Shown here: positions 1 through 49,792 of the stretch, piece after piece | How positions within the stretch are numbered: position 1 is the first letter of the stretch | How the letters are laid out: each line of letters starts with the position of its first letter | Assembly: GCA_964607835.1 (NCBI GenBank) | Contig: CAZSLL010000006.1 | Coordinates: 20,003-69,794, forward strand | Direction of reading: 5' to 3' | Source of the DNA: an uncultured archaeon | GTDB lineage: Archaea; Aenigmatarchaeota; Aenigmatarchaeia; QMZP01 | DNA: 49,792 nt | The notes under the pieces: model-generated | What the model was told of the DNA's origin: nothing | What the model saw: only the letters and a program-made list of their open reading frames with translations | The model's database searches: none | Translations under genes and position numbers: made by a program

Positions 1-2
1 GA

Positions 3-1268
3 ATTCTCTGTGATGATTCTATTACCACCTGTTCAGATGGGGAGGTTGTGGCTTGTGATAATAATTGCAATTCAAATACAGGTCACTGTACATCATGTGT
101 TCCGAGTTGTGAACACCATGAGCCATCTGAAAATGATGATTCAGATGAAGAAGAAACTCTTTATTGTGGAGATGACGCCTGCAATAACGAAGAAGATTAT
201 AATTCTTGTCCAGAAGACTGTGCAAATCCATGCCCAAGCTCTTGTGATGATGACAATCCTTATACACTCGATTATTGCAATGAAGATACTAGTTACCAGT
301 GTGCTCATGAATTAGTGAATTGTCAAAATGGAGATGATATTTGTCCAGAAGGCTGTATAAATTCGGACGATAGTGATTGCAGCATAATCTCGATACTAAC
401 TCCAGAGTGGTCTACTACCGGATATATCACTTCTGATAATCAGTATGTTTATCTAGGAATTCATAAATCAAGTCCACCTGCTAAAATAAATATATATAAA
501 AAGTCGGATTGGTCTTTAGATAATTCAATTTCCATTAATGATGAACCCAGCAGTGCTTTAAATGATATAGAAGTAGACGATAGTCAAATTTATATTGGAA
601 CACCTTCATCGGTTCAGATATTTGATAAGTCTGGGAATTATGTAGGAAATGTCTCTTTAGAATATGAACCTATGAGTATTGCGATAGATGATGAGAATAT
701 ATATTTAGGGATGAAATCACCAAGTCATGATATACAAGTATATGATAAAAATACTCTCTCATTAATCAATTCACTGGACGGGCATGATAATCTTATATGG
801 GAATTGGAAGTTGATGGAAATTATATTTATTCTGGGTCGGAAGATAAGACCATAAAAATATGGGATAAGAGCAGTGGCACGTTAGTTAAGACTTTGTCAC
901 AAACAAATTACGTAAACAACCTAAGAATAGACGATAACTATATCTATTCTCTCGATGCAAAAACGCAAGATGATACAGATAGGATAAGAATATGGAGTAA
1001 GTCTGATTTTGAATCGGAAAGAATAATACCTCTGGGCTGGGGACGTTGGATTGGTATGCAAATCGATTCTGACTATATCTATGTCGGTTATGCTGGAAGT
1101 GATAAAAACATAATATATGTATTTAGGAAATCAGATGGTTCTCCTCATAAAGAGTCTTATGGTAATCTCATCGGGGGTGGTGCATTGCCTATTGGAATTG
1201 ACAGCCAGTTTATTTATGTAAAGGGTGATTGTCCATCAGACTATTGTATACAAATCTGGAAGATGTAG
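3..1268 (+). CDS. Secreted/surface protein: Cys/Asp-rich repeats followed by WD40-like beta-propeller (5'-truncated by window edge)
   Basis: Frame is open from position 3 (ILCDDSITTCSDGEVVACD...). CGD..C..E...CP.DC repeats and a WD40 motif (GHDNLIWELEVDGNYIYSGSEDKTIKIWD). AT-rich. Confidence 0.75.
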   Translation: MLCDDSITTCSDGEVVACDNNCNSNTGHCTSCVPSCEHHEPSENDDSDEEETLYCGDDACNNEEDYNSCPEDCANPCPSSCDDDNPYTLDYCNEDTSYQCAHELVNCQNGDDICPEGCINSDDSDCSIISILTPEWSTTGYITSDNQYVYLGIHKSSPPAKINIYKKSDWSLDNSISINDEPSSALNDIEVDDSQIYIGTPSSVQIFDKSGNYVGNVSLEYEPMSIAIDDENIYLGMKSPSHDIQVYDKNTLSLINSLDGHDNLIWELEVDGNYIYSGSEDKTIKIWDKSSGTLVKTLSQTNYVNNLRIDDNYIYSLDAKTQDDTDRIRIWSKSDFESERIIPLGWGRWIGMQIDSDYIYVGYAGSDKNIIYVFRKSDGSPHKESYGNLIGGGALPIGIDSQFIYVKGDCPSDYCIQIWKM

Positions 1269-1302
1269 ATAACCATTTAAGACGTTTTTCAAACAGACCT
1301 AT

Positions 1303-2079
1303 ATGGACAGTAGATTTCCAATTCTTTTATGTATCATAGCAGTTGTGCTTACTTCGGGATGCAATGGACCGGAAAATCCAAACAATGAATCCCAAGGAAC
1401 AGTTGAATTGGCAGAGCAAGTCATGAAAAAAGACTTACCGCTTAGTGTAGCTGGACTTCCGGAAATGGATTTGTCTACCGTTGAAGGTTTTGAGAAATTC
1501 CAGAAATTCGCTGACACCTCAAACGCCCTCATAGACGTTTTAAACGAGCACAATGAGTTGTTTGACATACCTCGGGTTCAGAAGAGACATGAAGCATATA
1601 GCAAAGCCTCAACCACAATCACAGAATATGGTCCACTTGTTGGAAGTTATAATAGAGTAATACATACAGCAAGGATATATGAAGAGTCTCAAACAGATGA
1701 TAACCTAATAGATTTCTATAAAACATCAGGAGGATTTGCCCTAGAAATTGGTGTTATTACATGGGCAGTATTCTATAGGGCTTCATATTACAGTGTGGGT
1801 TTTGTTTACAGAGCAGTAGGCCTGAATAAATTGGCATTCAAGCACCCAAAGCTTGTATCACACATACTTTCAAATGCACATTGGACAGTAAGGAATACGA
1901 TGGTAACGGCAAGTTCACAGTTAGCACGGCAGGCATCATTGGGGATGATTGAGGGGCTACAACACCTATCCAAAATACCTGGTGCGTTAGAATCATCATA
2001 TGATAATGCTAAATCATTTTCAGATTCCGTTATGATTCATCTCACATCCCAGAACTCGACCACAAATAATATTGTATGA
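1303..2079 (+). CDS. Putative lipoprotein, unknown function
   Basis: Hydrophobic N-terminus ending in lipobox-like LTSGC. 258 aa ORF in the AT-rich island. Confidence 0.6.
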   Translation: MDSRFPILLCIIAVVLTSGCNGPENPNNESQGTVELAEQVMKKDLPLSVAGLPEMDLSTVEGFEKFQKFADTSNALIDVLNEHNELFDIPRVQKRHEAYSKASTTITEYGPLVGSYNRVIHTARIYEESQTDDNLIDFYKTSGGFALEIGVITWAVFYRASYYSVGFVYRAVGLNKLAFKHPKLVSHILSNAHWTVRNTMVTASSQLARQASLGMIEGLQHLSKIPGALESSYDNAKSFSDSVMIHLTSQNSTTNNIV

Positions 2080-2093
2080 TAAGCGTTTTGGTT

Positions 2094-2282
2094 TCAACGA
2101 CCCTTTATCCACATGTATGCCCCGATAATTGCTAAACTTAGTGGAATATACCTAAGACTTAGTTGTGCAGCAATGCATTCAAAGAAACCAAGCGTACATA
2201 ATGCTTCTATAAATGCATCTGTTATAACTGGCATTATGAACAGAACCACTAGCCCTTTCTTAATTACTTCTCCCAAATCCAT
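2094..2282 (-). CDS. Small membrane protein (2 TM)
   Basis: 62 aa hydrophobic ORF with GGTGA RBS-like sequence upstream, co-oriented with 2294-2662. Confidence 0.5.
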   Translation of the reverse strand: MDLGEVIKKGLVVLFIMPVITDAFIEALCTLGFFECIAAQLSLRYIPLSLAIIGAYMWIKGR

Positions 2283-2293
2283 TACATCACCGA

Positions 2294-2662
2294 TTAATAT
2301 TTATATTTGAAATGCTTGTTGAACAAGTCTATCAAATAGTCTTCCTTGATTACTTTCTTCCATGCTTTTGCCCTATCCCTTTTCGATGGTTCTGAAGGAT
2401 GATGCTTCTCATTTCCGAGCTCTTTTGCAGTTCTTATCTGGCCCTTGCCCCAACAAATAATGGTTTCTTCTTTGGGCAGCCTAAGTTTCTTTAGGCAAGG
2501 AGTGCATACATAATGACCTCCTGGAATTCTTTTTGGAACAGTGCGGTGACAAATCTCGCAAACATGGATATAGTGAATACCATTGCCAGACTGTATATAG
2601 AATCTCTTTTGCCAACCTTCTTCAATTTTTTCAATTTCTTCTTTCTTGTGCAAATCAGACAT
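2294..2662 (-). CDS. Hypothetical basic protein with CxxC...CxxC zinc ribbon
   Basis: CEIC...CTPC motif pair, Lys-rich. Confidence 0.55.
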   Translation of the reverse strand: MSDLHKKEEIEKIEEGWQKRFYIQSGNGIHYIHVCEICHRTVPKRIPGGHYVCTPCLKKLRLPKEETIICWGKGQIRTAKELGNEKHHPSEPSKRDRAKAWKKVIKEDYLIDLFNKHFKYKY

Positions 2663-2728
2663 GTTTATCTTATAAACATAACAATTAAATATCGAATACT
2701 GTTGGCATTCTAAATAATGAGTTATTGG

Positions 2729-3793
2729 CTACGCCTCCACCATGAGCGTCTGGAACTTGCTGGAGACAATGTACCTGTATGTCTTGCCCACCTTCTTCCT
2801 TTCCACCAGGCCCTCGGTCATGAGCCTCCTGAGGAGGTTGTTCACTGCCCTGACCGCATTGTCCCTGTTCTTGTAGGCCTCGTCATCCATGGCGCTGATT
2901 ATGCCTGAGGGGGTCATTTCCCCTCCCTTTGAAAGCGTGTCCAGTATCATTCTCTGCCTCTCGGGCAGCACGTCCAGGGCCTCTATGGAAAGCCTCTCCT
3001 CTGGCTGCCTGCTCTCGCTAATGAAATCAGAGTCTATGGTTGATATGTTCTTGTCAACTGCCTCCTGTATGAGCTCAGAGCACAGCCTGAGAACCTCCCT
3101 GGGGAAGCCTCCTGTCCTCTGAAAAACATAATCAACAGTCCCGCTGGTGAATGGCTTTATGTCGTCTCCCCCTATCCTGGATATCCTCCTTTTTATGAGC
3201 TCCCTTGTCTCAGACTTGGTTAGCGTGGTGAGCTCCACCTTGGTGCCTACCCTCCTAAGAAGGCTCTCCAGGCTGGCCTTCATGGTGCTCTCGAAGACAG
3301 GCAGTGCAGCCATTACAATTGTGAGGTTCTCGATATGGTCGGTGAGTGCCCTCAGCCATTCCATGCTCTCGGGGCTGGACTCCTGGCACTCGTCAATGAA
3401 CATGAGAACCTTCCTGTTGCTTAGCTTTTCATTAAGCACCTGACTCAGGTTGTATATGTTCAGTCCGTTGCCCCTGCTGAGAATGGACGCCAGGAAGCCC
3501 TTCCTGGTGAAATCATGAAAAACCTGCAGCCAGTCCTCATGATTCCTGGGCGGCTTTGGAAGGTAGAGTATGTGGTCATACTCTTTGTTCAGCTTCTTCA
3601 TGAGCGACTTCACAAGCGTGGTCTTGCCTGAACCCGTGGGCCCGAGGATGAGCGAGAACTTGTTGCCGCTCTGGAGTCCGTCCATGAGGGAGCTTGTTTC
3701 CCTGTCATAGCCCACGAAAATGTCAGGAAGAATCTGGAAAGTGAAGGGGTTCGCATCCCAGTCAAACAGGGTATTTATCTTTTCCGAGTACAT
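2729..3793 (-). CDS. AAA+ ATPase (ExeA/GspA-like) with C-terminal winged-helix domain
   Basis: NPF N-terminal motif, Walker A GPTGSGKT, Walker B MFIDE, TGGFPR sensor, C-terminal wHTH (LRRLMTEGLVERKKVGKTYRY). ATG start at 3793 preferred. Confidence 0.8.
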   Translation of the reverse strand: MYSEKINTLFDWDANPFTFQILPDIFVGYDRETSSLMDGLQSGNKFSLILGPTGSGKTTLVKSLMKKLNKEYDHILYLPKPPRNHEDWLQVFHDFTRKGFLASILSRGNGLNIYNLSQVLNEKLSNRKVLMFIDECQESSPESMEWLRALTDHIENLTIVMAALPVFESTMKASLESLLRRVGTKVELTTLTKSETRELIKRRISRIGGDDIKPFTSGTVDYVFQRTGGFPREVLRLCSELIQEAVDKNISTIDSDFISESRQPEERLSIEALDVLPERQRMILDTLSKGGEMTPSGIISAMDDEAYKNRDNAVRAVNNLLRRLMTEGLVERKKVGKTYRYIVSSKFQTLMVEA

Positions 3794-3970
3794 TATAATC
3801 ACACAAGTTCACGTGAAGTTATGAAGTTCCTGAATAGTAAAATTAATGATTAGGGATTTATAAGAATTATGGTAACCAAACTTCACATGTTCCTTCATAT
3901 CAGCACGTGAAGGTTACGTGCGTAGCCCGGGGCGTAAAATTTATATAAGCCCTGAGAACAATCCAAAGAC

Positions 3971-4525
3971 ATGCGCCTGTTCATAGCAGCAGACACCTCC
4001 CAGCCTGTCAGGGAGGAATGCATAAGGCTCGTGAATTCCCTGAATGAGACCGGTGCAGACCTCAGGCCCGTGGCTCCTGAGAACCTTCACGTAACTCTCA
4101 AGTTCCTCGGTGAAATACGTGAAGATTGCGTGAAGAATGTGGAGCGTGCTGTTTTAGAATCTGCATGCCACACCATGCCTTTCACTGTAAGGTTCTCTGT
4201 CATGGGATACTTTGGAGGGACACGGTTTCCAAGAACAATATGGCTGGGGCCTTCCCTTGGGAGGGACAGCCTTATAGGGCTGTCAGAGAGCCTTAACGAG
4301 AAGCTCTCATGGGCGAGGAATGAGGGCAGGAAGCCAAAGCCGCACCTGACCCTGGCCCGGGTCAGGACTCCTGTGAATGCGGAAAGACTGGTGGAAGCCA
4401 TCCGTTCCATGAGGGATGTGAAGATAGATGAACTTGATGTGAAGGAGATCATGCTCATGAAAAGCGTCCTGAGGCCTGATGGGCCGGAGTACACGGTTGT
4501 GAGCAGGTTTCCGCTGGGTTCATGA
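3971..4525 (+). CDS. thpR: RNA 2',3'-cyclic phosphodiesterase (2H family, 2'-5' RNA ligase-like)
   Basis: MRLFIA start and two HxT motifs (LHVTLKFLGE, PHLTLAR). Confidence 0.92.
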   Translation: MRLFIAADTSQPVREECIRLVNSLNETGADLRPVAPENLHVTLKFLGEIREDCVKNVERAVLESACHTMPFTVRFSVMGYFGGTRFPRTIWLGPSLGRDSLIGLSESLNEKLSWARNEGRKPKPHLTLARVRTPVNAERLVEAIRSMRDVKIDELDVKEIMLMKSVLRPDGPEYTVVSRFPLGS

Positions 4526-4902
4526 TACAGGGTGCTTGTGTGAAGGAAAGGAGCATTATTCTTGCATGCATAATCGGGTCCCTTGCGGGCACGGCCTCCC
4601 TATACCTTGTATCATTCATGCTTGAGGAGACCGAGATGGGGGCAGGCGAGATAGGAACAGAGCATGTGGGAATGAGGGTGGCGCTGAACGGGTCCATCGG
4701 GAACGTTGACTTTCACAATAATGGCCACATCTTCTTCACGTTAATGGATGACACTGGCTCTGTTGATGTGGTGATATGGGAGAGCAGGGCAGAGCAGCTC
4801 GAGCTCTCGGGTGTCAACCTTTCAGGGATAAGTGAAGGAATGCAGGCAGGTGTCAGGGGGGATGTAGAGTACTACCGCGGGAATGTTCAGGTGGTGCTTT
4901 AG
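4522..4902 (+). CDS. Membrane-anchored OB-fold nucleic-acid-binding protein
   Basis: N-terminal TM helix, then OB-fold pattern GHIFFTLMDDTGSVDVVIW...GDVEYYRG. Confidence 0.75.
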   Translation: MIQGACVKERSIILACIIGSLAGTASLYLVSFMLEETEMGAGEIGTEHVGMRVALNGSIGNVDFHNNGHIFFTLMDDTGSVDVVIWESRAEQLELSGVNLSGISEGMQAGVRGDVEYYRGNVQVVL

Positions 4903-4905
4903 AAT

Positions 4906-5940
4906 CTAGAAATACTTTGAAGAGCTTTTGAGGGCCTGCACAGTTAGGCTCACCGCGTCCTTGAGGTCTTTCATGTCAGCAACCTCGCATGTGCTGTGTA
5001 TGTGCCTTGTTGGAACAGAAATGCCGCCTGCAGGTATGCCTTCTCTTATCATGGGAACCACAGAGCTGTCCATAGCCCCCCCTGAGATGACCTCGTACTG
5101 TATCTTAACCTTTGCGGCATTTGCGGATGAATCCAGCCATTTCCTGACGGAAGGGTTGATGAAGCTTATGGCATCCTTCAGCGCCACCGCAGGACCCTTT
5201 CCTATTTGCAGAGAGGCCTCAGAAGGCTTTACCCCCGGGACGTCCCCTCCTATTGCAGTGTCTAAAGCTATGACAGCATCAGGATTTATTCCAAAAGCTG
5301 CTCCCCTCACGCCCACGAGCCCGACCTCTTCCTGGATGGTGCCCACTGCGTAGACCGTGCCCTTGAAGCCCTTGAGCTGCTTCATGGCCTCGACCATGAC
5401 AGCGCATCCAATCCTGTTGTCAAGGCCTGGCCCGGTTATCCTTGTTCCCAGCATCTTGTCTAATGCTGCTACCCTGGTTATGAAGTCGCCGACCCTGACT
5501 CCTGCCTTCTCTGCGTCCTTTTTGTCTTTGGCGCCTATGTCAATGAACATGTCCTTTTTCTTTACAGGGGTCTTCATCTCCTCCTGGTCCATTATGTGAG
5601 GCGGCCTGGAACCTATCACGCCTATTACATGCCCCTTTGAACCGTGAATCTTGACCTTGGTAAGTGGAATGTACCTGGTGTCCCATCCTCCCACGGTCTC
5701 AAAGTAGAGAAATCCCTTGTCATCAACGTGCTTGACCATTAATCCGAGCTCGTCCATATGGGCAGCAAGCATTATCCTGGGCGAGCCCTTTCCCTTCCTG
5801 GCTATGAGGTTTCCGATTTTGTCGACCCTTATCTCATCAACGTGGGGCCTGAGCTCCTTCTTCATGGTTTCCCTGATGGTGTTTTCGAATCCAGAAATAG
5901 ACTCAGCGTCAACCATCTTCCTGAGCGTGTTCTCAATCAC
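4906..5940 (-). CDS. M42 family (TET-type) aminopeptidase
   Basis: Metal-ligand motifs AAHMDE, LDNR, QEEVGL and RHIHS. Confidence 0.93.
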   Translation of the reverse strand: MIENTLRKMVDAESISGFENTIRETMKKELRPHVDEIRVDKIGNLIARKGKGSPRIMLAAHMDELGLMVKHVDDKGFLYFETVGGWDTRYIPLTKVKIHGSKGHVIGVIGSRPPHIMDQEEMKTPVKKKDMFIDIGAKDKKDAEKAGVRVGDFITRVAALDKMLGTRITGPGLDNRIGCAVMVEAMKQLKGFKGTVYAVGTIQEEVGLVGVRGAAFGINPDAVIALDTAIGGDVPGVKPSEASLQIGKGPAVALKDAISFINPSVRKWLDSSANAAKVKIQYEVISGGAMDSSVVPMIREGIPAGGISVPTRHIHSTCEVADMKDLKDAVSLTVQALKSSSKYF

Positions 5941-6002
5941 TTTACCACTGCTAATACTTTGTGCGCATGGTTTATATTTATTTCATGGGGGGAATTTTTA
6001 TC

Positions 6003-6830
6003 ATGGCCTCAAAAGGCATGCCGCACAGCTACGAGATTATAGGGGACATTGCAATATTCGAGCTGCCTGATGGCTCTGGACCCAAGCCAATGGACATTGC
6101 CAGGTCCATAAGGAGGGAGCACCCCAGGGTCAGGACCGTGCTCCAGAGGCTTGGCGAGCGCGAGGGAGAGCTCAGGCTCAGGAGGCACAGGACCCTTATA
6201 GGGAAGGATACCGAGACTGTTTACAGGGAGCACGGGTGCAGGTTTCTTCTGGACCCCACAAAGGTCTATTTTTCTCCAAGGGAGGCAACTGAGAGGGAAA
6301 GGGTGGCGGCCATGGTGAAAGCCGGCGAGACCGTGCTGGTCATGTTCGCGGGAATCGGGCCCTTCGGCATAGTGATAGCCGCGAAGAGCCGGGAAGTTGA
6401 AAGGGTGTACCAGGTCGAGGTGAACCCTGAAGGTTACGAGTACATGAAGAGGAGCATTGCCATGAACAAGCTGGGCCATAAGGTCGTTCCAATTCTCGGG
6501 GACGCCGGCAAGGCGTGCGCAGAGCTCAGCGGCAGGTGTGACAGGGTGCTCATGCCGCTTCCCAGGGACTCCCACAAATACCTTAGGTCCGCCATCAGGG
6601 CACTCAAGAAGAAGGGCACAATACACTTCTATGCAGTGGGAAGGCAGGAAAAGGGCGCTTCAGGAAGAAAGGCAGATGAGCAGGTCTACGGGCCCTCAAC
6701 AGAAAGACTGAAAAAAGCAGCCAAGGACTCTGGCGCCCGTGTGAAGGTCATGGCCAGGAGGAAAGTGCTCCCCTTCTCCCCCGGCGCCTGGAAGATATGC
6801 ATCGACGCAGAGATAAGGAAGGCGATATGA
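6003..6830 (+). CDS. Trm5/Taw2-family (Met-10+-like) SAM-dependent tRNA-modifying enzyme
   Basis: IIGDIAI, VYFSPR...ER, MFAGIGPF and DRVLMPLP motifs. ATG at 6003 preferred. Confidence 0.88.
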   Translation: MASKGMPHSYEIIGDIAIFELPDGSGPKPMDIARSIRREHPRVRTVLQRLGEREGELRLRRHRTLIGKDTETVYREHGCRFLLDPTKVYFSPREATERERVAAMVKAGETVLVMFAGIGPFGIVIAAKSREVERVYQVEVNPEGYEYMKRSIAMNKLGHKVVPILGDAGKACAELSGRCDRVLMPLPRDSHKYLRSAIRALKKKGTIHFYAVGRQEKGASGRKADEQVYGPSTERLKKAAKDSGARVKVMARRKVLPFSPGAWKICIDAEIRKAI

Positions 6831-7271
6831 TTGCGCTTATGGAGCATTAACCCGAAGTACCTGGACAGGCAGGGCCTGCTGGCCCTGTGGAGGGAGGGCC
6901 TCCTGGCCCAGAAGGTGCTCAAAGGAGAGACACTTGGGTACAGGAGCCATCCCCAGCTCGAGCGCTTCAGGTCGCACGCAGACCCTGTGGCCTACCTGTC
7001 GGGCTTCCTGCACTTCGTGCATGATGAGGCCTGCAGGAGGGGATACTGCTTTGACGAGGGAAAGCTTGCTCCCCCTGTGTTCGAGCAGAGGGTGCCTGTT
7101 GCAAGGGGCCAGCTAAATTACGAGTTCTCCCACCTGATGCGAAAGCTCAGGAAGAGGGACCGGAACCATTTTCTGAGGCTTTCGAGAATCAGGGAGCCTG
7201 AACCAAACCCCGCATTCATTGCTGTTGAAGGTGATATTGCGAAATGGGAGAGGCCCTATTTAAGCCCTTAA
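6831..7271 (+). CDS. Pyrimidine-dimer DNA glycosylase / T4 endonuclease V-like protein
   Basis: Family-typical start MRLWSINPKYLDRQGLLALWREGLLAQKVL...GYRSHPQL. TTG start immediately after the upstream stop. Confidence 0.85.
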   Translation: MRLWSINPKYLDRQGLLALWREGLLAQKVLKGETLGYRSHPQLERFRSHADPVAYLSGFLHFVHDEACRRGYCFDEGKLAPPVFEQRVPVARGQLNYEFSHLMRKLRKRDRNHFLRLSRIREPEPNPAFIAVEGDIAKWERPYLSP

Positions 7272-7285
7272 AGCATTGTCCCTCC

Positions 7286-7522
7286 ATGAAGAAGCTCATG
7301 AGCGAGATAAGGAAGCAGACCCTGACACTGCTGGTCGCTGCCATGGGATTTGTGGCCGCCCTCATATGGAGGGATGCCATATCAGTCTGGCTCGCCCCAC
7401 TCTACGCTGACTCATCAGGGGCAACAGGGCTGACCATAGCTGCCCTGATAGTGACAGTGGTGGTGGTCATCATCACGGTGGTGCTTACCAAGCTCCTTGG
7501 CTCAGATGAAGATAAGGCCTAG
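7286..7522 (+). CDS. Small membrane protein (DUF5654-like)
   Basis: [15 protein letters not shown] motif and a second TM segment. Confidence 0.7.
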
Positions 7523-7896
7523 CCCGTTGACCAGAGACCGTGCACGTTGCAGTACTCCCTGGCGACTGCGTTACCTGGCTCTATGCAGAACTCTGCCTCT
7601 GGCTTGTCTCCTGCGCTCAGGAACTTCCTGTGCACCCTTCCGTCAGCCACGAGCTCTATGAACTCGATGTGGTGCTCCTCCTCCATGGGGTGGGGCACAG
7701 AGCCTATCTTCACCCTGACTCCTTTGCTGGTCCTCTCGATGACAGGCACGTGCTTCTCATGGCCTTCGTCCCTGGTCTTTGGCTCGAGGAGCTGCATGGG
7801 TTCTCCGCAGCATACCAGCTCTCCCTGTCCTGCGTGCATGACCTCCACTATGTTGCCGCAAACATTGCACTTGTATACCTGGTTGAGTTCAGTCAT
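7519..7896 (-). CDS. dfx: Desulfoferrodoxin (class I superoxide reductase)
   Basis: YKCNVCGN...[20 protein letters not shown] and CNVHGLW motifs. ATG at 7896. Confidence 0.95.
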
Positions 7897-7947
7897 AACA
7901 GGATTATGAATAAATAGCTTAAAAATCAGTGAGAGCAAAATAATGTC

Positions 7948-8154
7948 ATGAGAAAGATCTGCCTCATAATCCCGCTTCTTCTTTCAGCTGTTCCTGCAGC
8001 AGCCCAGGATGGCCAGGACGTGAGCTATTCGTGGCTCATACTGGTGGGTCTCCTGGTTTCCATAATCCTTCTTGGTCTGATTGTCCAGCTGAGGAAGCCA
8101 GGGCCCAGGGAATCCAGAGAGCAAGTGCAAGAGGACACGAAAGAAGAGCTGTGA
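7948..8154 (+). CDS. Small secreted/membrane protein
   Basis: Signal peptide plus one TM segment and a charged tail. Confidence 0.55.
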
Positions 8155-8187
8155 ACGGTTTTATTGCAGCTGTTGTAACTATATAGC

Positions 8188-10848
8188 ATGAAAGCCTCCA
8201 TGGCCATTCTTATCCTCCTATTCACCCCGCTGACCATGCTCCTGGCCACGCCCCAGGGCTCATGCTTCGAGGTCACGCTGGTTCCCAACCAGTCCATAGA
8301 AGCAGGAAACCAGAACGTCCTGTTCAACTTCACCGTGACCAACACCAACCAGACCTACAACATAACCGAGGTGTATATCCTTTTCCCCCCGGGATTTGCG
8401 CTCCTTGACGGCTCCAACCTGACCTCTGCGCTCAACACATCATTCTCTTCTGGTTCTGCCTCAGCAAGATGGACAAATGAAACAGCGTATGGCATACTCG
8501 AGAATCTCAGCAGCGAGTGGTTCGTGTTCAATAGCTCTGTTCCTGACTCAGCTGGAAGCTACAACTTCACGATAAACGTGTACAGTATGAATGACACATC
8601 ATGGTACAGCCTGAACCAGAGCCTGATATTCGTCAACCTAACGGACGACACACCGCCCCCGCTTGACTTCGCCCCGCCCACTGACGCCAACAGCACAGTC
8701 ATCCAGTCAAGGAACTGGACATTCATCAACGTTTCCTCTAACGGAACCCTGGACGCCTGCCTCCTGGACAACGGGACAGCCAACGTGTCCATGAGCGTGG
8801 AGGGCTCATCCTGCTGGTACAATCTCACGGGCCAGAACAACAACACAGAGGCATATTACTGGGTGTGGGCCAATGATTCCTCAGGCAACCTCAACAGGAC
8901 AGGGGACATCAACCTCACCTTCAGTTACATAAACTGCAGCCTGGCCCTTCGGCTTGAAATCGTTTTACCGTCAGGCGAGGGCTCCCTGTGGGGAGAGCCC
9001 CTCCATGTAGAGGGATTCATAACCGATGCCTGCGGATACCCGGTGGAGAACGCCGCGGTAAACTGGACATTCTCCAGGGGACAGGACAGCTGGACAGGGG
9101 AGCAGAACATGAGCAACCAGAGCCAGGGCTGGTACAATTTCAGCTGGACAGAGACCCAGAATCAGACGGGCTACTACAACATTTCAATGAACGCCACAAA
9201 CGCAGGATACCCCCAGAACCAGACCCTTCAGGAGGACGCATTCTTCCTGGCACTGGCTCCTGACATACTCTCTGCAGGACGGACAATAACCAGCATCTGC
9301 CCTGACGAGTTTGACATATGGGCAAGGGTCACTGATGCTGACAGCAACTACGTCAACCTGACCCTGGAGATAAGCCTGCTCAACCAGACCTCAGGCAGCC
9401 GGGGCCCCTGGCGGCTGGTCGACTACAGCTGGCAGGACCAGCTTACATCAACCTACATCCATTTCTACCCCAACTTCACGAACCTCTCCTTCGGGCCCGG
9501 GGTCTACAGCTACAGGTTCAACGCAACGGACGAGTTCGGTTTCACTGACATCGAAAACGGTTCTGAGAGCATCGAGATACACAACTGCAGCAGGGTGTTT
9601 GACATCATCCCGGTTTCTCCTGCACCGCAGAACGGAAGCTCCTGGTACTCCCGGGCCTTCACCATTAACCTGAGCTTCTCCTCTCCCTGGTATGGCCTCA
9701 CCCAATGCTGGCTGAACTACAGCAACGGTACCTCAGGCACGCTTGCGGGAAACGCATCCCCAGGCTACTGCGAGTTCAGCTTCTCAGGCCAGCCATACGG
9801 CAGCTTCAATTATTCCCTTCGCGTGGGTAACAGCTACACCAATGACTCCTGGAACGGCACCTGGGAGTTCGAACTCGTGTGCACTGAGGACTGGTCCTAC
9901 GGGCCCTGGAGCGAGTGCTCCGGGGGTTCCCAGAGCAGGAGCGCCACAGATCTCAATTCCTGCGGCACCGCTGACAACCGCTCTGCCCTGACCCGCTCAT
10001 GCGACGACGGTGGAGGAGGCGGCGGAAGCGGGATTTTCGTGTCCCCCTACCCAACTGCATCAGAGAGCTTCCTAAAACTCCTTCCGGAAGAGCCCGAGGT
10101 CATGGAGGTAGACGACCCGGACATACCTGTGACCTCGGTCACTATAGAGGTCAATGTGAGTGAGCAGGATGTGACATCCCTTGAGATAGTCAGCTATTCA
10201 TCGAGGCCTTCGCGGGTCAGCGAGCCCCCCAACGCCAGCGTGCAAAGCTACCTGGGCATAACCTCCACCATAAACAGCTCCAGGCTCTCCAGGGTCCTTA
10301 TTGAGTTCTCTGTGGAGAGGGACTGGCTCAACCAGACCGACCCGGACTCAGTGGTTCTCATGAGGTTGTTGAACGAGACCTGGACCGGGCTCCCCACCAT
10401 ACGCATTGAATCCCAGGAGGTCGTCCACAGGTACAGGGCCGTTTCCCCAGGGCTATCCTATTTCGCTATCGCGGTTCCAAACATCACGAACCAGACCGCT
10501 GAAGCACCTCAGGATGGTTTCTCCACTGGCCAGAAGCCTGAAGAAGATACTGGTGCCGGGGAGACTGATGAAGAGCCGCCCTCTGGAGAGGACCTATGCC
10601 AGCCAGGGGAGAGCCAGTGCGTCGCTGGAATAGTCAGGCAGGTCTGCAACAAGTGGGGAACCGGATGGGTCAGCAAGGAGACCTGCATATACGGGTGCAG
10701 GGACGGGGAGTGCTCCACCACATTTGTCCTGGAGTTTGACATAAACCAGGTCCTGGTTACCCTGATGGTCATAATCCTTTTTGTGGCAGCGATTGCAATA
10801 TTCATGAAGAGAAAGGCAATCGAGGAGTTCATGTTCTGGAGGCTTTGA
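8188..10848 (+). CDS. Large surface glycoprotein with PGF-pre-PGF-like domain and C-terminal TM anchor
   Basis: Signal peptide, very many NxS/T sequons, CTEDWSYGPWSEC repeat, poly-Gly linker, YRAVSPGLSYFAI motif and C-terminal TM. Confidence 0.8.
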   Translation: MKASMAILILLFTPLTMLLATPQGSCFEVTLVPNQSIEAGNQNVLFNFTVTNTNQTYNITEVYILFPPGFALLDGSNLTSALNTSFSSGSASARWTNETAYGILENLSSEWFVFNSSVPDSAGSYNFTINVYSMNDTSWYSLNQSLIFVNLTDDTPPPLDFAPPTDANSTVIQSRNWTFINVSSNGTLDACLLDNGTANVSMSVEGSSCWYNLTGQNNNTEAYYWVWANDSSGNLNRTGDINLTFSYINCSLALRLEIVLPSGEGSLWGEPLHVEGFITDACGYPVENAAVNWTFSRGQDSWTGEQNMSNQSQGWYNFSWTETQNQTGYYNISMNATNAGYPQNQTLQEDAFFLALAPDILSAGRTITSICPDEFDIWARVTDADSNYVNLTLEISLLNQTSGSRGPWRLVDYSWQDQLTSTYIHFYPNFTNLSFGPGVYSYRFNATDEFGFTDIENGSESIEIHNCSRVFDIIPVSPAPQNGSSWYSRAFTINLSFSSPWYGLTQCWLNYSNGTSGTLAGNASPGYCEFSFSGQPYGSFNYSLRVGNSYTNDSWNGTWEFELVCTEDWSYGPWSECSGGSQSRSATDLNSCGTADNRSALTRSCDDGGGGGGSGIFVSPYPTASESFLKLLPEEPEVMEVDDPDIPVTSVTIEVNVSEQDVTSLEIVSYSSRPSRVSEPPNASVQSYLGITSTINSSRLSRVLIEFSVERDWLNQTDPDSVVLMRLLNETWTGLPTIRIESQEVVHRYRAVSPGLSYFAIAVPNITNQTAEAPQDGFSTGQKPEEDTGAGETDEEPPSGEDLCQPGESQCVAGIVRQVCNKWGTGWVSKETCIYGCRDGECSTTFVLEFDINQVLVTLMVIILFVAAIAIFMKRKAIEEFMFWRL

Positions 10849-11927
10849 ATATGAGGAGTGTCCTGCTGGCTGTTCTGGCCCTGGTGATAGCGTCCAGCGG
10901 GTGCTCAACCCATGCACCTCAAGAGATTGGTCCTGATGCAGGCAACCTGAGCATCAATGAGACAGGCTTCGCTTTCTCAGGTGCAGGCCCCGGCGTCCAC
11001 TGCGGCTCATTCAGTGTAAACGCCAGCATGGTGGCGTCCAGGCCGGGCATGTTCACAGACGCTCTCAGAAGGGCAGGCTTCTCGTTCGTGGGGCTGGTCA
11101 TGGATACCGGGAACCCCAGGCACATCCAGCTGTGCGGGCAGCTCATACGCTCTGGAATACTCTGCGTTCCCTGCCAGGAGGCCGGTGACGAAGAGGGCAG
11201 ATTCGTGGCCATAGGGGCCAGAAACGCCATTAACCTGAACCAGAGCCTGGAGGACATGCTCCAGGAAGCATCTGACCAGGGGGCTGTGTCCTATGTGACC
11301 ACGCCCATGGCCTCTGACAACAAGAGCTCATGGAAGAGGTGGGACATACAGGGTTATGACGGACTTGCGGTGGTATCCCCCATGTCCCATGACAGGGGGG
11401 ACAGCGAGGAGGCCCTCTCCAGATGGCACGGCCTGCTCAGGAACGGAAGGAAGAAGCACGCATACGGAGAGAGCACTATAAAGGATTTCTCCAGCACTCA
11501 CGAGCTTGCCGGGATGCTGGGCAGTTCCTATCAGTGCCTCATCCTCAGGGAGAACCTCTCTGAAACCTCCCTCAAGTCCGCGCTCATGAAAGGGAGCTTC
11601 TACATAACCAACGGGCCTGAAATCAATTTCACTGTTGACGGCCACGGTCCAGGGGAGAGCCTCAATGTGACCTACGGCAGTGAGGTGGAGCTTTCCCTCG
11701 AGGTGAGCTCGCTCTCTAACTTCAACAGGGTCAGGATAATAAGGAACGGCGAGGTCATACAGGAAATCGGCAAGACCTTCCTGACATACAACACCACCCT
11801 GAACAGCACCATACTGAGGGATGCCTGGTTCACGGCAGAGGTATGGGGAAACGACTACACCCCCAGGCATCATGACTTTGTTCACGCCATGACCAACCCG
11901 GTTTGGGTGAGCTCAGTACTTCCCTGA
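10845..11927 (+). CDS. Lipoprotein with PHP/CehA-McbA-like fold (metal motifs degenerate)
   Basis: Lipobox SSGC, ALMKGSFYITNGP and C-terminal AMTNPVWV typical of this family. Confidence 0.6.
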   Translation: MNMRSVLLAVLALVIASSGCSTHAPQEIGPDAGNLSINETGFAFSGAGPGVHCGSFSVNASMVASRPGMFTDALRRAGFSFVGLVMDTGNPRHIQLCGQLIRSGILCVPCQEAGDEEGRFVAIGARNAINLNQSLEDMLQEASDQGAVSYVTTPMASDNKSSWKRWDIQGYDGLAVVSPMSHDRGDSEEALSRWHGLLRNGRKKHAYGESTIKDFSSTHELAGMLGSSYQCLILRENLSETSLKSALMKGSFYITNGPEINFTVDGHGPGESLNVTYGSEVELSLEVSSLSNFNRVRIIRNGEVIQEIGKTFLTYNTTLNSTILRDAWFTAEVWGNDYTPRHHDFVHAMTNPVWVSSVLP

Positions 11928-12134
11928 ACGCTTTCCTCTTCTTGCCATGAGTATGGCCAGCACTATGCCCAGTGTTATGGACATGGTGGCGGCCCTGTAC
12001 ACGTCAAGCTCTCCCTGGAGAAGGAGCTGGGCGCTGGCGTTGGCCCCGAAAGCGACCCCGGCTGTAACGAACATGAACAGCCAGAACCTCTTGACCCATC
12101 CCCGGAGCCCGTGGAGCCTGCTCAGATCAGACAT
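11913..12134 (-). CDS. Small 2-TM membrane protein
   Basis: 73 aa ORF with two hydrophobic segments. Confidence 0.5.
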   Translation of the reverse strand: MSDLSRLHGLRGWVKRFWLFMFVTAGVAFGANASAQLLLQGELDVYRAATMSITLGIVLAILMARRGKRSGKY

Positions 12135-12169
12135 GATATATATTTTATTCCTTTCGCTAATAAAGAGGC

Positions 12170-12673
12170 ATGGACGAGAATCCCGCCGGCTGGTTCATAC
12201 CCATCAGCCTCATGCTGCTTCTCTTTGCTCTGGTCTCACCGATGCTTGCTCCCTTGGCCAGCACCCCTGACGGCTATACCGGCGGGCTGGTGACCTTCCG
12301 GGGAGAATCCGGGCACGTGAGCCTGGATGCGGAACTCGCAGTCACCCCACAGGAGCACAGCAGGGGCCTGATGAACAGGGAGTCCCTGGCAGACGGCCAG
12401 GGCATGCTCTTCATCTTCAGCGAGGACTCGCCCAGGAGCTTCTGGATGAAGGACACCCTGATTCCCCTGGACATGGTGTTCGTGAACTCCTCCATGCATG
12501 TGGTGGGTGTTGTTGAGAACGCCCAGCCCTGCACTGCCTCCTGCTCCTGCCAGTGCCCCAGGCACAGCTCAGAGGCCCCGGCCATGTACGTGATAGAGGC
12601 CAACGCGGGCTTCTGCAGGGAGCACGGCATAAAGGAAGGCCAGCTCATTGACATAGAGCTCCTCCAGTCCTGA
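12170..12673 (+). CDS. DUF192 family protein
   Basis: RGLMNR, GMLFIF, FWMKDTLIPLDMVF and YVIEANAG motifs. Confidence 0.9.
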   Translation: MDENPAGWFIPISLMLLLFALVSPMLAPLASTPDGYTGGLVTFRGESGHVSLDAELAVTPQEHSRGLMNRESLADGQGMLFIFSEDSPRSFWMKDTLIPLDMVFVNSSMHVVGVVENAQPCTASCSCQCPRHSSEAPAMYVIEANAGFCREHGIKEGQLIDIELLQS

Positions 12674-12750
12674 TATAAAGCCCCGGAAGGCACGGCAAAG
12701 CTTTATAAACCCTCATTTGTCACTATTATATAGTTACAATAGGTGATTGC

Positions 12751-13293
12751 ATGCCAGGGCAGGACCTGAGATTCGCGGATGTGAGAATGGACGGAAAGAG
12801 CTACAGTGCTTGGCAGTTCTCGATGCTTAAGGATACCCCCAGGTATGTAAGGGACGAGTTTGGATATGACAGGAACCCGAGCAGAAGAGAGATGCTGGGC
12901 AACCTCGCGCATTTCTATGCCAGGCGTGAGATGGGTCCTCACTTCAGTTACCTAAGCGAAAATGCGCAGAGAAAAAGGCTGCACGAAGCTTGTCTCAGGC
13001 ATAAGATTGACCCAGAGGGAGTGAGTGATTTTGACGGCTTCGAGGGTTCCTTTGTCAGGGCAAGGGACAGGGAATGGACAAGCCCGAGGCAGGTGAACGA
13101 AATATACAGGGCTGTTCACCAGAGGCAGCTTGAGCATGCCAGGCAGTTCCCCCGCGACAAAGATGACAACAGGAGAATCAATCTGGAGCTCTTCGAGGAC
13201 ATGCTCGAAAGGAACGGGGGGAAGCAGATTCCTCTTTCCGGAGAATTTCTCATGGTCAGGGGTTATGAAGGAGAGCTGTCCTGCCCGATATAA
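12751..13293 (+). CDS. Hypothetical protein
   Basis: 180 aa ORF with GGTGA RBS and TATA-like TTTATAAA upstream. No recognised motif. Confidence 0.6.
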   Translation: MPGQDLRFADVRMDGKSYSAWQFSMLKDTPRYVRDEFGYDRNPSRREMLGNLAHFYARREMGPHFSYLSENAQRKRLHEACLRHKIDPEGVSDFDGFEGSFVRARDREWTSPRQVNEIYRAVHQRQLEHARQFPRDKDDNRRINLELFEDMLERNGGKQIPLSGEFLMVRGYEGELSCPI

Positions 13294-13314
13294 TGAGTAA
13301 GAGGAAGTGACTGA

Positions 13315-13770
13315 ATGAGCGATGCAAAGGGCCCTTTCACAAGGAAGATAGAGAAGGCAACTAAATATCTTAGTGAAATGCCGTCCATAAGGGACAACGC
13401 CTACAGGGTGATTCTCAACTACATGGGAGACCTGGCTGAAGAGTGCCTCCCTGAGGGATGCAGGAAAATGGTTAGTGAGAACATGATTCCCTGCGCAAGG
13501 AGTCACATAGGCAGAGAAGGTGACTACAGATGGCTTCTGGATGACGTCCAAAGCTGCGAGGAATACATGTTCGAGAAATTCTGCCCTGAGCGGCTCGAGG
13601 AACTGGGCGACGGGCTTTTCGTCTTTTACATGAAGCCCCTTGAGGAAGGGGAAGAGCGCGGATCAAACACAGTCGAGAAGGACGGTACTGAATACAGTTT
13701 CAGCATGGTCATTGACCCCAGCGCGAAAGAGGACAGGACAGAGCACATCCCTGCAAAGAGCCTGCATTAG
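13315..13770 (+). CDS. Hypothetical protein
   Basis: 151 aa ORF following 12751-13293. No recognised motif. Confidence 0.55.
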   Translation: MSDAKGPFTRKIEKATKYLSEMPSIRDNAYRVILNYMGDLAEECLPEGCRKMVSENMIPCARSHIGREGDYRWLLDDVQSCEEYMFEKFCPERLEELGDGLFVFYMKPLEEGEERGSNTVEKDGTEYSFSMVIDPSAKEDRTEHIPAKSLH

Positions 13771-14390
13771 TGCCTTAGAGGAACAAACGAGACAGCCATG
13801 AGCCTTTCCTGATTTAGCTTACCTTCTTCCTTCCTTGCCATGATGAGCTCCTGGCGGGTTCCACTGTTAATCGGGACAGCCAGTGTTCCGCCCTCCTTGA
13901 GCTGTTCCTCCCAGGCATGGTAAATCCTGTCAGACCCGCAGGCCACCAGTATCTTGTCAAAGGGGGCGTGCTCCTCCAGTCCCCTGGACCCGTCGCCTGC
14001 GATCATGGTGACGTTGCTGATGCCCGCCTTCCCGAGACTCTTCCTGGCCTTCCTGACCAGGCTATCCTCGAGCTCTACTGAGAAGACCTCCTTCACGAGC
14101 CTGGAGAGCACCGCTGCCTGGTAGCCTGAGCCCCCTCCAACCTCAAGGACGCGGTCTTCCCTGCGGGGCTCCAGGAGTTCGGTCATTATGGCCACCATGT
14201 GCGGGGCTGATATTGTCTGGCCCTGTCCTATGTGAAGGGGCTCGTCAGAGTAGGCGTTTTCCCTCTCCTCAGGCGGCACGAACTCCTCCCGGGGGATATG
14301 CCTCATGGCACTCTCTACCTTCCCGGTCCTGATGTAGCCCTCCTTTCTCAGGGTATCCATCAGGGTCCTCTTTTTATCATCCAGGCTCAT
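13767..14390 (-). CDS. pcm: Protein-L-isoaspartate O-methyltransferase
   Basis: PREEFV, AYSDEPL, GQTISAPHMVA, VLEVGGGSGY and FVPL motifs. Confidence 0.95.
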   Translation of the reverse strand: MSLDDKKRTLMDTLRKEGYIRTGKVESAMRHIPREEFVPPEERENAYSDEPLHIGQGQTISAPHMVAIMTELLEPRREDRVLEVGGGSGYQAAVLSRLVKEVFSVELEDSLVRKARKSLGKAGISNVTMIAGDGSRGLEEHAPFDKILVACGSDRIYHAWEEQLKEGGTLAVPINSGTRQELIMARKEEGKLNQERLMAVSFVPLRH

Positions 14391-14416
14391 AATATTCACT
14401 ATGAGTGTGGGGTTTT

Positions 14417-15106
14417 ATGAATTGCGACCTGTGCGTCAGGACAGCTGAGCGGGACAAGGCCCTTGAGATGGGGAGGCAGCTGGGACTCGGACTGGTTTGC
14501 CTGGTGGTCCGGCCAGAGGAACTCCCTGCCCTGAGAAAGGCCGCTGAGAAGAGGGACTGGAGGCTCAGGCCCAGGCTGGCTGCGGGGGCGGACGCCAGCT
14601 CGCCCAGGCCCGATGAGATGAGGAAGCTCGCCAGGAGGCTCAGGAAGAGAGCGGATGTCATAGTGGTGAAAGGGGGCACGGACGAGCTCAACAGGGCTGC
14701 TGTTGAAACCCCGGAGGTGGACATACTCATGGAGCACGAGGTCCAGGGAAGGCCCGGCATAAACCACGTCCTTGCCAGGCTGGCCAAGAGCAATGGGGTG
14801 CACATAGCCTTTGACTACAACAAGCTGGTGACAAGTTACAGGCTGGGAAGGATTCAGGGGTTCTCGTCAATGGTGGGCTCAGCCAGGGAGGTGCGGAAGG
14901 CCAGGGCGCCGTTTGTCCTTACCTCAGGGGCAATGGACCCGTGGGGCATGAGGTCAGGCTCTGAGCTCCTTGCCCTGGGAAAGCAGATGGGCTTTACAGA
15001 GGGAGCGGCCATGTCTGGGGTCTCTGACTCCATCGTAAGGGAGAACAGGAAGCGCCTCTCAGGCAGCTGGGTCATGCCCGGGGTGGAGGTCGAGCGGGAA
15101 GAGTAA
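14417..15106 (+). CDS. rnp3: Ribonuclease P protein component 3 (Rpp30)
   Basis: VVKGGTDELNRAAVE..VDIL, GINHVLARLAKSNGVHI and LTSGA...MRS motifs. Confidence 0.9.
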   Translation: MNCDLCVRTAERDKALEMGRQLGLGLVCLVVRPEELPALRKAAEKRDWRLRPRLAAGADASSPRPDEMRKLARRLRKRADVIVVKGGTDELNRAAVETPEVDILMEHEVQGRPGINHVLARLAKSNGVHIAFDYNKLVTSYRLGRIQGFSSMVGSAREVRKARAPFVLTSGAMDPWGMRSGSELLALGKQMGFTEGAAMSGVSDSIVRENRKRLSGSWVMPGVEVEREE

Positions 15107-15163
15107 GAAGACCCGGGTCTTGTGCATGCAAAGGATTTAAATGATTTTAACCAGTGTTTATTC

Positions 15164-15520
15164 ATGAATACACGAAGGGTTGCGGTATCCGTAATCCTTG
15201 GTCTTGTGTGCGGCATATTCTGCGCCTATGGCGCGTGGGTTACCAGGGGAACCCTTCCCATGGAAGTGACCTCAGGTGTGCTTGCAGCAACTGTCTACAA
15301 CAGGGTGCTTCTCGGCTTTGTGGTGGGAATCTCAGACCAGCTGAACCTTCACCCGGCTGCCAGGGGGGCTGTGATTGGCGCGCTTGTCAGCATATGCCTG
15401 AGCATTGTCACCATGGTTGACGGGAGCCTTGCAGCCGGACTGACAGTTATCGGGCTCGGAATCCTGTACGGGGTGTTAATCGATTATGTCGCGACCAGGC
15501 TGACAGATGTGGCCATCTGA
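15164..15520 (+). CDS. Conserved 4-TM membrane protein
   Basis: GLVCGIFC...YNRVLLGFVVG...RGAVIG pattern. Confidence 0.65.
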   Translation: MNTRRVAVSVILGLVCGIFCAYGAWVTRGTLPMEVTSGVLAATVYNRVLLGFVVGISDQLNLHPAARGAVIGALVSICLSIVTMVDGSLAAGLTVIGLGILYGVLIDYVATRLTDVAI

Positions 15521-15537
15521 GCCTGCCCCGGAAAGCG

Positions 15538-17664
15538 CTACGATACGAGCATGTCAGACAGTGCGCTGTGTATGAGCCCTGCGAACACCTCGCTAGATAT
15601 GAATGCCACCAGGAAGTATATCACCACGGCCACGGCCAGCATGGTGCCTATGTTGTACCACTGGGAAATCTTGTTGTCGCCCTCCCCAATCTTGGTGAGG
15701 AATATGCCCAGGATTATTATGACCTCTATGAGGTAGACCCCGACAATGAGCTGGAACACCTCAGGGGAGGTGTTGGTCTCCATGTTGAATGCCGAGGCGA
15801 AGTCAGCTATGCCCATTGCGCTCCCCATGTCCAGGCCGTCCAGGTAGTCCGCCAGCTTGCCCAGCACAAGCACTATGACGCTGGACATGGAAACGATGAG
15901 GCCTGTTATCATGGGAGTGAGGAAGTAGGCCTGGAACTTCATGCTGGAAACGGTTTCAGACAGCGTGTCCCTTATGTATTCCTGGGTCTCCCTGATGTTC
16001 TTGAGGTACCTGGCAATCCTGAGCATGCTCTCTGCCGCATACCTGACCCCGGTCTTTGCGGTGTCGTTCACAGCGAACATGATATTGGTTATGAGCTTTG
16101 ATGGGTAGTAGAGGAGCGCGCCCCATCTCTTGTCGAACAGGGCGTTCTCAAAGGTCATTCCCAGGGTCTTCATGTTCCTCATGGTAACCCTGAACAGCCC
16201 CGCAATCTCCAGGTCCTTGACGTCCTCTATGACCTTCTGGACAGCCAGCTCAGTGGGTGTTCCCCCTGATATCCGGTTCCCGAGCTGGAACATTGCCACC
16301 TCGAACTGGCTCTCTGTCTTCTGGATGCTCTTCTGTATCCTGTTCCTCTGCATGTTGCTGAGCGCGAAGTATGCAGCCAGGCTCAGGGCAATGCCCATTA
16401 TTATGAGCATGGACATCAGGAGCTCGAACGTGCCGTGTGGCCCGAACTCGTTGGTTCCCGTGAACAGGAGCCCGTAGTTCTGGGCAAAGAACATCACGGG
16501 AAAGGCCACAATGACCACCAGTATGAGAACGGCCAGTGGGAGGACGGGTATGGTGCCCTTGCCCATCTTCATGGTTCCCTCCCTTGGCAGGCCCGGTATC
16601 TTGCTCATGTCAATCTGGGAGAATGTCATGGGCCTCTTGCTGAGGGTGCTCTGGATGAAGAATAGTATTGCGATTGGAAGTATGATGTCGTACCCTATGA
16701 TGAAATGTATGGGACCCACTATGTCAGACATGAACACAGCTGCCAGGGGCGCCATTATGGTGCCAAGTATGGGAAGCACGATTCCCATCATGTGTATGAC
16801 CATGACCGGCATCCTGAGGTCCTGGGCGTAGTGCTTCATCCTGGTCCTGGTCCCGTCCAGTATTACGTCCAGGGCCTGGTCAAGGACCTTCTTTGCCCTT
16901 TCGGGCGGGTGGTTCTGGGAGTCCCTTATGAGCCTGAGGGCCTCTGCGAACTCCTCGTTCTCTGGCTTCCATTTAGCTATGTAGTCTGAGAGGGCCTCGC
17001 TCGTGGAGTGGTACCTCCTCATCTCAATGTCCCAAAGAAGGCGCCTCATGTCCCAGGCCAGTTCCCCCCGTATGTTGTAGGAGGCGAACGAGAGTGCCCT
17101 CTCCAGGTTCGGGGACACCCTCATGGATATTACCATGTAGAGAACTGCCAGAACGACCTGGGAGGAGGCCCTTATCCTCATGGTCTTGACCTGGTTGGAC
17201 GGGTATTTCAGGAAGAAGTACCCCACCAGGAGCCCTCCGGCCGCTATGAGCAAACCAAGGGCAACGGGGAGCATGGCTATGCTTTCCCCGGACGCCATGG
17301 AACCTATAACTGCATTGAGTGTGAATGCTGCCCCTGCAATGACAAAGCCCAGAACCGTGACCACGAAGAGGGACATCACCCCCTCGGGGGTTATCCTAAG
17401 GCCCGTGAATCCCGCGGCCCTCCTGATTTCCTCGCTCAGACGCGGGTCTGCCTTCATCTTTATCATCCTGGAGGCCAGGGACACCAGCCTCTCATACCAG
17501 CTGAGCTTCCTCTCGTCAGCCTGCCTGAAGCTCCTGTAGTCCCTTGAAGTGAGCTTGAAATTCGGCCTGGAGCTCCCTGGAAGTACCACCCTCCTCCTCA
17601 TCTCAATGGGAAGAATGCGCTTCTTTTTCCTGTCATCCTTCTTCCCGCCGCCGAAGAGCCCCAT
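15538..17664 (-). CDS. Type II secretion/pilus platform membrane protein (T2SS-F/TadC-like, duplicated)
   Basis: Multi-TM 708 aa protein with SPNLERALSFA and FQLGNRISGGTPTE motifs. Confidence 0.75.
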   Translation of the reverse strand: MGLFGGGKKDDRKKKRILPIEMRRRVVLPGSSRPNFKLTSRDYRSFRQADERKLSWYERLVSLASRMIKMKADPRLSEEIRRAAGFTGLRITPEGVMSLFVVTVLGFVIAGAAFTLNAVIGSMASGESIAMLPVALGLLIAAGGLLVGYFFLKYPSNQVKTMRIRASSQVVLAVLYMVISMRVSPNLERALSFASYNIRGELAWDMRRLLWDIEMRRYHSTSEALSDYIAKWKPENEEFAEALRLIRDSQNHPPERAKKVLDQALDVILDGTRTRMKHYAQDLRMPVMVIHMMGIVLPILGTIMAPLAAVFMSDIVGPIHFIIGYDIILPIAILFFIQSTLSKRPMTFSQIDMSKIPGLPREGTMKMGKGTIPVLPLAVLILVVIVAFPVMFFAQNYGLLFTGTNEFGPHGTFELLMSMLIIMGIALSLAAYFALSNMQRNRIQKSIQKTESQFEVAMFQLGNRISGGTPTELAVQKVIEDVKDLEIAGLFRVTMRNMKTLGMTFENALFDKRWGALLYYPSKLITNIMFAVNDTAKTGVRYAAESMLRIARYLKNIRETQEYIRDTLSETVSSMKFQAYFLTPMITGLIVSMSSVIVLVLGKLADYLDGLDMGSAMGIADFASAFNMETNTSPEVFQLIVGVYLIEVIIILGIFLTKIGEGDNKISQWYNIGTMLAVAVVIYFLVAFISSEVFAGLIHSALSDMLVS

Positions 17665-17748
17665 GATTTATATTAACTCCCCCTCTTATTATATTATCCG
17701 GAGGGGGCGGAAACTACTGGTTTCGCCCCATGCCGAAAAGGAGACAGC

Positions 17749-19194
17749 ATGTCCCTGAGGTTCCACAACACCCTGACGAAGAGGAAGGAGGCCTTCCGCA
17801 GCCTCACCAAAGGAAAGGTGAGCATGTACAACTGCGGCCCGACTGTCTACGACTACGCGCACATAGGCAACTTCAGGGCCTATGTCTTTGCTGACGTGCT
17901 CAGGCGCTACCTCGAGCACAGCGGATACAAGGTAAAGCAGGTCATGAACCTGACTGACGTGGGCCACATGACCCATGACGACGTGGCAGACGCCAGCGGG
18001 GAGGACAAGATAGAGAAGAAGGCCAGGGAGCAGAAAAAGGACCCCTGGGAGATATCCAGGTTCTATGCGGATGCCTTCTTCGATGACATCAGGAAGCTCA
18101 ACATCCAGCCAGCCCACGCATACCCAAAGGCCACTGACTACGTCAAGGACATGATAGCCCTCACCGAGCAGCTCATCAGGAGGGGCCACGCGTATGTCTC
18201 CAACGGCTCTGTGTATTACGATGTGTCCTCGTTCCCTGACTACGGAAAGCTCTCAGGGAACAGCATAGAGAACCTGCTGGCGGGAGCAGGAGGCAGGGTC
18301 GAGCAGAACCCTGACAAGAAGGGTCCCCTTGACTTCGCGCTCTGGGTGCACAACCCCAGGCACATCATGCAGTGGGACTCTCCCTGGGGAAAGGGCTACC
18401 CGGGGTGGCACATCGAGTGCTCTGCCATGAGCAGGAAGAACCTCGGCCAGACCATTGACATCCACACAGGAGGGGAGGACAACATATTCCCTCACCATGA
18501 CTGCGAGATAGCCCAGTCAGAGGGCGCCACAGGAAAGAGGTTCGTGCGCTACTGGCTGCACACCAGGCACCTTTTCGTGGAGGGAAAGAAGATGAGCAAG
18601 TCCCTGGGCAACTTCTACACCCTCAGGGACCTGCTGGATAAGGGCCACGAGCCCATGGCAATAAGGTACCTTCTACTCAGCGCGCACTACAGGACCAGGC
18701 TCAACTTCACAGAGAAGGGCCTTGCCACGGCGTCTGCAACAGTCAGAAAGCTCAGGGACTTCGTTCACTGCATGGCATGCCACAGGCACTGCGACAAGCC
18801 CTCAGGGAAGGTGGAGGGCTTCATAAAGACAGCTAATGAGGGGTTCAGGAAGTCCATGGATGACGACCTGAACATGCCTGACGCGCTTGCTCATGTGTTC
18901 TCGTTCATGGGCAGGATCTACAGGGAGAGGGACGCCGGAAGGCTTGACAGCAAGGAGGCCGGCATGGCCTACGGGTTCATGCTCGACATGGACAGGGTTC
19001 TCGGTCTCGGTCTGAGGGACATCCCTGTGGATGATGACATCCCTGATGACATAAGGCTCATGGCAAAGGAGAGGGAGGCGCTCAGGATGAAGAAGGACTT
19101 CAGGGGCGCGGACATGCTCAGGGAAGAGATGAGGAAGAGGGGATATGTCCTCGAGGACACATCTAGGGGATGTGTGATTAAGAAGGCGTGCTGA
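17749..19194 (+). CDS. cysS: Cysteine--tRNA ligase
   Basis: [24 protein letters not shown] and KMSKS motifs. Confidence 0.97.
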
Positions 19195-19199
19195 TTTTC

Positions 19200-20021
19200 A
19201 TGAGGCTTACATTTCTGGGCGTCGGAGGGGGGAGATGGGTTTTCCTCAAGCAGCTCAGGGGCTCAGGCGGATTCGTGCTCGAGCTGGCAGGCCAGAAGAT
19301 GCATGTTGACCCTGGCCCCGGAGCGCTGGTCAGGGCCAGGCAGTACAGGGTGAACCTCTGCAACCTCACGGCTGTGCTGGTTTCCCACCGGCACCAGGAC
19401 CATATGAACGACGCGATAGTGGCCATTGAGTCCATGACCAGGGGCGCCACAAGGAAGAACGGGGCGTTCGTCTCCACAAGGCTGGTCATAGATGGAGACA
19501 GGGAACATCCTCCCCTGCTCGACAGCTTCCACAGGAAGGTGCTTGACCAGCTGGAGGTGCTCTCAGAGGGCAAGAGCGTCAGGCTCGGCGAAGTTAGGGT
19601 CACTGGCATTCCCACAGAGCACGGGGAGATTGAGGGCCTTGGCTTCCTTTTCGAGGGAGAAGGCATGCGCATTGGATACACAGGGGACGGCGAGTACTAT
19701 AATGGAATGGAGAAGCACTACAATGACTGCAACTATCTCATTCTCAATGTCATGCGGCCGAGGACCGACACCTGGCCCGGGCACATGAACTCCATAATGG
19801 CCAGGGAGTTTCTCTCAAAGGCCAGGCCTAAGCAGGCCATCATGAACCATTTCGGCATGAAGATGATAAAGGGCGTGGCCGAGAGAGAAGCCTCCTGGAT
19901 ACAGGGCGAGACCGGTGTGAAGACCATGGCGGCGCGTGACGGAATGGTCATAGAGTCAGGAAAAAGCAGCGATGCCCCCCAGAAGAAGGTCAAGGGCTTC
20001 CTTAACGAGGACGGGGACTAG
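19200..20021 (+). CDS. MBL-fold metallo-hydrolase
   Basis: FLGVGGGR, DPGPG, SHRHQDH and YTGD motifs. Confidence 0.88.
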   Translation: MRLTFLGVGGGRWVFLKQLRGSGGFVLELAGQKMHVDPGPGALVRARQYRVNLCNLTAVLVSHRHQDHMNDAIVAIESMTRGATRKNGAFVSTRLVIDGDREHPPLLDSFHRKVLDQLEVLSEGKSVRLGEVRVTGIPTEHGEIEGLGFLFEGEGMRIGYTGDGEYYNGMEKHYNDCNYLILNVMRPRTDTWPGHMNSIMAREFLSKARPKQAIMNHFGMKMIKGVAEREASWIQGETGVKTMAARDGMVIESGKSSDAPQKKVKGFLNEDGD

Positions 20022-22441
20022 AACCTGAGCCTGTTCTTCTCAATAACCTGGGTGAAGACGAACACCCCTATGAGCATTATTGCGCCTATGCCTATTAGCA
20101 TGTAGTAGAAGAATGGGTCGCTATCGCTTCCGCACGGGCCGCAGCCCTCGTCAGTCTCGCCGTCGCAGTCGTCATCCAGCCCGTTGCAGCACACCTCTGC
20201 CTTTGGCTGGACCGCTCCCCTGCAGTCCCCCCACTCACCGTTCTCGCACTCCTGGATGCCGAACTCGCAGGCCCCCTCCTCGATTCCGCAGTTCCTGGTC
20301 CTTCCGGTATTGCAGCAGCCTGTCACCCCCTCGTCCACCCTTCCGTCGCAGTCATCGTCTATGTTGTTGCACCTCTCGGTCAGGGGCTCGTTCCCGTTGT
20401 AGCACTGGCACCTTGTCCCCTCTATGGAGGTTTTTCCGTAAACATCATCAATTATTCCGTTGCAGTCGTCATCCTTCCCGTTGCACTTCTCCTGCGAGGG
20501 CTCGCTTGCCCCAGAGCATGGCCCCCATGTACCGTCTATGCATATGCTGGTGCCGTCTTTGCACTGGCCGCAGGGCCTGGTGTCTCCCTCTATGCAGAGC
20601 GCTCCGCCCTCCTGGCACGGTGGCTGGGGCACGCCGTCCAGGACAAATCCCTCGTCCTCGTCTATCGCCCCGTCGCAGTCATCGTCCAGCATGTTGTTGC
20701 AGTACTCAGGGAGCTCGCCAGGATATATCCCGCTCTCAGGCTTGCATATTATCTCTGTGCCGTTGGGGTTGCAGACATAGGTTCCCTCGCACACGCTGCC
20801 CGGCCATGAGTTGCATGGCTGGCCCACGAGTTCACCCATGCCAGCTATGCCGTCATCAATTATTCCGTTGCAGTCGTCATCGAGCCCGTTGCACACCTCC
20901 TCTCTTCCCGGGTTCTGCAGGGGGTTTGTATCGTTGCAGTCACCGCTCTCCTGGCAGTACCCGTCTCCGTCCAGGTCGTCGCATATGAATATGGTTATGT
21001 TCTCCTCCCTGTAGACTTCGCTCCCCTCTGAAAGCACTGCCCTCAGGGTGTGCTTTCCCCTGTCAGAGCTCATGTCACTTATGCTTATTTCGAATGCAGA
21101 GAGGTCGATGGAGAAGCTCTCCTTCTGGGCAAGAATCCTCTTCGTGGCCTCGCCTGTGACTGAGAGCCTGCCCTGGGACACGCTGGAGGAGAGCTCTATG
21201 CCGTCCTCAGGGTCGCTGGTCTCCTCAGCGCCATATGAGACGTCGCTCTTGTCGCACAGGAGCTCCTGGCCCGGGGGGAGGGGGCATTCGGGGGGCTGCA
21301 GCCCTGACATGGACCCAAGCTCTGACACGGCAAAGCTCTCTGTGAAGGGGCTCCCGTAGACCGCTGAGGCAGGCGTCTGCTCCACGCTTCTGCTCCATTC
21401 CGTGCTGTTGGGAACCGAATAGCTGGTGTAGGCGCATACCAGGGGCCCGTTTGGCGGAAGGTAAGCTGCCAGGTATGTGGCGTCAGACTCATAATCCTTC
21501 AGAACTATCTCGCCTGTGGTGCCGTTCCACTCCACGTCAGTCCCCCTTTGCTGGTACTCTCTGACCACAGGCTCCTTGGTCTTGAACACCCCTCCAGAGG
21601 GCAGGCTGTAGAGACCAGGGCCCCCGAATCTCCTGAAACCCTCTGTCATGCTGTCGTCATCGAAAGGCAGTATGCTAACTCTGCAGTCAAAGCCGCTCAC
21701 ATAATCACTGCATGGGATGGATGGGCTCGCTATGGTCTGGAAGACCCAGCCGTCCTCCCATACAGTTCTCCCGCCGTATTCGCCGCTTCCGCAGGCCACC
21801 CTCATGGAGAGGTCAACCTCTTCCGGTGTTGGCGGGATTCTGGTAATGTCCCACTTCACGGTCCCAATGAGTGCGTGCTCCGGGATTCCGCCTGAGCCCA
21901 TGTCGTATATGAACTTCAGGCCTGTCTCTATGGGGTTGCCGTCAATCGTGGAGTACCTGGTGCCTGTGCTGGAAGACCAGTGGCATGGATAGGAATCGCT
22001 GTTCCCGCAGGCATCCTGGCATGACTCGCATATGTCAACGGGCGGCTCTCCGATGAAGCATGACTCGTTGCCGCAAAGCCCGCTCACCTGCACGCTGTAC
22101 CAGAACTCCTGCTCCGGGTACTCGTCCCACTTCACCTCACCGTCCGCGGTCAGGGCGTACCTGAATGTGATGTTACTGTATTCGTAGAGGGACTCGTTCT
22201 TGATGTACCTGTCAAGTGTTATTGCTGCCCTGGCTATGCTTTCCGTGTCCATGTAGAGGTGGAGCCAGGAGTCCTTTGATATGGGCTCTGTGTACCCCAC
22301 CGTGAGATTGGAGTCAAGGGTCTCTGCGCCCGGGCTGAAGGAATTTCCGGGCCCCTCCAGACTGATATCGATGGCAGCCCTGGCAGTCCCTAATATAAGC
22401 AATGCCACGAAAAGCGATGCAGACAGCGCCTTGAACCCCAT
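20018..22441 (-). CDS. Surface protein with repeated putative metal-binding (ExCNGLDDDC.G.ID) motifs
   Basis: Signal peptide, five CNxxDDDCxG-type repeats and a C-terminal TM. Confidence 0.8.
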   Translation of the reverse strand: MGFKALSASLFVALLILGTARAAIDISLEGPGNSFSPGAETLDSNLTVGYTEPISKDSWLHLYMDTESIARAAITLDRYIKNESLYEYSNITFRYALTADGEVKWDEYPEQEFWYSVQVSGLCGNESCFIGEPPVDICESCQDACGNSDSYPCHWSSSTGTRYSTIDGNPIETGLKFIYDMGSGGIPEHALIGTVKWDITRIPPTPEEVDLSMRVACGSGEYGGRTVWEDGWVFQTIASPSIPCSDYVSGFDCRVSILPFDDDSMTEGFRRFGGPGLYSLPSGGVFKTKEPVVREYQQRGTDVEWNGTTGEIVLKDYESDATYLAAYLPPNGPLVCAYTSYSVPNSTEWSRSVEQTPASAVYGSPFTESFAVSELGSMSGLQPPECPLPPGQELLCDKSDVSYGAEETSDPEDGIELSSSVSQGRLSVTGEATKRILAQKESFSIDLSAFEISISDMSSDRGKHTLRAVLSEGSEVYREENITIFICDDLDGDGYCQESGDCNDTNPLQNPGREEVCNGLDDDCNGIIDDGIAGMGELVGQPCNSWPGSVCEGTYVCNPNGTEIICKPESGIYPGELPEYCNNMLDDDCDGAIDEDEGFVLDGVPQPPCQEGGALCIEGDTRPCGQCKDGTSICIDGTWGPCSGASEPSQEKCNGKDDDCNGIIDDVYGKTSIEGTRCQCYNGNEPLTERCNNIDDDCDGRVDEGVTGCCNTGRTRNCGIEEGACEFGIQECENGEWGDCRGAVQPKAEVCCNGLDDDCDGETDEGCGPCGSDSDPFFYYMLIGIGAIMLIGVFVFTQVIEKNRLRF

Positions 22442-22737
22442 GTTAGAATCTTTGTTGGCCTGCTAAATAAAGCTTCCTTATAAGTTAAAAGCTAATCGAT
22501 AAAGGCATTAACCGTTAAGCAGTCTATAAATTTATAGACAAAAAACAGAAAAAGCGCAAAATATAATGTTCATAAGGGCATGTCAAAGTTTCACACTGTT
22601 TCTGGGTTTAGCTTTGATGCTGGCGGCGTTAGGGAATATCTTTGCATGCTGGGTGGCTCCAGGGGTTCCCTGCATCTGGGGCAAGGCTTAAATATAGGCT
22701 GTTTATACTATAGTCTGCGCGACGGGTTGCGGAGAAG

Positions 22738-22884
22738 GATATAACGGTGTTATATTCCCTGCTACCTCATACCGCCCGGATACAAAGCAATGCGTTTAGA
22801 TATAACGGTGTTATATCTTTCCGTGAAGATAACCTCTCGCGCTGGAGCACAGGGGCATGCCGTTCGATATAACGGTGTTATATC
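22738..22884. repeat. Three copies of palindromic GATATAAC-GGT-GTTATAT(C) upstream of lhr
   Basis: Copies start at 22738, 22799 and 22866, separated by unrelated 42 and 48 bp segments. Confidence 0.9.
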
Positions 22885-22911
22885 TTTGCCTCTCTTCCCG
22901 CAGGTGACATA

Positions 22912-25900
22912 ATGCCCAAGAAGAAAACCAACACAGTGTTCACCAGCCTCCACCCTGACCTGGAGAAGCTGGTGAGGAAGAGATTCGATGAGCCCACTCC
23001 TATCCAGGAAGCTGTTATACCGGAGATACTGGCAGGAAGGAATGTTCTCAGCCTGTCCGAGACCGGCTCGGGAAAGACAGAAGCCTGCATGCTTCCCGTA
23101 TTCAGCCTCTGGCTCCATAAGCCCCGCAAGCCCATATCCATACTCTACATCACTCCTCTCAGGGCCCTTAACAGGAACCTCATGGAAAGGGTCATGTGGT
23201 GGTCCAGCCAGCTGGACATTGACGCCTCTGTCCGGCACGGGGACACCACCCAGCACGAGCGCAGGCTCCAGGTGGAGAACCCCCCTGACATGCTAATCTC
23301 GACCCCTGAGACCCTGCAGGCCATTCTGACAGGCAAGCTCATGCGGGAGAACCTCCGCAACATCCGCTACATCATCATTGACGAGGTCCACGAGCTCGTT
23401 CCCAACAAGCGGGGCCTCCAGCTTGCCGTGGGCCTTGAGCGCCTGAAGGAGCTCATACACATGGGCGGGAACCCGCCTCCCCAGGTAATCGCCCTCTCGG
23501 CCACTGTGGGCACCCCTGAAAAGGTCGCGGAATTCTATAACCTCGGCACGCCTGCGAAGTCTGACTCTGGCAAGACACAGAAGTCAGCAGGCACGCCTGC
23601 ACATTCCGGGCCCCATAACCCAGAGAGCCCGGCAGACACGCCTGCACAATCTGACCCTGGCAAGACACAGAAGTCAGCAGGCACGCCTGCACATTCCGGG
23701 CCCCACAACCCAGAGAGCCCGGCAGACACGCCTGCACAATCAGGCGCGAACAGTGCCCAGCCCGTGTGCAGCATCATCAACACGGTCAAGACCAGGAAGG
23801 CCTCCCTGAAGGTTGAGTCCCCGCGACCGGGAAAGCGGGACCGAGAGGCAGCCTCCCTGCTCAAGGTGTCCCCTGACATCGCCGCCAGGCTCCAGATGAT
23901 AAGGGAGCTCATAAAGTCCAAGCGCTCCACCCTCTCCTTCACCAACACCAGGGAGTTCGCTGAGATACTGTCCAGCAGGCTCAAAACCCTTGACCCAAAG
24001 CTCCCTGTTGAGACCCACCACTCCTCGCTATCCAAGGACGTGAGGGTTGCGGCAGAGGACGGATTCCGGAGCGAGAGCATAAAGTCACTGATATGCACGT
24101 CCAGCCTGGAGCTGGGCATTGACATAGGCTCCATCGACCTTGTCCTGCAGTACCAGTCCCCGAGGCAGGTGGGCAAGTTCCTGCAGAGGGTGGGCCGCTC
24201 CGGCCACAAGCTCTCGAAGGTATCTGACGGCATACTCATAGCAGGCGACCAGGGCGACTGCTTCGAGTCCTCTGTGATAGCAGACCTCGCCCTGAAGGGA
24301 TGGGTGGAGCCCACCAGGCCCTACGGCATGTCCTGGGACGTGCTGGCCCTCCAGACCCTTGGCCTGGCACTGGAGGAGTACAAAATCCCTGCCAAGAAGG
24401 CGCATGAGATAATTACCCGCGCCCAGCCCTTCAGGGAAGTGACATACGAGGAGTTCATGGAGGTGTGCATGCTCCTCCAGAAGCTCAGGCTCATATGGGT
24501 GGACATCAAGTACTCAGAGACCGGGGAACCCCTTCTCAAGAGGCGGTCCAGGGCATTCGAGCACTACTACTTCAATCTGTCCACCATACCTGACATCAGG
24601 AATTACAGGGTTATAGATAACCTCACCAACAAGCATGTGGGCACCCTGGACGCGGAGTTCATAGCCCTCCACGGAACCCCCAATACCTCTTTCATCGTGA
24701 AGGGCCAGGCATGGAGAATCCTGGACGTGGGCAAGACCCGTGTCCTGGTTGAGCCCATCTCGGGCATAGAGGCAGCCATACCCGCATGGGAGGGCGAGCT
24801 CATCCCTGTCCCCTACGAAATCGCCCAGGCAGTGGCCGCCCTCAGGGAAGAAATAGCAGAGCTCCAAGACTCAAAGCCCAAAGCCGAGACCATAAGGGCC
24901 CTCCAGAGGAAATACCCCATTACAGCAGACGTTGCTAAGAAGCTCTATTCCCTCGTCCAGACCCAGCTGAAGAGCGGCTTCCTTCCCACAAGGAAGAGGA
25001 TTCTCATCGAGCACTCCTCAGGGGAGGAGGGCACATGGCTAATATTCCACACCTCCTGGGGCTCCCTGATAAATGACACCGTGGGCCGTGCACTTTCCCA
25101 CACCCTTACCCAGAGGATGGGCTCTGTTGGCCTGCAGACAGACCCCTACAGGATAATGCTCCGCCTCCAGGGGCTCTCTGACTGGAAGGAGGCCCTGGCC
25201 GCATTCAGGCGCATGAAGCCTGACGAGCTCGAGAAGACCATACTGGAGTCCCTGCCAGGAGGGGAGCTGTTCAACTGGCGCTTCATACACGTGTGCAAGC
25301 GCTTCGGCATAATCAGGAGGGACGCTGACTTCGGCAAGGGCTACATCCGCAAGATAGCAGAGGTCTACCACGGCACCCCTCCCTACCAGGAGGCCATAAA
25401 CGAGGCCCTCCACGACAAGCTCGACCTGGATGGGGCCAAGAGTGTCCTTGAATCCCTGCAGTCCGGAGACCTGAAGCTGGAAATCCGCCGCGGGCTCTCC
25501 CCACTGGGGGAGGCAGGTGTCAGCAGGAAGTACGAGATACTGGCCCCGCTCAAGCCCGAGAAGGAGATATTCTCCATATTCAGGAACCGGTTACTGGACA
25601 CCCGGCTTGGCCTGGTGTGCACAAACTGCGGCAAGTGGGCCACCATAACCTCTGCAAGGGATGTCCCCGAGCGACCCCACTGCCCCTACTGCGAGTCCAT
25701 GATGGTGGCAGTTGTGCCGAGCAAGTATCTCATCGAGGCCCAGGAAATAGTTAAGAAGCGGAACAGCGGAAAGCTCACGGTCGAGGAGAACGGTCACCTC
25801 GAGTACATGCTCAAGAGCGCTGCCCTGGTCTCCTCCTCAGGCGGCCGGGCAGCCGTGGCCCTGGCCGGAAGGGGAGTTGGCCCTGCCACAGCAGGCAGAA

Positions 25901-25992
25901 TCCTCAGCAGGATGCTTAAGGGAGATGAGTTCCTTCAGGAAATCCTCAAGGCAGAGCGCAACTTCGCCAAGACCAAGCGGTTCTGGAAATAA
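22912..25992 (+). CDS. lhr: Lhr-family DEAD/DEAH-box helicase with C-terminal Zn finger
   Basis: ETGSGKT, DEVH, SAT, LELGID and QRVGRSGH motifs. C-terminal CTNC/CPYC and GRGVGP. Confidence 0.93.
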   Translation: MPKKKTNTVFTSLHPDLEKLVRKRFDEPTPIQEAVIPEILAGRNVLSLSETGSGKTEACMLPVFSLWLHKPRKPISILYITPLRALNRNLMERVMWWSSQLDIDASVRHGDTTQHERRLQVENPPDMLISTPETLQAILTGKLMRENLRNIRYIIIDEVHELVPNKRGLQLAVGLERLKELIHMGGNPPPQVIALSATVGTPEKVAEFYNLGTPAKSDSGKTQKSAGTPAHSGPHNPESPADTPAQSDPGKTQKSAGTPAHSGPHNPESPADTPAQSGANSAQPVCSIINTVKTRKASLKVESPRPGKRDREAASLLKVSPDIAARLQMIRELIKSKRSTLSFTNTREFAEILSSRLKTLDPKLPVETHHSSLSKDVRVAAEDGFRSESIKSLICTSSLELGIDIGSIDLVLQYQSPRQVGKFLQRVGRSGHKLSKVSDGILIAGDQGDCFESSVIADLALKGWVEPTRPYGMSWDVLALQTLGLALEEYKIPAKKAHEIITRAQPFREVTYEEFMEVCMLLQKLRLIWVDIKYSETGEPLLKRRSRAFEHYYFNLSTIPDIRNYRVIDNLTNKHVGTLDAEFIALHGTPNTSFIVKGQAWRILDVGKTRVLVEPISGIEAAIPAWEGELIPVPYEIAQAVAALREEIAELQDSKPKAETIRALQRKYPITADVAKKLYSLVQTQLKSGFLPTRKRILIEHSSGEEGTWLIFHTSWGSLINDTVGRALSHTLTQRMGSVGLQTDPYRIMLRLQGLSDWKEALAAFRRMKPDELEKTILESLPGGELFNWRFIHVCKRFGIIRRDADFGKGYIRKIAEVYHGTPPYQEAINEALHDKLDLDGAKSVLESLQSGDLKLEIRRGLSPLGEAGVSRKYEILAPLKPEKEIFSIFRNRLLDTRLGLVCTNCGKWATITSARDVPERPHCPYCESMMVAVVPSKYLIEAQEIVKKRNSGKLTVEENGHLEYMLKSAALVSSSGGRAAVALAGRGVGPATAGRILSRMLKGDEFLQEILKAERNFAKTKRFWK
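23545..23741 (+). repeat. In-frame tandem repeat (90-bp unit x2+, 45-bp sub-period) inside lhr
   Basis: G(G/A)CACGCCTGC core recurs every 45 bp. Encodes ..GKTQKSAGTPAHSGPHNPESPADTPAQS.. twice. Confidence 0.92.
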
Positions 25993-26148
25993 TCCTTCAA
26001 TACCCGACCGGGACAACTAACACATCAGGCCCAGGTCCTTGAGAAGACTATGAGGAATCATGCACAGACTCGCATGCAGGGTGGTCTGGTGAAGCTGCAG
26101 CCGGACAGTTTCGGGTGTATTATTAATAATAAATATTCTGATAGAATT

Positions 26149-26910
26149 ATGGAGATGCCCATGGAAGGAAAGGATATCAAGAAGCTAGTGAAGAAAAGGT
26201 ACAATGAGATTGCAGAGGCTGGTTCTGCATCCTGCTGCTCATGCAGCTGCGGAAAGGACAATGAGCAGTTGTCAAAATCTATCGGCTACTCGGATGATGA
26301 AGTAAAGGGCGTTCCTGAAGCAAACCTGGGACTTGGCTGCGGAAACCCCACTGCCCTTGGGGAGATAAAGGAAGGTGATGTTGTAGTGGATCTGGGCTCC
26401 GGCGCTGGAATTGACTGCTTTCTGGCTTCCAGGAAGGTCGGTTCCATGGGGAAAGTAATCGGAATCGATATGACAGATGAAATGATAAAGAAATCAAGGG
26501 AAATAGCATCCAGCAAGGGTTATGAGAACGTCGAATTCAGGCCGGGCGAGATAGAAGACCTCCCGGTCGAAGACGAATCCGTTGATGTCATTATCAGCAA
26601 CTGTGTCATCAACCTCTCCCCTGACAAGGAAAAAGTGTTCAGGGAATCCTTCAGGGTATTGAAGAAAGGCGGGAGGATGTATGTCTCTGATATGGTTCTA
26701 TTGGAGGAGCTGACCAAGGAACAGAGGGCAGACGAGGAACTGATATCAGGATGCGTGGGAGGAGCCCTGCTGAGGGATGAGTATCTAAGGATTGTAAGAG
26801 AAGCTGGCTTTGGTGTCAGGGTCCTCTCAGAAGACAGGGAAATAAGCAAGAGGCAATATGCAGGCCTTCCCGTTCAGAGCCTGAGGATTGAAGCAATCAA
26901 GAACGTGTAA
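26149..26910 (+). CDS. arsM: Arsenite methyltransferase
   Basis: Cys-rich N-terminus (SCCSCSC), [27 protein letters not shown] and GCVGGA motifs. Confidence 0.9.
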
Positions 26911-27059
26911 GCCAGCCTGGAAATAATTACAGGAGCCTCCGCTTCCCCAACACACTGCCGTCGGCAGGCTCTTGCTTTCATTAGTATGCTTGAGTCAATG
27001 CTTCCTGTAAACATCAGCTACTTCATATGGCCAACATTCTGCGAAATTACGCGCCTGGC

Positions 27060-27809
27060 TCATACCTCCCCGAGCTTCCCCAGATAGGTCCCGTCCAGCA
27101 TGTACAGTCCGGCTTTCTCCCTTTCTGATGCCCTGAACAGCGGCCCCGGGCCCTTGCCCTTCTCAGTTACCCTTCTGCTGTTCAGGCCCACGAACCCTGT
27201 CAGCTCGCTCACTGGCGGAAGGAGAATCATTTCCGGCAGGCTTTCCGGCAAACCGGGATACCTCTCACCCAGCCTGTCCCTGTCGAACTCTCCCCTTATT
27301 ATGACGGGCTCCACCCATCTGTAGCCCAGCCTGTCCCTGAACTCGAACCCCGCGTGGTTGTGGCCCAGCACGATTGTCTCGCACTCCAGGAACTCCTCCG
27401 GCGGCCAGGCATGCCCGTGGCAGAGCCAGGCCTTCCCCAGCCTGAATCCTGTTGCAGGGTGCAGCGCTGCCCCCTCGGGGAGCAGGTTACCCAGCCCGTC
27501 ATCATGGTTTCCCGGGCAGACCTCCACCTCAGCCGCCTCCAGCAGCCTCCTGAAGAACGCTGGTATCTCCCTCTCCTCCTGGAAGCTCGTGCCAGGCACC
27601 TTGTGCTTGACGTCCCCCAGGATGACAATCCTCTTTGCCCTGGCCTTCTTAACCAGCCCCTCAAGCCTTTCCAGCAGCTTCCCTGACTGGCTGGGCACGG
27701 TTATCCCCTTCCTCCTGTAGCGGTGCTCTATCCCTATGTGCAGGTCTGCCACCACCACCGTGCTCCCAATCCTGAGTGCCGGCTCCCCTGTAACGAACCT
27801 CGGTTCCAT
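27060..27809 (-). CDS. Calcineurin-like metallophosphoesterase (Lhr-associated MPE type)
   Basis: ADLHIG, LGDVKH, GNHD, HGH and GHNH motifs. Confidence 0.88.
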   Translation of the reverse strand: MEPRFVTGEPALRIGSTVVVADLHIGIEHRYRRKGITVPSQSGKLLERLEGLVKKARAKRIVILGDVKHKVPGTSFQEEREIPAFFRRLLEAAEVEVCPGNHDDGLGNLLPEGAALHPATGFRLGKAWLCHGHAWPPEEFLECETIVLGHNHAGFEFRDRLGYRWVEPVIIRGEFDRDRLGERYPGLPESLPEMILLPPVSELTGFVGLNSRRVTEKGKGPGPLFRASEREKAGLYMLDGTYLGKLGEV

Positions 27810-27873
27810 GCCAAGGATTTGGTAAACCGCTTAAAAGCCTTAACTCCAATAATGGTGAAAGGTGCATAGAGCG

Positions 27874-28413
27874 ATGGGAGAGAGTTACATAATAACAGAC
27901 CGGGCATACATTGATGACTTCGAGCTTCTGACCTATGATGCCCTGAGAAATGCCAGCAACTCTCACCAAAGGATGTCCTGGATAATGGACTCCTCCCCTT
28001 TCTTTGACAATGACTCCCTTGAATTCTGGAGGATTTACAAGGACTCCACATCAGACCTCCCAGAGGAATACATGAGGGAGGAGAGAAGGCTCTTCCTCAT
28101 GCGCCCCTATTTCGTTGCCAGGAAAGATGACAGAGTTGCAGGGGGCATATGGCTCGCTGACATGGAGAGAGTAAGAGGAGAAGCCATCCAGCATTTTCAC
28201 CTTGCCGTTGACGAGTCTATGCGCCGGAACGGGGCAGGAAATGCTCTCCTCAGCATGATGGAAAGGGAGCTGGGGCCTGCTTGCGACGGATTCTCGTGCG
28301 AGTGGGAAGCAAGGCGCGAAGAGGGACAGCTTGACTTCTTCTCCAGGAAAGGTTATGATGTGAAGAAAGGCCGGGTCATCAACTCAGCCTTCAAAGCAGA
28401 AGCCCTGATATGA
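27874..28413 (+). CDS. GNAT family N-acetyltransferase
   Basis: LAVDESMRRNGAGNALL (motif A) and FFSRKGY. Confidence 0.75.
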   Translation: MGESYIITDRAYIDDFELLTYDALRNASNSHQRMSWIMDSSPFFDNDSLEFWRIYKDSTSDLPEEYMREERRLFLMRPYFVARKDDRVAGGIWLADMERVRGEAIQHFHLAVDESMRRNGAGNALLSMMERELGPACDGFSCEWEARREEGQLDFFSRKGYDVKKGRVINSAFKAEALI

Positions 28414-29197
28414 CAGCCAGCACCCCGAAAACAAGCACGAAATACCCGAAGTTCATTCTCCCGGAGACCTTGATCAGGGTGTGTATTGTCGCGAATCCCA
28501 GAAGGAAGGATGCCCCCAGACCCGCAAGCTCAGGAACGCCCACAGCAAACCCCTCCATGTTCAGGGCGATGTTCCCGAGCAGGACAGCAGGAAGGCTCAT
28601 GAGGAAGCTCAGCCTCAGTGCATGGGTCTTGTCGAACCCCCTGAGCAGGAATGCTGCCACTGTGGTGCCTGACCTCGATACTCCAGGAAGGATGGCAAGC
28701 CCCTGGGCCACTCCCTGGATAATGCCTTCACCTGCCTTCAAATCACCAGGACCCTTGTTCCCGGCCTTGCCTGCAGAGAGCTGCAGCCCCGCTGTGACCA
28801 GCAGGAGGGCGCCAATCAGCACCATCACAGCCCTGCCCGAGAAAGCCCCCAGGGATTCCAGCCCGGAAATGCCCTGCAGCAATGAGAACCCAATAGCACC
28901 GCTCACCAGGGTGGCCACCACCAGGAACCTTATGGTCACTCTGTCCTCATCCGGGGCAGAACCGGAGGAAAGGAGCGAGCGAAAGAGCCTTATGACATCC
29001 CCCCTCAGGTAAACGAGCGCAGCCAGGAATGTTCCAAGGTGCAGGAACAGCGCCTGCCTCACCAGGTCGCTCACCGACCCCCCTCCGAAGAGCCCTGCCT
29101 TGGCCAGGACTATGAAGCCCTCAGAGCTTACAGGCAGCCACTCCGTGACTCCCTGTATGGCCCCCAGTATCAGGTACTCGAGCAACAATGCGTCCAT
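28391..29197 (-). CDS. uppP: Undecaprenyl-diphosphate phosphatase (BacA/UppP family)
   Basis: QGVTEWLPVSSEG, HLGT and PGVSRSGTT motifs. Confidence 0.9.
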   Translation of the reverse strand: MDALLLEYLILGAIQGVTEWLPVSSEGFIVLAKAGLFGGGSVSDLVRQALFLHLGTFLAALVYLRGDVIRLFRSLLSSGSAPDEDRVTIRFLVVATLVSGAIGFSLLQGISGLESLGAFSGRAVMVLIGALLLVTAGLQLSAGKAGNKGPGDLKAGEGIIQGVAQGLAILPGVSRSGTTVAAFLLRGFDKTHALRLSFLMSLPAVLLGNIALNMEGFAVGVPELAGLGASFLLGFATIHTLIKVSGRMNFGYFVLVFGVLAVISGLLL

Positions 29198-29269
29198 TGG
29201 GAATAACTTGCCTCCGGGGCTAATAAATCCGCGGGTTTCCTTCTTATAATTTCCCCACCATTACTCTTC

Positions 29270-30799
29270 ATGACACCGGGCAAGCCCTCGGAACAGAAGG
29301 CAAAAGAGCTGGGCACTGTGGTCTCCAGCATGGAGGGGCCCTCCTCCAGGAAGTTCTCCTTCGTCATAAACAAGGGCGAGATGGTAAGGCGCGGCCAGTT
29401 CGTTCAGCTCAGTACAGAGGACGGCCAGCTGGTTGGAAGGGTCTCTGACGTGTTCAAGACCAACCGCTACTTCATGCGCCCTGAATCAGTAAAGGAGTAC
29501 CAGTCCTCGGGAAACTCCATGGAGGACATCTTCCCGGTGTCTGACTGGGAGTACCTGGTGGCAGAGGTGGATGCCCTGGGGGTTTTCAAAGACCCGGGCT
29601 TCTCTGACTCCCTGTTCCCTCCCTCCCCCGGCAACCGGGTTTTCGAGCCAGAGCCCTCTGTCCTCACGAGCTTCTTCGGCCTTGACGAGAGGGGTCTCCA
29701 TCTCGGAAGCATACCCCACCACGACATCGATGCCAGGTTCAGCTTCACCAGAACCCTCCAGAAGCACCTCGCCATCCTGGCCATCTCCGGGGCGGGAAAG
29801 TCATACCTCACCAGCGTGCTCATGGAGGAGATTCTCTCCAGGAAGCCCGAGCAGGGGCAGATAGCCACCGTGGTACTGGACACCCATGGCGAGTACTCCT
29901 CCTTCTCAAAGGACCCCTCCTTCTCAGCCAAGACACGGGTCTTCGGCATGGGGGACATCCAGATAGGGCTCTCCAACCTCTCCCCCTACCAGCTTGGGGA
30001 GTTCATGCCCAACCTCTCCCATGTCCAGCTCAGGGAAGTCATGAAGCTCATGAGGAAGAACCATAAGCAGAAGGGATTCGGCCTTTCAGACCTCATGGAC
30101 AGTATCGAGGAGAGCGAGGAAATCAAGACCTCCACCAAGGAGGTCCTCATATCAGTGCTGGACGACCTCAGGCGCTCGGGGCTCTTCGGCATCTCCGACT
30201 CCCCGCCACTGGACGACCTGGTGAGGCAGGGAGGCCTCTCCATAATAGACCTCTCCCACGTAACCAACATGAGAAAGAAGCAGATGATTGCGGCCTACGT
30301 ATCCAGGAAACTCTTCAACTCCCGTCGCCATGGCATGATTCCTCCCTTCCTCCTGGTGGTGGAGGAGGCCCATCAGTTCGTCCCTGAGCAGGCCTCCAAG
30401 GAGACTGCAATATCAAGGGGAATCCTCACCACCATTGCCAGGGAGGGGAGGAAGTTCCACGCGTCCCTGTGCCTCATATCCCAGAGGCCCATCCAGCTCG
30501 CCACCACGGTCCTGAGCCAGTGCAACACCCAGATAATCCTCAGGGTCACCAACCCCTACGACCTGGACCACATAGGCAAGTCCTCAGAGGGCATCAACCG
30601 CACCGTGCTCAGGCAGATATCCAGTCTTCCTGTTGGAACAGGCCTCCTGGTGGGCGAGGCCGTGAATTCCCCCCTGTTCGTCCAGATACGCCCGAGAAAA
30701 TCCAGGCCCTCTGACAAGGGTCTCCCCCTGGAGCAGGCAGCCATCGAGTACCAGAAGAGGGTCAAGCAGGACGTCAGGGACGCAGAGGAGTTCATGTAA
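29270..30799 (+). CDS. herA: HerA-family ATPase/helicase
   Basis: N-terminal HAS barrel, HLAILAISGAGKS, DTHGEY, EEAH, REGRKF and SQRP motifs. Confidence 0.88.
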   Translation: MTPGKPSEQKAKELGTVVSSMEGPSSRKFSFVINKGEMVRRGQFVQLSTEDGQLVGRVSDVFKTNRYFMRPESVKEYQSSGNSMEDIFPVSDWEYLVAEVDALGVFKDPGFSDSLFPPSPGNRVFEPEPSVLTSFFGLDERGLHLGSIPHHDIDARFSFTRTLQKHLAILAISGAGKSYLTSVLMEEILSRKPEQGQIATVVLDTHGEYSSFSKDPSFSAKTRVFGMGDIQIGLSNLSPYQLGEFMPNLSHVQLREVMKLMRKNHKQKGFGLSDLMDSIEESEEIKTSTKEVLISVLDDLRRSGLFGISDSPPLDDLVRQGGLSIIDLSHVTNMRKKQMIAAYVSRKLFNSRRHGMIPPFLLVVEEAHQFVPEQASKETAISRGILTTIAREGRKFHASLCLISQRPIQLATTVLSQCNTQIILRVTNPYDLDHIGKSSEGINRTVLRQISSLPVGTGLLVGEAVNSPLFVQIRPRKSRPSDKGLPLEQAAIEYQKRVKQDVRDAEEFM

Positions 30800-30811
30800 A
30801 GAGATGTTTGA

Positions 30812-31483
30812 ATGAAATTTACAGAATTTGATTCAGGAAACTATGGAATCCAGTCATTGCATTACGGACACTCCGATGGAAGGGGTATATTTGAGTCGCT
30901 TCAGGGAGAGCTTGGGCATCGTGATGTTGGCATCAAATATACTGATGACCCCGGAATAGTTGATATTGAGAAACGCCCCTCTTTCTATCCCCACATCCAT
31001 TTGTATCAATACAAGAAGAACGAAAACCAGTTAATTATATTTTCACAGAAGCTGTATGTGAATGACCCACTGCTTCATGAATTTGAAAAATTTTTAAGAG
31101 AGAATGCGGTTGAATGCGCAGGAGCCGAGGATTACAGCTGGATTGAACCAGGGTTCGAGGACCACTGGATAACGCCATATACCCTGGTCACCTGCGATTA
31201 CACAAGAATCTCTATGTCCCGAACCAGGCCGGTAAAGAACCTGGCACTCATCGAGAATCTGGGAACTGCTGATGTTTTTGAGGGGGTTGATTTCGATGAG
31301 CCTGTCACGTTCAGGACCATAAATCCTGAAACCGTGGAGGAAAAAATCAGGGAGCTTGAGGAGACAGGGACTTACAGTGTTGAAATATCTTCTGTGACTG
31401 AACTATACCATGACAGGCTGTTGCATTTCGAATTCAAAGAAGGTTTTGGTAGTTGTTCTCATTTCATGATTAGCTTAAAGTAA
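30812..31483 (+). CDS. Hypothetical protein
   Basis: 223 aa ORF, more AT-rich than its neighbours. No recognised motif. Confidence 0.55.
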   Translation: MKFTEFDSGNYGIQSLHYGHSDGRGIFESLQGELGHRDVGIKYTDDPGIVDIEKRPSFYPHIHLYQYKKNENQLIIFSQKLYVNDPLLHEFEKFLRENAVECAGAEDYSWIEPGFEDHWITPYTLVTCDYTRISMSRTRPVKNLALIENLGTADVFEGVDFDEPVTFRTINPETVEEKIRELEETGTYSVEISSVTELYHDRLLHFEFKEGFGSCSHFMISLK

Positions 31484-31489
31484 TCTGTT

Positions 31490-32728
<1,239 letters not shown>

Positions 32729-32792
32729 GCTATCTCACGCTCCATTATACGATTAAGTTTATATATGCTTAATTGACTAAAAGTGTCTAGAT

Positions 32793-32994
32793 GGGCCCAT
32801 AGCTCAGTCTGGTTAGAGCACTCGGCTCTTAACCCTGTTTTGTGGAGCAATTCAGGGAAAGAAACCGAGGTGTCGGGGGTTCGAAACACGCTTTTTTCAA
32901 GAAAAGGCGTGGGCCAAAAGGAGCATCGCTCCGCCAAAGGCTCCGCTCGCTTCCGTTTGAACGGGAGCTGGCGTCGGCAATCCCCCTGGGCCCT
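32793..32994 (+). tRNA. tRNA-Lys(CTT) with two introns: 37/38 (32832-32863) and 59/60 (32886-32980)
   Basis: Cloverleaf assembled by hand: acceptor GGGCCCA/TGGGCCC, D-stem GCTC/GAGC, anticodon stem CTCGG/CCGAG, T-stem GGGGG/CCCCC, T-loop TTCGAA|T. TATA-like TTTATATA upstream. Confidence 0.85.
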
Positions 32995-33034
32995 TATCCC
33001 ATTCTTCCGGTGACGTTTCTAGCAGAAGCGGTTA

Positions 33035-33123
33035 CTGTCCCTTCACGACCCAATGCAATTGATGAAGGCCGTGCAATAATGCTGTCCCTTCACGACCCTA
33101 TAGTATTGATGAAGGCCGCGCAA
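33035..33123. repeat. Tandem 47-bp-period repeat (2 copies) with CCTTCA/TGAAGG hairpin
   Basis: CTGTCCCTTCACGACCC-n6-ATTGATGAAGGCCGYGCAA at 33035 and 33082. Confidence 0.9.
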
Positions 33124-33145
33124 CAGAGCCCTCGTAAGAAAGATT

Positions 33146-33294
33146 AAAAGGCAGCTATCTGGGCTTCCCCCTCGAAAGGAGTACCACCCAGACCGTGGGA
33201 GGGCTTGACTTCCGTGTTCGAATTTCCCCACCCCGCGCATCCGCGCGGAAACGGCGTATGGGAACGGGTAGACACCTCCACTTTGGCCGCCATT
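33146..33294 (-). rRNA. rrf: 5S rRNA with 35-nt insertion/intron (33223-33257) in loop C
   Basis: Minus strand reads GGCGGCCAAAG...ACCCGTTCCCAT[35 nt]TTCGAACACGGAAGTCAAGCC...GGTA...GAA...GCTGCC. Helix I GGCGGC/GCTGCC, TTATAAAA box ~25 nt upstream. Ends approximate. Confidence 0.9.
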
Positions 33295-33349
33295 GTCATT
33301 CTAATGTAAAGAGGGTTTTATAAGCTTTGCGCTAACCGGGTGAAAAAAG

Positions 33350-33535
33350 CGCCCAGGCCGGGATCTTCAGAACCGTTTTGTATGCGGTAGCGTTCTTTCC
33401 GCGAACGCTTTTGGGCGTTTACCGGTCCAAAAGGGTTCATTTGAACCCGGGTCATGGGAGTGACAGTCCCATATGCTAGGCCGATGTGCACCACCTTCCC
33501 CTTTTCAGGGAAAGCAGGTACTACACTACCTGGGC
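33350..33535 (-). tRNA. tRNA-Asp(GTC) with two introns: D-loop 15/16 (33484-33520) and T-loop 59/60 (33364-33439)
   Basis: Acceptor GCCCAGG/CCTGGGC plus discriminator G, anticodon arm TGGGA-CTGTCAC-TCCCA, T-stem CCGGG/CCCGG. Perfect BHB at the T-loop. Oligo-T follows the 3' end. Confidence 0.92.
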
Positions 33536-33656
33536 ATTTATATGAAAACCTGACCATGTCAGGGTCAACGGCTGAATTTATTAGATTCGCTTAGTATTTA
33601 AATAGGTTTCATACAGTGAAGCCTTTTTATACCCTTCATGCATATCCTTTCTAGAT

Positions 33657-33814
33657 GGGCCCGTAGCTCAGTCTGGTTAGAGCACCGGGCTTTTAACCAT
33701 GTGCGTTAAAAGCGTCGAGGTTCCCGTGGGACCTGTGAGAAGATACCCGGGTGTCGCCGGTTCAAATGCATTCCTGGACGCGTTCCAGGAGGCTTGGGTT
33801 TCCGGCCGGGCTCA
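33657..33814 (+). tRNA. tRNA-Lys(TTT) with two introns: 37/38 (33696-33744) and 59/60 (33767-33800)
   Basis: Acceptor GGGCCCG/CGGGCTC (one G-U), anticodon stem CCGGG/CCCGG, T-stem GCCGG/CCGGC. BHB central helices CTTT/GAAG and TTCA/TGGG. TTTTTATA box upstream. Confidence 0.88.
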
Positions 33815-34577
33815 TTACCCTTTCAATAACAGTACTCGAAAAACAAAATCCAATATGATTCCACAAAAATGACTTTAGTATATTTTTAGGATTGCTGAAA
33901 CCTATATCTGAACACCATTTTTCGTATCCCTTTGCGCCTGGTATGAAGAGTTGGTGGCTCACAAAAGGCTTCTTTGTTTTAGGGTGGATATTCTGCAAGT
34001 CAAGATAAACATTCGGATGAAACCTCAATTCTTCCAGCAATTCTTTTGAGTCCAGTAGTAGATTCTTGCTCGCTGTAGCAAACTTAATCACAGGGTAATA
34101 GTATTTCCTGTTTCCTCTGCTCTTGAAGCAAAATGAGAAATCTGTGTCACCAAGACCTCTCAAAAAATATGCTTTTTTGCTATATGCAGCATCCTTGATT
34201 ATGTCAGGTATTCCGATTTCTTTTTTGGGTCCAATTGGCAGACCGCAGATTTTGTGATAATAATTAACGAGGCCCTTGGAATATGCCCTCAGATAGCAAA
34301 CATGTATCGGAGGTCTGAGATAAAATCCGAAATTCAACCCGAATAAGCTGTATTTTAGATTCCTTACATGGTCTTTAAGATAATGATAATCAGATATCAG
34401 ATTTCCAGTAACTCCTATTTGATAATCTGTTGCATGAGGCTTTTTATCTATGCCTATGTTTCCATCGCCTGTCATTATGCCAATGTCTTCAGCAAGGTAA
34501 TTTGATATTTTATCAGGAAATCTCAGTCCTCTTGACATGTCTTTTTTGCTGGTTTCGATTGTCGAAAAATCCAACAT
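33762..34577 (-). mobile_element. Free-standing double-motif LAGLIDADG homing endonuclease gene
   Basis: Two LAGLIDADG-like helices (LAEDIGIMTGDG and YFLRGLGDTDFS). AT-rich. No intein splicing motifs seen. Confidence 0.85.
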
Positions 34578-34691
34578 ATAGAGATTTTCCGATAGTAAAT
34601 ATAATGCTATGGATAGGACCGTTCCGCTATTCCGCTATAATCCGGGCCCATCAAATACTTTTATTACTTGCTTCGAATCCTCAATGATAGT

Positions 34692-35049
34692 ATGGCTAGC
34701 ATAAGGCCGGACACGACCATTGGCGAGCTACATGATTTCGTCCGCCACGTCTACGGAAAGCCGAATGACCTGCATTTCGACATCCATGACATGCTCAATA
34801 ACGTACAGAGATTCGCAATGAGATGTCTCAAGGGCATCAGGAAGGGTGACAGGGAAAAGACAAAGAGGAATATTTCAAAAAGTGATAGATGAAGCGGCAG
34901 ACCTGTTCTCTCACTATCTCTGCGTCTTCAATTCGCTTGGAGAGAGCATCGCTCATAAGCTGTCAGTTGTGTTCACCAATGACTGCCACGAATGCGGGAA
35001 AGCGCCGTGCGAATGCAATTTCACATCTGTGGTCAATTATGGATCATAA
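34692..35049 (+). pseudogene. Internally deleted, frameshifted MazG-like (all-alpha NTP pyrophosphatase) gene
   Basis: N-terminal fragment (ELHDFVRHVYG..ND..F...LKGIRKGD) stops at 34892. A C-terminal fragment in another frame has DEAADLFS...CHECGKAPCEC. Confidence 0.6.
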
Positions 35050-35194
35050 TCTATTCCTTTCTTTAACGGAAAACCAGTTAATTTTATAAACCCCCTCTTC
35101 AATTATTGTAGGCTGATGCAACCAAAGCATTGTTTAAACCATAACCAGGATTAGCTGATAATCGCTCTGCAGAGGCGTCGAGATGCCCCGGAGC

Positions 35195-35255
35195 GTGTGC
35201 CGGTGCGCAGCACCGGAAGGACAGAAGAGTGTGCCGGTGCGCAGCACCGGAAGGA
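35195..35255. repeat. Two identical 27-bp repeats containing palindrome CCGGTGC-GCA-GCACCGG just upstream of TrmB-family gene
   Basis: GTGTGCCGGTGCGCAGCACCGGAAGGA at 35195 and 35229. Confidence 0.9.
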
Positions 35256-35262
35256 AAGCGAT

Positions 35263-36117
35263 ATGGAAAAGGCAGAGTCCCTCCTCAGGGAGGCCGGGAT
35301 GAAGGAGTACGAGGCCAAGGCATTCCTTGCCGTCATACAGTGCGGGGTGTGCAGCGCTGACAGGATATCAAAGATATCCCGCATACCCCTGACAAGGGTG
35401 TACGAGACCATGCAGTCACTCCAGGGCATGGGCATAGTCACTGTACTCAACACAAGGCCGAAGAAGTACAGGCTGGTCTCCATGGATTCCCTGTCCAACC
35501 TCATAGAACACAAGAAGAGGCTTATGAGGCAGGAGATTGACCGCACCGAAGCCATAGTGAAGGAAATCAAGAGAGTGGTTCCCAAGGCCAACAGGGGAGA
35601 GACAGATGAGATAAAGGAAGGCTTCTGGATAATAAAGGGAAGGGAGCCCTCATCCAGGAAGATAATCGATGAGGAGAAGAAGGCTCAGAAGGAGATAATG
35701 TTCTTCAGCGATGACTTCAGCTGGTTCCCCAAATTCAGGAAGACCCTGGAGCAGAAGATAGGCGAGGGCGTCAACGTCAAGGTCCTGGTCAACCTCAACG
35801 ACAAGACCGCTGACAAAGTCAAGCAAATCCTTGACATCGGGGCGGACGTGAGGGGATGGGACGTCCAGGGCCTCAGGGGCAACATAATCGACTCCAAGCT
35901 CATCCACCTGGTCTCCCAGCAGCCCAAGCCGGGAGTGAACCCGGATGACCACTACGGCAAGGAGGGTTCTGACGACATATTCTTCTACGACTGCCTCGCC
36001 ACCGGCAACCCCATAATCGTGAACATGGTCAAGACCTATTTCGACATCTTCTGGTGGAGGGGGGAGAGGCCCCGGGCGCTCATAGACAAAAAGCACATGC
36101 GGCCCTCTTTCAGATGA
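35263..36117 (+). CDS. TrmB-family transcriptional regulator
   Basis: GMKEYEAKAFLA...IPLTRVYETMQSL..MGIV...RPKKY wHTH plus C-terminal PLD-like effector domain. ATG at 35263. Confidence 0.88.
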   Translation: MEKAESLLREAGMKEYEAKAFLAVIQCGVCSADRISKISRIPLTRVYETMQSLQGMGIVTVLNTRPKKYRLVSMDSLSNLIEHKKRLMRQEIDRTEAIVKEIKRVVPKANRGETDEIKEGFWIIKGREPSSRKIIDEEKKAQKEIMFFSDDFSWFPKFRKTLEQKIGEGVNVKVLVNLNDKTADKVKQILDIGADVRGWDVQGLRGNIIDSKLIHLVSQQPKPGVNPDDHYGKEGSDDIFFYDCLATGNPIIVNMVKTYFDIFWWRGERPRALIDKKHMRPSFR

Positions 36118-36306
36118 ATTCCTGCCTTTCGAGTGACAAAATACAAAGAGAATGATGTTTTTTAACCCTGAAACGCGGGTAAAAAAAGCAAAACTTTAAA
36201 TATACCTCTGACATTAGATATAGGACGCCCTGTGTGTGAAATTATATATATTTGCAGATGTATATAATATATTACCCAATGGTGGTCACCGAAAAGGGCG
36301 TTAGAG

Positions 36307-36552
36307 GTGGTATCTATTCCAGTAGACATTTCCCTTCATGAGCTTGTCCCCAAGCATGAGATTCTGACCAAGCTTGACAAGAAGGAGCTCCTCGAGAAGC
36401 TGGGCGTCACAGAGAAGGAGCTTCCCAAGATACTGGTAAGGGACCCTGTCATAGCCAGCATGGAGGCGAGGCCAGGGGATGTTGTTAAGATTACCAGAAA
36501 GTCGCAGACAGCCGGGTATTCCACCTACTACAGGACAGTCACCGGGAAATGA
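36307..36552 (+). CDS. rpoH: DNA-directed RNA polymerase subunit H (Rpo5)
   Basis: HELVPKHEIL, LPKI...DP and GDVVKITRKSQTAG...YYR motifs. Confidence 0.95.
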   Translation: MVSIPVDISLHELVPKHEILTKLDKKELLEKLGVTEKELPKILVRDPVIASMEARPGDVVKITRKSQTAGYSTYYRTVTGK

Positions 36553-36649
36553 GTCGGTTCCTGGTAGACGTCAGCGGCCAGGCGGTCCTGGCAGGAAAAA
36601 AGCGCATGCCCGGAGGGGCGCAGAGTCGGGAAAGGAGGAGAAAGGCGAC

Positions 36650-38104
36650 ATGTCTTTCATGCCGGTATTTAAGGTAATAGAGAAGCAGAGGGGCTGGGTC
36701 AACTTCCAGATTGAATCTTTCAACCACTTCATAGAGTACGGTATCCAGGGCATAATCGACGAGGTGGGCACGGTCTCCCTCAATCCTGAGCTCGGGGACC
36801 ACAAGCTCAAGTTCGGAAAGGTGCACATAGGAAGGCCCTCGGTCAAGGAGGCTGACGGGAGCACCAGGCAGGTTTTCCCCAACGAGGCCAGGATAAGGAA
36901 CCTGACCTACGCTGCCCCTGTTTATGTTGACATAACCCCGGTCATAAACGGGGTTCAGGAGAAGCCGGAAAAGGTGCACATAGGCAACCTTCCCATAATG
37001 GTGGGCTCAATGCTGTGCTCAACCCACGGCCTCAACAACAGGGAGCTCGCCAAGAGCGGGGAGGACGGCAACGACCCCGGAGGATATTTCCTGGTCAACG
37101 GCACCGAGAGGGTCCTGGTCCTCATCGAGGAAATCGCCTCCAACAAGCCCATCTTCGAGAAGGAGGAGGACACCATCTCGGTCAGGATCAACTCAGAGCG
37201 CTCGGGCTTCAAGCAGAGGCATGTCGTGGAGAGAAAGCCTGACGGAGAGATAACGGTTTCCTTCGCCAACATAAGAAAGCTCAACATAATCACCCTGCTC
37301 AAGGCCCTTGGCCTGGAGACTGACAAGGAGATATGCGACCAGATATCCCCTGACCCCAGGATTCTCAACGAGCTCTACATCAACCTCTACCAGTCATCGA
37401 GCACCACGTCTGACGAGGCCATTGACTCCATAGGCAAGAAGATAAGGGTGTCAGAGGACTACAGGGTGGAGAGGGTCAACCAGATTCTCGACCGCTACCT
37501 GCTCCCGCACGTGGGGCAGGATACCTCCAACAGGACAGAGAAGGCAGACGTCCTTGCCAAGATAGTCAACAAGATGATAATGCTCTCCCTGAACATGATT
37601 CCGGCAGACGACATAGACCACTACGACAACAAGAGGCTGCTCATGTCAGGCGAGCTCATAGGCCAGCTCTTCAGGAGCATACTCCTCGGAAGGTGGGGCC
37701 TGCTCGCCAAGATGAACTACAACTACCAGAAGCTGGTCAAGAGGGGAAAGACACCCTCCATCCAGGGCATAATAGAGGCCAACGCCGTTACCAAGCAGAT
37801 ACTCTCCAGCCTGGCCACAGGCAACTGGATTGGCGGGAGGACAGGCGTGTCCCAGAGGCTGGACAGGTCGTCATACATCAAGACCGTTTCCCACCTCAGG
37901 TCCATAGTTTCACCGCTTACCTCCACTCAGGAGCATTTCAAGGCCAGGCAGATTCACCCCACCGAGTGGGGAAGGCTGTGCCCGGCAGAGACCCCTGAGG
38001 GCTCCTCAATAGGCCTCAGGAAGCACCTTGCCCTCATGGTGGAGGTCACGCCGGGGCTGAGCGAGAAGGACAAGGACAGGGTCCTCAAGAGCATAATGGA
38101 GTGA
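36650..38104 (+). CDS. rpoB2: DNA-directed RNA polymerase subunit B'' (Rpo2N)
   Basis: QIESFN, PNEARIRNLTY, DPGGYF, GVSQ and CPAETPEG motifs. ATG at 36650 after GGAGG. Confidence 0.95.
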   Translation: MSFMPVFKVIEKQRGWVNFQIESFNHFIEYGIQGIIDEVGTVSLNPELGDHKLKFGKVHIGRPSVKEADGSTRQVFPNEARIRNLTYAAPVYVDITPVINGVQEKPEKVHIGNLPIMVGSMLCSTHGLNNRELAKSGEDGNDPGGYFLVNGTERVLVLIEEIASNKPIFEKEEDTISVRINSERSGFKQRHVVERKPDGEITVSFANIRKLNIITLLKALGLETDKEICDQISPDPRILNELYINLYQSSSTTSDEAIDSIGKKIRVSEDYRVERVNQILDRYLLPHVGQDTSNRTEKADVLAKIVNKMIMLSLNMIPADDIDHYDNKRLLMSGELIGQLFRSILLGRWGLLAKMNYNYQKLVKRGKTPSIQGIIEANAVTKQILSSLATGNWIGGRTGVSQRLDRSSYIKTVSHLRSIVSPLTSTQEHFKARQIHPTEWGRLCPAETPEGSSIGLRKHLALMVEVTPGLSEKDKDRVLKSIME

Positions 38105-38109
38105 TTATC

Positions 38110-39948
38110 ATGACAGCGCAGGTTAAGCCAAGGGTTGATAAGGGAATGGAATCCAGGAAGAAGGTGGACGTCTACTACAACGGCCGCCTGGTGTTCCAGA
38201 CCACTGACCCCCATAAGCTGGCAGATTCCATCAGGAAGAAGAGGAGGATGAGCCTCATACCCAGCCAGGTCAACGTGGCCTATCATCCAATATACAAGGA
38301 GATAAGGATAAACACAGAGCACGGCCGCGCCAGGCGCCCCCTGGTCATAGTGGAGTCCGGGACCCCCAAGCTCACTGACCAGCACATAGAGAAGCTCAAG
38401 AAGGGGGAGATTGAGTGGAACTACGTGATACAGCACGGGATAGTGGAGTACCTTGACGCTGAGGAGGAGGAGAACACCTACATAGCCATAGACAATGACC
38501 ATGTGACCAAGGACCACACCCACGTGGAGCTCAACCCCATAACCATCCTGGGAACAGCCGCCTCCCTGATTCCCTACCCCGAGTACAACCGGGGCGACCG
38601 AATCAACTACGGCGCCAAGATGGTTGGCCAGGCCATAGGCACGCCCGCGCTTAACTTCATACTCAGGACAGACACCAAGAACAACCTCATGTCATACCCC
38701 CAGACCCCGCTCGTCAAGACCGAGGTCACCAACATACTGGATGACTACCCCGGGGGCCAGAATGTTGTGGTGGCTGTGATGTGTTATGACGGGTTCAACC
38801 TCAACGACGCCGTCATTGTCAACCGCTCCTCTGCAGAGAGGGGCCTGTTCAGAAGCTTCTACTTCAGGACATATGACACAATAAAGAAGCGGTACTGGGG
38901 AGGCCAGGAGGACGAGATAATGATTCCAGAGCCCGGCATAAAAGGCCACAGGGGCGAGGACGCCTACATACACCTGGCCGAGGACGGCATAATAAACCCC
39001 GAGACCCCGGTGGAGTCAGACACTGTCATGGTGGGCAAGGTCTCCCCGCTCAGGTTCCTCTCAAGCGAGGAGTTCACCGCGGACATAGAGAACAGGCGCG
39101 AGACCTCAGTAACCATAAGGTATGGCGAGGCAGGCATAATAGACGAGGTCTTCCTCTCAGAGACACTTGACGCTGACCAGCTCATCAAGATAAGGGTGAG
39201 GGACATGAGATGCCTGGAGCCCGGGGACAAGCTCGCCTCAAGGCACGGCCAGAAGGGCGTGATAAGCCTTCTGGTTCCCCAGGAGGACATGCCCTTCACG
39301 GCGAACGGGGTGGTCCCTGACATCATATTCAACCCCCACGCCATCCCCAGCAGGATGACCGTGGGACAGCTCCTGGAGCTCCTCACCGGCAAGACAGCGG
39401 CCTACACCGGCCAGACCATAGACTCGTCCGCCTTCAACCACATAAAGGAGGCTGAGATAAGGAAGCTCCTGAGGAAGGCGGGCTTCAGGGAGGACGGCAA
39501 GCAGACCCTCTACGACGGCAAGACGGGAAGGAAGTTCGAGGTGCTCATATTCACGGGCCTTTCATATTACCTCAAGCTCGACCACATGGTCAAGGACAAG
39601 ATACACGCAAGGTCCAGGGGACCTGTTACCCTGCTCACCAAACAGCCAACAGAGGGCAGGGCAAAGAGGGGCGGGCTGAGGCTGGGAGAGATGGAGCAGC
39701 AGTGCCTTGTTGGCCACGGCGCCGCGCTCACCCTCAAGGAGAGGTTTGACTCAGACAAGACAAAGATACCCATATGCAGGAAGTGCGGCCTCATGGCCAT
39801 ACACGACACCATCAAGAACAGGAGCTACTGCCCGGTGTGCAAGGACAGCGAGACCGTCTGGGTGGAGACCTCCTACGCATTCAAGCTCATGCTGGACGAG
39901 GTGAAGTCCATGGGAATAATCCCCACCCTGGGGACAGAGGAGATGTGA
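38110..39948 (+). CDS. rpoB1: DNA-directed RNA polymerase subunit B' (Rpo2C)
   Basis: GDKLASRHGQKG, NPHAIPSRMT, GGLRLGEME and a Zn finger. Confidence 0.96.
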   Translation: MTAQVKPRVDKGMESRKKVDVYYNGRLVFQTTDPHKLADSIRKKRRMSLIPSQVNVAYHPIYKEIRINTEHGRARRPLVIVESGTPKLTDQHIEKLKKGEIEWNYVIQHGIVEYLDAEEEENTYIAIDNDHVTKDHTHVELNPITILGTAASLIPYPEYNRGDRINYGAKMVGQAIGTPALNFILRTDTKNNLMSYPQTPLVKTEVTNILDDYPGGQNVVVAVMCYDGFNLNDAVIVNRSSAERGLFRSFYFRTYDTIKKRYWGGQEDEIMIPEPGIKGHRGEDAYIHLAEDGIINPETPVESDTVMVGKVSPLRFLSSEEFTADIENRRETSVTIRYGEAGIIDEVFLSETLDADQLIKIRVRDMRCLEPGDKLASRHGQKGVISLLVPQEDMPFTANGVVPDIIFNPHAIPSRMTVGQLLELLTGKTAAYTGQTIDSSAFNHIKEAEIRKLLRKAGFREDGKQTLYDGKTGRKFEVLIFTGLSYYLKLDHMVKDKIHARSRGPVTLLTKQPTEGRAKRGGLRLGEMEQQCLVGHGAALTLKERFDSDKTKIPICRKCGLMAIHDTIKNRSYCPVCKDSETVWVETSYAFKLMLDEVKSMGIIPTLGTEEM

Positions 39949-39949
39949 C

Positions 39950-42439
39950 ATGTACAGGATAGACAGCCTTAAGTTCGGACTATTGTCCCCAGACACCATA
40001 AGGGCCCTTGCCAGGGTCAGGGTGGTGAGCTCTGACCTCTATGACGCTGACGGATACCCGGTTGAGGGAGGGGTAATGGACCCAAGGCTGGGCGTCATAG
40101 ACCCCGGGCTGCACTGCAGGACGTGCGGAGGGGGCATAGGCGACTGCAACGGGCACTTCGGCTACCTGGAGCTGGCCAAGCCCGTAATCCATGTTCTCTA
40201 CACCAAGACCATTTACCAGATACTCAAGTACACCTGCAGGTCGTGCAACAGGATTCTCATAATCCCGCCGGACGGCTCAGAGGAGAAGAAGCTCGCGGCC
40301 ACGGTCCCGAGCAAGTGCCCTCACTGCGAAAAGCCCCAGAAGAAGGTGAGCTTTGTCAAGCCCTACACCTACTACGAGGACAAGACCGAGCTCGACCCCA
40401 TGACCATAAGGGAGCGTTTCGAGAACATACCTGACAAGGACCTCAGGAAGATAGGATTCAGGGGCGGGAGGCCCGAGTGGCTCATACTAACCCTCTTCCC
40501 GATACCCCCTGTTACCATGAGGCCAAGCATTACCCTCGAGGGAGGGGAGCGTTCAGAGGACGACCTCACCCACAAGCTGGTTGACGTGGTGAGGATAAAC
40601 CAGTCCCTCAAGGAGAACATTGACATAGGCGCCCCTGATTTCATACTCAACGACCTCTGGGAACTCGTGCAGTATCACATATCAACCTATTTCGACAACG
40701 AACTCACCGGAGTCCCGCTGGCCAGGCACAGGTCTGGCAGGCCCCTCAAGGGCCTCATACAGAGGCTCAAGGCCAAGGAGGGAAGGATAAGGGGCAACCT
40801 GCTCGGGAAGAGGGTCAACTTCTCCTCAAGGACTGTCATATCCCCTGACCCCAGGCTTTCCATAAACCAGGTCGGTGTGCCCATAGAGGTGGCAGAGGAG
40901 CTCACCATACCTGAGAACGTGACAGCAGAGAACACCAAGTACATAAGGGAGCTGTTCAGGCAGAACAGGGTGAACTACGTCATAAGGCCTGACAACAGGA
41001 GAATCAAGGTCACTGACATGAACAAGAAAGACGTCCTGGACGTCATAGCCCCTGAGTGGCAGGTGGAAAGGCAGCTCAGGGACGGAGACATCGTCCTGTT
41101 CAACAGGCAGCCCAGCCTTCACAGGATGTCCATAATGGCCCACAGGGTCAAGGTCATGCCCTACAAGACCTTCAGGATAAACCCCTCGGTGTGCCCGCCA
41201 TACAATGCTGACTTCGACGGGGACGAGATGAACCTGCACGCCCTGCAGAACGAGGAGGCCAGGACAGAGGCGGCCTACCTCATGGAGGTCCACAGGAACA
41301 TCATCTCCCCCAAGTTCGGGGGGCCTATCATAGGCCTTGACCTGGACCAGATATCAGGGGTCTACCTGCTCACCCATCCTGACACCAGGCTCTCCAGGGA
41401 GGACGCCGCCCAGCTCTTCGCTGACGCCGGGGTGGACATGGAGCTACCTGAAAAGGAAGAGTTCAGCGGAAAGGAAATAGTGAGCATGATGCTTCCCAAG
41501 AACATAAACATCGAGTTCAAGGCCAGCTGCTGCAAGAACTGCGATGAGTGCGACAGGGACAATTGCCCGCACGACGGCTGGGTAAGCATAAAGAAGGGAG
41601 AGGTCCTCAAGGGCAGGATAGACGCCAAGGCCGTGGGGGCCATGAAGGGCAAGCTCATAAACAAGCTCATCAGGATGAGCGACCCGGAGACCGTGAGGAT
41701 TTTCATAGACACCTTCGGCAGGATTGGCACGGCATTCATAATGAGGAGGGGCTTCTCGCTCGGCACATCTGACCTGGACCTGGACCCCCAGGTGGAGAAG
41801 GACATCAGGAAGGAGGTGGAGAGGGCAGAGCACGAATCAGACAGCCTCATCGAGCAGTTCAACCAGGGCGATATAAGGATTCTGCCGGGCATGACGCCCA
41901 AGGAGTCCCTGGAGGCCCAGGTGCTCAACTCCCTGGCTTCAGGGGTGAGCAGGATTTCAGACATGGTTTCAGAGAACATGCCCTACAACGACATCAAGGT
42001 CATGTACGAGGGCGGGGCCAAGGGCTCTGTGGTCAACACCAGCCAGATGGCCGCTGTCGTGGGACAGGAGACCATACTGGGAAAGAGGATTACCAGGGGT
42101 TACCTGAACAGGACCCTTCCCCACATCGAGCAGGGAGACCTCTCCCCGCATTCCCGCGGCTTCGTGAGGGTGGGATTCAAGCACGGCCTCAACCCGTTCG
42201 AGCTTTTCTGGAACATCATGAACGGCCGTGAGGGCCTAATGGACAAGTCCCTGAGGACCAGGAAGTCAGGCTACATGCAGAGGAGGCTGGTCAACGCCCT
42301 GCAGGACCTCAAGGTGCACCAGGACAGGAGCGTGAGGAACTCTGTGGGCCAGATTGTCCAGTTCGCCGCGGGCGAGGACAGGGTGGACCCCAGCAAGTCA
42401 GAATGGGGCACCATAAGATGGAAGGAGCATCTGGAGTGA
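39950..42439 (+). CDS. rpoA1: DNA-directed RNA polymerase subunit A' (Rpo1N)
   Basis: Catalytic YNADFDGDEMN, GKRVNFS and SGYMQRRL motifs. Confidence 0.97.
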   Translation: MYRIDSLKFGLLSPDTIRALARVRVVSSDLYDADGYPVEGGVMDPRLGVIDPGLHCRTCGGGIGDCNGHFGYLELAKPVIHVLYTKTIYQILKYTCRSCNRILIIPPDGSEEKKLAATVPSKCPHCEKPQKKVSFVKPYTYYEDKTELDPMTIRERFENIPDKDLRKIGFRGGRPEWLILTLFPIPPVTMRPSITLEGGERSEDDLTHKLVDVVRINQSLKENIDIGAPDFILNDLWELVQYHISTYFDNELTGVPLARHRSGRPLKGLIQRLKAKEGRIRGNLLGKRVNFSSRTVISPDPRLSINQVGVPIEVAEELTIPENVTAENTKYIRELFRQNRVNYVIRPDNRRIKVTDMNKKDVLDVIAPEWQVERQLRDGDIVLFNRQPSLHRMSIMAHRVKVMPYKTFRINPSVCPPYNADFDGDEMNLHALQNEEARTEAAYLMEVHRNIISPKFGGPIIGLDLDQISGVYLLTHPDTRLSREDAAQLFADAGVDMELPEKEEFSGKEIVSMMLPKNINIEFKASCCKNCDECDRDNCPHDGWVSIKKGEVLKGRIDAKAVGAMKGKLINKLIRMSDPETVRIFIDTFGRIGTAFIMRRGFSLGTSDLDLDPQVEKDIRKEVERAEHESDSLIEQFNQGDIRILPGMTPKESLEAQVLNSLASGVSRISDMVSENMPYNDIKVMYEGGAKGSVVNTSQMAAVVGQETILGKRITRGYLNRTLPHIEQGDLSPHSRGFVRVGFKHGLNPFELFWNIMNGREGLMDKSLRTRKSGYMQRRLVNALQDLKVHQDRSVRNSVGQIVQFAAGEDRVDPSKSEWGTIRWKEHLE

Positions 42440-42443
42440 TGAT

Positions 42444-43841
42444 ATGTCAGTGATACCCGAGAGCACGAGAGAAGAGATGGAGATGTACTTCGAGAAGCAC
42501 AGGGTTACCGAGAGCAAGCGGGAATCCATAAGGGACATAGTCCGCGAGCTGTACCACAAATCAGCATACGACCCAGAGGAGCCCATGGGCGTTGTGGCTG
42601 CGCAGTCCCTCTCAGAGCCAGCCACGCAGATGACCATGCGTACGTACCACTTCGCGGGCACTGCAGGAATCCAGGTGACCCTGGGCCTTCCCAGGATGCT
42701 CGAGATATTCGACGCCAGGAAGGAGCCCAGGACGCCCACCATGACCATATTCCTCAAGCCTGACCACCAGAGCGTGGATGCCGCCAGGAAAATCGCCTCC
42801 AGAATAATGGAGGTCAGGGCAAAGAACGTCATACTTTCCACGACACTGGACCTAACAGAGCTCTGGATAAAGTGCAGGGTGGACCTTAAGAAGCTGGAGT
42901 CCATGGGCATACCAAAGGAAAGGGTCCCCAAGCTCCTCAAGATAAGGAACGTGGAGACCCACATGGAAGGGGACGACACCATAGTGGTGAAGTCAAAGAA
43001 GGCAGACCTCAAGAACCTCCACAAGCTGAAGTACTCTGTCCTCGAGTCGCACATAAGCGGCATAAAGGGCATATCCCAGGTCGTGGTGACCAAGGAGAAG
43101 GGTGAGTGGATTATCAACACCCTGGGCTCGAACCTGGCCAAGGTCTTCGAGATAGAGGGCGTGGACTACACCAGGACGTTCTCCAACAACATATTCGAGA
43201 TATACGACCTCCTTGGAGTGGAGGCTGCCAGGAACGCCGTCATCAAGCAGTCCCAGTACACCATGGAGGAGCAGGGCCTGGGCGTGGACGTCAGGTATGT
43301 CATGCTGCTTGCTGACATCATGTGCATGCAGGGAGACATAAGGGCCATCGGCCGTTACGGAATATCCGGCCAGAAGTCCTCTGTCCTTGTGAGGGCCTCG
43401 TTCGAAGAGACCAAGAAGCACCTCACCGCGGCCTCAATCAAGGGCGAGGTGGACCCGCTCTGCGGGACCGTGGAGAACATAATGATGAACCAGGTGGCCC
43501 CCATAGGAACGGGAGCCTTCAGGCTGGTGGGCAATATACCCGAGTTTGCTTCTTTGCCCAAACCCGCTGCGAAGAAGGCCCCCGGCACCAAGTCCGCTAC
43601 TACTACCTCAGCGGCCAAGAAGGCCCCTGCTGCAAAGGCCCCTGCCAGGAAAACCGAAACAAAGGAAGCAAGCAAAGCCTCAAAGAAGTCCGCGACCAAG
43701 CCCGCTTCCAAGACATCTGAGAAGCAACCAGCCGCAAAGAAGACCTCAACAGCAGCAAAGAAGACCGCTTCTGCAAATAAGACTTCCACAACAAAGAAGA
43801 CAAAGGCCAAGTCCACTGCAGAGAAACCCGTGGCCAAATAA
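42444..43841 (+). CDS. rpoA2: DNA-directed RNA polymerase subunit A'' (Rpo1C) with Lys/Ala/Thr-rich C-terminal tail
   Basis: AAQSLSEPATQMTMRTYH, GLPR, RASFE and GTG motifs, then a low-complexity tail. Confidence 0.95.
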   Translation: MSVIPESTREEMEMYFEKHRVTESKRESIRDIVRELYHKSAYDPEEPMGVVAAQSLSEPATQMTMRTYHFAGTAGIQVTLGLPRMLEIFDARKEPRTPTMTIFLKPDHQSVDAARKIASRIMEVRAKNVILSTTLDLTELWIKCRVDLKKLESMGIPKERVPKLLKIRNVETHMEGDDTIVVKSKKADLKNLHKLKYSVLESHISGIKGISQVVVTKEKGEWIINTLGSNLAKVFEIEGVDYTRTFSNNIFEIYDLLGVEAARNAVIKQSQYTMEEQGLGVDVRYVMLLADIMCMQGDIRAIGRYGISGQKSSVLVRASFEETKKHLTAASIKGEVDPLCGTVENIMMNQVAPIGTGAFRLVGNIPEFASLPKPAAKKAPGTKSATTTSAAKKAPAAKAPARKTETKEASKASKKSATKPASKTSEKQPAAKKTSTAAKKTASANKTSTTKKTKAKSTAEKPVAK

Positions 43842-43926
43842 GCCAAAGATTAATTTCTGAATGTTGTGCTGAATCCGTAATTGGATAACTCATGCACTTA
43901 TAAGCCTTAATGATATCGAACAAATA

Positions 43927-46764
43927 ATGAGATTACTTCCAGTCACCCTGGTCGGTCTCATGGTCCTTCTTGTTATCCCCTGCTGTATATTAGCCCTTGA
44001 GACCACGTGTTCATCATGCTCTGACTGCCAGTCCAAGCTCGACGGCACCTACAGCAGGGTTTCCCTCACAGCCGACCTTTCCGGAGTTTCTGGTGACTGT
44101 ATTGCCATAACCGGGAGCGACCTGGTGTTCGACTGCCAGGGCCACCTCCTTACAGGAGACCGGACAGGCACGGGAATCGAAATTCTGGGGGTGAGCAATG
44201 CCACTGTCATCAACTGCAGGGCGACCAACTTCAGCGGCTCTGGTATTTCAGTGAAAGATGCATTCCGTGCCAACGTGAGCCAGAATGACTGCTTCAGGAA
44301 CAGGGTCAATGGCATAGGCGTGAGAAACTCCACGAGGACGCTCATACTCTACAACAATGCCAACCACAACAGGGACGGGATAAGGGTCCTGGACTCCCAG
44401 GAAACCCAGATAAGATGGAACCAGGCCTGCGGAAACAGGGAGACCGACATAAGGGTGGACGGCGGCTCCCAGAACGAGGGGGCAAGGAACGAGTGCGACA
44501 TCACCCTGAACTATGATGACTCCGGAACCACGGGCTGCAGGTACTCGTGCTCTGTGTGTCCTGACTGGGACAACGACACAGTGTGCGATGACGATGATAA
44601 CTGCAGGTTTGACTACAACCCGGGCCAGGCAGACGCTGACTCTGACGGCGTTGGTGACCTGTGCGACAACTGCCCAAACGCAACCAACCCCGGACAGGAG
44701 AACTCCGACGTCTTCGGTCTGGATGACTTCGGGGACGCCTGCGACAACTGCTGGACAGTCAAGAACCCCTCGCAGGGAGACAGGGATGGTGACTGCGTCC
44801 CACTGAAGTCTGACCCGCTCTTCTGGGACGGGGAGAAATGGCTCCAGGACCCGCACTGCGGGGACTACTGCGACAACTGCGCCTTCCATAGCAACCCATA
44901 CCAGGAAAACTCAGACAGCGACAGCCACGGCGACGCCTGCGACAACTGCCGGCACGCAGACAACCATGACCAGAGCGACATAGACGGCGACTGCTCTGTC
45001 ATACCCAAGCCCTATGCGAGCGACCCGCACTGCGGCGACCTTTGTGACAACTGCTACAATGTATACAACCCCGACCAGAACAACTCGGACAGTGACAAGT
45101 ACGGCGACGCGTGCGACAACTGCCCGCTCATCACGAACCCCAGCCAGTACGACTGGGACGGGGACGGCGTCGGTGACCCCTGCGACAACTGCCCTGACCA
45201 CCCAAACCCCGGCCAGGATGACGTGAACAATGATACGGTCGGAGACGCATGCGACTGCTATGACGCCCTAGAGGGGCCCAATGAGGACGGCGTGGACTGC
45301 GGAGGAATCTGCGACCCCTGCGTGGCCTGCACATGGTGCACATCCTCAACAGTTCCCATGAGGATAAAGGGCCAGTGGAACAGCGGCATGATAGACGTGG
45401 TAATGGTGCCTGATGTGTCTTACCAGAGCCAGACGGATAACTTCACGAAGGACGCCTACAACGCAATAAGGGACGCCTATTTCAGGATTGGCGAGCTCGG
45501 TGTGGATCCAATACCGTCAGACTACAAGGACAGGTTCAACTTCTATTACTATACAGGCGGCTTCGGCAACGCCTCTGATGGCTGCACAGGAAAGTTACCC
45601 AGTGATTTCGCTAAGGTGGCCCCATTCTCTGACAGTGGGGCCATACTATATGACTCCAGCAACGGGGGCGGGTGCTCAGGCCTGGGCACTCCCAGCCACC
45701 TCAAGGCCCCCGCAAGGCAGCCTGGCCAGGTCATTCACGAAAGCGGTCACAGCATATACAGCCTGATTGATGAGTACTGCGGGAATACCTATTATACGGA
45801 GATAAGCCCTGTCTCCAACGTGTGGAGCTCGCTCTCCAACTGCACGAGCTTTGCCACCAGCAAGGGATGGAACGCATCCCAGTGCAACAGAATAGAGAAG
45901 GACATCAACACCTCTAACCCCGGGATGGAATGCCAGAAGGACTTCTGGAAGTTTGATATGAGCGACAGGGACATGATGAATGACGGAGGGCTTCCCATAA
46001 TCAAGCCCGGTGACCATTTCGGCAAGGCCTGCTCGAACAGGATAAACTATGTATATGACCACTGGCCGTCAGGAAGCACAAAGGGAGTGCTCATTGAGCT
46101 CAACATAAGGCAGGGCTCGATAACAGAGTTGGGTTCTGATGTGGTTCATGCCCATCCTGACATAGGCCTCCAGCACGAGAGCTTCACAGGAGAGGCATAC
46201 TCTGCTTCAGGCGAGCTCCTCAAGAGCTTCGGGATATGGGATCCCAGGATAGGTCTCGGCCAGAGGGAGGGCTCTTTCGAGGATGAAAAAGATTTCCATG
46301 TCATAATCCCCTTCTATGACAACCTGAGGGAATTCGGGATAAGGGACCCCGAAAACCAGGAAACCAAGGTGAGCGTTGACCTGGCCCCTGTCATAACAGA
46401 GCACTGCTCTGAAGTGGGCTACGATGGCCACGAGTGCCAGAGCATTGACCTGGACAATGACGGCGTGTTCGACCACGAGGACATATGCAAGGGCACAGAG
46501 ATTCCCGAGGACGTCCCGCTTGACTACCTCTACAACTACAGGTACGCCCTCATGGACGGCGACACGATCTTTGACACACAGGGCTCGTCCTGGTGGTTCT
46601 CGCCACCCGAGACATACACCACCCAGGACACATTCGGATGCTCGTGCGGCCAGATGCTGGACTGGTTCGAGGACTACTACGACACCGAGGGCGGGTACCA
46701 GACCTTCCGGGACCATGGCTGCTCCGCGAGCCTCATCAACTACTTCATAGGGCATCATGATTAG
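43927..46764 (+). CDS. Secreted multidomain protein: NosD/beta-helix + thrombospondin type-3 repeats + M64-like zinc metallopeptidase
   Basis: Signal peptide, parallel beta-helix repeats, many D.D.DG.GD.CDNC repeats and [16 protein letters not shown]. Confidence 0.75.
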
Positions 46765-46832
46765 GTGCCCCGGAGCCTTCTTAACTACTTCATAGGGCAC
46801 CATTACTGAGTGCCCGGGTATTGGTTAACTAT
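46738..46832. repeat. ~45-bp tandem duplication of the gene's 3' end with GGGCAY...GTGCCC hairpin
   Basis: AACTACTTCATAGGGCA at 46738 and 46783, partial AACTAT at 46827. Confidence 0.75.
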
Positions 46833-46957
46833 TTAAATACCTATGCACTAACTAAGGAGAAGGAAGTCCGTAACCCATGCGGTGCAGGGCGAATCCGAAA
46901 AGGGTTCAAACGAGTTGGTTCGGCTTCTTTGTAATGAGAGTTTGAGAGTTGATTCGA

Positions 46958-47497
46958 ATGGAAAAGATAGTGCCCATCCCCGAGGGAGTCACGGTGAAGC
47001 TCGATGGCAAGGAGCTCATAGTCTCCGGGCCCAGGGGGGAGCTCAGGAAGAACATCAGGGGAAGCCCCATCAAGGTAGAGATCTCGGCAGACTCCGCCAG
47101 GTTCATATCTGACAATGACAGGAGAAAGGTAAAGTCCCATGCAGGCACATGGGCCGCCCACTGCAGGAACATGGTTTCCGGGGTCACCCAGGGCTTCGAG
47201 GCCAGGCTCAAGGTGGTGTACTCCCATTTCCCCATGAAGTTCACCGTGGAGGGCAACAGCGTCAAGATAGCCAACTTCCTCGGAGAGAGGGAGGACAGGA
47301 GGGCCGATGTCGCAGGCGACGTCAAGATCGAGCTGAATAAGGACGAGGTCGTGGTCACAGGCACCAGCAGGGAAGAGGTGGGCCAGGCAGCGGCCAGGAT
47401 AGAGCAGCTCGCCACTGTGAGGGGCTTTGACAGGAGGGTGTTCCAGGACGGCATACACCTCATTCAGAAGGCAAGGCCCATGAAGGCAGGTGAATGA
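46958..47497 (+). CDS. rpl6: 50S ribosomal protein L6
   Basis: IPEGVTV, GPRGEL, YSHFP, NFLGE, VGQAAA.IEQ and DRRVFQDGI motifs. Confidence 0.96.
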   Translation: MEKIVPIPEGVTVKLDGKELIVSGPRGELRKNIRGSPIKVEISADSARFISDNDRRKVKSHAGTWAAHCRNMVSGVTQGFEARLKVVYSHFPMKFTVEGNSVKIANFLGEREDRRADVAGDVKIELNKDEVVVTGTSREEVGQAAARIEQLATVRGFDRRVFQDGIHLIQKARPMKAGE

Positions 47498-47898
47498 TTA
47501 TGGAAAAGACAAAAACAAAAGTAAGGCCGTCCCTCGCGCAGAGGCTGGGAATAAGGAAGAAAATCAAGAAAGCCAAGCCAGTCTTCAAGAGGCAGGAAAA
47601 CTGGAGAAAGCCCAGCATTGGCAAGGCCTGGAGGAGGCCCAAAGGCAGGCACTCCAAGCTCAGGATGGGGGAGAAGGCCAGAGGAACCGTGCCCAGCCCG
47701 GGTTTCAGGTCACCTGCTGACGTGAGGGGACTGAACAGGCTCGGGTACCGTGAGATAAGGGTTTCCAGTCTCAGGGACATGGAATCCCTCAACCCAAGGG
47801 AGGAGATGGCTGTTATTTCCGGCACCGTGGGAAAGAGGAAAAGAGAAGCCCTTCTGAAGCTGGCCTCAGAAAGGAAGATACACGTGGCCAATGGATAG
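47494..47898 (+). CDS. rpl32e: 50S ribosomal protein L32e
   Basis: KPVFKRQE, WRRPKGRHSKLR, GFRSP..VRGL and VGKRKR motifs. Confidence 0.95.
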   Translation: MIMEKTKTKVRPSLAQRLGIRKKIKKAKPVFKRQENWRKPSIGKAWRRPKGRHSKLRMGEKARGTVPSPGFRSPADVRGLNRLGYREIRVSSLRDMESLNPREEMAVISGTVGKRKREALLKLASERKIHVANG

Positions 47899-47955
47899 TT
47901 TCATGTATTTAAGCATGCGCAAACAAATAGCTTACGTGATTTTTGGTAGATTTTG

Positions 47956-48105
47956 ATGGACTGCAAATGCCCTGTGTGCGGGACCCCTGGAAGGGAATGG
48001 AACAAGAGGCCCCAGGCATTCAAGTGCCCAAACTGCATGTCAATATACTCGGAATTCTGCATGATTCTCGAGTCAGAGGCCGATAGCCTCAATCTCTGGA
48101 GCTAA
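47956..48105 (+). CDS. Small CPxCG-type zinc-finger protein (49 aa, below ORF-track cut-off)
   Basis: MDCKCPVCGTPGREWNKRPQAFKCPNCMSIYSEFCMILESEADSLNLWS, two CPxC knuckles. Confidence 0.65.
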   Translation: MDCKCPVCGTPGREWNKRPQAFKCPNCMSIYSEFCMILESEADSLNLWS

Positions 48106-48407
48106 AGGAACCTCTCCTGAGGGACTCTTCCCTTCTCAAGCTTTATACCCTCTCTTTCAAGGAGCCTTATCTTCTCCCCAGCACCTTTTGGCGAGGTGAA
48201 TCCGCCCAGCGAGCCGTCCTTCCTGATCACCCTGTGGCAGGGCACCCTTCCGGGCCCTGTTCCAGGGCAGGGGTTCCTGGACATGAGCATGCCAACAGCC
48301 CTTGCAGTTCCCGGCCTGCCTGCCCTGCTGGCCACAGAGGAATAGCTGCTAACATTTCCCATGGGTATATTCTTCACTGTATCGTATACCCTTTTCCTGA
48401 AGCTCAT
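48102..48407 (-). CDS. ogt: Methylated-DNA--protein-cysteine methyltransferase (MGMT/Ogt, C-terminal domain only)
   Basis: IPMGNVSSY, ARAVG, active-site PCHRV and LLEREG. Confidence 0.88.
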   Translation of the reverse strand: MSFRKRVYDTVKNIPMGNVSSYSSVASRAGRPGTARAVGMLMSRNPCPGTGPGRVPCHRVIRKDGSLGGFTSPKGAGEKIRLLEREGIKLEKGRVPQERFL

Positions 48408-49368
48408 TATTAATCACCTCTTCCCTCCTGACAGGCCTTATCTCGTCCATTCCGTATATCTCCGCGTACTTGTCCCAGATGCCGAAGCAAAGCCTTGAGA
48501 AGAAGCATGCCCCGCATTTCTTGGGCTTTACCTTGTCCCTTTTCCTGTTGTCCTTTATGTTAACCACGAAGTCAGTGCCCCTTAGTTGGGTCGCCGGCTG
48601 GACCATGTCCACCACGTGCTTTGCGTAATCCTTGAGCATGCAGTGGGGGATGTTGAAGACAGCCATCCATGTCTTGTCAGGACCCTCGTACATTTCAAGG
48701 CATTCCTTAAGGTAAGGCACGACATCGCTCATCCTTGGAACGACAGACTCAGCCGCCCTTTTGCTGTTCCTCAGAAGGCCGTCCACCACAACGAAGTCAT
48801 ATCTTATCTCGCTCACTCCCATCTCAATGAGCATTCTGGTGAAGCCGGGAAGGTCTTTGTAGTTCAGCCTTGTGATGACTATTGAAATCTTGACCTGCTG
48901 CCCCATATCCCTGAGGTTTCTTATTCCCTGCATGGCCTGGCGGTAGGCACCCTTGACGCCCATGAGGTAGTCGTTGACCTCCTCCCTGGGGGAATGTATG
49001 GAAATGGCGAATTCTGTTGCCCCTGCATCTATCATCTTTCTGCAGTAATCCCGGTAAAAGAATCTTCTCCCATTGCTCTGTACCTGTATCTGTCCTATTC
49101 CCCTGTCTCTGGCGTATTTCACAAGCTCGGGGAGATCGTTCCTCAATGTTGGCTCCCCCCCAGTCAAGCAGTATAAGGGGGCTCCTATGGACACCGCATA
49201 ATCAATGTCCTTCTTTATCTCCTCTTTTGGCTTGTATCCATAACCCCTTTCTCTCCTTGCCTTGGCCATCTTGTGCCCAAAGGAGCAGAATATGCAGTTG
49301 CAGTTGCAGTTCAGCGTGACAATACTCTCAACCTTGTTTATCTTCTCAGGCCTCTTCTCATCCGCCAT
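48349..49368 (-). CDS. Radical SAM protein with C-terminal Cys cluster (SPASM/twitch-like)
   Basis: CNCNCIFC, TGGEPT, QSNG and C-terminal CGAC....C motifs. Confidence 0.88.
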   Translation of the reverse strand: MADEKRPEKINKVESIVTLNCNCNCIFCSFGHKMAKARRERGYGYKPKEEIKKDIDYAVSIGAPLYCLTGGEPTLRNDLPELVKYARDRGIGQIQVQSNGRRFFYRDYCRKMIDAGATEFAISIHSPREEVNDYLMGVKGAYRQAMQGIRNLRDMGQQVKISIVITRLNYKDLPGFTRMLIEMGVSEIRYDFVVVDGLLRNSKRAAESVVPRMSDVVPYLKECLEMYEGPDKTWMAVFNIPHCMLKDYAKHVVDMVQPATQLRGTDFVVNIKDNRKRDKVKPKKCGACFFSRLCFGIWDKYAEIYGMDEIRPVRREEVINNELQEKGIRYSEEYTHGKC

Positions 49369-49369
49369 T

Positions 49370-49792
49370 TTAACCTATCTCCCTGAATTCCTTTTGAAGG
49401 TATCCCTGCTCTGTCCGCTCGATTACGCTGAAATGCCCTCCCTGCCTTCCCTTCATGAGTATTTCCTTCACCATGAGCCTGTCGCTCGGGGTAAACTCCA
49501 CCTTTCTGGAATCGAGCTCTTCCTCTTCAAGCCAGTGGGACTCGAACTCCCTTTGCCCTTTCTCTTCGATGTATTCCATCTCGCATAGCTGAATCATGAG
49601 ATGCTTCACAACCTTTCCGTTCTCGACCACGTGCTCAGGTATGGTGGCGAGATTCTTCCTGAACCTCGACCTCACCCCTGTCTCCTCCTCAAGCTCTCGT
49701 TCGGCTGCCCCTTCCAGGGTTTCCCCAAAGTCAATCTTCCCGCCCGGAAGGCTCAGAAGCCCGCCAAAGGTCTTGCCCTCCCTTCTTATGAA
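49370..49792 (-). CDS. NUDIX hydrolase (5'-truncated by window edge)
   Basis: Frame is open to the window end. Nudix box GKIDFGETLEGAAERELEEETGV lies upstream of the listed 49675 start. Confidence 0.88.
   Translation of the reverse strand, partial: FIRREGKTFGGLLSLPGGKIDFGETLEGAAERELEEETGVRSRFRKNLATIPEHVVENGKVVKHLMIQLCEMEYIEEKGQREFESHWLEEEELDSRKVEFTPSDRLMVKEILMKGRQGGHFSVIERTEQGYLQKEFREIG

Follow-up and report, generated by a model that had tools for sequence, protein, structure and literature searches.

The genes for tRNA-Lys(CTT), 5S rRNA, tRNA-Asp(GTC) and tRNA-Lys(TTT) lie at positions 32793-33814 of the 49,792-base stretch of DNA analysed here (hereafter, the window), which belongs to an assembly of an uncultured archaeon of the Aenigmatarchaeota (DPANN; 90% complete, 48 contigs). 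Inserts occupy 358 of these 1022 bases (Table 1). The initial annotation had proposed seven introns in about 1 kb, two in each of three tRNA genes and one in the 5S gene, and this is the arrangement that we find: the tRNA-Lys genes are interrupted at positions 37/38 and 59/60, the tRNA-Asp gene in the D-loop and at 59/60, and the 5S gene in loop C. The putative 59/60 introns have the site and the sizes (95, 76 and 34 bases) that had been given for them. Between tRNA-Lys(CTT) and 5S there is, additionally, a tandem repeat of 47 bases, of which three full copies exist genome-wide; it has no match in Rfam, and no convincing C/D boxes were recognised in it by eye.

Table 1. Features of the interrupted stable-RNA cluster (positions of the window).
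Feature	Coordinates	Strand	Description
TATA-like box	32758..32765	+	about 30 bases 5' of tRNA-Lys(CTT); by direct reading of the sequence
tRNA-Lys(CTT) gene	32793..32994	+	exons 32793-32831, 32864-32885, 32981-32994
Lys(CTT) intron, canonical 37/38	32832..32863	+	32 bases
Lys(CTT) intron, T-loop 59/60	32886..32980	+	95 bases; family B cassette
5S rRNA gene	33146..33294	-	exons 33258-33294, 33146-33222; Rfam RF00001, 52.8 bits
5S insert, loop C	33223..33257	-	35 bases; read as a relaxed (hBH-type) bulge-helix-bulge intron
tRNA-Asp(GTC) gene	33350..33535	-	exons 33521-33535, 33440-33483, 33350-33363
Asp intron, T-loop 59/60	33364..33439	-	76 bases; family A cassette
Asp D-loop intron, 15/16	33484..33520	-	37 bases; alternative register 33485-33519, 35 bases, 16/17
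TATA-like box	33624..33631	+	about 29 bases 5' of tRNA-Lys(TTT); by direct reading of the sequence
tRNA-Lys(TTT) gene	33657..33814	+	exons 33657-33695, 33745-33766, 33801-33814
Lys(TTT) intron, 37/38	33696..33744	+	49 bases
Lys(TTT) intron, T-loop 59/60	33767..33800	+	34 bases

When the tRNA inserts were excised by coordinates with a script, ARAGORN recognised perfect cloverleafs in the three products, Lys(ctt), Asp(gtc) and Lys(ttt), whose joined exons measure 75, 73 and 75 bases, respectively. Removal of the 5S insert at its bulges likewise leaves a 5S rRNA of 114 bases, as in intron-less relatives. It could be argued that the inserts arose through misassembly or chimerism of the metagenome bin, as the source is a metagenome-assembled genome and, in principle, repeated cassettes might cause assembly errors. 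We consider the probability of this negligible: a contig separately assembled from a public run, which may be the source sample, covers positions 32958-33412, including the 5S insert, with no differences; homologous interrupted loci are found in many independent assemblies; and every insert leaves exact functional exons.

It had been predicted that standard finders would miss these genes, and they do. ARAGORN reports no tRNAs in the whole window, even if anticodon-loop introns are allowed, and the eight calls that it makes at a lowered threshold are all spurious, with no true gene among them. At Rfam gathering scores the 5S gene alone is found, with an unaligned insert of 37 bases in its alignment, while the Rfam tRNA model gives the two tRNA-Lys genes only 20.3 and 19.6 bits (the cut-off being 29) and has no match to tRNA-Asp at E <= 10. 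In the whole genome, only six tRNA matches exceed the Rfam cut-off. Once the T-loop introns are removed, ARAGORN -i calls the 37/38 introns of both tRNA-Lys genes.

Bulge-helix-bulge junctions were found at the inserts, the central helix having its four pairs in five of the seven introns and three of four in the other two. At the 59/60 site, the partners of T-loop bases 54-57 are the four bases just upstream of the final two of the intron (4/4 pairs in Asp and Lys(TTT), 3/4 in Lys(CTT)), and the 5' and 3' bulges, with a slash at the splice point, are AA/T and GA/T in Asp, AA/T and TT/T in Lys(TTT), and AA/A and AA/T in Lys(CTT). The three introns consequently fit the common geometry that had been described for them, namely a central helix formed by TTCR and bulges of the types AA/N and NN/T. 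The Asp 59/60 intron has the full hBHBh' motif, with inner and outer helices of five pairs each; its Lys(CTT) counterpart has no adjoining inner helix and is classed as relaxed. For both of these introns the sequence itself allows two splice points one base apart, and the bulge-helix-bulge register alone decides for 59/60. The 37/38 introns have an outer helix of five pairs, together with a central helix of 3/4 and an inner helix of five pairs in Lys(CTT) and a central helix of 4/4 in Lys(TTT). In the Asp D-loop intron the central helix is 4/4 in both registers; a reading by hand had placed this intron at 16/17, with 35 bases, and is disfavoured, as the cut at 15/16 leaves a D-loop of nine bases like that of four relatives (G006, G019, G012 and G029). 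The 5S insert combines a central helix of 4/4 and an inner helix of four pairs with no outer helix, that is, a relaxed motif.

The same pairing is frequent at T-loop sites across the genome. In a set of 32 T-loop introns, 24 taken from the census described below and eight picked by eye among lower-scoring loci, the central helix has 4/4 pairs in 19 and 3/4 in nine, a distribution slightly inflated by the fact that candidates had to show at least two of the four central pairs. By contrast, a control in which the 3' site was slid by 4-12 bases gave 4/4 pairing in just 12 of 576 trials. Only 9/32 of the introns have at least three inner-helix pairs adjoining the central helix. Other kinds of intron or embedded RNA were also searched for: neither the window nor the 16S and 23S loci contain a match to group I introns at the Rfam gathering score, and none appears at E <= 10 in positions 32700-33900; the C box of box C/D guides (RUGAUGA) occurs in none of the seven introns, and a lone CUGA in two.

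These junctions suggest how an intron may be tolerated in the T-arm. Both sites lie between the sixth and seventh bases of a seven-base loop carried on a five-pair stem, so that 59/60 and 37/38 are equivalent, and the T-arm would mimic an anticodon arm bearing a canonical intron. In such a structure, the T-stem would serve as the outer helix, and loop bases 54-57 (TTCR) would form the four-pair central helix with the 3' end of the intron. Bases 58-59 and the first intron base would make one bulge, and the last two intron bases and base 60 the other.

The enzymes that such a process would need are encoded in the genome. EndA, the splicing endonuclease, is present at one locus as a single chain of 398 amino acids with the three-unit organisation (alphaN, alpha and betaC in about 390 amino acids) of the epsilon2 type, and is full-length, like ARMAN-2 EndA. 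With phmmer, residues 10-398 match residues 12-387 of the chain of the ARMAN-2 epsilon2 enzyme (PDB 4fz2) at E = 1.6e-99, and Pfam recognises the catalytic domain and, weakly, the N-terminal domain. The residues aligned to Y236, H251, K282 and the loop lysine K161 (numbering as in PMC6379350) are Y, H, K and K, so that the catalytic Tyr-His-Lys triad is conserved, as is the lysine of the specific loop to which broad specificity is attributed. Its nearest relatives are labelled as Aenigmatarchaeota (55-81% identity), those from Micrarchaeota being 38-44% identical. There is also one RtcB ligase, of full length (518 bits) and with no stops. By analogy with ARMAN-2, we assume that the EndA homodimer would be able to cut the relaxed motifs of the Lys(CTT) 59/60 intron and of 5S.

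The number of potential substrates for this enzyme is large. Interrupted tRNA genes were counted genome-wide with a home-made script that scores cloverleafs plus introns, which was preferred to ARAGORN on brute-force single-intron removals, as the latter proved too permissive and yielded odd "tRNAs" of up to 96 bases. At a score of at least 15.5, there are 35 loci in the genome and none in the reversed genome used as a control; two rows (C29:1344-1947 and C15:15024-15721) were dropped as artefacts and one chimeric row was re-read, leaving 33 confidently modelled genes. Of these, 31/33 have at least one intron and 24/33 have an intron at 59/60, with 63 introns in total, all of which are lower bounds, since a locus is counted only if it has T8, a T-loop resembling GTTCRA and perfect stems; some of the intron positions may be off. 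The larger rRNAs are also interrupted. The 16S gene spans 3148 bases, against 1478 positions in the model and 1489 bases in the intron-less gene of a relative, and the pieces of 23S are spread over C11:2847 to 13260. Only the small 16S inserts were judged, given that the placement of large ones by MAFFT was unreliable.

Comparison with orthologues shows exons conserved across genera and introns gained, lost or swapped. The number of introns in tRNA-Asp, for instance, is zero in G012 and G029, one in G008 and G035, two in G000, G001, G006, G024 and G032, and three in G019; the two intron-less orthologues adjoin 5S and have identical exon junctions. Orthologues of tRNA-Lys(CTT) with the same exons are found in G001, G002, G004, G012 and G015, of which G012 carries the T-loop intron only. 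The initial annotation had inferred that this lineage went through a burst of intron gain not confined to tRNA. The extension to other RNAs holds, as 5S, 16S and 23S are all interrupted; the load may have arisen in a single burst or by continuing turnover, and the orthologues show gain and loss to be ongoing. It had also regarded the clustering of Lys, Asp and 5S as old in archaea. Within this order, where we examined it, 5S and Asp are adjacent in 9/12 of the relatives' loci, while gene order and strand vary.

One could suppose that what we see are pseudogenes or duplicates in decay and that working copies exist elsewhere, or in the unassembled 10% of a genome in 48 contigs, all the more so as stable-RNA genes often assemble poorly. 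Nevertheless, intron-less copies were sought in the 90%-complete assembly, and none was found: BLAST of the in-silico mature tRNAs gave no second Lys(CTT), Lys(TTT) or Asp(GTC), and 5S gave a single match, a result that, at this completeness, leaves room for an unassembled intron-less copy. Moreover, taking the introns out leaves perfectly intact exons, and these are conserved between genera that differ in their introns. Both splicing enzymes are also intact, and, with 31/33 modelled genes interrupted, almost the entire tRNA set would have to consist of pseudogenes. We therefore believe this explanation to be very improbable. Judging from the sequence, it is, instead, highly likely that tRNA-Lys(CTT), tRNA-Asp(GTC), tRNA-Lys(TTT) and 5S are each encoded here by a functional, single-copy gene, and that seven protein-spliced bulge-helix-bulge introns interrupt these genes.

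The 5S insert deserves separate consideration. It is exactly missing in G002, of the same genus, and in nine other genomes, and the length of the spliced gene (114 bases) is that of 10/15 aligned 5S genes. The same site carries inserts of 41-60 bases in G004, G008 and G019, whereas G001 has a different one, of 20 bases, six bases downstream. Throughout the order, 15/71 5S matches measure 134-182 bases and the remaining 56 measure 87-120, mostly 112-116. Prokaryotic 5S rRNAs with retained inserts have been described (Stepanov and Fox 2021, PMC7812874), and the 35 bases could be kept in the mature RNA as a loop C expansion segment, as in Halococcus morrhuae and some Clostridia. According to the portion of that paper available to us, loop C positions 34-37 are among the least obstructed sites of the ribosome; besides, the absence of an outer helix makes the motif of the insert a relaxed one. 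Nevertheless, a 4/4 central helix and two three-base bulges are placed exactly at the junction in all five insert-bearing genes examined, the G001 insert, in the same genus but at another site, forms a full hBHBh' motif (4, 6, 4), and inserts come and go inside one genus. As the same cell must cut this motif from nearly all its tRNAs, cleavage would be expected also where it is exposed in pre-5S, and the accessible text of PMC7812874 itself allows that such inserts may be excised. We consequently regard retention as distinctly improbable, although less so than decay of the whole cluster, and prefer to read the insert as an intron. The G019 insert also shows a weak match (14.7 bits, E = 0.012) to R1, a model of a tRNA-intron cassette family discussed below, while that of G004 has no match (E = 0.35); this is a hint, from sequence comparison, that 5S and tRNA cassettes may have a common origin. 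The literature searched, as far as the available texts go, contains no description of a 5S rRNA intron, and the 5S inserts of this order would therefore be the first, if they are spliced.

The sequences of the three T-loop introns had been described as unrelated. They are indeed unrelated to one another, but two of them, those of Asp and Lys(CTT), are members of two multi-copy families of structured cassettes, A and B, which are also found at 37/38 and recur across the class. The Asp intron scores 82.4 bits with R1, the model of family A, which has 21 copies in the genome, located at 59/60 in 16 or more tRNAs that differ in anticodon and at 37/38 in Ala(GGC). The pattern of family B has nine copies, the one at 37/38 being in a tRNA with a CAT anticodon, and BLAST finds the first 38 bases of the Lys(CTT) intron at four further sites. 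Each family has a single copy at 37/38 besides those at 59/60, so similar introns occur in different tRNA identities and positions, as in the Thermoproteales. By contrast, both 37/38 introns of the tRNA-Lys genes and the 59/60 intron of Lys(TTT) are unique in the genome. Matches to R1 exist in 46/91 genomes of the order, the highest number in any one of them being 31, and in 27/151 genomes of a phylum-wide sample, all 27 from the same class. The family A hairpin covaries: 93.4% of the cells are paired, both sides have changed in 10/17 pairs, and the covariation score is 0.282, a value that drops to 0.057 or less once the partners are slid, in an alignment that, having been fitted to the model, leans towards the structure.

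How the cassettes spread is less clear than what they are. They may move as DNA-level mobile elements, similar to miniature transposons, that target the DNA of seven-base hairpin loops; they would then be tolerated only because they can be spliced, and their conserved structure would serve their own spread and not the host. The copy number is patchy, ranging from 0 to 31 per genome with matches in 46/91 genomes of the order, near-identical copies reside in unrelated tRNAs at both 37/38 and 59/60, and the Thermoproteales precedent has been interpreted as DNA-level transposition (PMC4090602, in its summary of Fujishima 2010). Against this, the short cassettes encode no transposase or homing endonuclease, and the hairpin has undergone compensatory changes, which speak for selection at the level of RNA structure, although a DNA hairpin could be selected likewise. 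We thus see this as a serious possibility that falls somewhat short of an even chance; in any case, it concerns the route of spread alone, and not the identity of the inserts as introns. A bolder proposal is that structured mobile introns of small size, in one or two families, colonised every kind of stable RNA (tRNA, 5S, 16S and 23S) across the class, with a single RNA shape as their target (a site between the sixth and seventh bases of a seven-base hairpin loop, or its equivalent), that the 5S inserts are the first true 5S introns, and that the excised cassettes, which have a covarying hairpin and invariant loops, persist as stable and probably circular RNAs that themselves serve some function. 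Such a function would be, for instance, to aid the folding or processing of precursors or to shield tRNA genes from integrating elements. Taken as a whole, we consider this proposal rather unlikely.

In the model that we favour, in which the seven inserts are protein-spliced introns, each gene would be transcribed from its own promoter, and every exon-intron junction of the precursor would fold into a strict or relaxed bulge-helix-bulge. The single epsilon2-type homodimeric endonuclease would cut both bulges, and RtcB would ligate the exons and, probably, circularise the intron. We infer, finally, that a few structured cassettes, by spreading and turning over, gave rise to the intron load, and that they would move between such loops of different stable-RNA genes in this lineage.

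The initial annotation had looked to the Thermoproteales as the best-known precedent for multi-intron tRNAs, but the closest one is ARMAN-2 (Candidatus Micrarchaeum acidiphilum, Micrarchaeota), for which Fujishima et al. (2011, PMC3239211) describe, in the sections accessible to us, an epsilon2 EndA, 59/60 introns and 56% of disrupted tRNA genes. Both organisms belong to DPANN and share a three-unit, homodimer-type endonuclease, many relaxed motifs and tRNA genes that escape standard finders. The 59/60 introns of ARMAN-2 mentioned there are those of pre-tRNA-Cys (hBH type) and of pre-tRNA-Pro, which has introns at 53/54 and 59/60. Thus, T-loop introns and the epsilon2 enzyme were already known, and the novelty lies in the scale of the phenomenon, in the cassettes and in the putative 5S intron: in a different lineage, the proportion of interrupted genes is 31/33 of those modelled instead of 56%, 59/60 is the main site (24/33), the cassettes are conserved and multi-copy, and 5S rRNA is interrupted.

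The transposed tRNA-intron families of the Thermoproteales (Fujishima et al. 2010, as summarised in the available part of PMC4090602) imply intron gain by transposition. They differ from those studied here in phylum and in endonuclease, which is (alpha-beta)2 there and epsilon2 here, and also in the covarying conserved hairpin, the concentration at 59/60 and the recurrence across a whole class that we observe. The hairpin-forming, non-coding 16S introns of less than 50 nt of the Thermoproteales (Jay and Inskeep 2015, PMC4496867) share the junction motif and are removed by the tRNA splicing endonuclease. Here, by contrast, 5S is interrupted alongside 16S and 23S, and in a DPANN archaeon; the term "5S rRNA" does not occur in the text available of PMC4496867. 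The expansion segments of prokaryotic 5S rRNAs (PMC7812874; for Halococcus morrhuae, PMC7530397) also place extra sequence in 5S, including loop C. These segments are retained where this has been tested, and no bulge-helix-bulge junctions are described for them in the available portions of those papers, whereas the motif and the splicing load of the present genome would argue for excision.

These results have several implications. According to the accessible text of Kaneta et al. (2018, PMC5829648), the epsilon2 endonuclease was known from ARMAN-1/2 and Mancarchaeum alone; its range now includes a second DPANN phylum, where it has a heavier load of substrates than in ARMAN-2. The presence of the cassettes at two geometrically equivalent loop sites, with clean presence and absence in close relatives, provides a tractable system for the spread of protein-spliced introns. 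Additionally, standard pipelines would call this genome short of most tRNAs, given the few matches above the Rfam cut-off and the lack of any ARAGORN call in the window, and intron-aware searches are consequently needed before completeness or auxotrophy is inferred for Aenigmatarchaeota.

The intron-packed tRNA/5S cluster at 32793-33814 is a real feature, and the initial annotation, which had proposed seven introns in three tRNAs and the 5S rRNA, read it correctly. Of the 1022 bases in this segment, 358 are intronic. Removal of the inserts by scripted coordinates yields perfect cloverleafs for all three tRNAs with ARAGORN (see table), and the joined exons measure 75 (Lys(CTT)), 73 (Asp) and 75 (Lys(TTT)) bases, as well as 114 bases for the 5S. 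Minimum-energy folding of each precursor tRNA already recovers the acceptor, D, anticodon and T stems, separated by long hairpin-rich inserts. As had been anticipated, standard finders overlook these tRNAs: ARAGORN reports no tRNA genes in the whole window, either by default or with anticodon-loop introns permitted, and Rfam at gathering scores recovers only the 5S among the four genes. The Rfam tRNA model gives the two Lys genes 20.3 and 19.6 bits, below the cut-off of 29, and does not match tRNA-Asp even at E <= 10. None of the eight ARAGORN calls obtained in the window at a lowered threshold is a true gene. Additionally, a separate contig from a public DNA run, which may be the source sample, matches 32958-33412, including the 5S insert, with no differences.

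Interrupted genes of the cluster and their introns (window coordinates)
Feature	Coordinates	Strand	Intron length	Evidence
tRNA-Lys(CTT)	32793-32994	plus		ARAGORN cloverleaf Lys(ctt) once inserts removed
Lys(CTT) intron, 37/38	32832-32863	plus	32 bases	
Lys(CTT) intron, 59/60	32886-32980	plus	95 bases	
5S rRNA	33146-33294	minus		Rfam, 52.8 bits, unaligned insert
5S intron, loop C	33223-33257	minus	35 bases	
tRNA-Asp(GTC)	33350-33535	minus		ARAGORN cloverleaf Asp(gtc) once inserts removed
Asp intron, 59/60	33364-33439	minus	76 bases	
Asp intron, D-loop 15/16	33484-33520	minus	37 bases	
tRNA-Lys(TTT)	33657-33814	plus		ARAGORN cloverleaf Lys(ttt) once inserts removed
Lys(TTT) intron, 37/38	33696-33744	plus	49 bases	
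Lys(TTT) intron, 59/60	33767-33800	plus	34 bases	

The common geometry that had been described for the 59/60 sites is present in all three tRNAs. Bases 54-57 of the T-loop form pairs with the intron tetranucleotide just before the final two bases (4/4 pairs in Asp and Lys(TTT), 3/4 in Lys(CTT)), the 5′ bulge is formed by bases 58-59 and the first intron base, the 3′ bulge by the final two intron bases and T60, and the T-stem serves as the outer helix. The arrangement is that of a canonical 37/38 intron transferred to the T-arm, the two positions being equivalent since each lies between the sixth and seventh base of a 7-base loop closed by a 5-pair stem. The Asp site has the full bulge-helix-bulge motif, hBHBh′ (4, 5 and 5 pairs in the central, inner and outer helices), while that of Lys(CTT) is relaxed, without an adjoining inner helix, and its intron folds as a three-hairpin junction. 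As a one-base shift of the cut in the T-loop introns of Lys(CTT) and Asp leaves the product unchanged, only the motif register fixes the cut at 59/60 in these two genes. The Asp D-loop intron may also be read at 16/17, with 35 bases and the same 4/4 central helix, but the 15/16 register is preferred because it leaves a 9-base D-loop, as in the orthologues. No C box is found in any of the seven introns, and none of them has a match in Rfam.

Several other characteristics of the cluster were observed. A TATA-like box lies 25-30 bases 5′ of each of the four genes and a T-rich stretch 3′ (33295-33350 on the minus strand; 32757-32792 and 33620-33656 on the plus strand), and the two Lys genes share the 10 bases immediately preceding the mature 5′ end. 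Immediately upstream of tRNA-Lys(CTT), a 412-aa open frame (31490-32728, minus) resembles, by eye, an aIF2-gamma/EF-1alpha-like translation GTPase. The spacer between tRNA-Lys(CTT) and the 5S contains a ~47-base element in two tandem copies (33040-33073 and 33087-33120, plus); the halves of the element allow two mutually exclusive pairings, and a third copy is located in the 205-base T-loop intron of the CAT-anticodon tRNA of the same genome (G000:C3:21352-21385). This element has no Rfam match, no convincing C/D boxes by eye and no BLAST match in the relatives.

The possibility that these genes are decayed duplicates of intron-less copies encoded elsewhere is not borne out by the searches. 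When the in-silico mature tRNAs are compared with the genome by BLAST, their anticodon arms match nowhere but at these loci, and Rfam finds no second 5S in the assembly, the interrupted gene being the only one. In orthologues from relatives of the same order (G-numbers other than G000, the window's own genome), exons are nearly unchanged, while introns vary in presence, length and sequence. For instance, the tRNA-Asp beside the 5S contains no introns in G012 and G029 (each with an Rfam tRNA match of ~60 bits), one in G008 and G035, two in G000, G001, G006, G024 and G032, and three in G019. Likewise, tRNA-Lys(CTT) has the T-loop intron alone in G012, and, in G001, G002, G004 and G015, an intron at 37/38 together with one of 76-241 bases in the T-loop. 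The junctions of the intron-less orthologues are exactly those predicted for the genes of the window. With respect to gene order, the window differs from G012, where Lys, 5S and Asp are co-oriented in that order, by inversion of the 5S-Asp pair.

In the whole genome, Rfam yields six tRNA matches above the cut-off and 11 at E <= 1. Interrupted genes were counted with a home-made tool; it anchors on a 7-pair acceptor stem and a T-arm that is continuous or split 3′ of position 59, and permits up to two additional introns with the junction motif before the cloverleaf is scored. This census produced 35 loci at a score >= 15.5, against none in the reversed genome, and 39 at >= 15, against one. Two rows were dropped as artefacts (C29:1344-1947 and C15:15024-15721, the latter overlapping a His gene), and another (C17:766-1041), which fuses two neighbouring Val genes, was re-read as Val(GAC) with one intron. 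Among the 33 retained tRNA genes, at least 31 have one or more introns, at least 24 carry one at 59/60 and at least six contain three, for a minimum of 63 introns. Eight lower-scoring T-loop-split loci, mostly of the Leu/Ser type and with a poor model fit, were added by eye from the anchor list. In the resulting 32 T-loop introns, which had been preselected for at least 2/4 central pairs, the central helix has 4/4 pairs in 19, 3/4 in nine and fewer in four; when the 3′ site was slid by 4-12 bases, 4/4 pairs appeared in only 12 of 576 trials.

The sequences of the three T-loop introns in the cluster had been considered unrelated. This is true of the three with respect to one another, but those of Asp and Lys(CTT) belong to multi-copy cassette families, A and B, respectively. 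At least 14 genome sites, nearly all directly 3′ of the T-loop of another tRNA, repeat the first ~58 bases of the Asp T-loop intron. R1, a covariance model built from 14 copies of family A, finds 21 copies in the own genome; within the order, 46 of 91 genomes have matches, with 0 to 31 copies per genome, and in a sample of the phylum 27 of 151 genomes do, every one in the same class. In an alignment of 50 copies from ~30 genomes, which was fitted to R1 and thus favours the structure, 93.4% of the cells of the long hairpin are paired, 10 of 17 pairs have changes on both sides, and the covariation score is 0.282, compared with a maximum of 0.057 after sliding the partners. Family B has nine genome copies by pattern search, and its 5′ part has BLAST matches in at least 12 relatives. 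Each family also has one copy at 37/38 (A in Ala(GGC), B in the CAT-anticodon tRNA), so one and the same cassette is found at either of the equivalent loop sites, as in the "intron transposition" of Thermoproteales (Fujishima 2010, as summarised in PMC4090602). Any function of these cassettes would be putative.

The 5′ end of family A (e.g., 33364-33439, minus) is complementary to the 5′ strand of the host T-arm, to an internal cassette segment and also to the 3′ end of the same cassette, and competing alternative pairings are consequently expected. Its 3′ end resembles the T-loop sequence at the insertion site, which could be a footprint of cassette insertion. Two weaker tandem R1 matches (40.2 and 40.9 bits; G000:C5:10581-10709, minus) directly adjoin the modelled tRNA-Cys gene (C5:10711-10901) without overlapping it, and may be part of another unmodelled interrupted gene or free-standing copies.

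Ten of the 15 aligned 5S genes of the order have 114 bases, the predicted mature size of the window's 5S, which has 35 additional bases in loop C. At this position, the 5S genes of G004, G008 and G019 carry inserts of 41-60 bases whose ends are similar; within the genus of the window's genome, G001 has a different insert of 20 bases, six bases further on, and G002 has none. All five inserts have a 4/4 central helix and 3-base bulges exactly at the junctions, with the full hBHBh′ motif in G001 (4, 6, 4) and no outer helix in the window (4, 4, 0). Across the order, 15 of 71 5S matches span 134-182 bases and the other 56 span 87-120, mostly 112-116. Expansion segments retained in mature 5S have been described by Stepanov and Fox (2021; PMC7812874), according to whom positions 34-37 of loop C are the least obstructed, and the insert might be one of these. 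Nevertheless, this seems improbable given the exactness of the motif, the turnover of inserts within a single genus and the need of the cell to excise the same motif from nearly all its tRNAs; the same authors also note that 5S inserts might be excised where this is untested. Excision as an intron is thus the preferred reading. Among the titles listed from the literature searched, none describes an archaeal 5S rRNA intron, a candidate paper among them makes no mention of one, and nothing was found on one in Micrarchaeota. Jay and Inskeep (2015; PMC4496867) described short hairpin introns in 16S genes, and the term "5S rRNA" is absent from that work.

The large rRNA genes also contain inserts. 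The 16S (G000:C15:11357-14504; locus L118:1501-4648, minus) has 3148 bases against a model of 1478 positions, and that of the relative G025 has 1489; matches of the relatives abut exactly across several of its inserts. Within the first 700 model positions, the Rfam alignment has inserts of 35, 39 and 32 bases, and the junction motif is clear for two small inserts as placed (38 bases: 4, 7, 0; 75 bases: 4, 9, 8). At least seven inserts, of ~32 to ~740 bases, were observed in this gene. The 23S matches fall in several pieces from C11:2847 to 13260 (L119 and L120), and because they spread over ~10.4 kb, against a model of 2987 positions, the inserts are expected to amount to several kilobases. 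At Rfam gathering scores, no group I intron is detected in these 16S and 23S loci.

The assembly (1.18 Mb, 48 contigs, 90% complete) has a single match to the tRNA-intron endonuclease catalytic domain, within a 398-aa open frame. Residues 10-398 of this EndA align to the ARMAN-2 epsilon2-type enzyme (PDB 4fz2; E = 1.6e-99), and the counterparts of catalytic Y236, H251 and K282 and of K161 in the specific loop are all conserved (numbering from PMC6379350; positions counted along the 4fz2 alignment). Such an end-to-end alignment answers the question of its architecture, raised in the initial annotation, in favour of epsilon2. According to Kaneta et al. (2018; PMC5829648), this type was known only from ARMAN-1/2 and Mancarchaeum, and nothing was found on the splicing endonuclease of Aenigmatarchaeota in the literature searched. 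The nearest EndA relatives in named genome records, mostly labelled Candidatus Aenigmatarchaeota, have 55-81% identity, and EndA of Micrarchaeota 38-44%. An intact RtcB is also encoded; cleavage, ligation and any circular intron products are predicted from sequence.

Multi-intron tRNAs at non-canonical sites, together with a broad-specificity endonuclease, are of an already known kind, and 59/60 introns are known from ARMAN-2. What is new in this genome is the lineage, the intron density, the predominance of position 59/60, where conserved structured cassettes reside, and the extension to 5S rRNA.

Follow-up and report, generated by a model that had tools for sequence, protein, structure and literature searches.

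A predicted endonuclease-type intron in the only 5S rRNA gene found in the genome of an uncultured aenigmatarchaeon

Here we report a 35-nt insert in a 5S rRNA gene of an uncultured archaeon (Aenigmatarchaeota) that is very probably an archaeal endonuclease-type intron, situated in the only 5S gene of the cell. The insert was found on the minus strand of contig CAZSLL010000006.1 (assembly GCA_964607835.1) within the window, by which we mean the whole stretch of 49,792 nt that was analysed, and it interrupts loop C of the 5S rRNA. An initial annotation, made from the letters of the window, had proposed it as a spliced intron of the bulge-helix-bulge (BHB) type; the reverse complement of its positions is identical in every letter to the 35-mer given there. 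The coordinates of the gene, of the predicted splice motif and of the flanking features are listed in Table 1.

Table 1. Features of the 5S rRNA gene, its predicted intron and the neighbouring tRNA gene (positions refer to the window).
Feature	Position	Strand	Basis
5S rRNA gene, insert included, 149 nt	33146..33294	-	RF00001, 52.8 bits, model positions 1-120; sole copy found in genome
Predicted exon 1, 37 nt, 3' end ...CCCGUUCCCAU	33258..33294	-	comparison with intron-less relatives and bulge rule
Predicted 35-nt intron, relaxed bulge-helix-bulge type (hBH / bulge-helix-loop)	33223..33257	-	MFE fold, comparison, register
Predicted exon 2, 77 nt, 5' start UUCGAACACGG	33146..33222	-	comparison with intron-less relatives and bulge rule
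Exon strand UCCC of 4-bp central helix	33260..33263	-	pairs with GGGA 33225-33228 in MFE fold; paired in 15/15 aligned same-site inserts
5' bulge AU|A	33257..33259	-	unpaired in MFE fold; predicted 5' cut between 33258 and 33257
Intron closing helix, 5' strand CGCC	33253..33256	-	MFE fold: pairs with GGUG 33229-33232
Internal hairpin CCGCGC-GGAU-GCGCGG	33233..33248	-	MFE fold
Intron closing helix, 3' strand GGUG	33229..33232	-	MFE fold, alignment of same-site inserts
Intron strand GGGA of 4-bp central helix	33225..33228	-	MFE fold, alignment, register test
3' splice-site triplet AA|U	33222..33224	-	MFE fold; predicted cut between 33223 and 33222
TATA-like box TTATAAAA	33316..33323	-	read from sequence; centre ~26 nt upstream of 5S 5' end
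T-rich tract UUUUAAUCUUUCUU	33136..33149	-	read from sequence; at and beyond 5S 3' end
tRNA-Asp(GUC) gene with two introns	33350..33535	-	read from sequence; directly upstream of 5S; fold z = -4.98
tRNA-Asp D-loop intron, 37 nt	33484-33520	-	parsed by eye
tRNA-Asp T-loop intron, 76 nt	33364-33439	-	full motif; central helix UUCA/UGAA, closing helix GAACC/GGUUC

In a search of the 49.8-kb window against Rfam, the 5S gene was matched by RF00001 over the whole model, above the gathering score of 38 bits, and this was the single family matched; about 37 nt of the loop C hairpin were handled as an insertion by the alignment. A second, intron-less copy, for which the initial annotation had advised a check, was looked for and not found: the genome of the window (designated G000; 1.18 Mb, 48 contigs, estimated completeness 90.4%) gave one RF00001 match. 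Likewise, blastn-short located no second copy of the 35 nt in that genome. The TATA-like box, centred approximately 26 nt upstream of the gene, is probably its own promoter, given the spacing expected of an archaeal TATA box, and the T-rich tract at the other end is a plausible candidate terminator.

The splice motif drawn in the initial annotation proved to be the same as the unconstrained minimum free energy (MFE) fold of the 149-nt gene. In this fold, helix III (CCGU/ACGG) stacks directly on the 4-bp central helix between exon and intron (UCCC/GGGA), and the nucleotides GUUU are unpaired between the closing helix of the intron and its 6-bp GC hairpin. On the 3' side, the triplet AA|U opens into an unpaired stretch of 9 nt (AAUUCGAAC) and there is no closed 3-nt bulge, which makes the predicted substrate a relaxed one. 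The strict BHB form is hBHBh', and the relaxed forms (hBH, HBh', BHL) miss one bulge or one helix; the 4-bp helix between the splice sites and the 3-nt bulges of a BHB-type motif are present here in the relaxed form only. In a 3-nt bulge, the archaeal splicing endonuclease EndA makes its cut between the second and third nucleotides, a rule that reproduces the canonical tRNA T-arms of the same genome. Applied to both splice sites of the 5S insert, the rule leaves a loop C of 13 nt, as had been claimed, and this loop is the same as that of intron-less relatives (CCCAU^UUCGAAC, the caret marking the insertion point); G003, G007 and G015 are intron-less relatives with this same loop C sequence.

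The stability of the fold offers no argument for an intron, since that of the whole gene is ordinary (z = -1.48). A naive scan of whole genes for the strict motif gave approximately 4 to 40 false positives per gene; the motif by itself therefore proves little, and it was used only at boundaries fixed by homology. A self-splicing group I or group II intron was rejected, as 35 nt are too few and no such Rfam family was matched even at E values up to 1.

When the insert was removed in a script, the 5S rRNA of G000 had a length of 114 nt and was identical to that of the intron-less congener G002 at 108 of 114 positions, with zero indels. Excision, as computed at the sequence level, would thus restore the host RNA together with its 13-nt loop C. 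The 5S rRNA of a further congener (G001) is likewise 114 nt long without its own insert. The RF00001 score is 59.4 bits for the intron-less gene of G002 vs 52.8 bits for that of G000 with the insert.

The distribution of such inserts was followed in 243 genomes of the same phylum, all in one class, which comprised 41 relatives, then the order, and then samples of the class and phylum. A 5S gene was matched in 205 of them (a single match in 203 genomes, two each in G126 and G237), and 33 of the 205 carried an insert. Matches that bore an insert were either 132-183 nt long or broken off at 87-121 nt, where the model had not bridged the insert, and each sequence was read. The initial annotation had suggested a survey of related 5S genes for loop C inserts of the same geometry; of the inserts that could be parsed (see below), 22 were in loop C and nine in the hairpin loop of helix V. 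Within the order of the window, inserts were present in 18 of 72 genomes, and overall they were spread over 13 of the numbered families. The genus itself is mixed: G000 has the insert described here, G001 has one of 20 nt elsewhere in loop C (site 2), and G002 has none. No 5S match was obtained in 38 of the 243 genomes. For five of these that belong to the same family (G010, G014, G016, G022 and G068), a looser Rfam search and a search for the exon 1 pattern with up to two mismatches found nothing either; their 5S genes are probably in unassembled sequence, which would make these genomes uninformative.

Of the 33 inserts, 31 could be parsed when the boundaries were placed so that excision regenerates the 5S sequence found in intron-less relatives. 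Sixteen are located at site 1, after CCCAU, as in G000; one is at site 1b, two bases downstream of site 1 (after CCCAUUC); five are at site 2 (after ..CGAA); and nine are at site 3, the hairpin loop of helix V. We take the three loop C sites to correspond to approximately 40/41, 42/43 and 46/47 in Escherichia coli numbering. Among relatives, the interior of the insert varies in both length and sequence (introns of 15-82 nt). All 16 inserts at site 1 have one of the 5' bulges AU|A, AU|G and GU|A, together with one of four triplets (AA|U, AG|U, GA|U, AU|U) at the 3' splice site. The two inserts that were not fitted to the motif, and that are outside the set of 31, belong to G119 and G163 (family f20); they read as simple hairpins that covary and lengthen helix V, form no more than three of the four central pairs in the registers tried, and may represent either genuine retained expansions or introns of a very relaxed type.

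This recurrence bears on whether the gene of G000 might be a disabled or unexpressed copy, or an artefact of assembly, with a normal 5S gene in the unassembled tenth or so of the genome, which we regard as exceedingly improbable. Metagenome bins often omit rRNA genes, the genome is in 48 contigs at an estimated completeness of 90%, and 38 of the 243 relatives lack any 5S match. Nevertheless, the exons of the interrupted gene are identical to those of the congener at 108 of 114 positions and the changes in its helices are compatible, a promoter-like box and a T-tract are present, and interrupted 5S genes recur as the sole copy in 33 genomes of 13 families, among them genomes that comprise just 1-10 contigs, for example G220 and G027 (7 contigs). 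An artefact that recurs at four sites, each of them fitting the bulge rule, is not credible.

The register of the predicted cuts speaks for an intron. In each parsed insert, two blocks of four letters were checked for pairing, one in the exon upstream of the 5' cut and one in the intron upstream of the 3' cut, each with two bases between it and the cut. An EndA substrate needs this register; it yielded all four central pairs in 29 of the 31 inserts and three of the four in the remaining two. When either cut was shifted by up to 6 nt, four pairs were obtained in 229 of 5208 cases (4.4%), and with shuffled introns, tested on an earlier set of 27, in 42 of 2025. The 31 genes are mutually related, so the 29 of 31 are not independent, and we would put the number of independent sites or types of central helix at about five or six; boundaries at site 3 and in four genes added late were set by eye against intron-less relatives, and whenever a repeated letter made two cuts equivalent, the one in register was chosen. 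The predicted motif stands at the sole register that restores a canonical 5S rRNA, in G000 and in 28 of the 30 other inserted genes, far beyond chance.

Covariation points in the same direction. At site 1, the central helix is UCCC paired with GGGA or GGGG in 15 inserts and UCUC/GAGG in G220, and at site 3, the central helices follow the exon (GCAG/CUGU, GCCG/CGGC, UCCG/CGGA, GUCG/CGGC, UGAU/AUCA and CGAU/GUCG); exon and intron thus change in a compensatory manner at both sites. In a MAFFT alignment of 15 site-1 inserts, 98.3% of the cells were paired vs 40-53% when the 3' partners were slid by 1-3 columns. Across relatives, all four pairs of the closing helix have changed on both sides, and the observed covariation score of the 15 inserts was attained by none of 500 shuffles. 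The loop letters that flank the insert are as conserved as they are in intron-less genes.

These results have to be weighed against a retained expansion segment, in which the mature 5S rRNA would keep the 35 nt as an additional helix growing from loop C. Retained expansions of 5S rRNA are real, and some of those in bacteria are rooted in loop C, at positions 34-37 (PMC7812874). Like the insert described here, the known cases (the 108-nt insertion of Halococcus morrhuae and clostridial loop C expansions) add nucleotides to the 5S rRNA, sometimes in loop C, and give rise to a length anomaly in covariance-model searches. The insert of G000 also folds compactly into a helix stacked on helix III, and those of G119 and G163 resemble plain covarying extensions of helix V. 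However, the available portion of the survey by Stepanov and Fox (PMC7812874) gives 104.1-105 as the sole archaeal expansion site found, has the Halococcus insertion as one shown to be retained, and characterises retained expansions as having no complementarity to the core and leaving conserved motifs uninterrupted. In contrast, the insert of G000 splits the conserved motif CCCAU/UUCGAAC, pairs with UCCC in the EndA register and occurs in a lineage with a predicted broad-specificity EndA. Retention also gives no cause for a 4-bp helix and a 3-nt bulge at the restoring register in four kinds of site and 29 of 31 inserts, and it is at odds with insert lengths that span 15 to 82 nt and with the undiminished conservation of the flanking loop letters. 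We consider it improbable. The additional argument of the initial annotation, that retention would probably be harmful because loop C contacts ribosomal protein uL5, is weaker than it was put, as bacterial expansions at loop C positions 34-37 are retained; what speaks for it is that positions 42-43 are called blocked by uL5 in the portion of the same source that was available (PMC7812874).

Further evidence for an intron comes from the tRNA genes. Directly upstream of the 5S gene, a gene for tRNA-Asp(GUC) with two introns can be read from the sequence, and yet no tRNA in the window was called by the Rfam model or by ARAGORN. The order of elements at its T-loop intron is T-stem, bulge GAU, central helix UUCA/UGAA, bulge AAU and closing helix GAACC/GGUUC, and excision gives CCGGG-UUCAAAU-CCCGG. 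The gene is an example, within the window, of the splice geometry seen in the 5S insert. In the whole assembly of G000, estimated to be 90% complete, the Rfam model called only 6 tRNAs at E values up to 0.01, and ARAGORN called 15, of which 11 have introns.

The T-loop intron of tRNA-Asp holds a module of the form CCCUUUU-hairpin-AAAAGCGUUCGCGGAAA. With the pattern CCCUUU..AAAGCG..CGGAAA, the module was found in 15 copies in G000, of which 13 directly follow a T-loop start and two are elsewhere; shuffled genomes had none. Five relatives have 4-23 copies each vs 0-1 with a reversed-pattern control. In four of these five, one copy is located within the 5S insert (at site 1 in G018, G019 and G036, at site 2 in G150), and other copies occupy D-loop, anticodon-loop and T-loop positions of tRNAs. 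Through this shared module, the 5S inserts of the relatives appear as members of the same intron family as tRNA inserts that need to be removed, which is a further point against retention in the mature rRNA. The 5S insert of G000 is a short form that is without the module and has only its site and its ends (A-CRCC...GGUG-GGGR-AA) in common with the module-bearing introns. One copy of the module was seen in what reads like 23S rRNA.

As a positive control, the strict motif (four of four central pairs and at least three closing pairs immediately adjacent) was applied to the 15 module-bearing tRNA introns of G000, of which it found three. When T-loop introns were bounded by restoration of the T-arm, taking the best of equivalent excisions, four of four central pairs were formed in 6 of 13 and three of four in 5 of 13. 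Given this weak recovery, the strict rule is not general and is a poor detector of introns. By the predicted pairings, many tRNA introns of G000 are more relaxed than those in 5S genes, which fits a tolerant enzyme.

Such an enzyme is predicted in the same genome. G000 has one EndA gene (398-aa ORF; PF01974, 93.8 bits), and its product aligns over the full length with PDB entry 4fz2 (E value 1.6e-99), the apo form of the epsilon2-type EndA of ARMAN-2, Ca. Micrarchaeum acidiphilum (PMC12397907). As described in the available parts of the sources, the in vitro substrates of the ARMAN-2 enzyme include strict motifs as well as a relaxed T-loop intron of the hBH (bulge-helix-loop) form (PMC3239211), and its breadth depends on the loop GTYKVSEH with lysine 161 (PMC3488258). 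In the enzyme of G000, the specificity loop reads GIYKQT, with GIYK aligned to GTYK and the loop lysine aligned, and the motifs with the catalytic Tyr, His and Lys are kept (FRxYFPG, EWIHSKH and KKTF/RKTF; motifs as given in the accessible text of PMC3488258). It is thus of the epsilon2 type, and a broad specificity is predicted for it. Membership in the DPANN archaea, to which the initial annotation had pointed, fits the small genome and this ARMAN-2-like EndA. The RNA ligase RtcB is also encoded (518 bits), so that a relaxed-motif endonuclease and a ligase are both present at the level of sequence.

The geometry of the insert argues for cleavage and is silent on ligation. It would also accommodate a 5S rRNA that is cut and not rejoined, with halves of 37 and 77 nt held together by helices I-III. 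Fragmented rRNAs are known in other organisms, and the two exons pair with each other through helices I, II and III, so that a nicked molecule could stay together. However, RtcB is present and intact and presumably has to ligate the numerous tRNA halves left by the same EndA in G000, and we know of no reason for it to spare 5S ends of like chemistry. We therefore hold a permanently fragmented 5S rRNA to be decidedly improbable and return to excision followed by ligation.

The original proposal of an intron is supported by lines of sequence evidence that all agree, namely the register in 29 of 31 inserts, compensatory change, the enzymes, the sole copy of the gene, its patchy distribution and the tRNA-intron module. 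From these we infer cleavage, ligation and circularisation, as follows. The 5S gene would be transcribed from its own TATA promoter, and in the precursor, UCCC of loop C would pair with GGGA near the 3' end of the intron to form a 4-bp ruler helix. On the intron side, CGCC/GGUG and the hairpin would close the resulting relaxed motif (hBH or bulge-helix-loop). A homodimeric epsilon2-type EndA would cleave both AUA and AAU between their second and third nucleotides, and RtcB would join the halves to a 114-nt 5S rRNA whose loop C has the normal 13 nt. The intron would be freed, probably as a circle. The insert of G000 would be one of a population of introns that occupy at least four 5S positions in the phylum and are related to the introns in which its tRNA genes abound.

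Introns of the endonuclease type are textbook features of archaeal tRNAs and are known in 16S and 23S rRNA and in one mRNA. To our knowledge, 5S rRNA has so far been the rRNA without introns, its rare insertions being read as retained expansions. No report of an intron inside a 5S gene was found in the literature searched, with most subscription journals and supplements outside its scope; this is in line with the corresponding remark in the initial annotation and means "not found" and not "never published". Among CPR bacteria, no insertion of 100 bp or more is recorded for 645 5S genes in the available part of one survey (PMC11270868). The mechanism proposed here is known; the host gene and the sites are new.

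The closest counterparts are the non-canonical BHB introns in tRNAs of organisms with a broad-specificity EndA (epsilon2 in ARMAN-2/Ca. Micrarchaeum, (alpha-beta)2 in Crenarchaeota), which, to the extent covered by the available parts of the sources, share the 4-bp exon-intron helix, the relaxed form, the short and variable length and the patchiness (PMC3239211, PMC3488258). The same type of enzyme is encoded in G000, and the module is common to tRNA introns and to 5S inserts of relatives. Unlike those introns, the inserts reported here have 5S rRNA as their host, they interrupt loop C or the helix V hairpin loop, and that of G000 is without the module. The BHB introns of 16S and 23S rRNA are often long and may encode homing endonucleases, whereas the 5S inserts are non-coding and measure 15-82 nt. 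Together with the processing stems of pre-rRNA, the 16S and 23S introns resemble the present case in that the same endonuclease and ligase act on rRNA precursors (PMC7714728, and a 2026 bioRxiv preprint, both as far as their available text extends); they differ in that they concern large rRNAs or rRNA flanks, whereas the insert of G000 is inside the 5S rRNA.

A wider reading, which we put forward only tentatively and think somewhat less likely to be right than wrong, is that small structured introns are mobile in this phylum and move among tRNA, 23S and 5S genes, that the module (CCCUUUU-hairpin-AAAAGCGUUCGCGGAAAGAACGCUNCCGC), which may form a pseudoknot, serves a separate function, and that ribosome assembly needs EndA and RtcB for all three rRNAs. 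Possible functions of the module within this reading are, for example, spread by reverse splicing, stability of circular RNA or binding of a processing factor. If true, it would explain why tRNA and 5S genes are under-called by standard tools. Annotation by covariance models loses score or truncates on these 5S genes, several of whose matches ended at 87-101 nt, and the "missing" 5S and tRNA genes of small archaeal bins may in part be genes laden with introns.

If the 5S insert is spliced, the inserts of 15-82 nt at four positions would be natural minimal non-tRNA substrates for the epsilon2 enzyme, and an intron family shared by the tRNA, 23S and 5S genes of a single genome would give direct access to the question of how such introns move. 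The substrates of EndA and RtcB would then extend to the third rRNA, and 5S maturation would depend, phylum-wide, on the enzymes of tRNA splicing.

Only 6 tRNAs were recovered with the Rfam tRNA model (RF00005) at an E-value of 0.01 or better from the 90%-complete genome to which the window belongs (G000). ARAGORN predicted 15 tRNAs in the same genome, 11 of them with introns, several of which are implausible and exceed 1 kb in length. Most tRNA genes of this genome are probably hidden by multiple introns.

The window itself contains a tRNA-Asp(GUC) gene that was called neither by ARAGORN nor by Rfam, even at E-values up to 1; the fold of its precursor has a z-score of -4.98. The second tRNA has a Lys-like anticodon loop (CUUUUAA) and was matched by RF00005 only below the threshold (20.3 bits, 33657-33764), and its 3' part is overlapped by a listed ORF.

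Features in the window and selected loci elsewhere (C, contig of the genome named)
Feature	Position	Strand	Remarks
tRNA-Asp(GUC) gene	33350-33535	-	two introns
T-loop intron of tRNA-Asp(GUC)	33364-33439	-	76 nt; full bulge-helix-bulge motif
D-loop intron of tRNA-Asp(GUC)	33484-33520	-	37 nt; central helix GUGU/GCAC
Second tRNA	33657 to ~33800 and beyond	+	intron-laden; oriented divergently to tRNA-Asp gene
Listed ORF	33762-34577	-	
Intron module, window	~33396-33435		example copy
Intron module, G000	C3:39377		example copy
Intron module, G000	C14:20778		example copy
Intron module, G000	C17:1347		example copy
Locus L073, G150	C3:13120-13330		insert with module

A conserved intron module, CCCUUUU-hairpin-AAAAGCGUUCGCGGAAAGAACGCUNCCGC, is present at 15 loci in G000, mostly in tRNA T-loops, and matched no Rfam family. 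Its first hairpin differs from copy to copy, and a GCGG within the loop of its second hairpin could pair with a downstream CCGC, which would form a pseudoknot.

In other families of the phylum, a near-palindrome, CUUUUCUUUU-GNAA-AAGAAAAG, makes up the module's first hairpin and is repeated across predicted 5S introns, tRNA introns and spacers, with sites in the 5S inserts of four genomes (G031, G034, G115, G184), in the tRNA introns adjoining the 5S gene of G130, and in the 5S flank of G027. An insert with the module was also observed at locus L073, between GAGUCCAUAU and AUCGACGGG, in a host sequence that, identified by eye only, reads like domain V of 23S rRNA.

In helix V / loop D, the 5S genes of G119 (L044) and G163 (L045) carry inserts of ~30 nt, which fold as a perfectly covarying hairpin of 11 bp and 7 bp, respectively. 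Among the splice registers tried, at most three of the four central exon-intron pairs were obtained, and these inserts may be either retained expansions or very relaxed introns.

Three genomes (G093, G108 and G130; loci L052-L054) have two tRNA genes, also with introns, within ~200 nt after the 5S gene, which suggests that the 5S-tRNA cluster is conserved, as in the window.

Follow-up and report, generated by a model that had tools for sequence, protein, structure and literature searches.

A free-standing LAGLIDADG endonuclease gene docked on a tRNA-Lys gene: a probable homing cassette of DPANN archaea with tRNA genes as landing sites

The window is a stretch of 49,792 nucleotides from an uncultured archaeon of the Aenigmatarchaeota. 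The source genome (G000) comprises 1.18 Mb in 48 contigs and contains archaeal radA, EndA and Orc1/Cdc6 genes; a DPANN archaeon is the most likely host. The window contains a tRNA-Lys(TTT) gene on the forward strand at 33657-33814, interrupted by two introns. One is a 49-nt intron at position 37/38 of the anticodon loop (33696-33744 on the same strand, register +/-1), placed by the fold and by the ARAGORN call on the spliced gene. The other is a 34-nt BHB-type intron at position 59/60 of the T-loop (33767-33800, forward strand), for which comparison with other introns adds to the same two lines of evidence. Unspliced, the gene is called by neither ARAGORN nor Rfam, and relaxed ARAGORN settings return only noise on the unspliced locus. 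When both introns are taken out in silico, ARAGORN calls tRNA-Lys(ttt). The MFE fold of the T-arm has a BHB-like 3-nt bulge at the 3' splice point and a relaxed 5' bulge, and its overall stability is ordinary (z -1.5). With a bulge at the splice junction and a gene for the EndA splicing endonuclease in the genome, the 59/60 insertion is an archaeal BHB tRNA intron. It is akin to introns in the tRNA-Thr(GGT) gene of the same genome and in the tRNA-Lys genes of G001, G024 and G036, which lack a homing endonuclease gene (HEG). The acceptor stem of the active tRNA has a real G2-U71 wobble, as the first-pass annotation had described. A single contig of the probable source sequencing run covers 33384-35224 with 0 differences, a check that is not independent of the assembly.

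On the reverse strand, at 33762-34577, lies an intact gene for a free-standing, monomeric, double-motif LAGLIDADG endonuclease of 271 aa, recognized from its open reading frame, Pfam, alignment and a structural model. The last 53 nt of the gene are antisense to tRNA-Lys(TTT). They run through the 3' strand of the tRNA and the whole 34-nt intron, and the stop codon is the antisense of T55-C56-A57 (33762-33764); these coordinates of the first-pass annotation hold. The GC content of the HEG is 36-39%, against about 55% for most flanking genes. Pfam LAGLIDADG_3 matches the protein at E=7.7e-5. All 19 aligned proteins have the aspartates at the two catalytic positions, D38 and D146, and the glycine after motif 2 is replaced in most members of this alignment. 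The predicted model has a pLDDT of 91, with a low-confidence C-terminal tail. A fold search with it retrieves the endonucleases of inteins, I-AniI, I-DmoI and I-OnuI at E of about 1e-8 to 1e-10, and WhiA and maturases are also among the matches. Two LAGLIDADG helices, the acidic residues and the duplicated alpha/beta fold of the model thus predict a LAGLIDADG monomer, an enzyme class defined by a site-specific cut that leaves a 4-nt 3' overhang. The closest titled relatives come from Ca. Aenigmatarchaeota and then from Woesearchaeota; a scan of genome contigs with this single protein gave no match. The gene is free-standing, as it lies outside any intron or intein, has a putative promoter of its own, and is preceded by a complete tRNA end. 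Since the stop codons of homologues fall at many places in or near tRNA genes, and the tail is of low confidence, the read-through of the 59/60 intron looks incidental. Loss of a native stop codon probably produced the antisense overlap as a side effect, and the overlap may help to keep the gene.

Upstream of the HEG, a TATA-like element on the reverse strand (34596-34604) lies about 20-27 nt from the start codon, the same spacing as at other copies of the box described next, and the promoter appears to be leaderless. Beyond the TATA-like element stands a promoter-upstream box (34609-34637), in which TTCCGCTA occurs twice as an 8-bp direct repeat (34622-34637, 16 bp) with a conserved flank. 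The box is followed on the forward strand by AATCCGGGCCCA at 34639-34650, a displaced and decayed old tRNA-Lys 3' end according to alignment with an empty site and to remnants in the family. The original flank is marked by a frameshifted and truncated copy of a 228-aa gene of G001 at 34692-35049, also on the forward strand, with 72% identity over 61 aa; a Pfam search of this broken gene gave no match.

The empty site is found in G001, a genome of the same genus. There, the 3' end of tRNA-Lys(CTT) runs directly into the same downstream gene, which is the junction that the first-pass annotation had proposed to look for in a relative without the HEG. The G001 tRNA end and its flank align with 34639-34720, and its T-stem is the same as that of the window's tRNA-Lys(TTT). 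Because the empty allele has the anticodon CTT where the window's gene has TTT, the comparison holds only if the two Lys genes have also exchanged their 3' halves. A search of the 450 nt past the HEG start for the last 15 nt of the tRNA gives a best match with a chance probability of p=0.083, which is not significant alone. The displaced duplicate described earlier is present at its stated position, and the match by itself may be chance. The synteny with G001 supports the reading of 34639-34650 as the leftover old end. Its 'AAT' may instead belong to the promoter flank, because a similar 'TAA(T)CC' flank follows the box at a RecB-like gene that is not a HEG. The 4 nt absent from the remnant can be explained without a nuclease overhang, as they belong to a tandem CCGG/TCGG repeat in a remnant that no longer functions; slippage could have removed them as easily.

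The same layout recurs in the protein family. Its 112 homologous loci were reduced to 83 non-redundant ones with a stop codon and enough flank; a fragmented locus (L098), loci without a stop codon or with less than 120 nt downstream, and near-duplicates were left out. With an intron-tolerant aligner, a tRNA gene was called at the stop codon in 66 of the 83 loci (36 antisense, 30 sense; 17 none), compared with 5 of 60 control windows. A check for systematic antisense overlap with tRNA 3' ends had been suggested earlier; docking on tRNA genes recurs across the family, in both orientations. On a tree of 72 proteins carrying 11 isotype labels, set by eye, 12 isotype changes are needed, against a mean of 45.2 for shuffled labels. 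Removal of the tRNA-overlapping tail raises the number to 13. Host kinship and vertical descent inflate this clustering, so that it shows isotype fidelity and not cleavage specificity. The 22 Lys-docked proteins form one group across hosts of the Aenigmatarchaeota family and of Woesearchaeota type, with support that drops to 73 in the tail-free FastTree tree. In Patescibacteria-type loci, related proteins lie just upstream of tRNA-Ser. Lys-clade HEGs are patchy, exceeding 300 bits in 3 of the 91 genomes of the order, and intron-free tRNAs are docked as well (L073, L048, L078). The source genome has only three HEG-adjacent tRNAs (Lys, Thr and Met); a HEG match at its tRNA-Lys(CTT) comes from reading on into the adjacent locus and was scored as no HEG. 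No claim depends on the unpublished genome G209. At the Thr locus (C1:35130-35960; L256 1130-1965) the HEG overlaps the 5' end of tRNA-Thr(GGT) in sense, and a tRNA-Thr 3'-end remnant lies on the opposite strand past the box. This arrangement suggests that the tRNA was turned around between the two arms of its acceptor stem, a step that could connect the antisense layout with the sense one.

Old-end remnants at p<0.02 are present in 8 of the 48 antisense loci tested, where about 1 is expected, and the other 40 have no significant remnant; this set retains L099 and L101 despite their wrongly extended ends. The remnant of L095 is an exact 20-nt copy, and the new and old ends of this locus are identical from T55 on, with a T-loop that has no intron. 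The closest filled and empty alleles are those of the metagenomic locus L074 and the genome G024. On the tRNA side, 123 nt that include both introns are identical in the two, as are 76 nt of flank. Between these sides, L074 has 858 nt with the HEG and G024 has 29 nt, so that 29 nt were replaced without duplication of the tRNA. This near-identical pair shows recent mobility, in a direction, gain or loss, that the pair itself does not tell. Filled and empty alleles thus exist among close relatives, as the site in G001 also illustrates, and two other tRNA-Lys alleles retain just a C-terminal stub of the HEG. Gain, decay and loss are the pattern expected of homing elements, and the stubs, remnants and filled/empty pair fit it. 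Among the four contig sets of one study, in which contigs lose rare alleles, no allele joint missing only the HEG was seen. HEG-bearing alleles have no evident target difference in common; T71 occurs in three related HEG or stub alleles and in 8 of 61 HEG-less ones. Mismatches in the T-stem and acceptor stem were considered as footprints of end replacement and rejected, as the same U-U mismatch is found in HEG-less tRNAs of other isotypes.

T-loop introns are widespread in the source genome. A census by eye of its 40 tRNA genes found them in 30 and none in 8, with ends not recovered in 2, and they form families common to several isotypes. The T-loop intron is present in 5 of the 22 Lys-clade HEG alleles, compared with 36 of 61 HEG-less tRNA-Lys alleles of the order, a sample picked by tRNA pattern across the order with 2 ends not recovered. 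It is absent from both stub alleles. HEG-less alleles could have kept an intron after loss of the HEG, which is compatible with these counts. In collaborative homing, the target is split by a neighbouring intron that is found together with the HEG; the counts of 5/22 and 36/61 run against such co-occurrence. At individual loci the intron state differs between the two ends. L081 has an intron-less old end, and its new end has a 17-nt intron akin to the introns of L089 and L091. Conversely, among 11 remnants inspected by eye, five (L054, L078, L092, L102 and L056) have AAAG just before position 60 and an intron-less new end. In the tRNAs sampled on the Woesearchaeota side, some rows of which are other isotypes, GAAAG before T60 ends 5 of 5 T-loop introns. 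The AAAG remnants are therefore suggestive of an intron-bearing old end replaced by an intron-less new end. Together with L081, they suggest that the cassette may overwrite the T-loop intron state in both directions. The 59/60 intron is independent of the HEG at the locus and is not supported as part of an engine.

Copies of the promoter box number 15 in the source genome and 0 in shuffled DNA, and nearly all lie 42-75 nt before a start codon. The weight matrix was made from the same 15 matches that it counted, and the real tests are the shuffle and a control with the reversed pattern. Nine of the 15 boxes head LAGLIDADG ORFs, namely that of the window, those at tRNA-Thr and tRNA-Met, and six of the 23S rRNA region. 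Others head the radA operon and the gene of a RecB-like PD-(D/E)XK nuclease, the latter also in G029 and G031. The box is found in 18 of 47 genomes of the family, although not in G001, and stands upstream of radA in 9 of those 18, one of which is a single-contig genome with only two box copies. Woesearchaeota-type homologues have a different repeat, TGTCCAGTG, at the same position. In all 3 of the loci that could be parsed, out of 5, radA is preceded by this repeat at a distance of 595-650 nt; the repeat also heads MCM-like, PD-(D/E)XK, DUF763 and radical-SAM/HhH genes. An Orc1/Cdc6 paralogue has a box copy at its 3' end in three genera (G000, G034 and G025). In the source genome (region C10:13538-14740), this gene (13653-14636) has a full box 3' and a pair of inverted half-sites upstream.

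The box thus has the position of a regulon element, a fixed place upstream of the TATA element of radA and repair genes. By analogy with Orc1-2 of the Sulfolobales and the haloarchaeal radA motif, we infer a DNA-damage or recombination regulon that HEGs may have captured. In the available parts of these sources, the DDRE of the Sulfolobales is bound by Orc1-2 (PMC9738581), and an 11-bp repeat motif lies upstream of haloarchaeal radA1 (PMC2556686). As far as these texts go, such damage boxes resemble the one described here in being short repeated motifs upstream of the radA TATA element, about 45-50 nt from the start codon. They differ in sequence, and the present box also heads most of the HEGs. 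A role of the box as a recombinase arm site was lowered in rank after radA was found behind the same box. Contig C11 (L249 3300-12900) contains six LAGLIDADG ORFs in or around the 23S rRNA gene, each headed by a box and one of them antisense; these would be rRNA-intron HEGs with private promoters. On contig C17 (L257 766-900), a TATA element and a degenerate box lie 45 nt behind tRNA-Val(CAC) with no ORF, a possible footprint of a lost cassette. In L251 (2816-4063, reverse strand), a box heads a 416-aa ORF without a Pfam match, in which two LAGLIDADG-like helices are seen by eye.

Taken as a whole, the locus is probably a homing-endonuclease cassette of DPANN archaea, free-standing and with tRNA genes for landing sites; we consider this the best full explanation and hold it with reasonable though not high confidence. 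The proposal that such a cassette provides a substitute 3' end, with the old one left over, has gained support from the docking statistics, the G001 site, the 8 of 48 remnants and the L074/G024 pair. Along the tRNA strand, the order is the tRNA 5' part, the replacement 3' end, the antisense HEG, the TATA element, the box, the old 3' end and the original flank. The enzyme would cut in or beside the cognate tRNA gene of HEG-less alleles. Repair from the donor would be one-sided homologous, pairing through the tRNA on one side and joining the flank on the other, and the T-arm and 3' end of the donor, with or without an intron, would overwrite those of the recipient. The box would tie HEG expression to the RadA recombination programme of the host, probably via the Orc1/Cdc6 paralogue. 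T-loop introns would be passengers in either direction and not the basis of immunity. A wider reading is an undescribed radiation of isotype-specific cassettes in DPANN archaea and CPR bacteria, rewriting the tRNA 3' arm under RadA timing, acting as two-way intron vehicles and possibly descended from HEG-encoding T-loop introns. We regard this as conceivable and put it forward tentatively.

The first-pass annotation saw in the locus a possible engine for spreading introns. The enzyme would cut the intact T-loop, the 59/60 intron would confer immunity, and homing of the HEG would spread T-loop introns by collaborative homing. Remnant junctions often fall at T-loop positions 55-60 beside the box (at the locus itself, L095, L093 and the tRNA-Thr of the source genome), and the intron gained with the new end of L081 is what such an engine would produce. 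However, the HEG-less allele of the same genus, in G001, has a related 59/60 intron, the very finding that had been named in advance as speaking against the idea. The intron is identical in the filled L074 and the empty G024, it is found in 5/22 Lys-clade HEG alleles versus 36/61 HEG-less ones, and 5 of 11 remnants look intron-bearing in the old end and intron-less in the new. Furthermore, 30 of 40 tRNAs of the source genome have T-loop introns of cross-isotype families, and only 3 tRNAs have a HEG. We consider the immunity and engine model unlikely. Slightly less probable still is an origin of the cassettes from giant HEG-encoding T-loop introns, in which a second copy of the last exon before the HEG made it free-standing. 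The GAAAG before T60 in 5/5 Woesearchaeota-side introns, the AAAG in 5/11 remnants and the same promoter box at the HEGs of the 23S rRNA region agree with it. The AAAG match is short in AT-rich DNA, though, the T-loop is intact in other remnants (L095, L081 and L093), and no tRNA with its sole 3' end beyond the HEG was seen, with 17/83 loci lacking a tRNA call at the stop codon.

Two other explanations are less probable still. The locus could be a non-autonomous mini-island moved by a tyrosine recombinase in trans, with the duplicate as att, the box as arm-type site and the HEG as cargo. Duplications of tRNA 3' ends are a hallmark of archaeal integrases, as stated in the available part of PMC3293823, and the box often abuts the remnant. 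Yet no integrase lies near the locus, in agreement with the earlier description, and the sole PF00589 match in the genome is a XerA-like gene of 202 aa on another contig. Core genes, radA among them, have the box at a fixed distance from their TATA element, the remnants differ in length, and the enzyme clade follows the tRNA isotype, all of which makes such an island very improbable. The least probable account is a domesticated LAGLIDADG protein, a regulator or a splicing helper for intron-rich tRNAs, inherited vertically. WhiA and maturases among the fold matches and a second motif without the usual glycine in most members would suit it, but the patchy spread, decayed stubs, filled/empty pair and low GC content do not, and intron-free tRNAs are docked too (L073, L048 and L078).

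Known systems share parts of this arrangement. Fungal mitochondrial HEG cassettes, such as I-OnuI in rps3 and that of Allomyces atp6, insert near a gene end, and a new end displaces the old one. Their targets are protein-coding organelle genes and the HEG is in sense; the present cassette, by contrast, has tRNA genes as targets and its HEG in antisense. The archaeal monomeric enzymes I-DmoI, I-Tsp061I, PI-PfuI and TliVMA, which come from rRNA introns and inteins, have the same two-motif fold as the predicted enzyme and likewise carry an acidic residue at each catalytic position. They share 8-22% identity with it, and the present gene, in contrast, has no intron or intein around it, has its own promoter and is tRNA-docked. 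In the accessible text of PMC2988022, the GIY-YIG enzyme SegB of phage T4 is listed as cutting tRNA intergenic DNA; like the HEG here, its gene stands free in a region of tRNA genes and belongs to no intron or intein. Intronless homing, spread by break repair with co-conversion, is described there and is proposed alike for the cassette (PMC2988022). As far as that text goes, SegB-type sites are separated from the gene by hundreds of bp or more, whereas the LAGLIDADG gene here overlaps a single tRNA and supplies its end, and SegB belongs to a phage, whereas the cassette is on a cellular chromosome (PMC2988022).

Archaeal tRNA integrative elements and the intron-gain model for Caldiarchaeum tRNA-Thr, in the part of PMC3293823 available, likewise have a reconstituted tRNA and a fragment left behind. 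In the Caldiarchaeum model the incoming half can bring an intron, as here (PMC3293823). Archaeal tRNA islands are driven by an integrase or recombinase according to the same part, in contrast to the integrase-free cassette, and the terms 'LAGLIDADG' and 'homing' have 0 occurrences in PMC3293823. The available parts of PMC6125680 and PMC11270868 deal with HEGs of rRNA introns only. A literature search, in which most subscription journals were not covered, found no description of tRNA-docked LAGLIDADG cassettes or of regulon boxes before HEGs. The tRNA-docked, free-standing HEG with a promoter box shared with radA is real and, within the scope of that search, new.

On how archaeal tRNA introns arrive, a 2026 preprint on Asgard archaea, in the part available, considers copying, mobile elements and reverse transcription and finds none of them to be a general route (10.64898/2026.10.13.758758). 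The cassettes would represent one concrete, assayable route for overwriting a tRNA 3' arm together with its intron state. By the counts given above, T-loop introns in the source genome cannot in general have come from such cassettes. The coupling of selfish nucleases to the radA promoter box points, by analogy, to an undescribed DNA-damage regulon in DPANN archaea. The isotype-specific clades would be a natural set of predicted meganucleases against conserved tRNA sequences.

The surroundings of the locus contain further insertions and repeats. The T-loop of the neighbouring tRNA-Lys(CTT) gene (32793-32995) is interrupted by a 95-nt intron from a second recurrent family. Compared with G034, the 5S-tRNA-Asp block that separates the two Lys genes is inverted. 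Its tRNA-Asp gene (33348-33535, reverse strand) has introns in the D-loop and the T-loop, and many tRNAs of the source genome, as well as many relatives, share the T-loop intron (about 33383-33455). The 5S rRNA gene (33146-33294, reverse strand) has a 37-nt insertion that folds as a hairpin and is possibly a BHB intron. Downstream of it, at 33030-33125, a unit of about 50 nt occurs twice in tandem. Beyond the broken gene, an exact 30-nt tandem duplication (35195-35255) lies at the 5' end of a TrmB-family gene.
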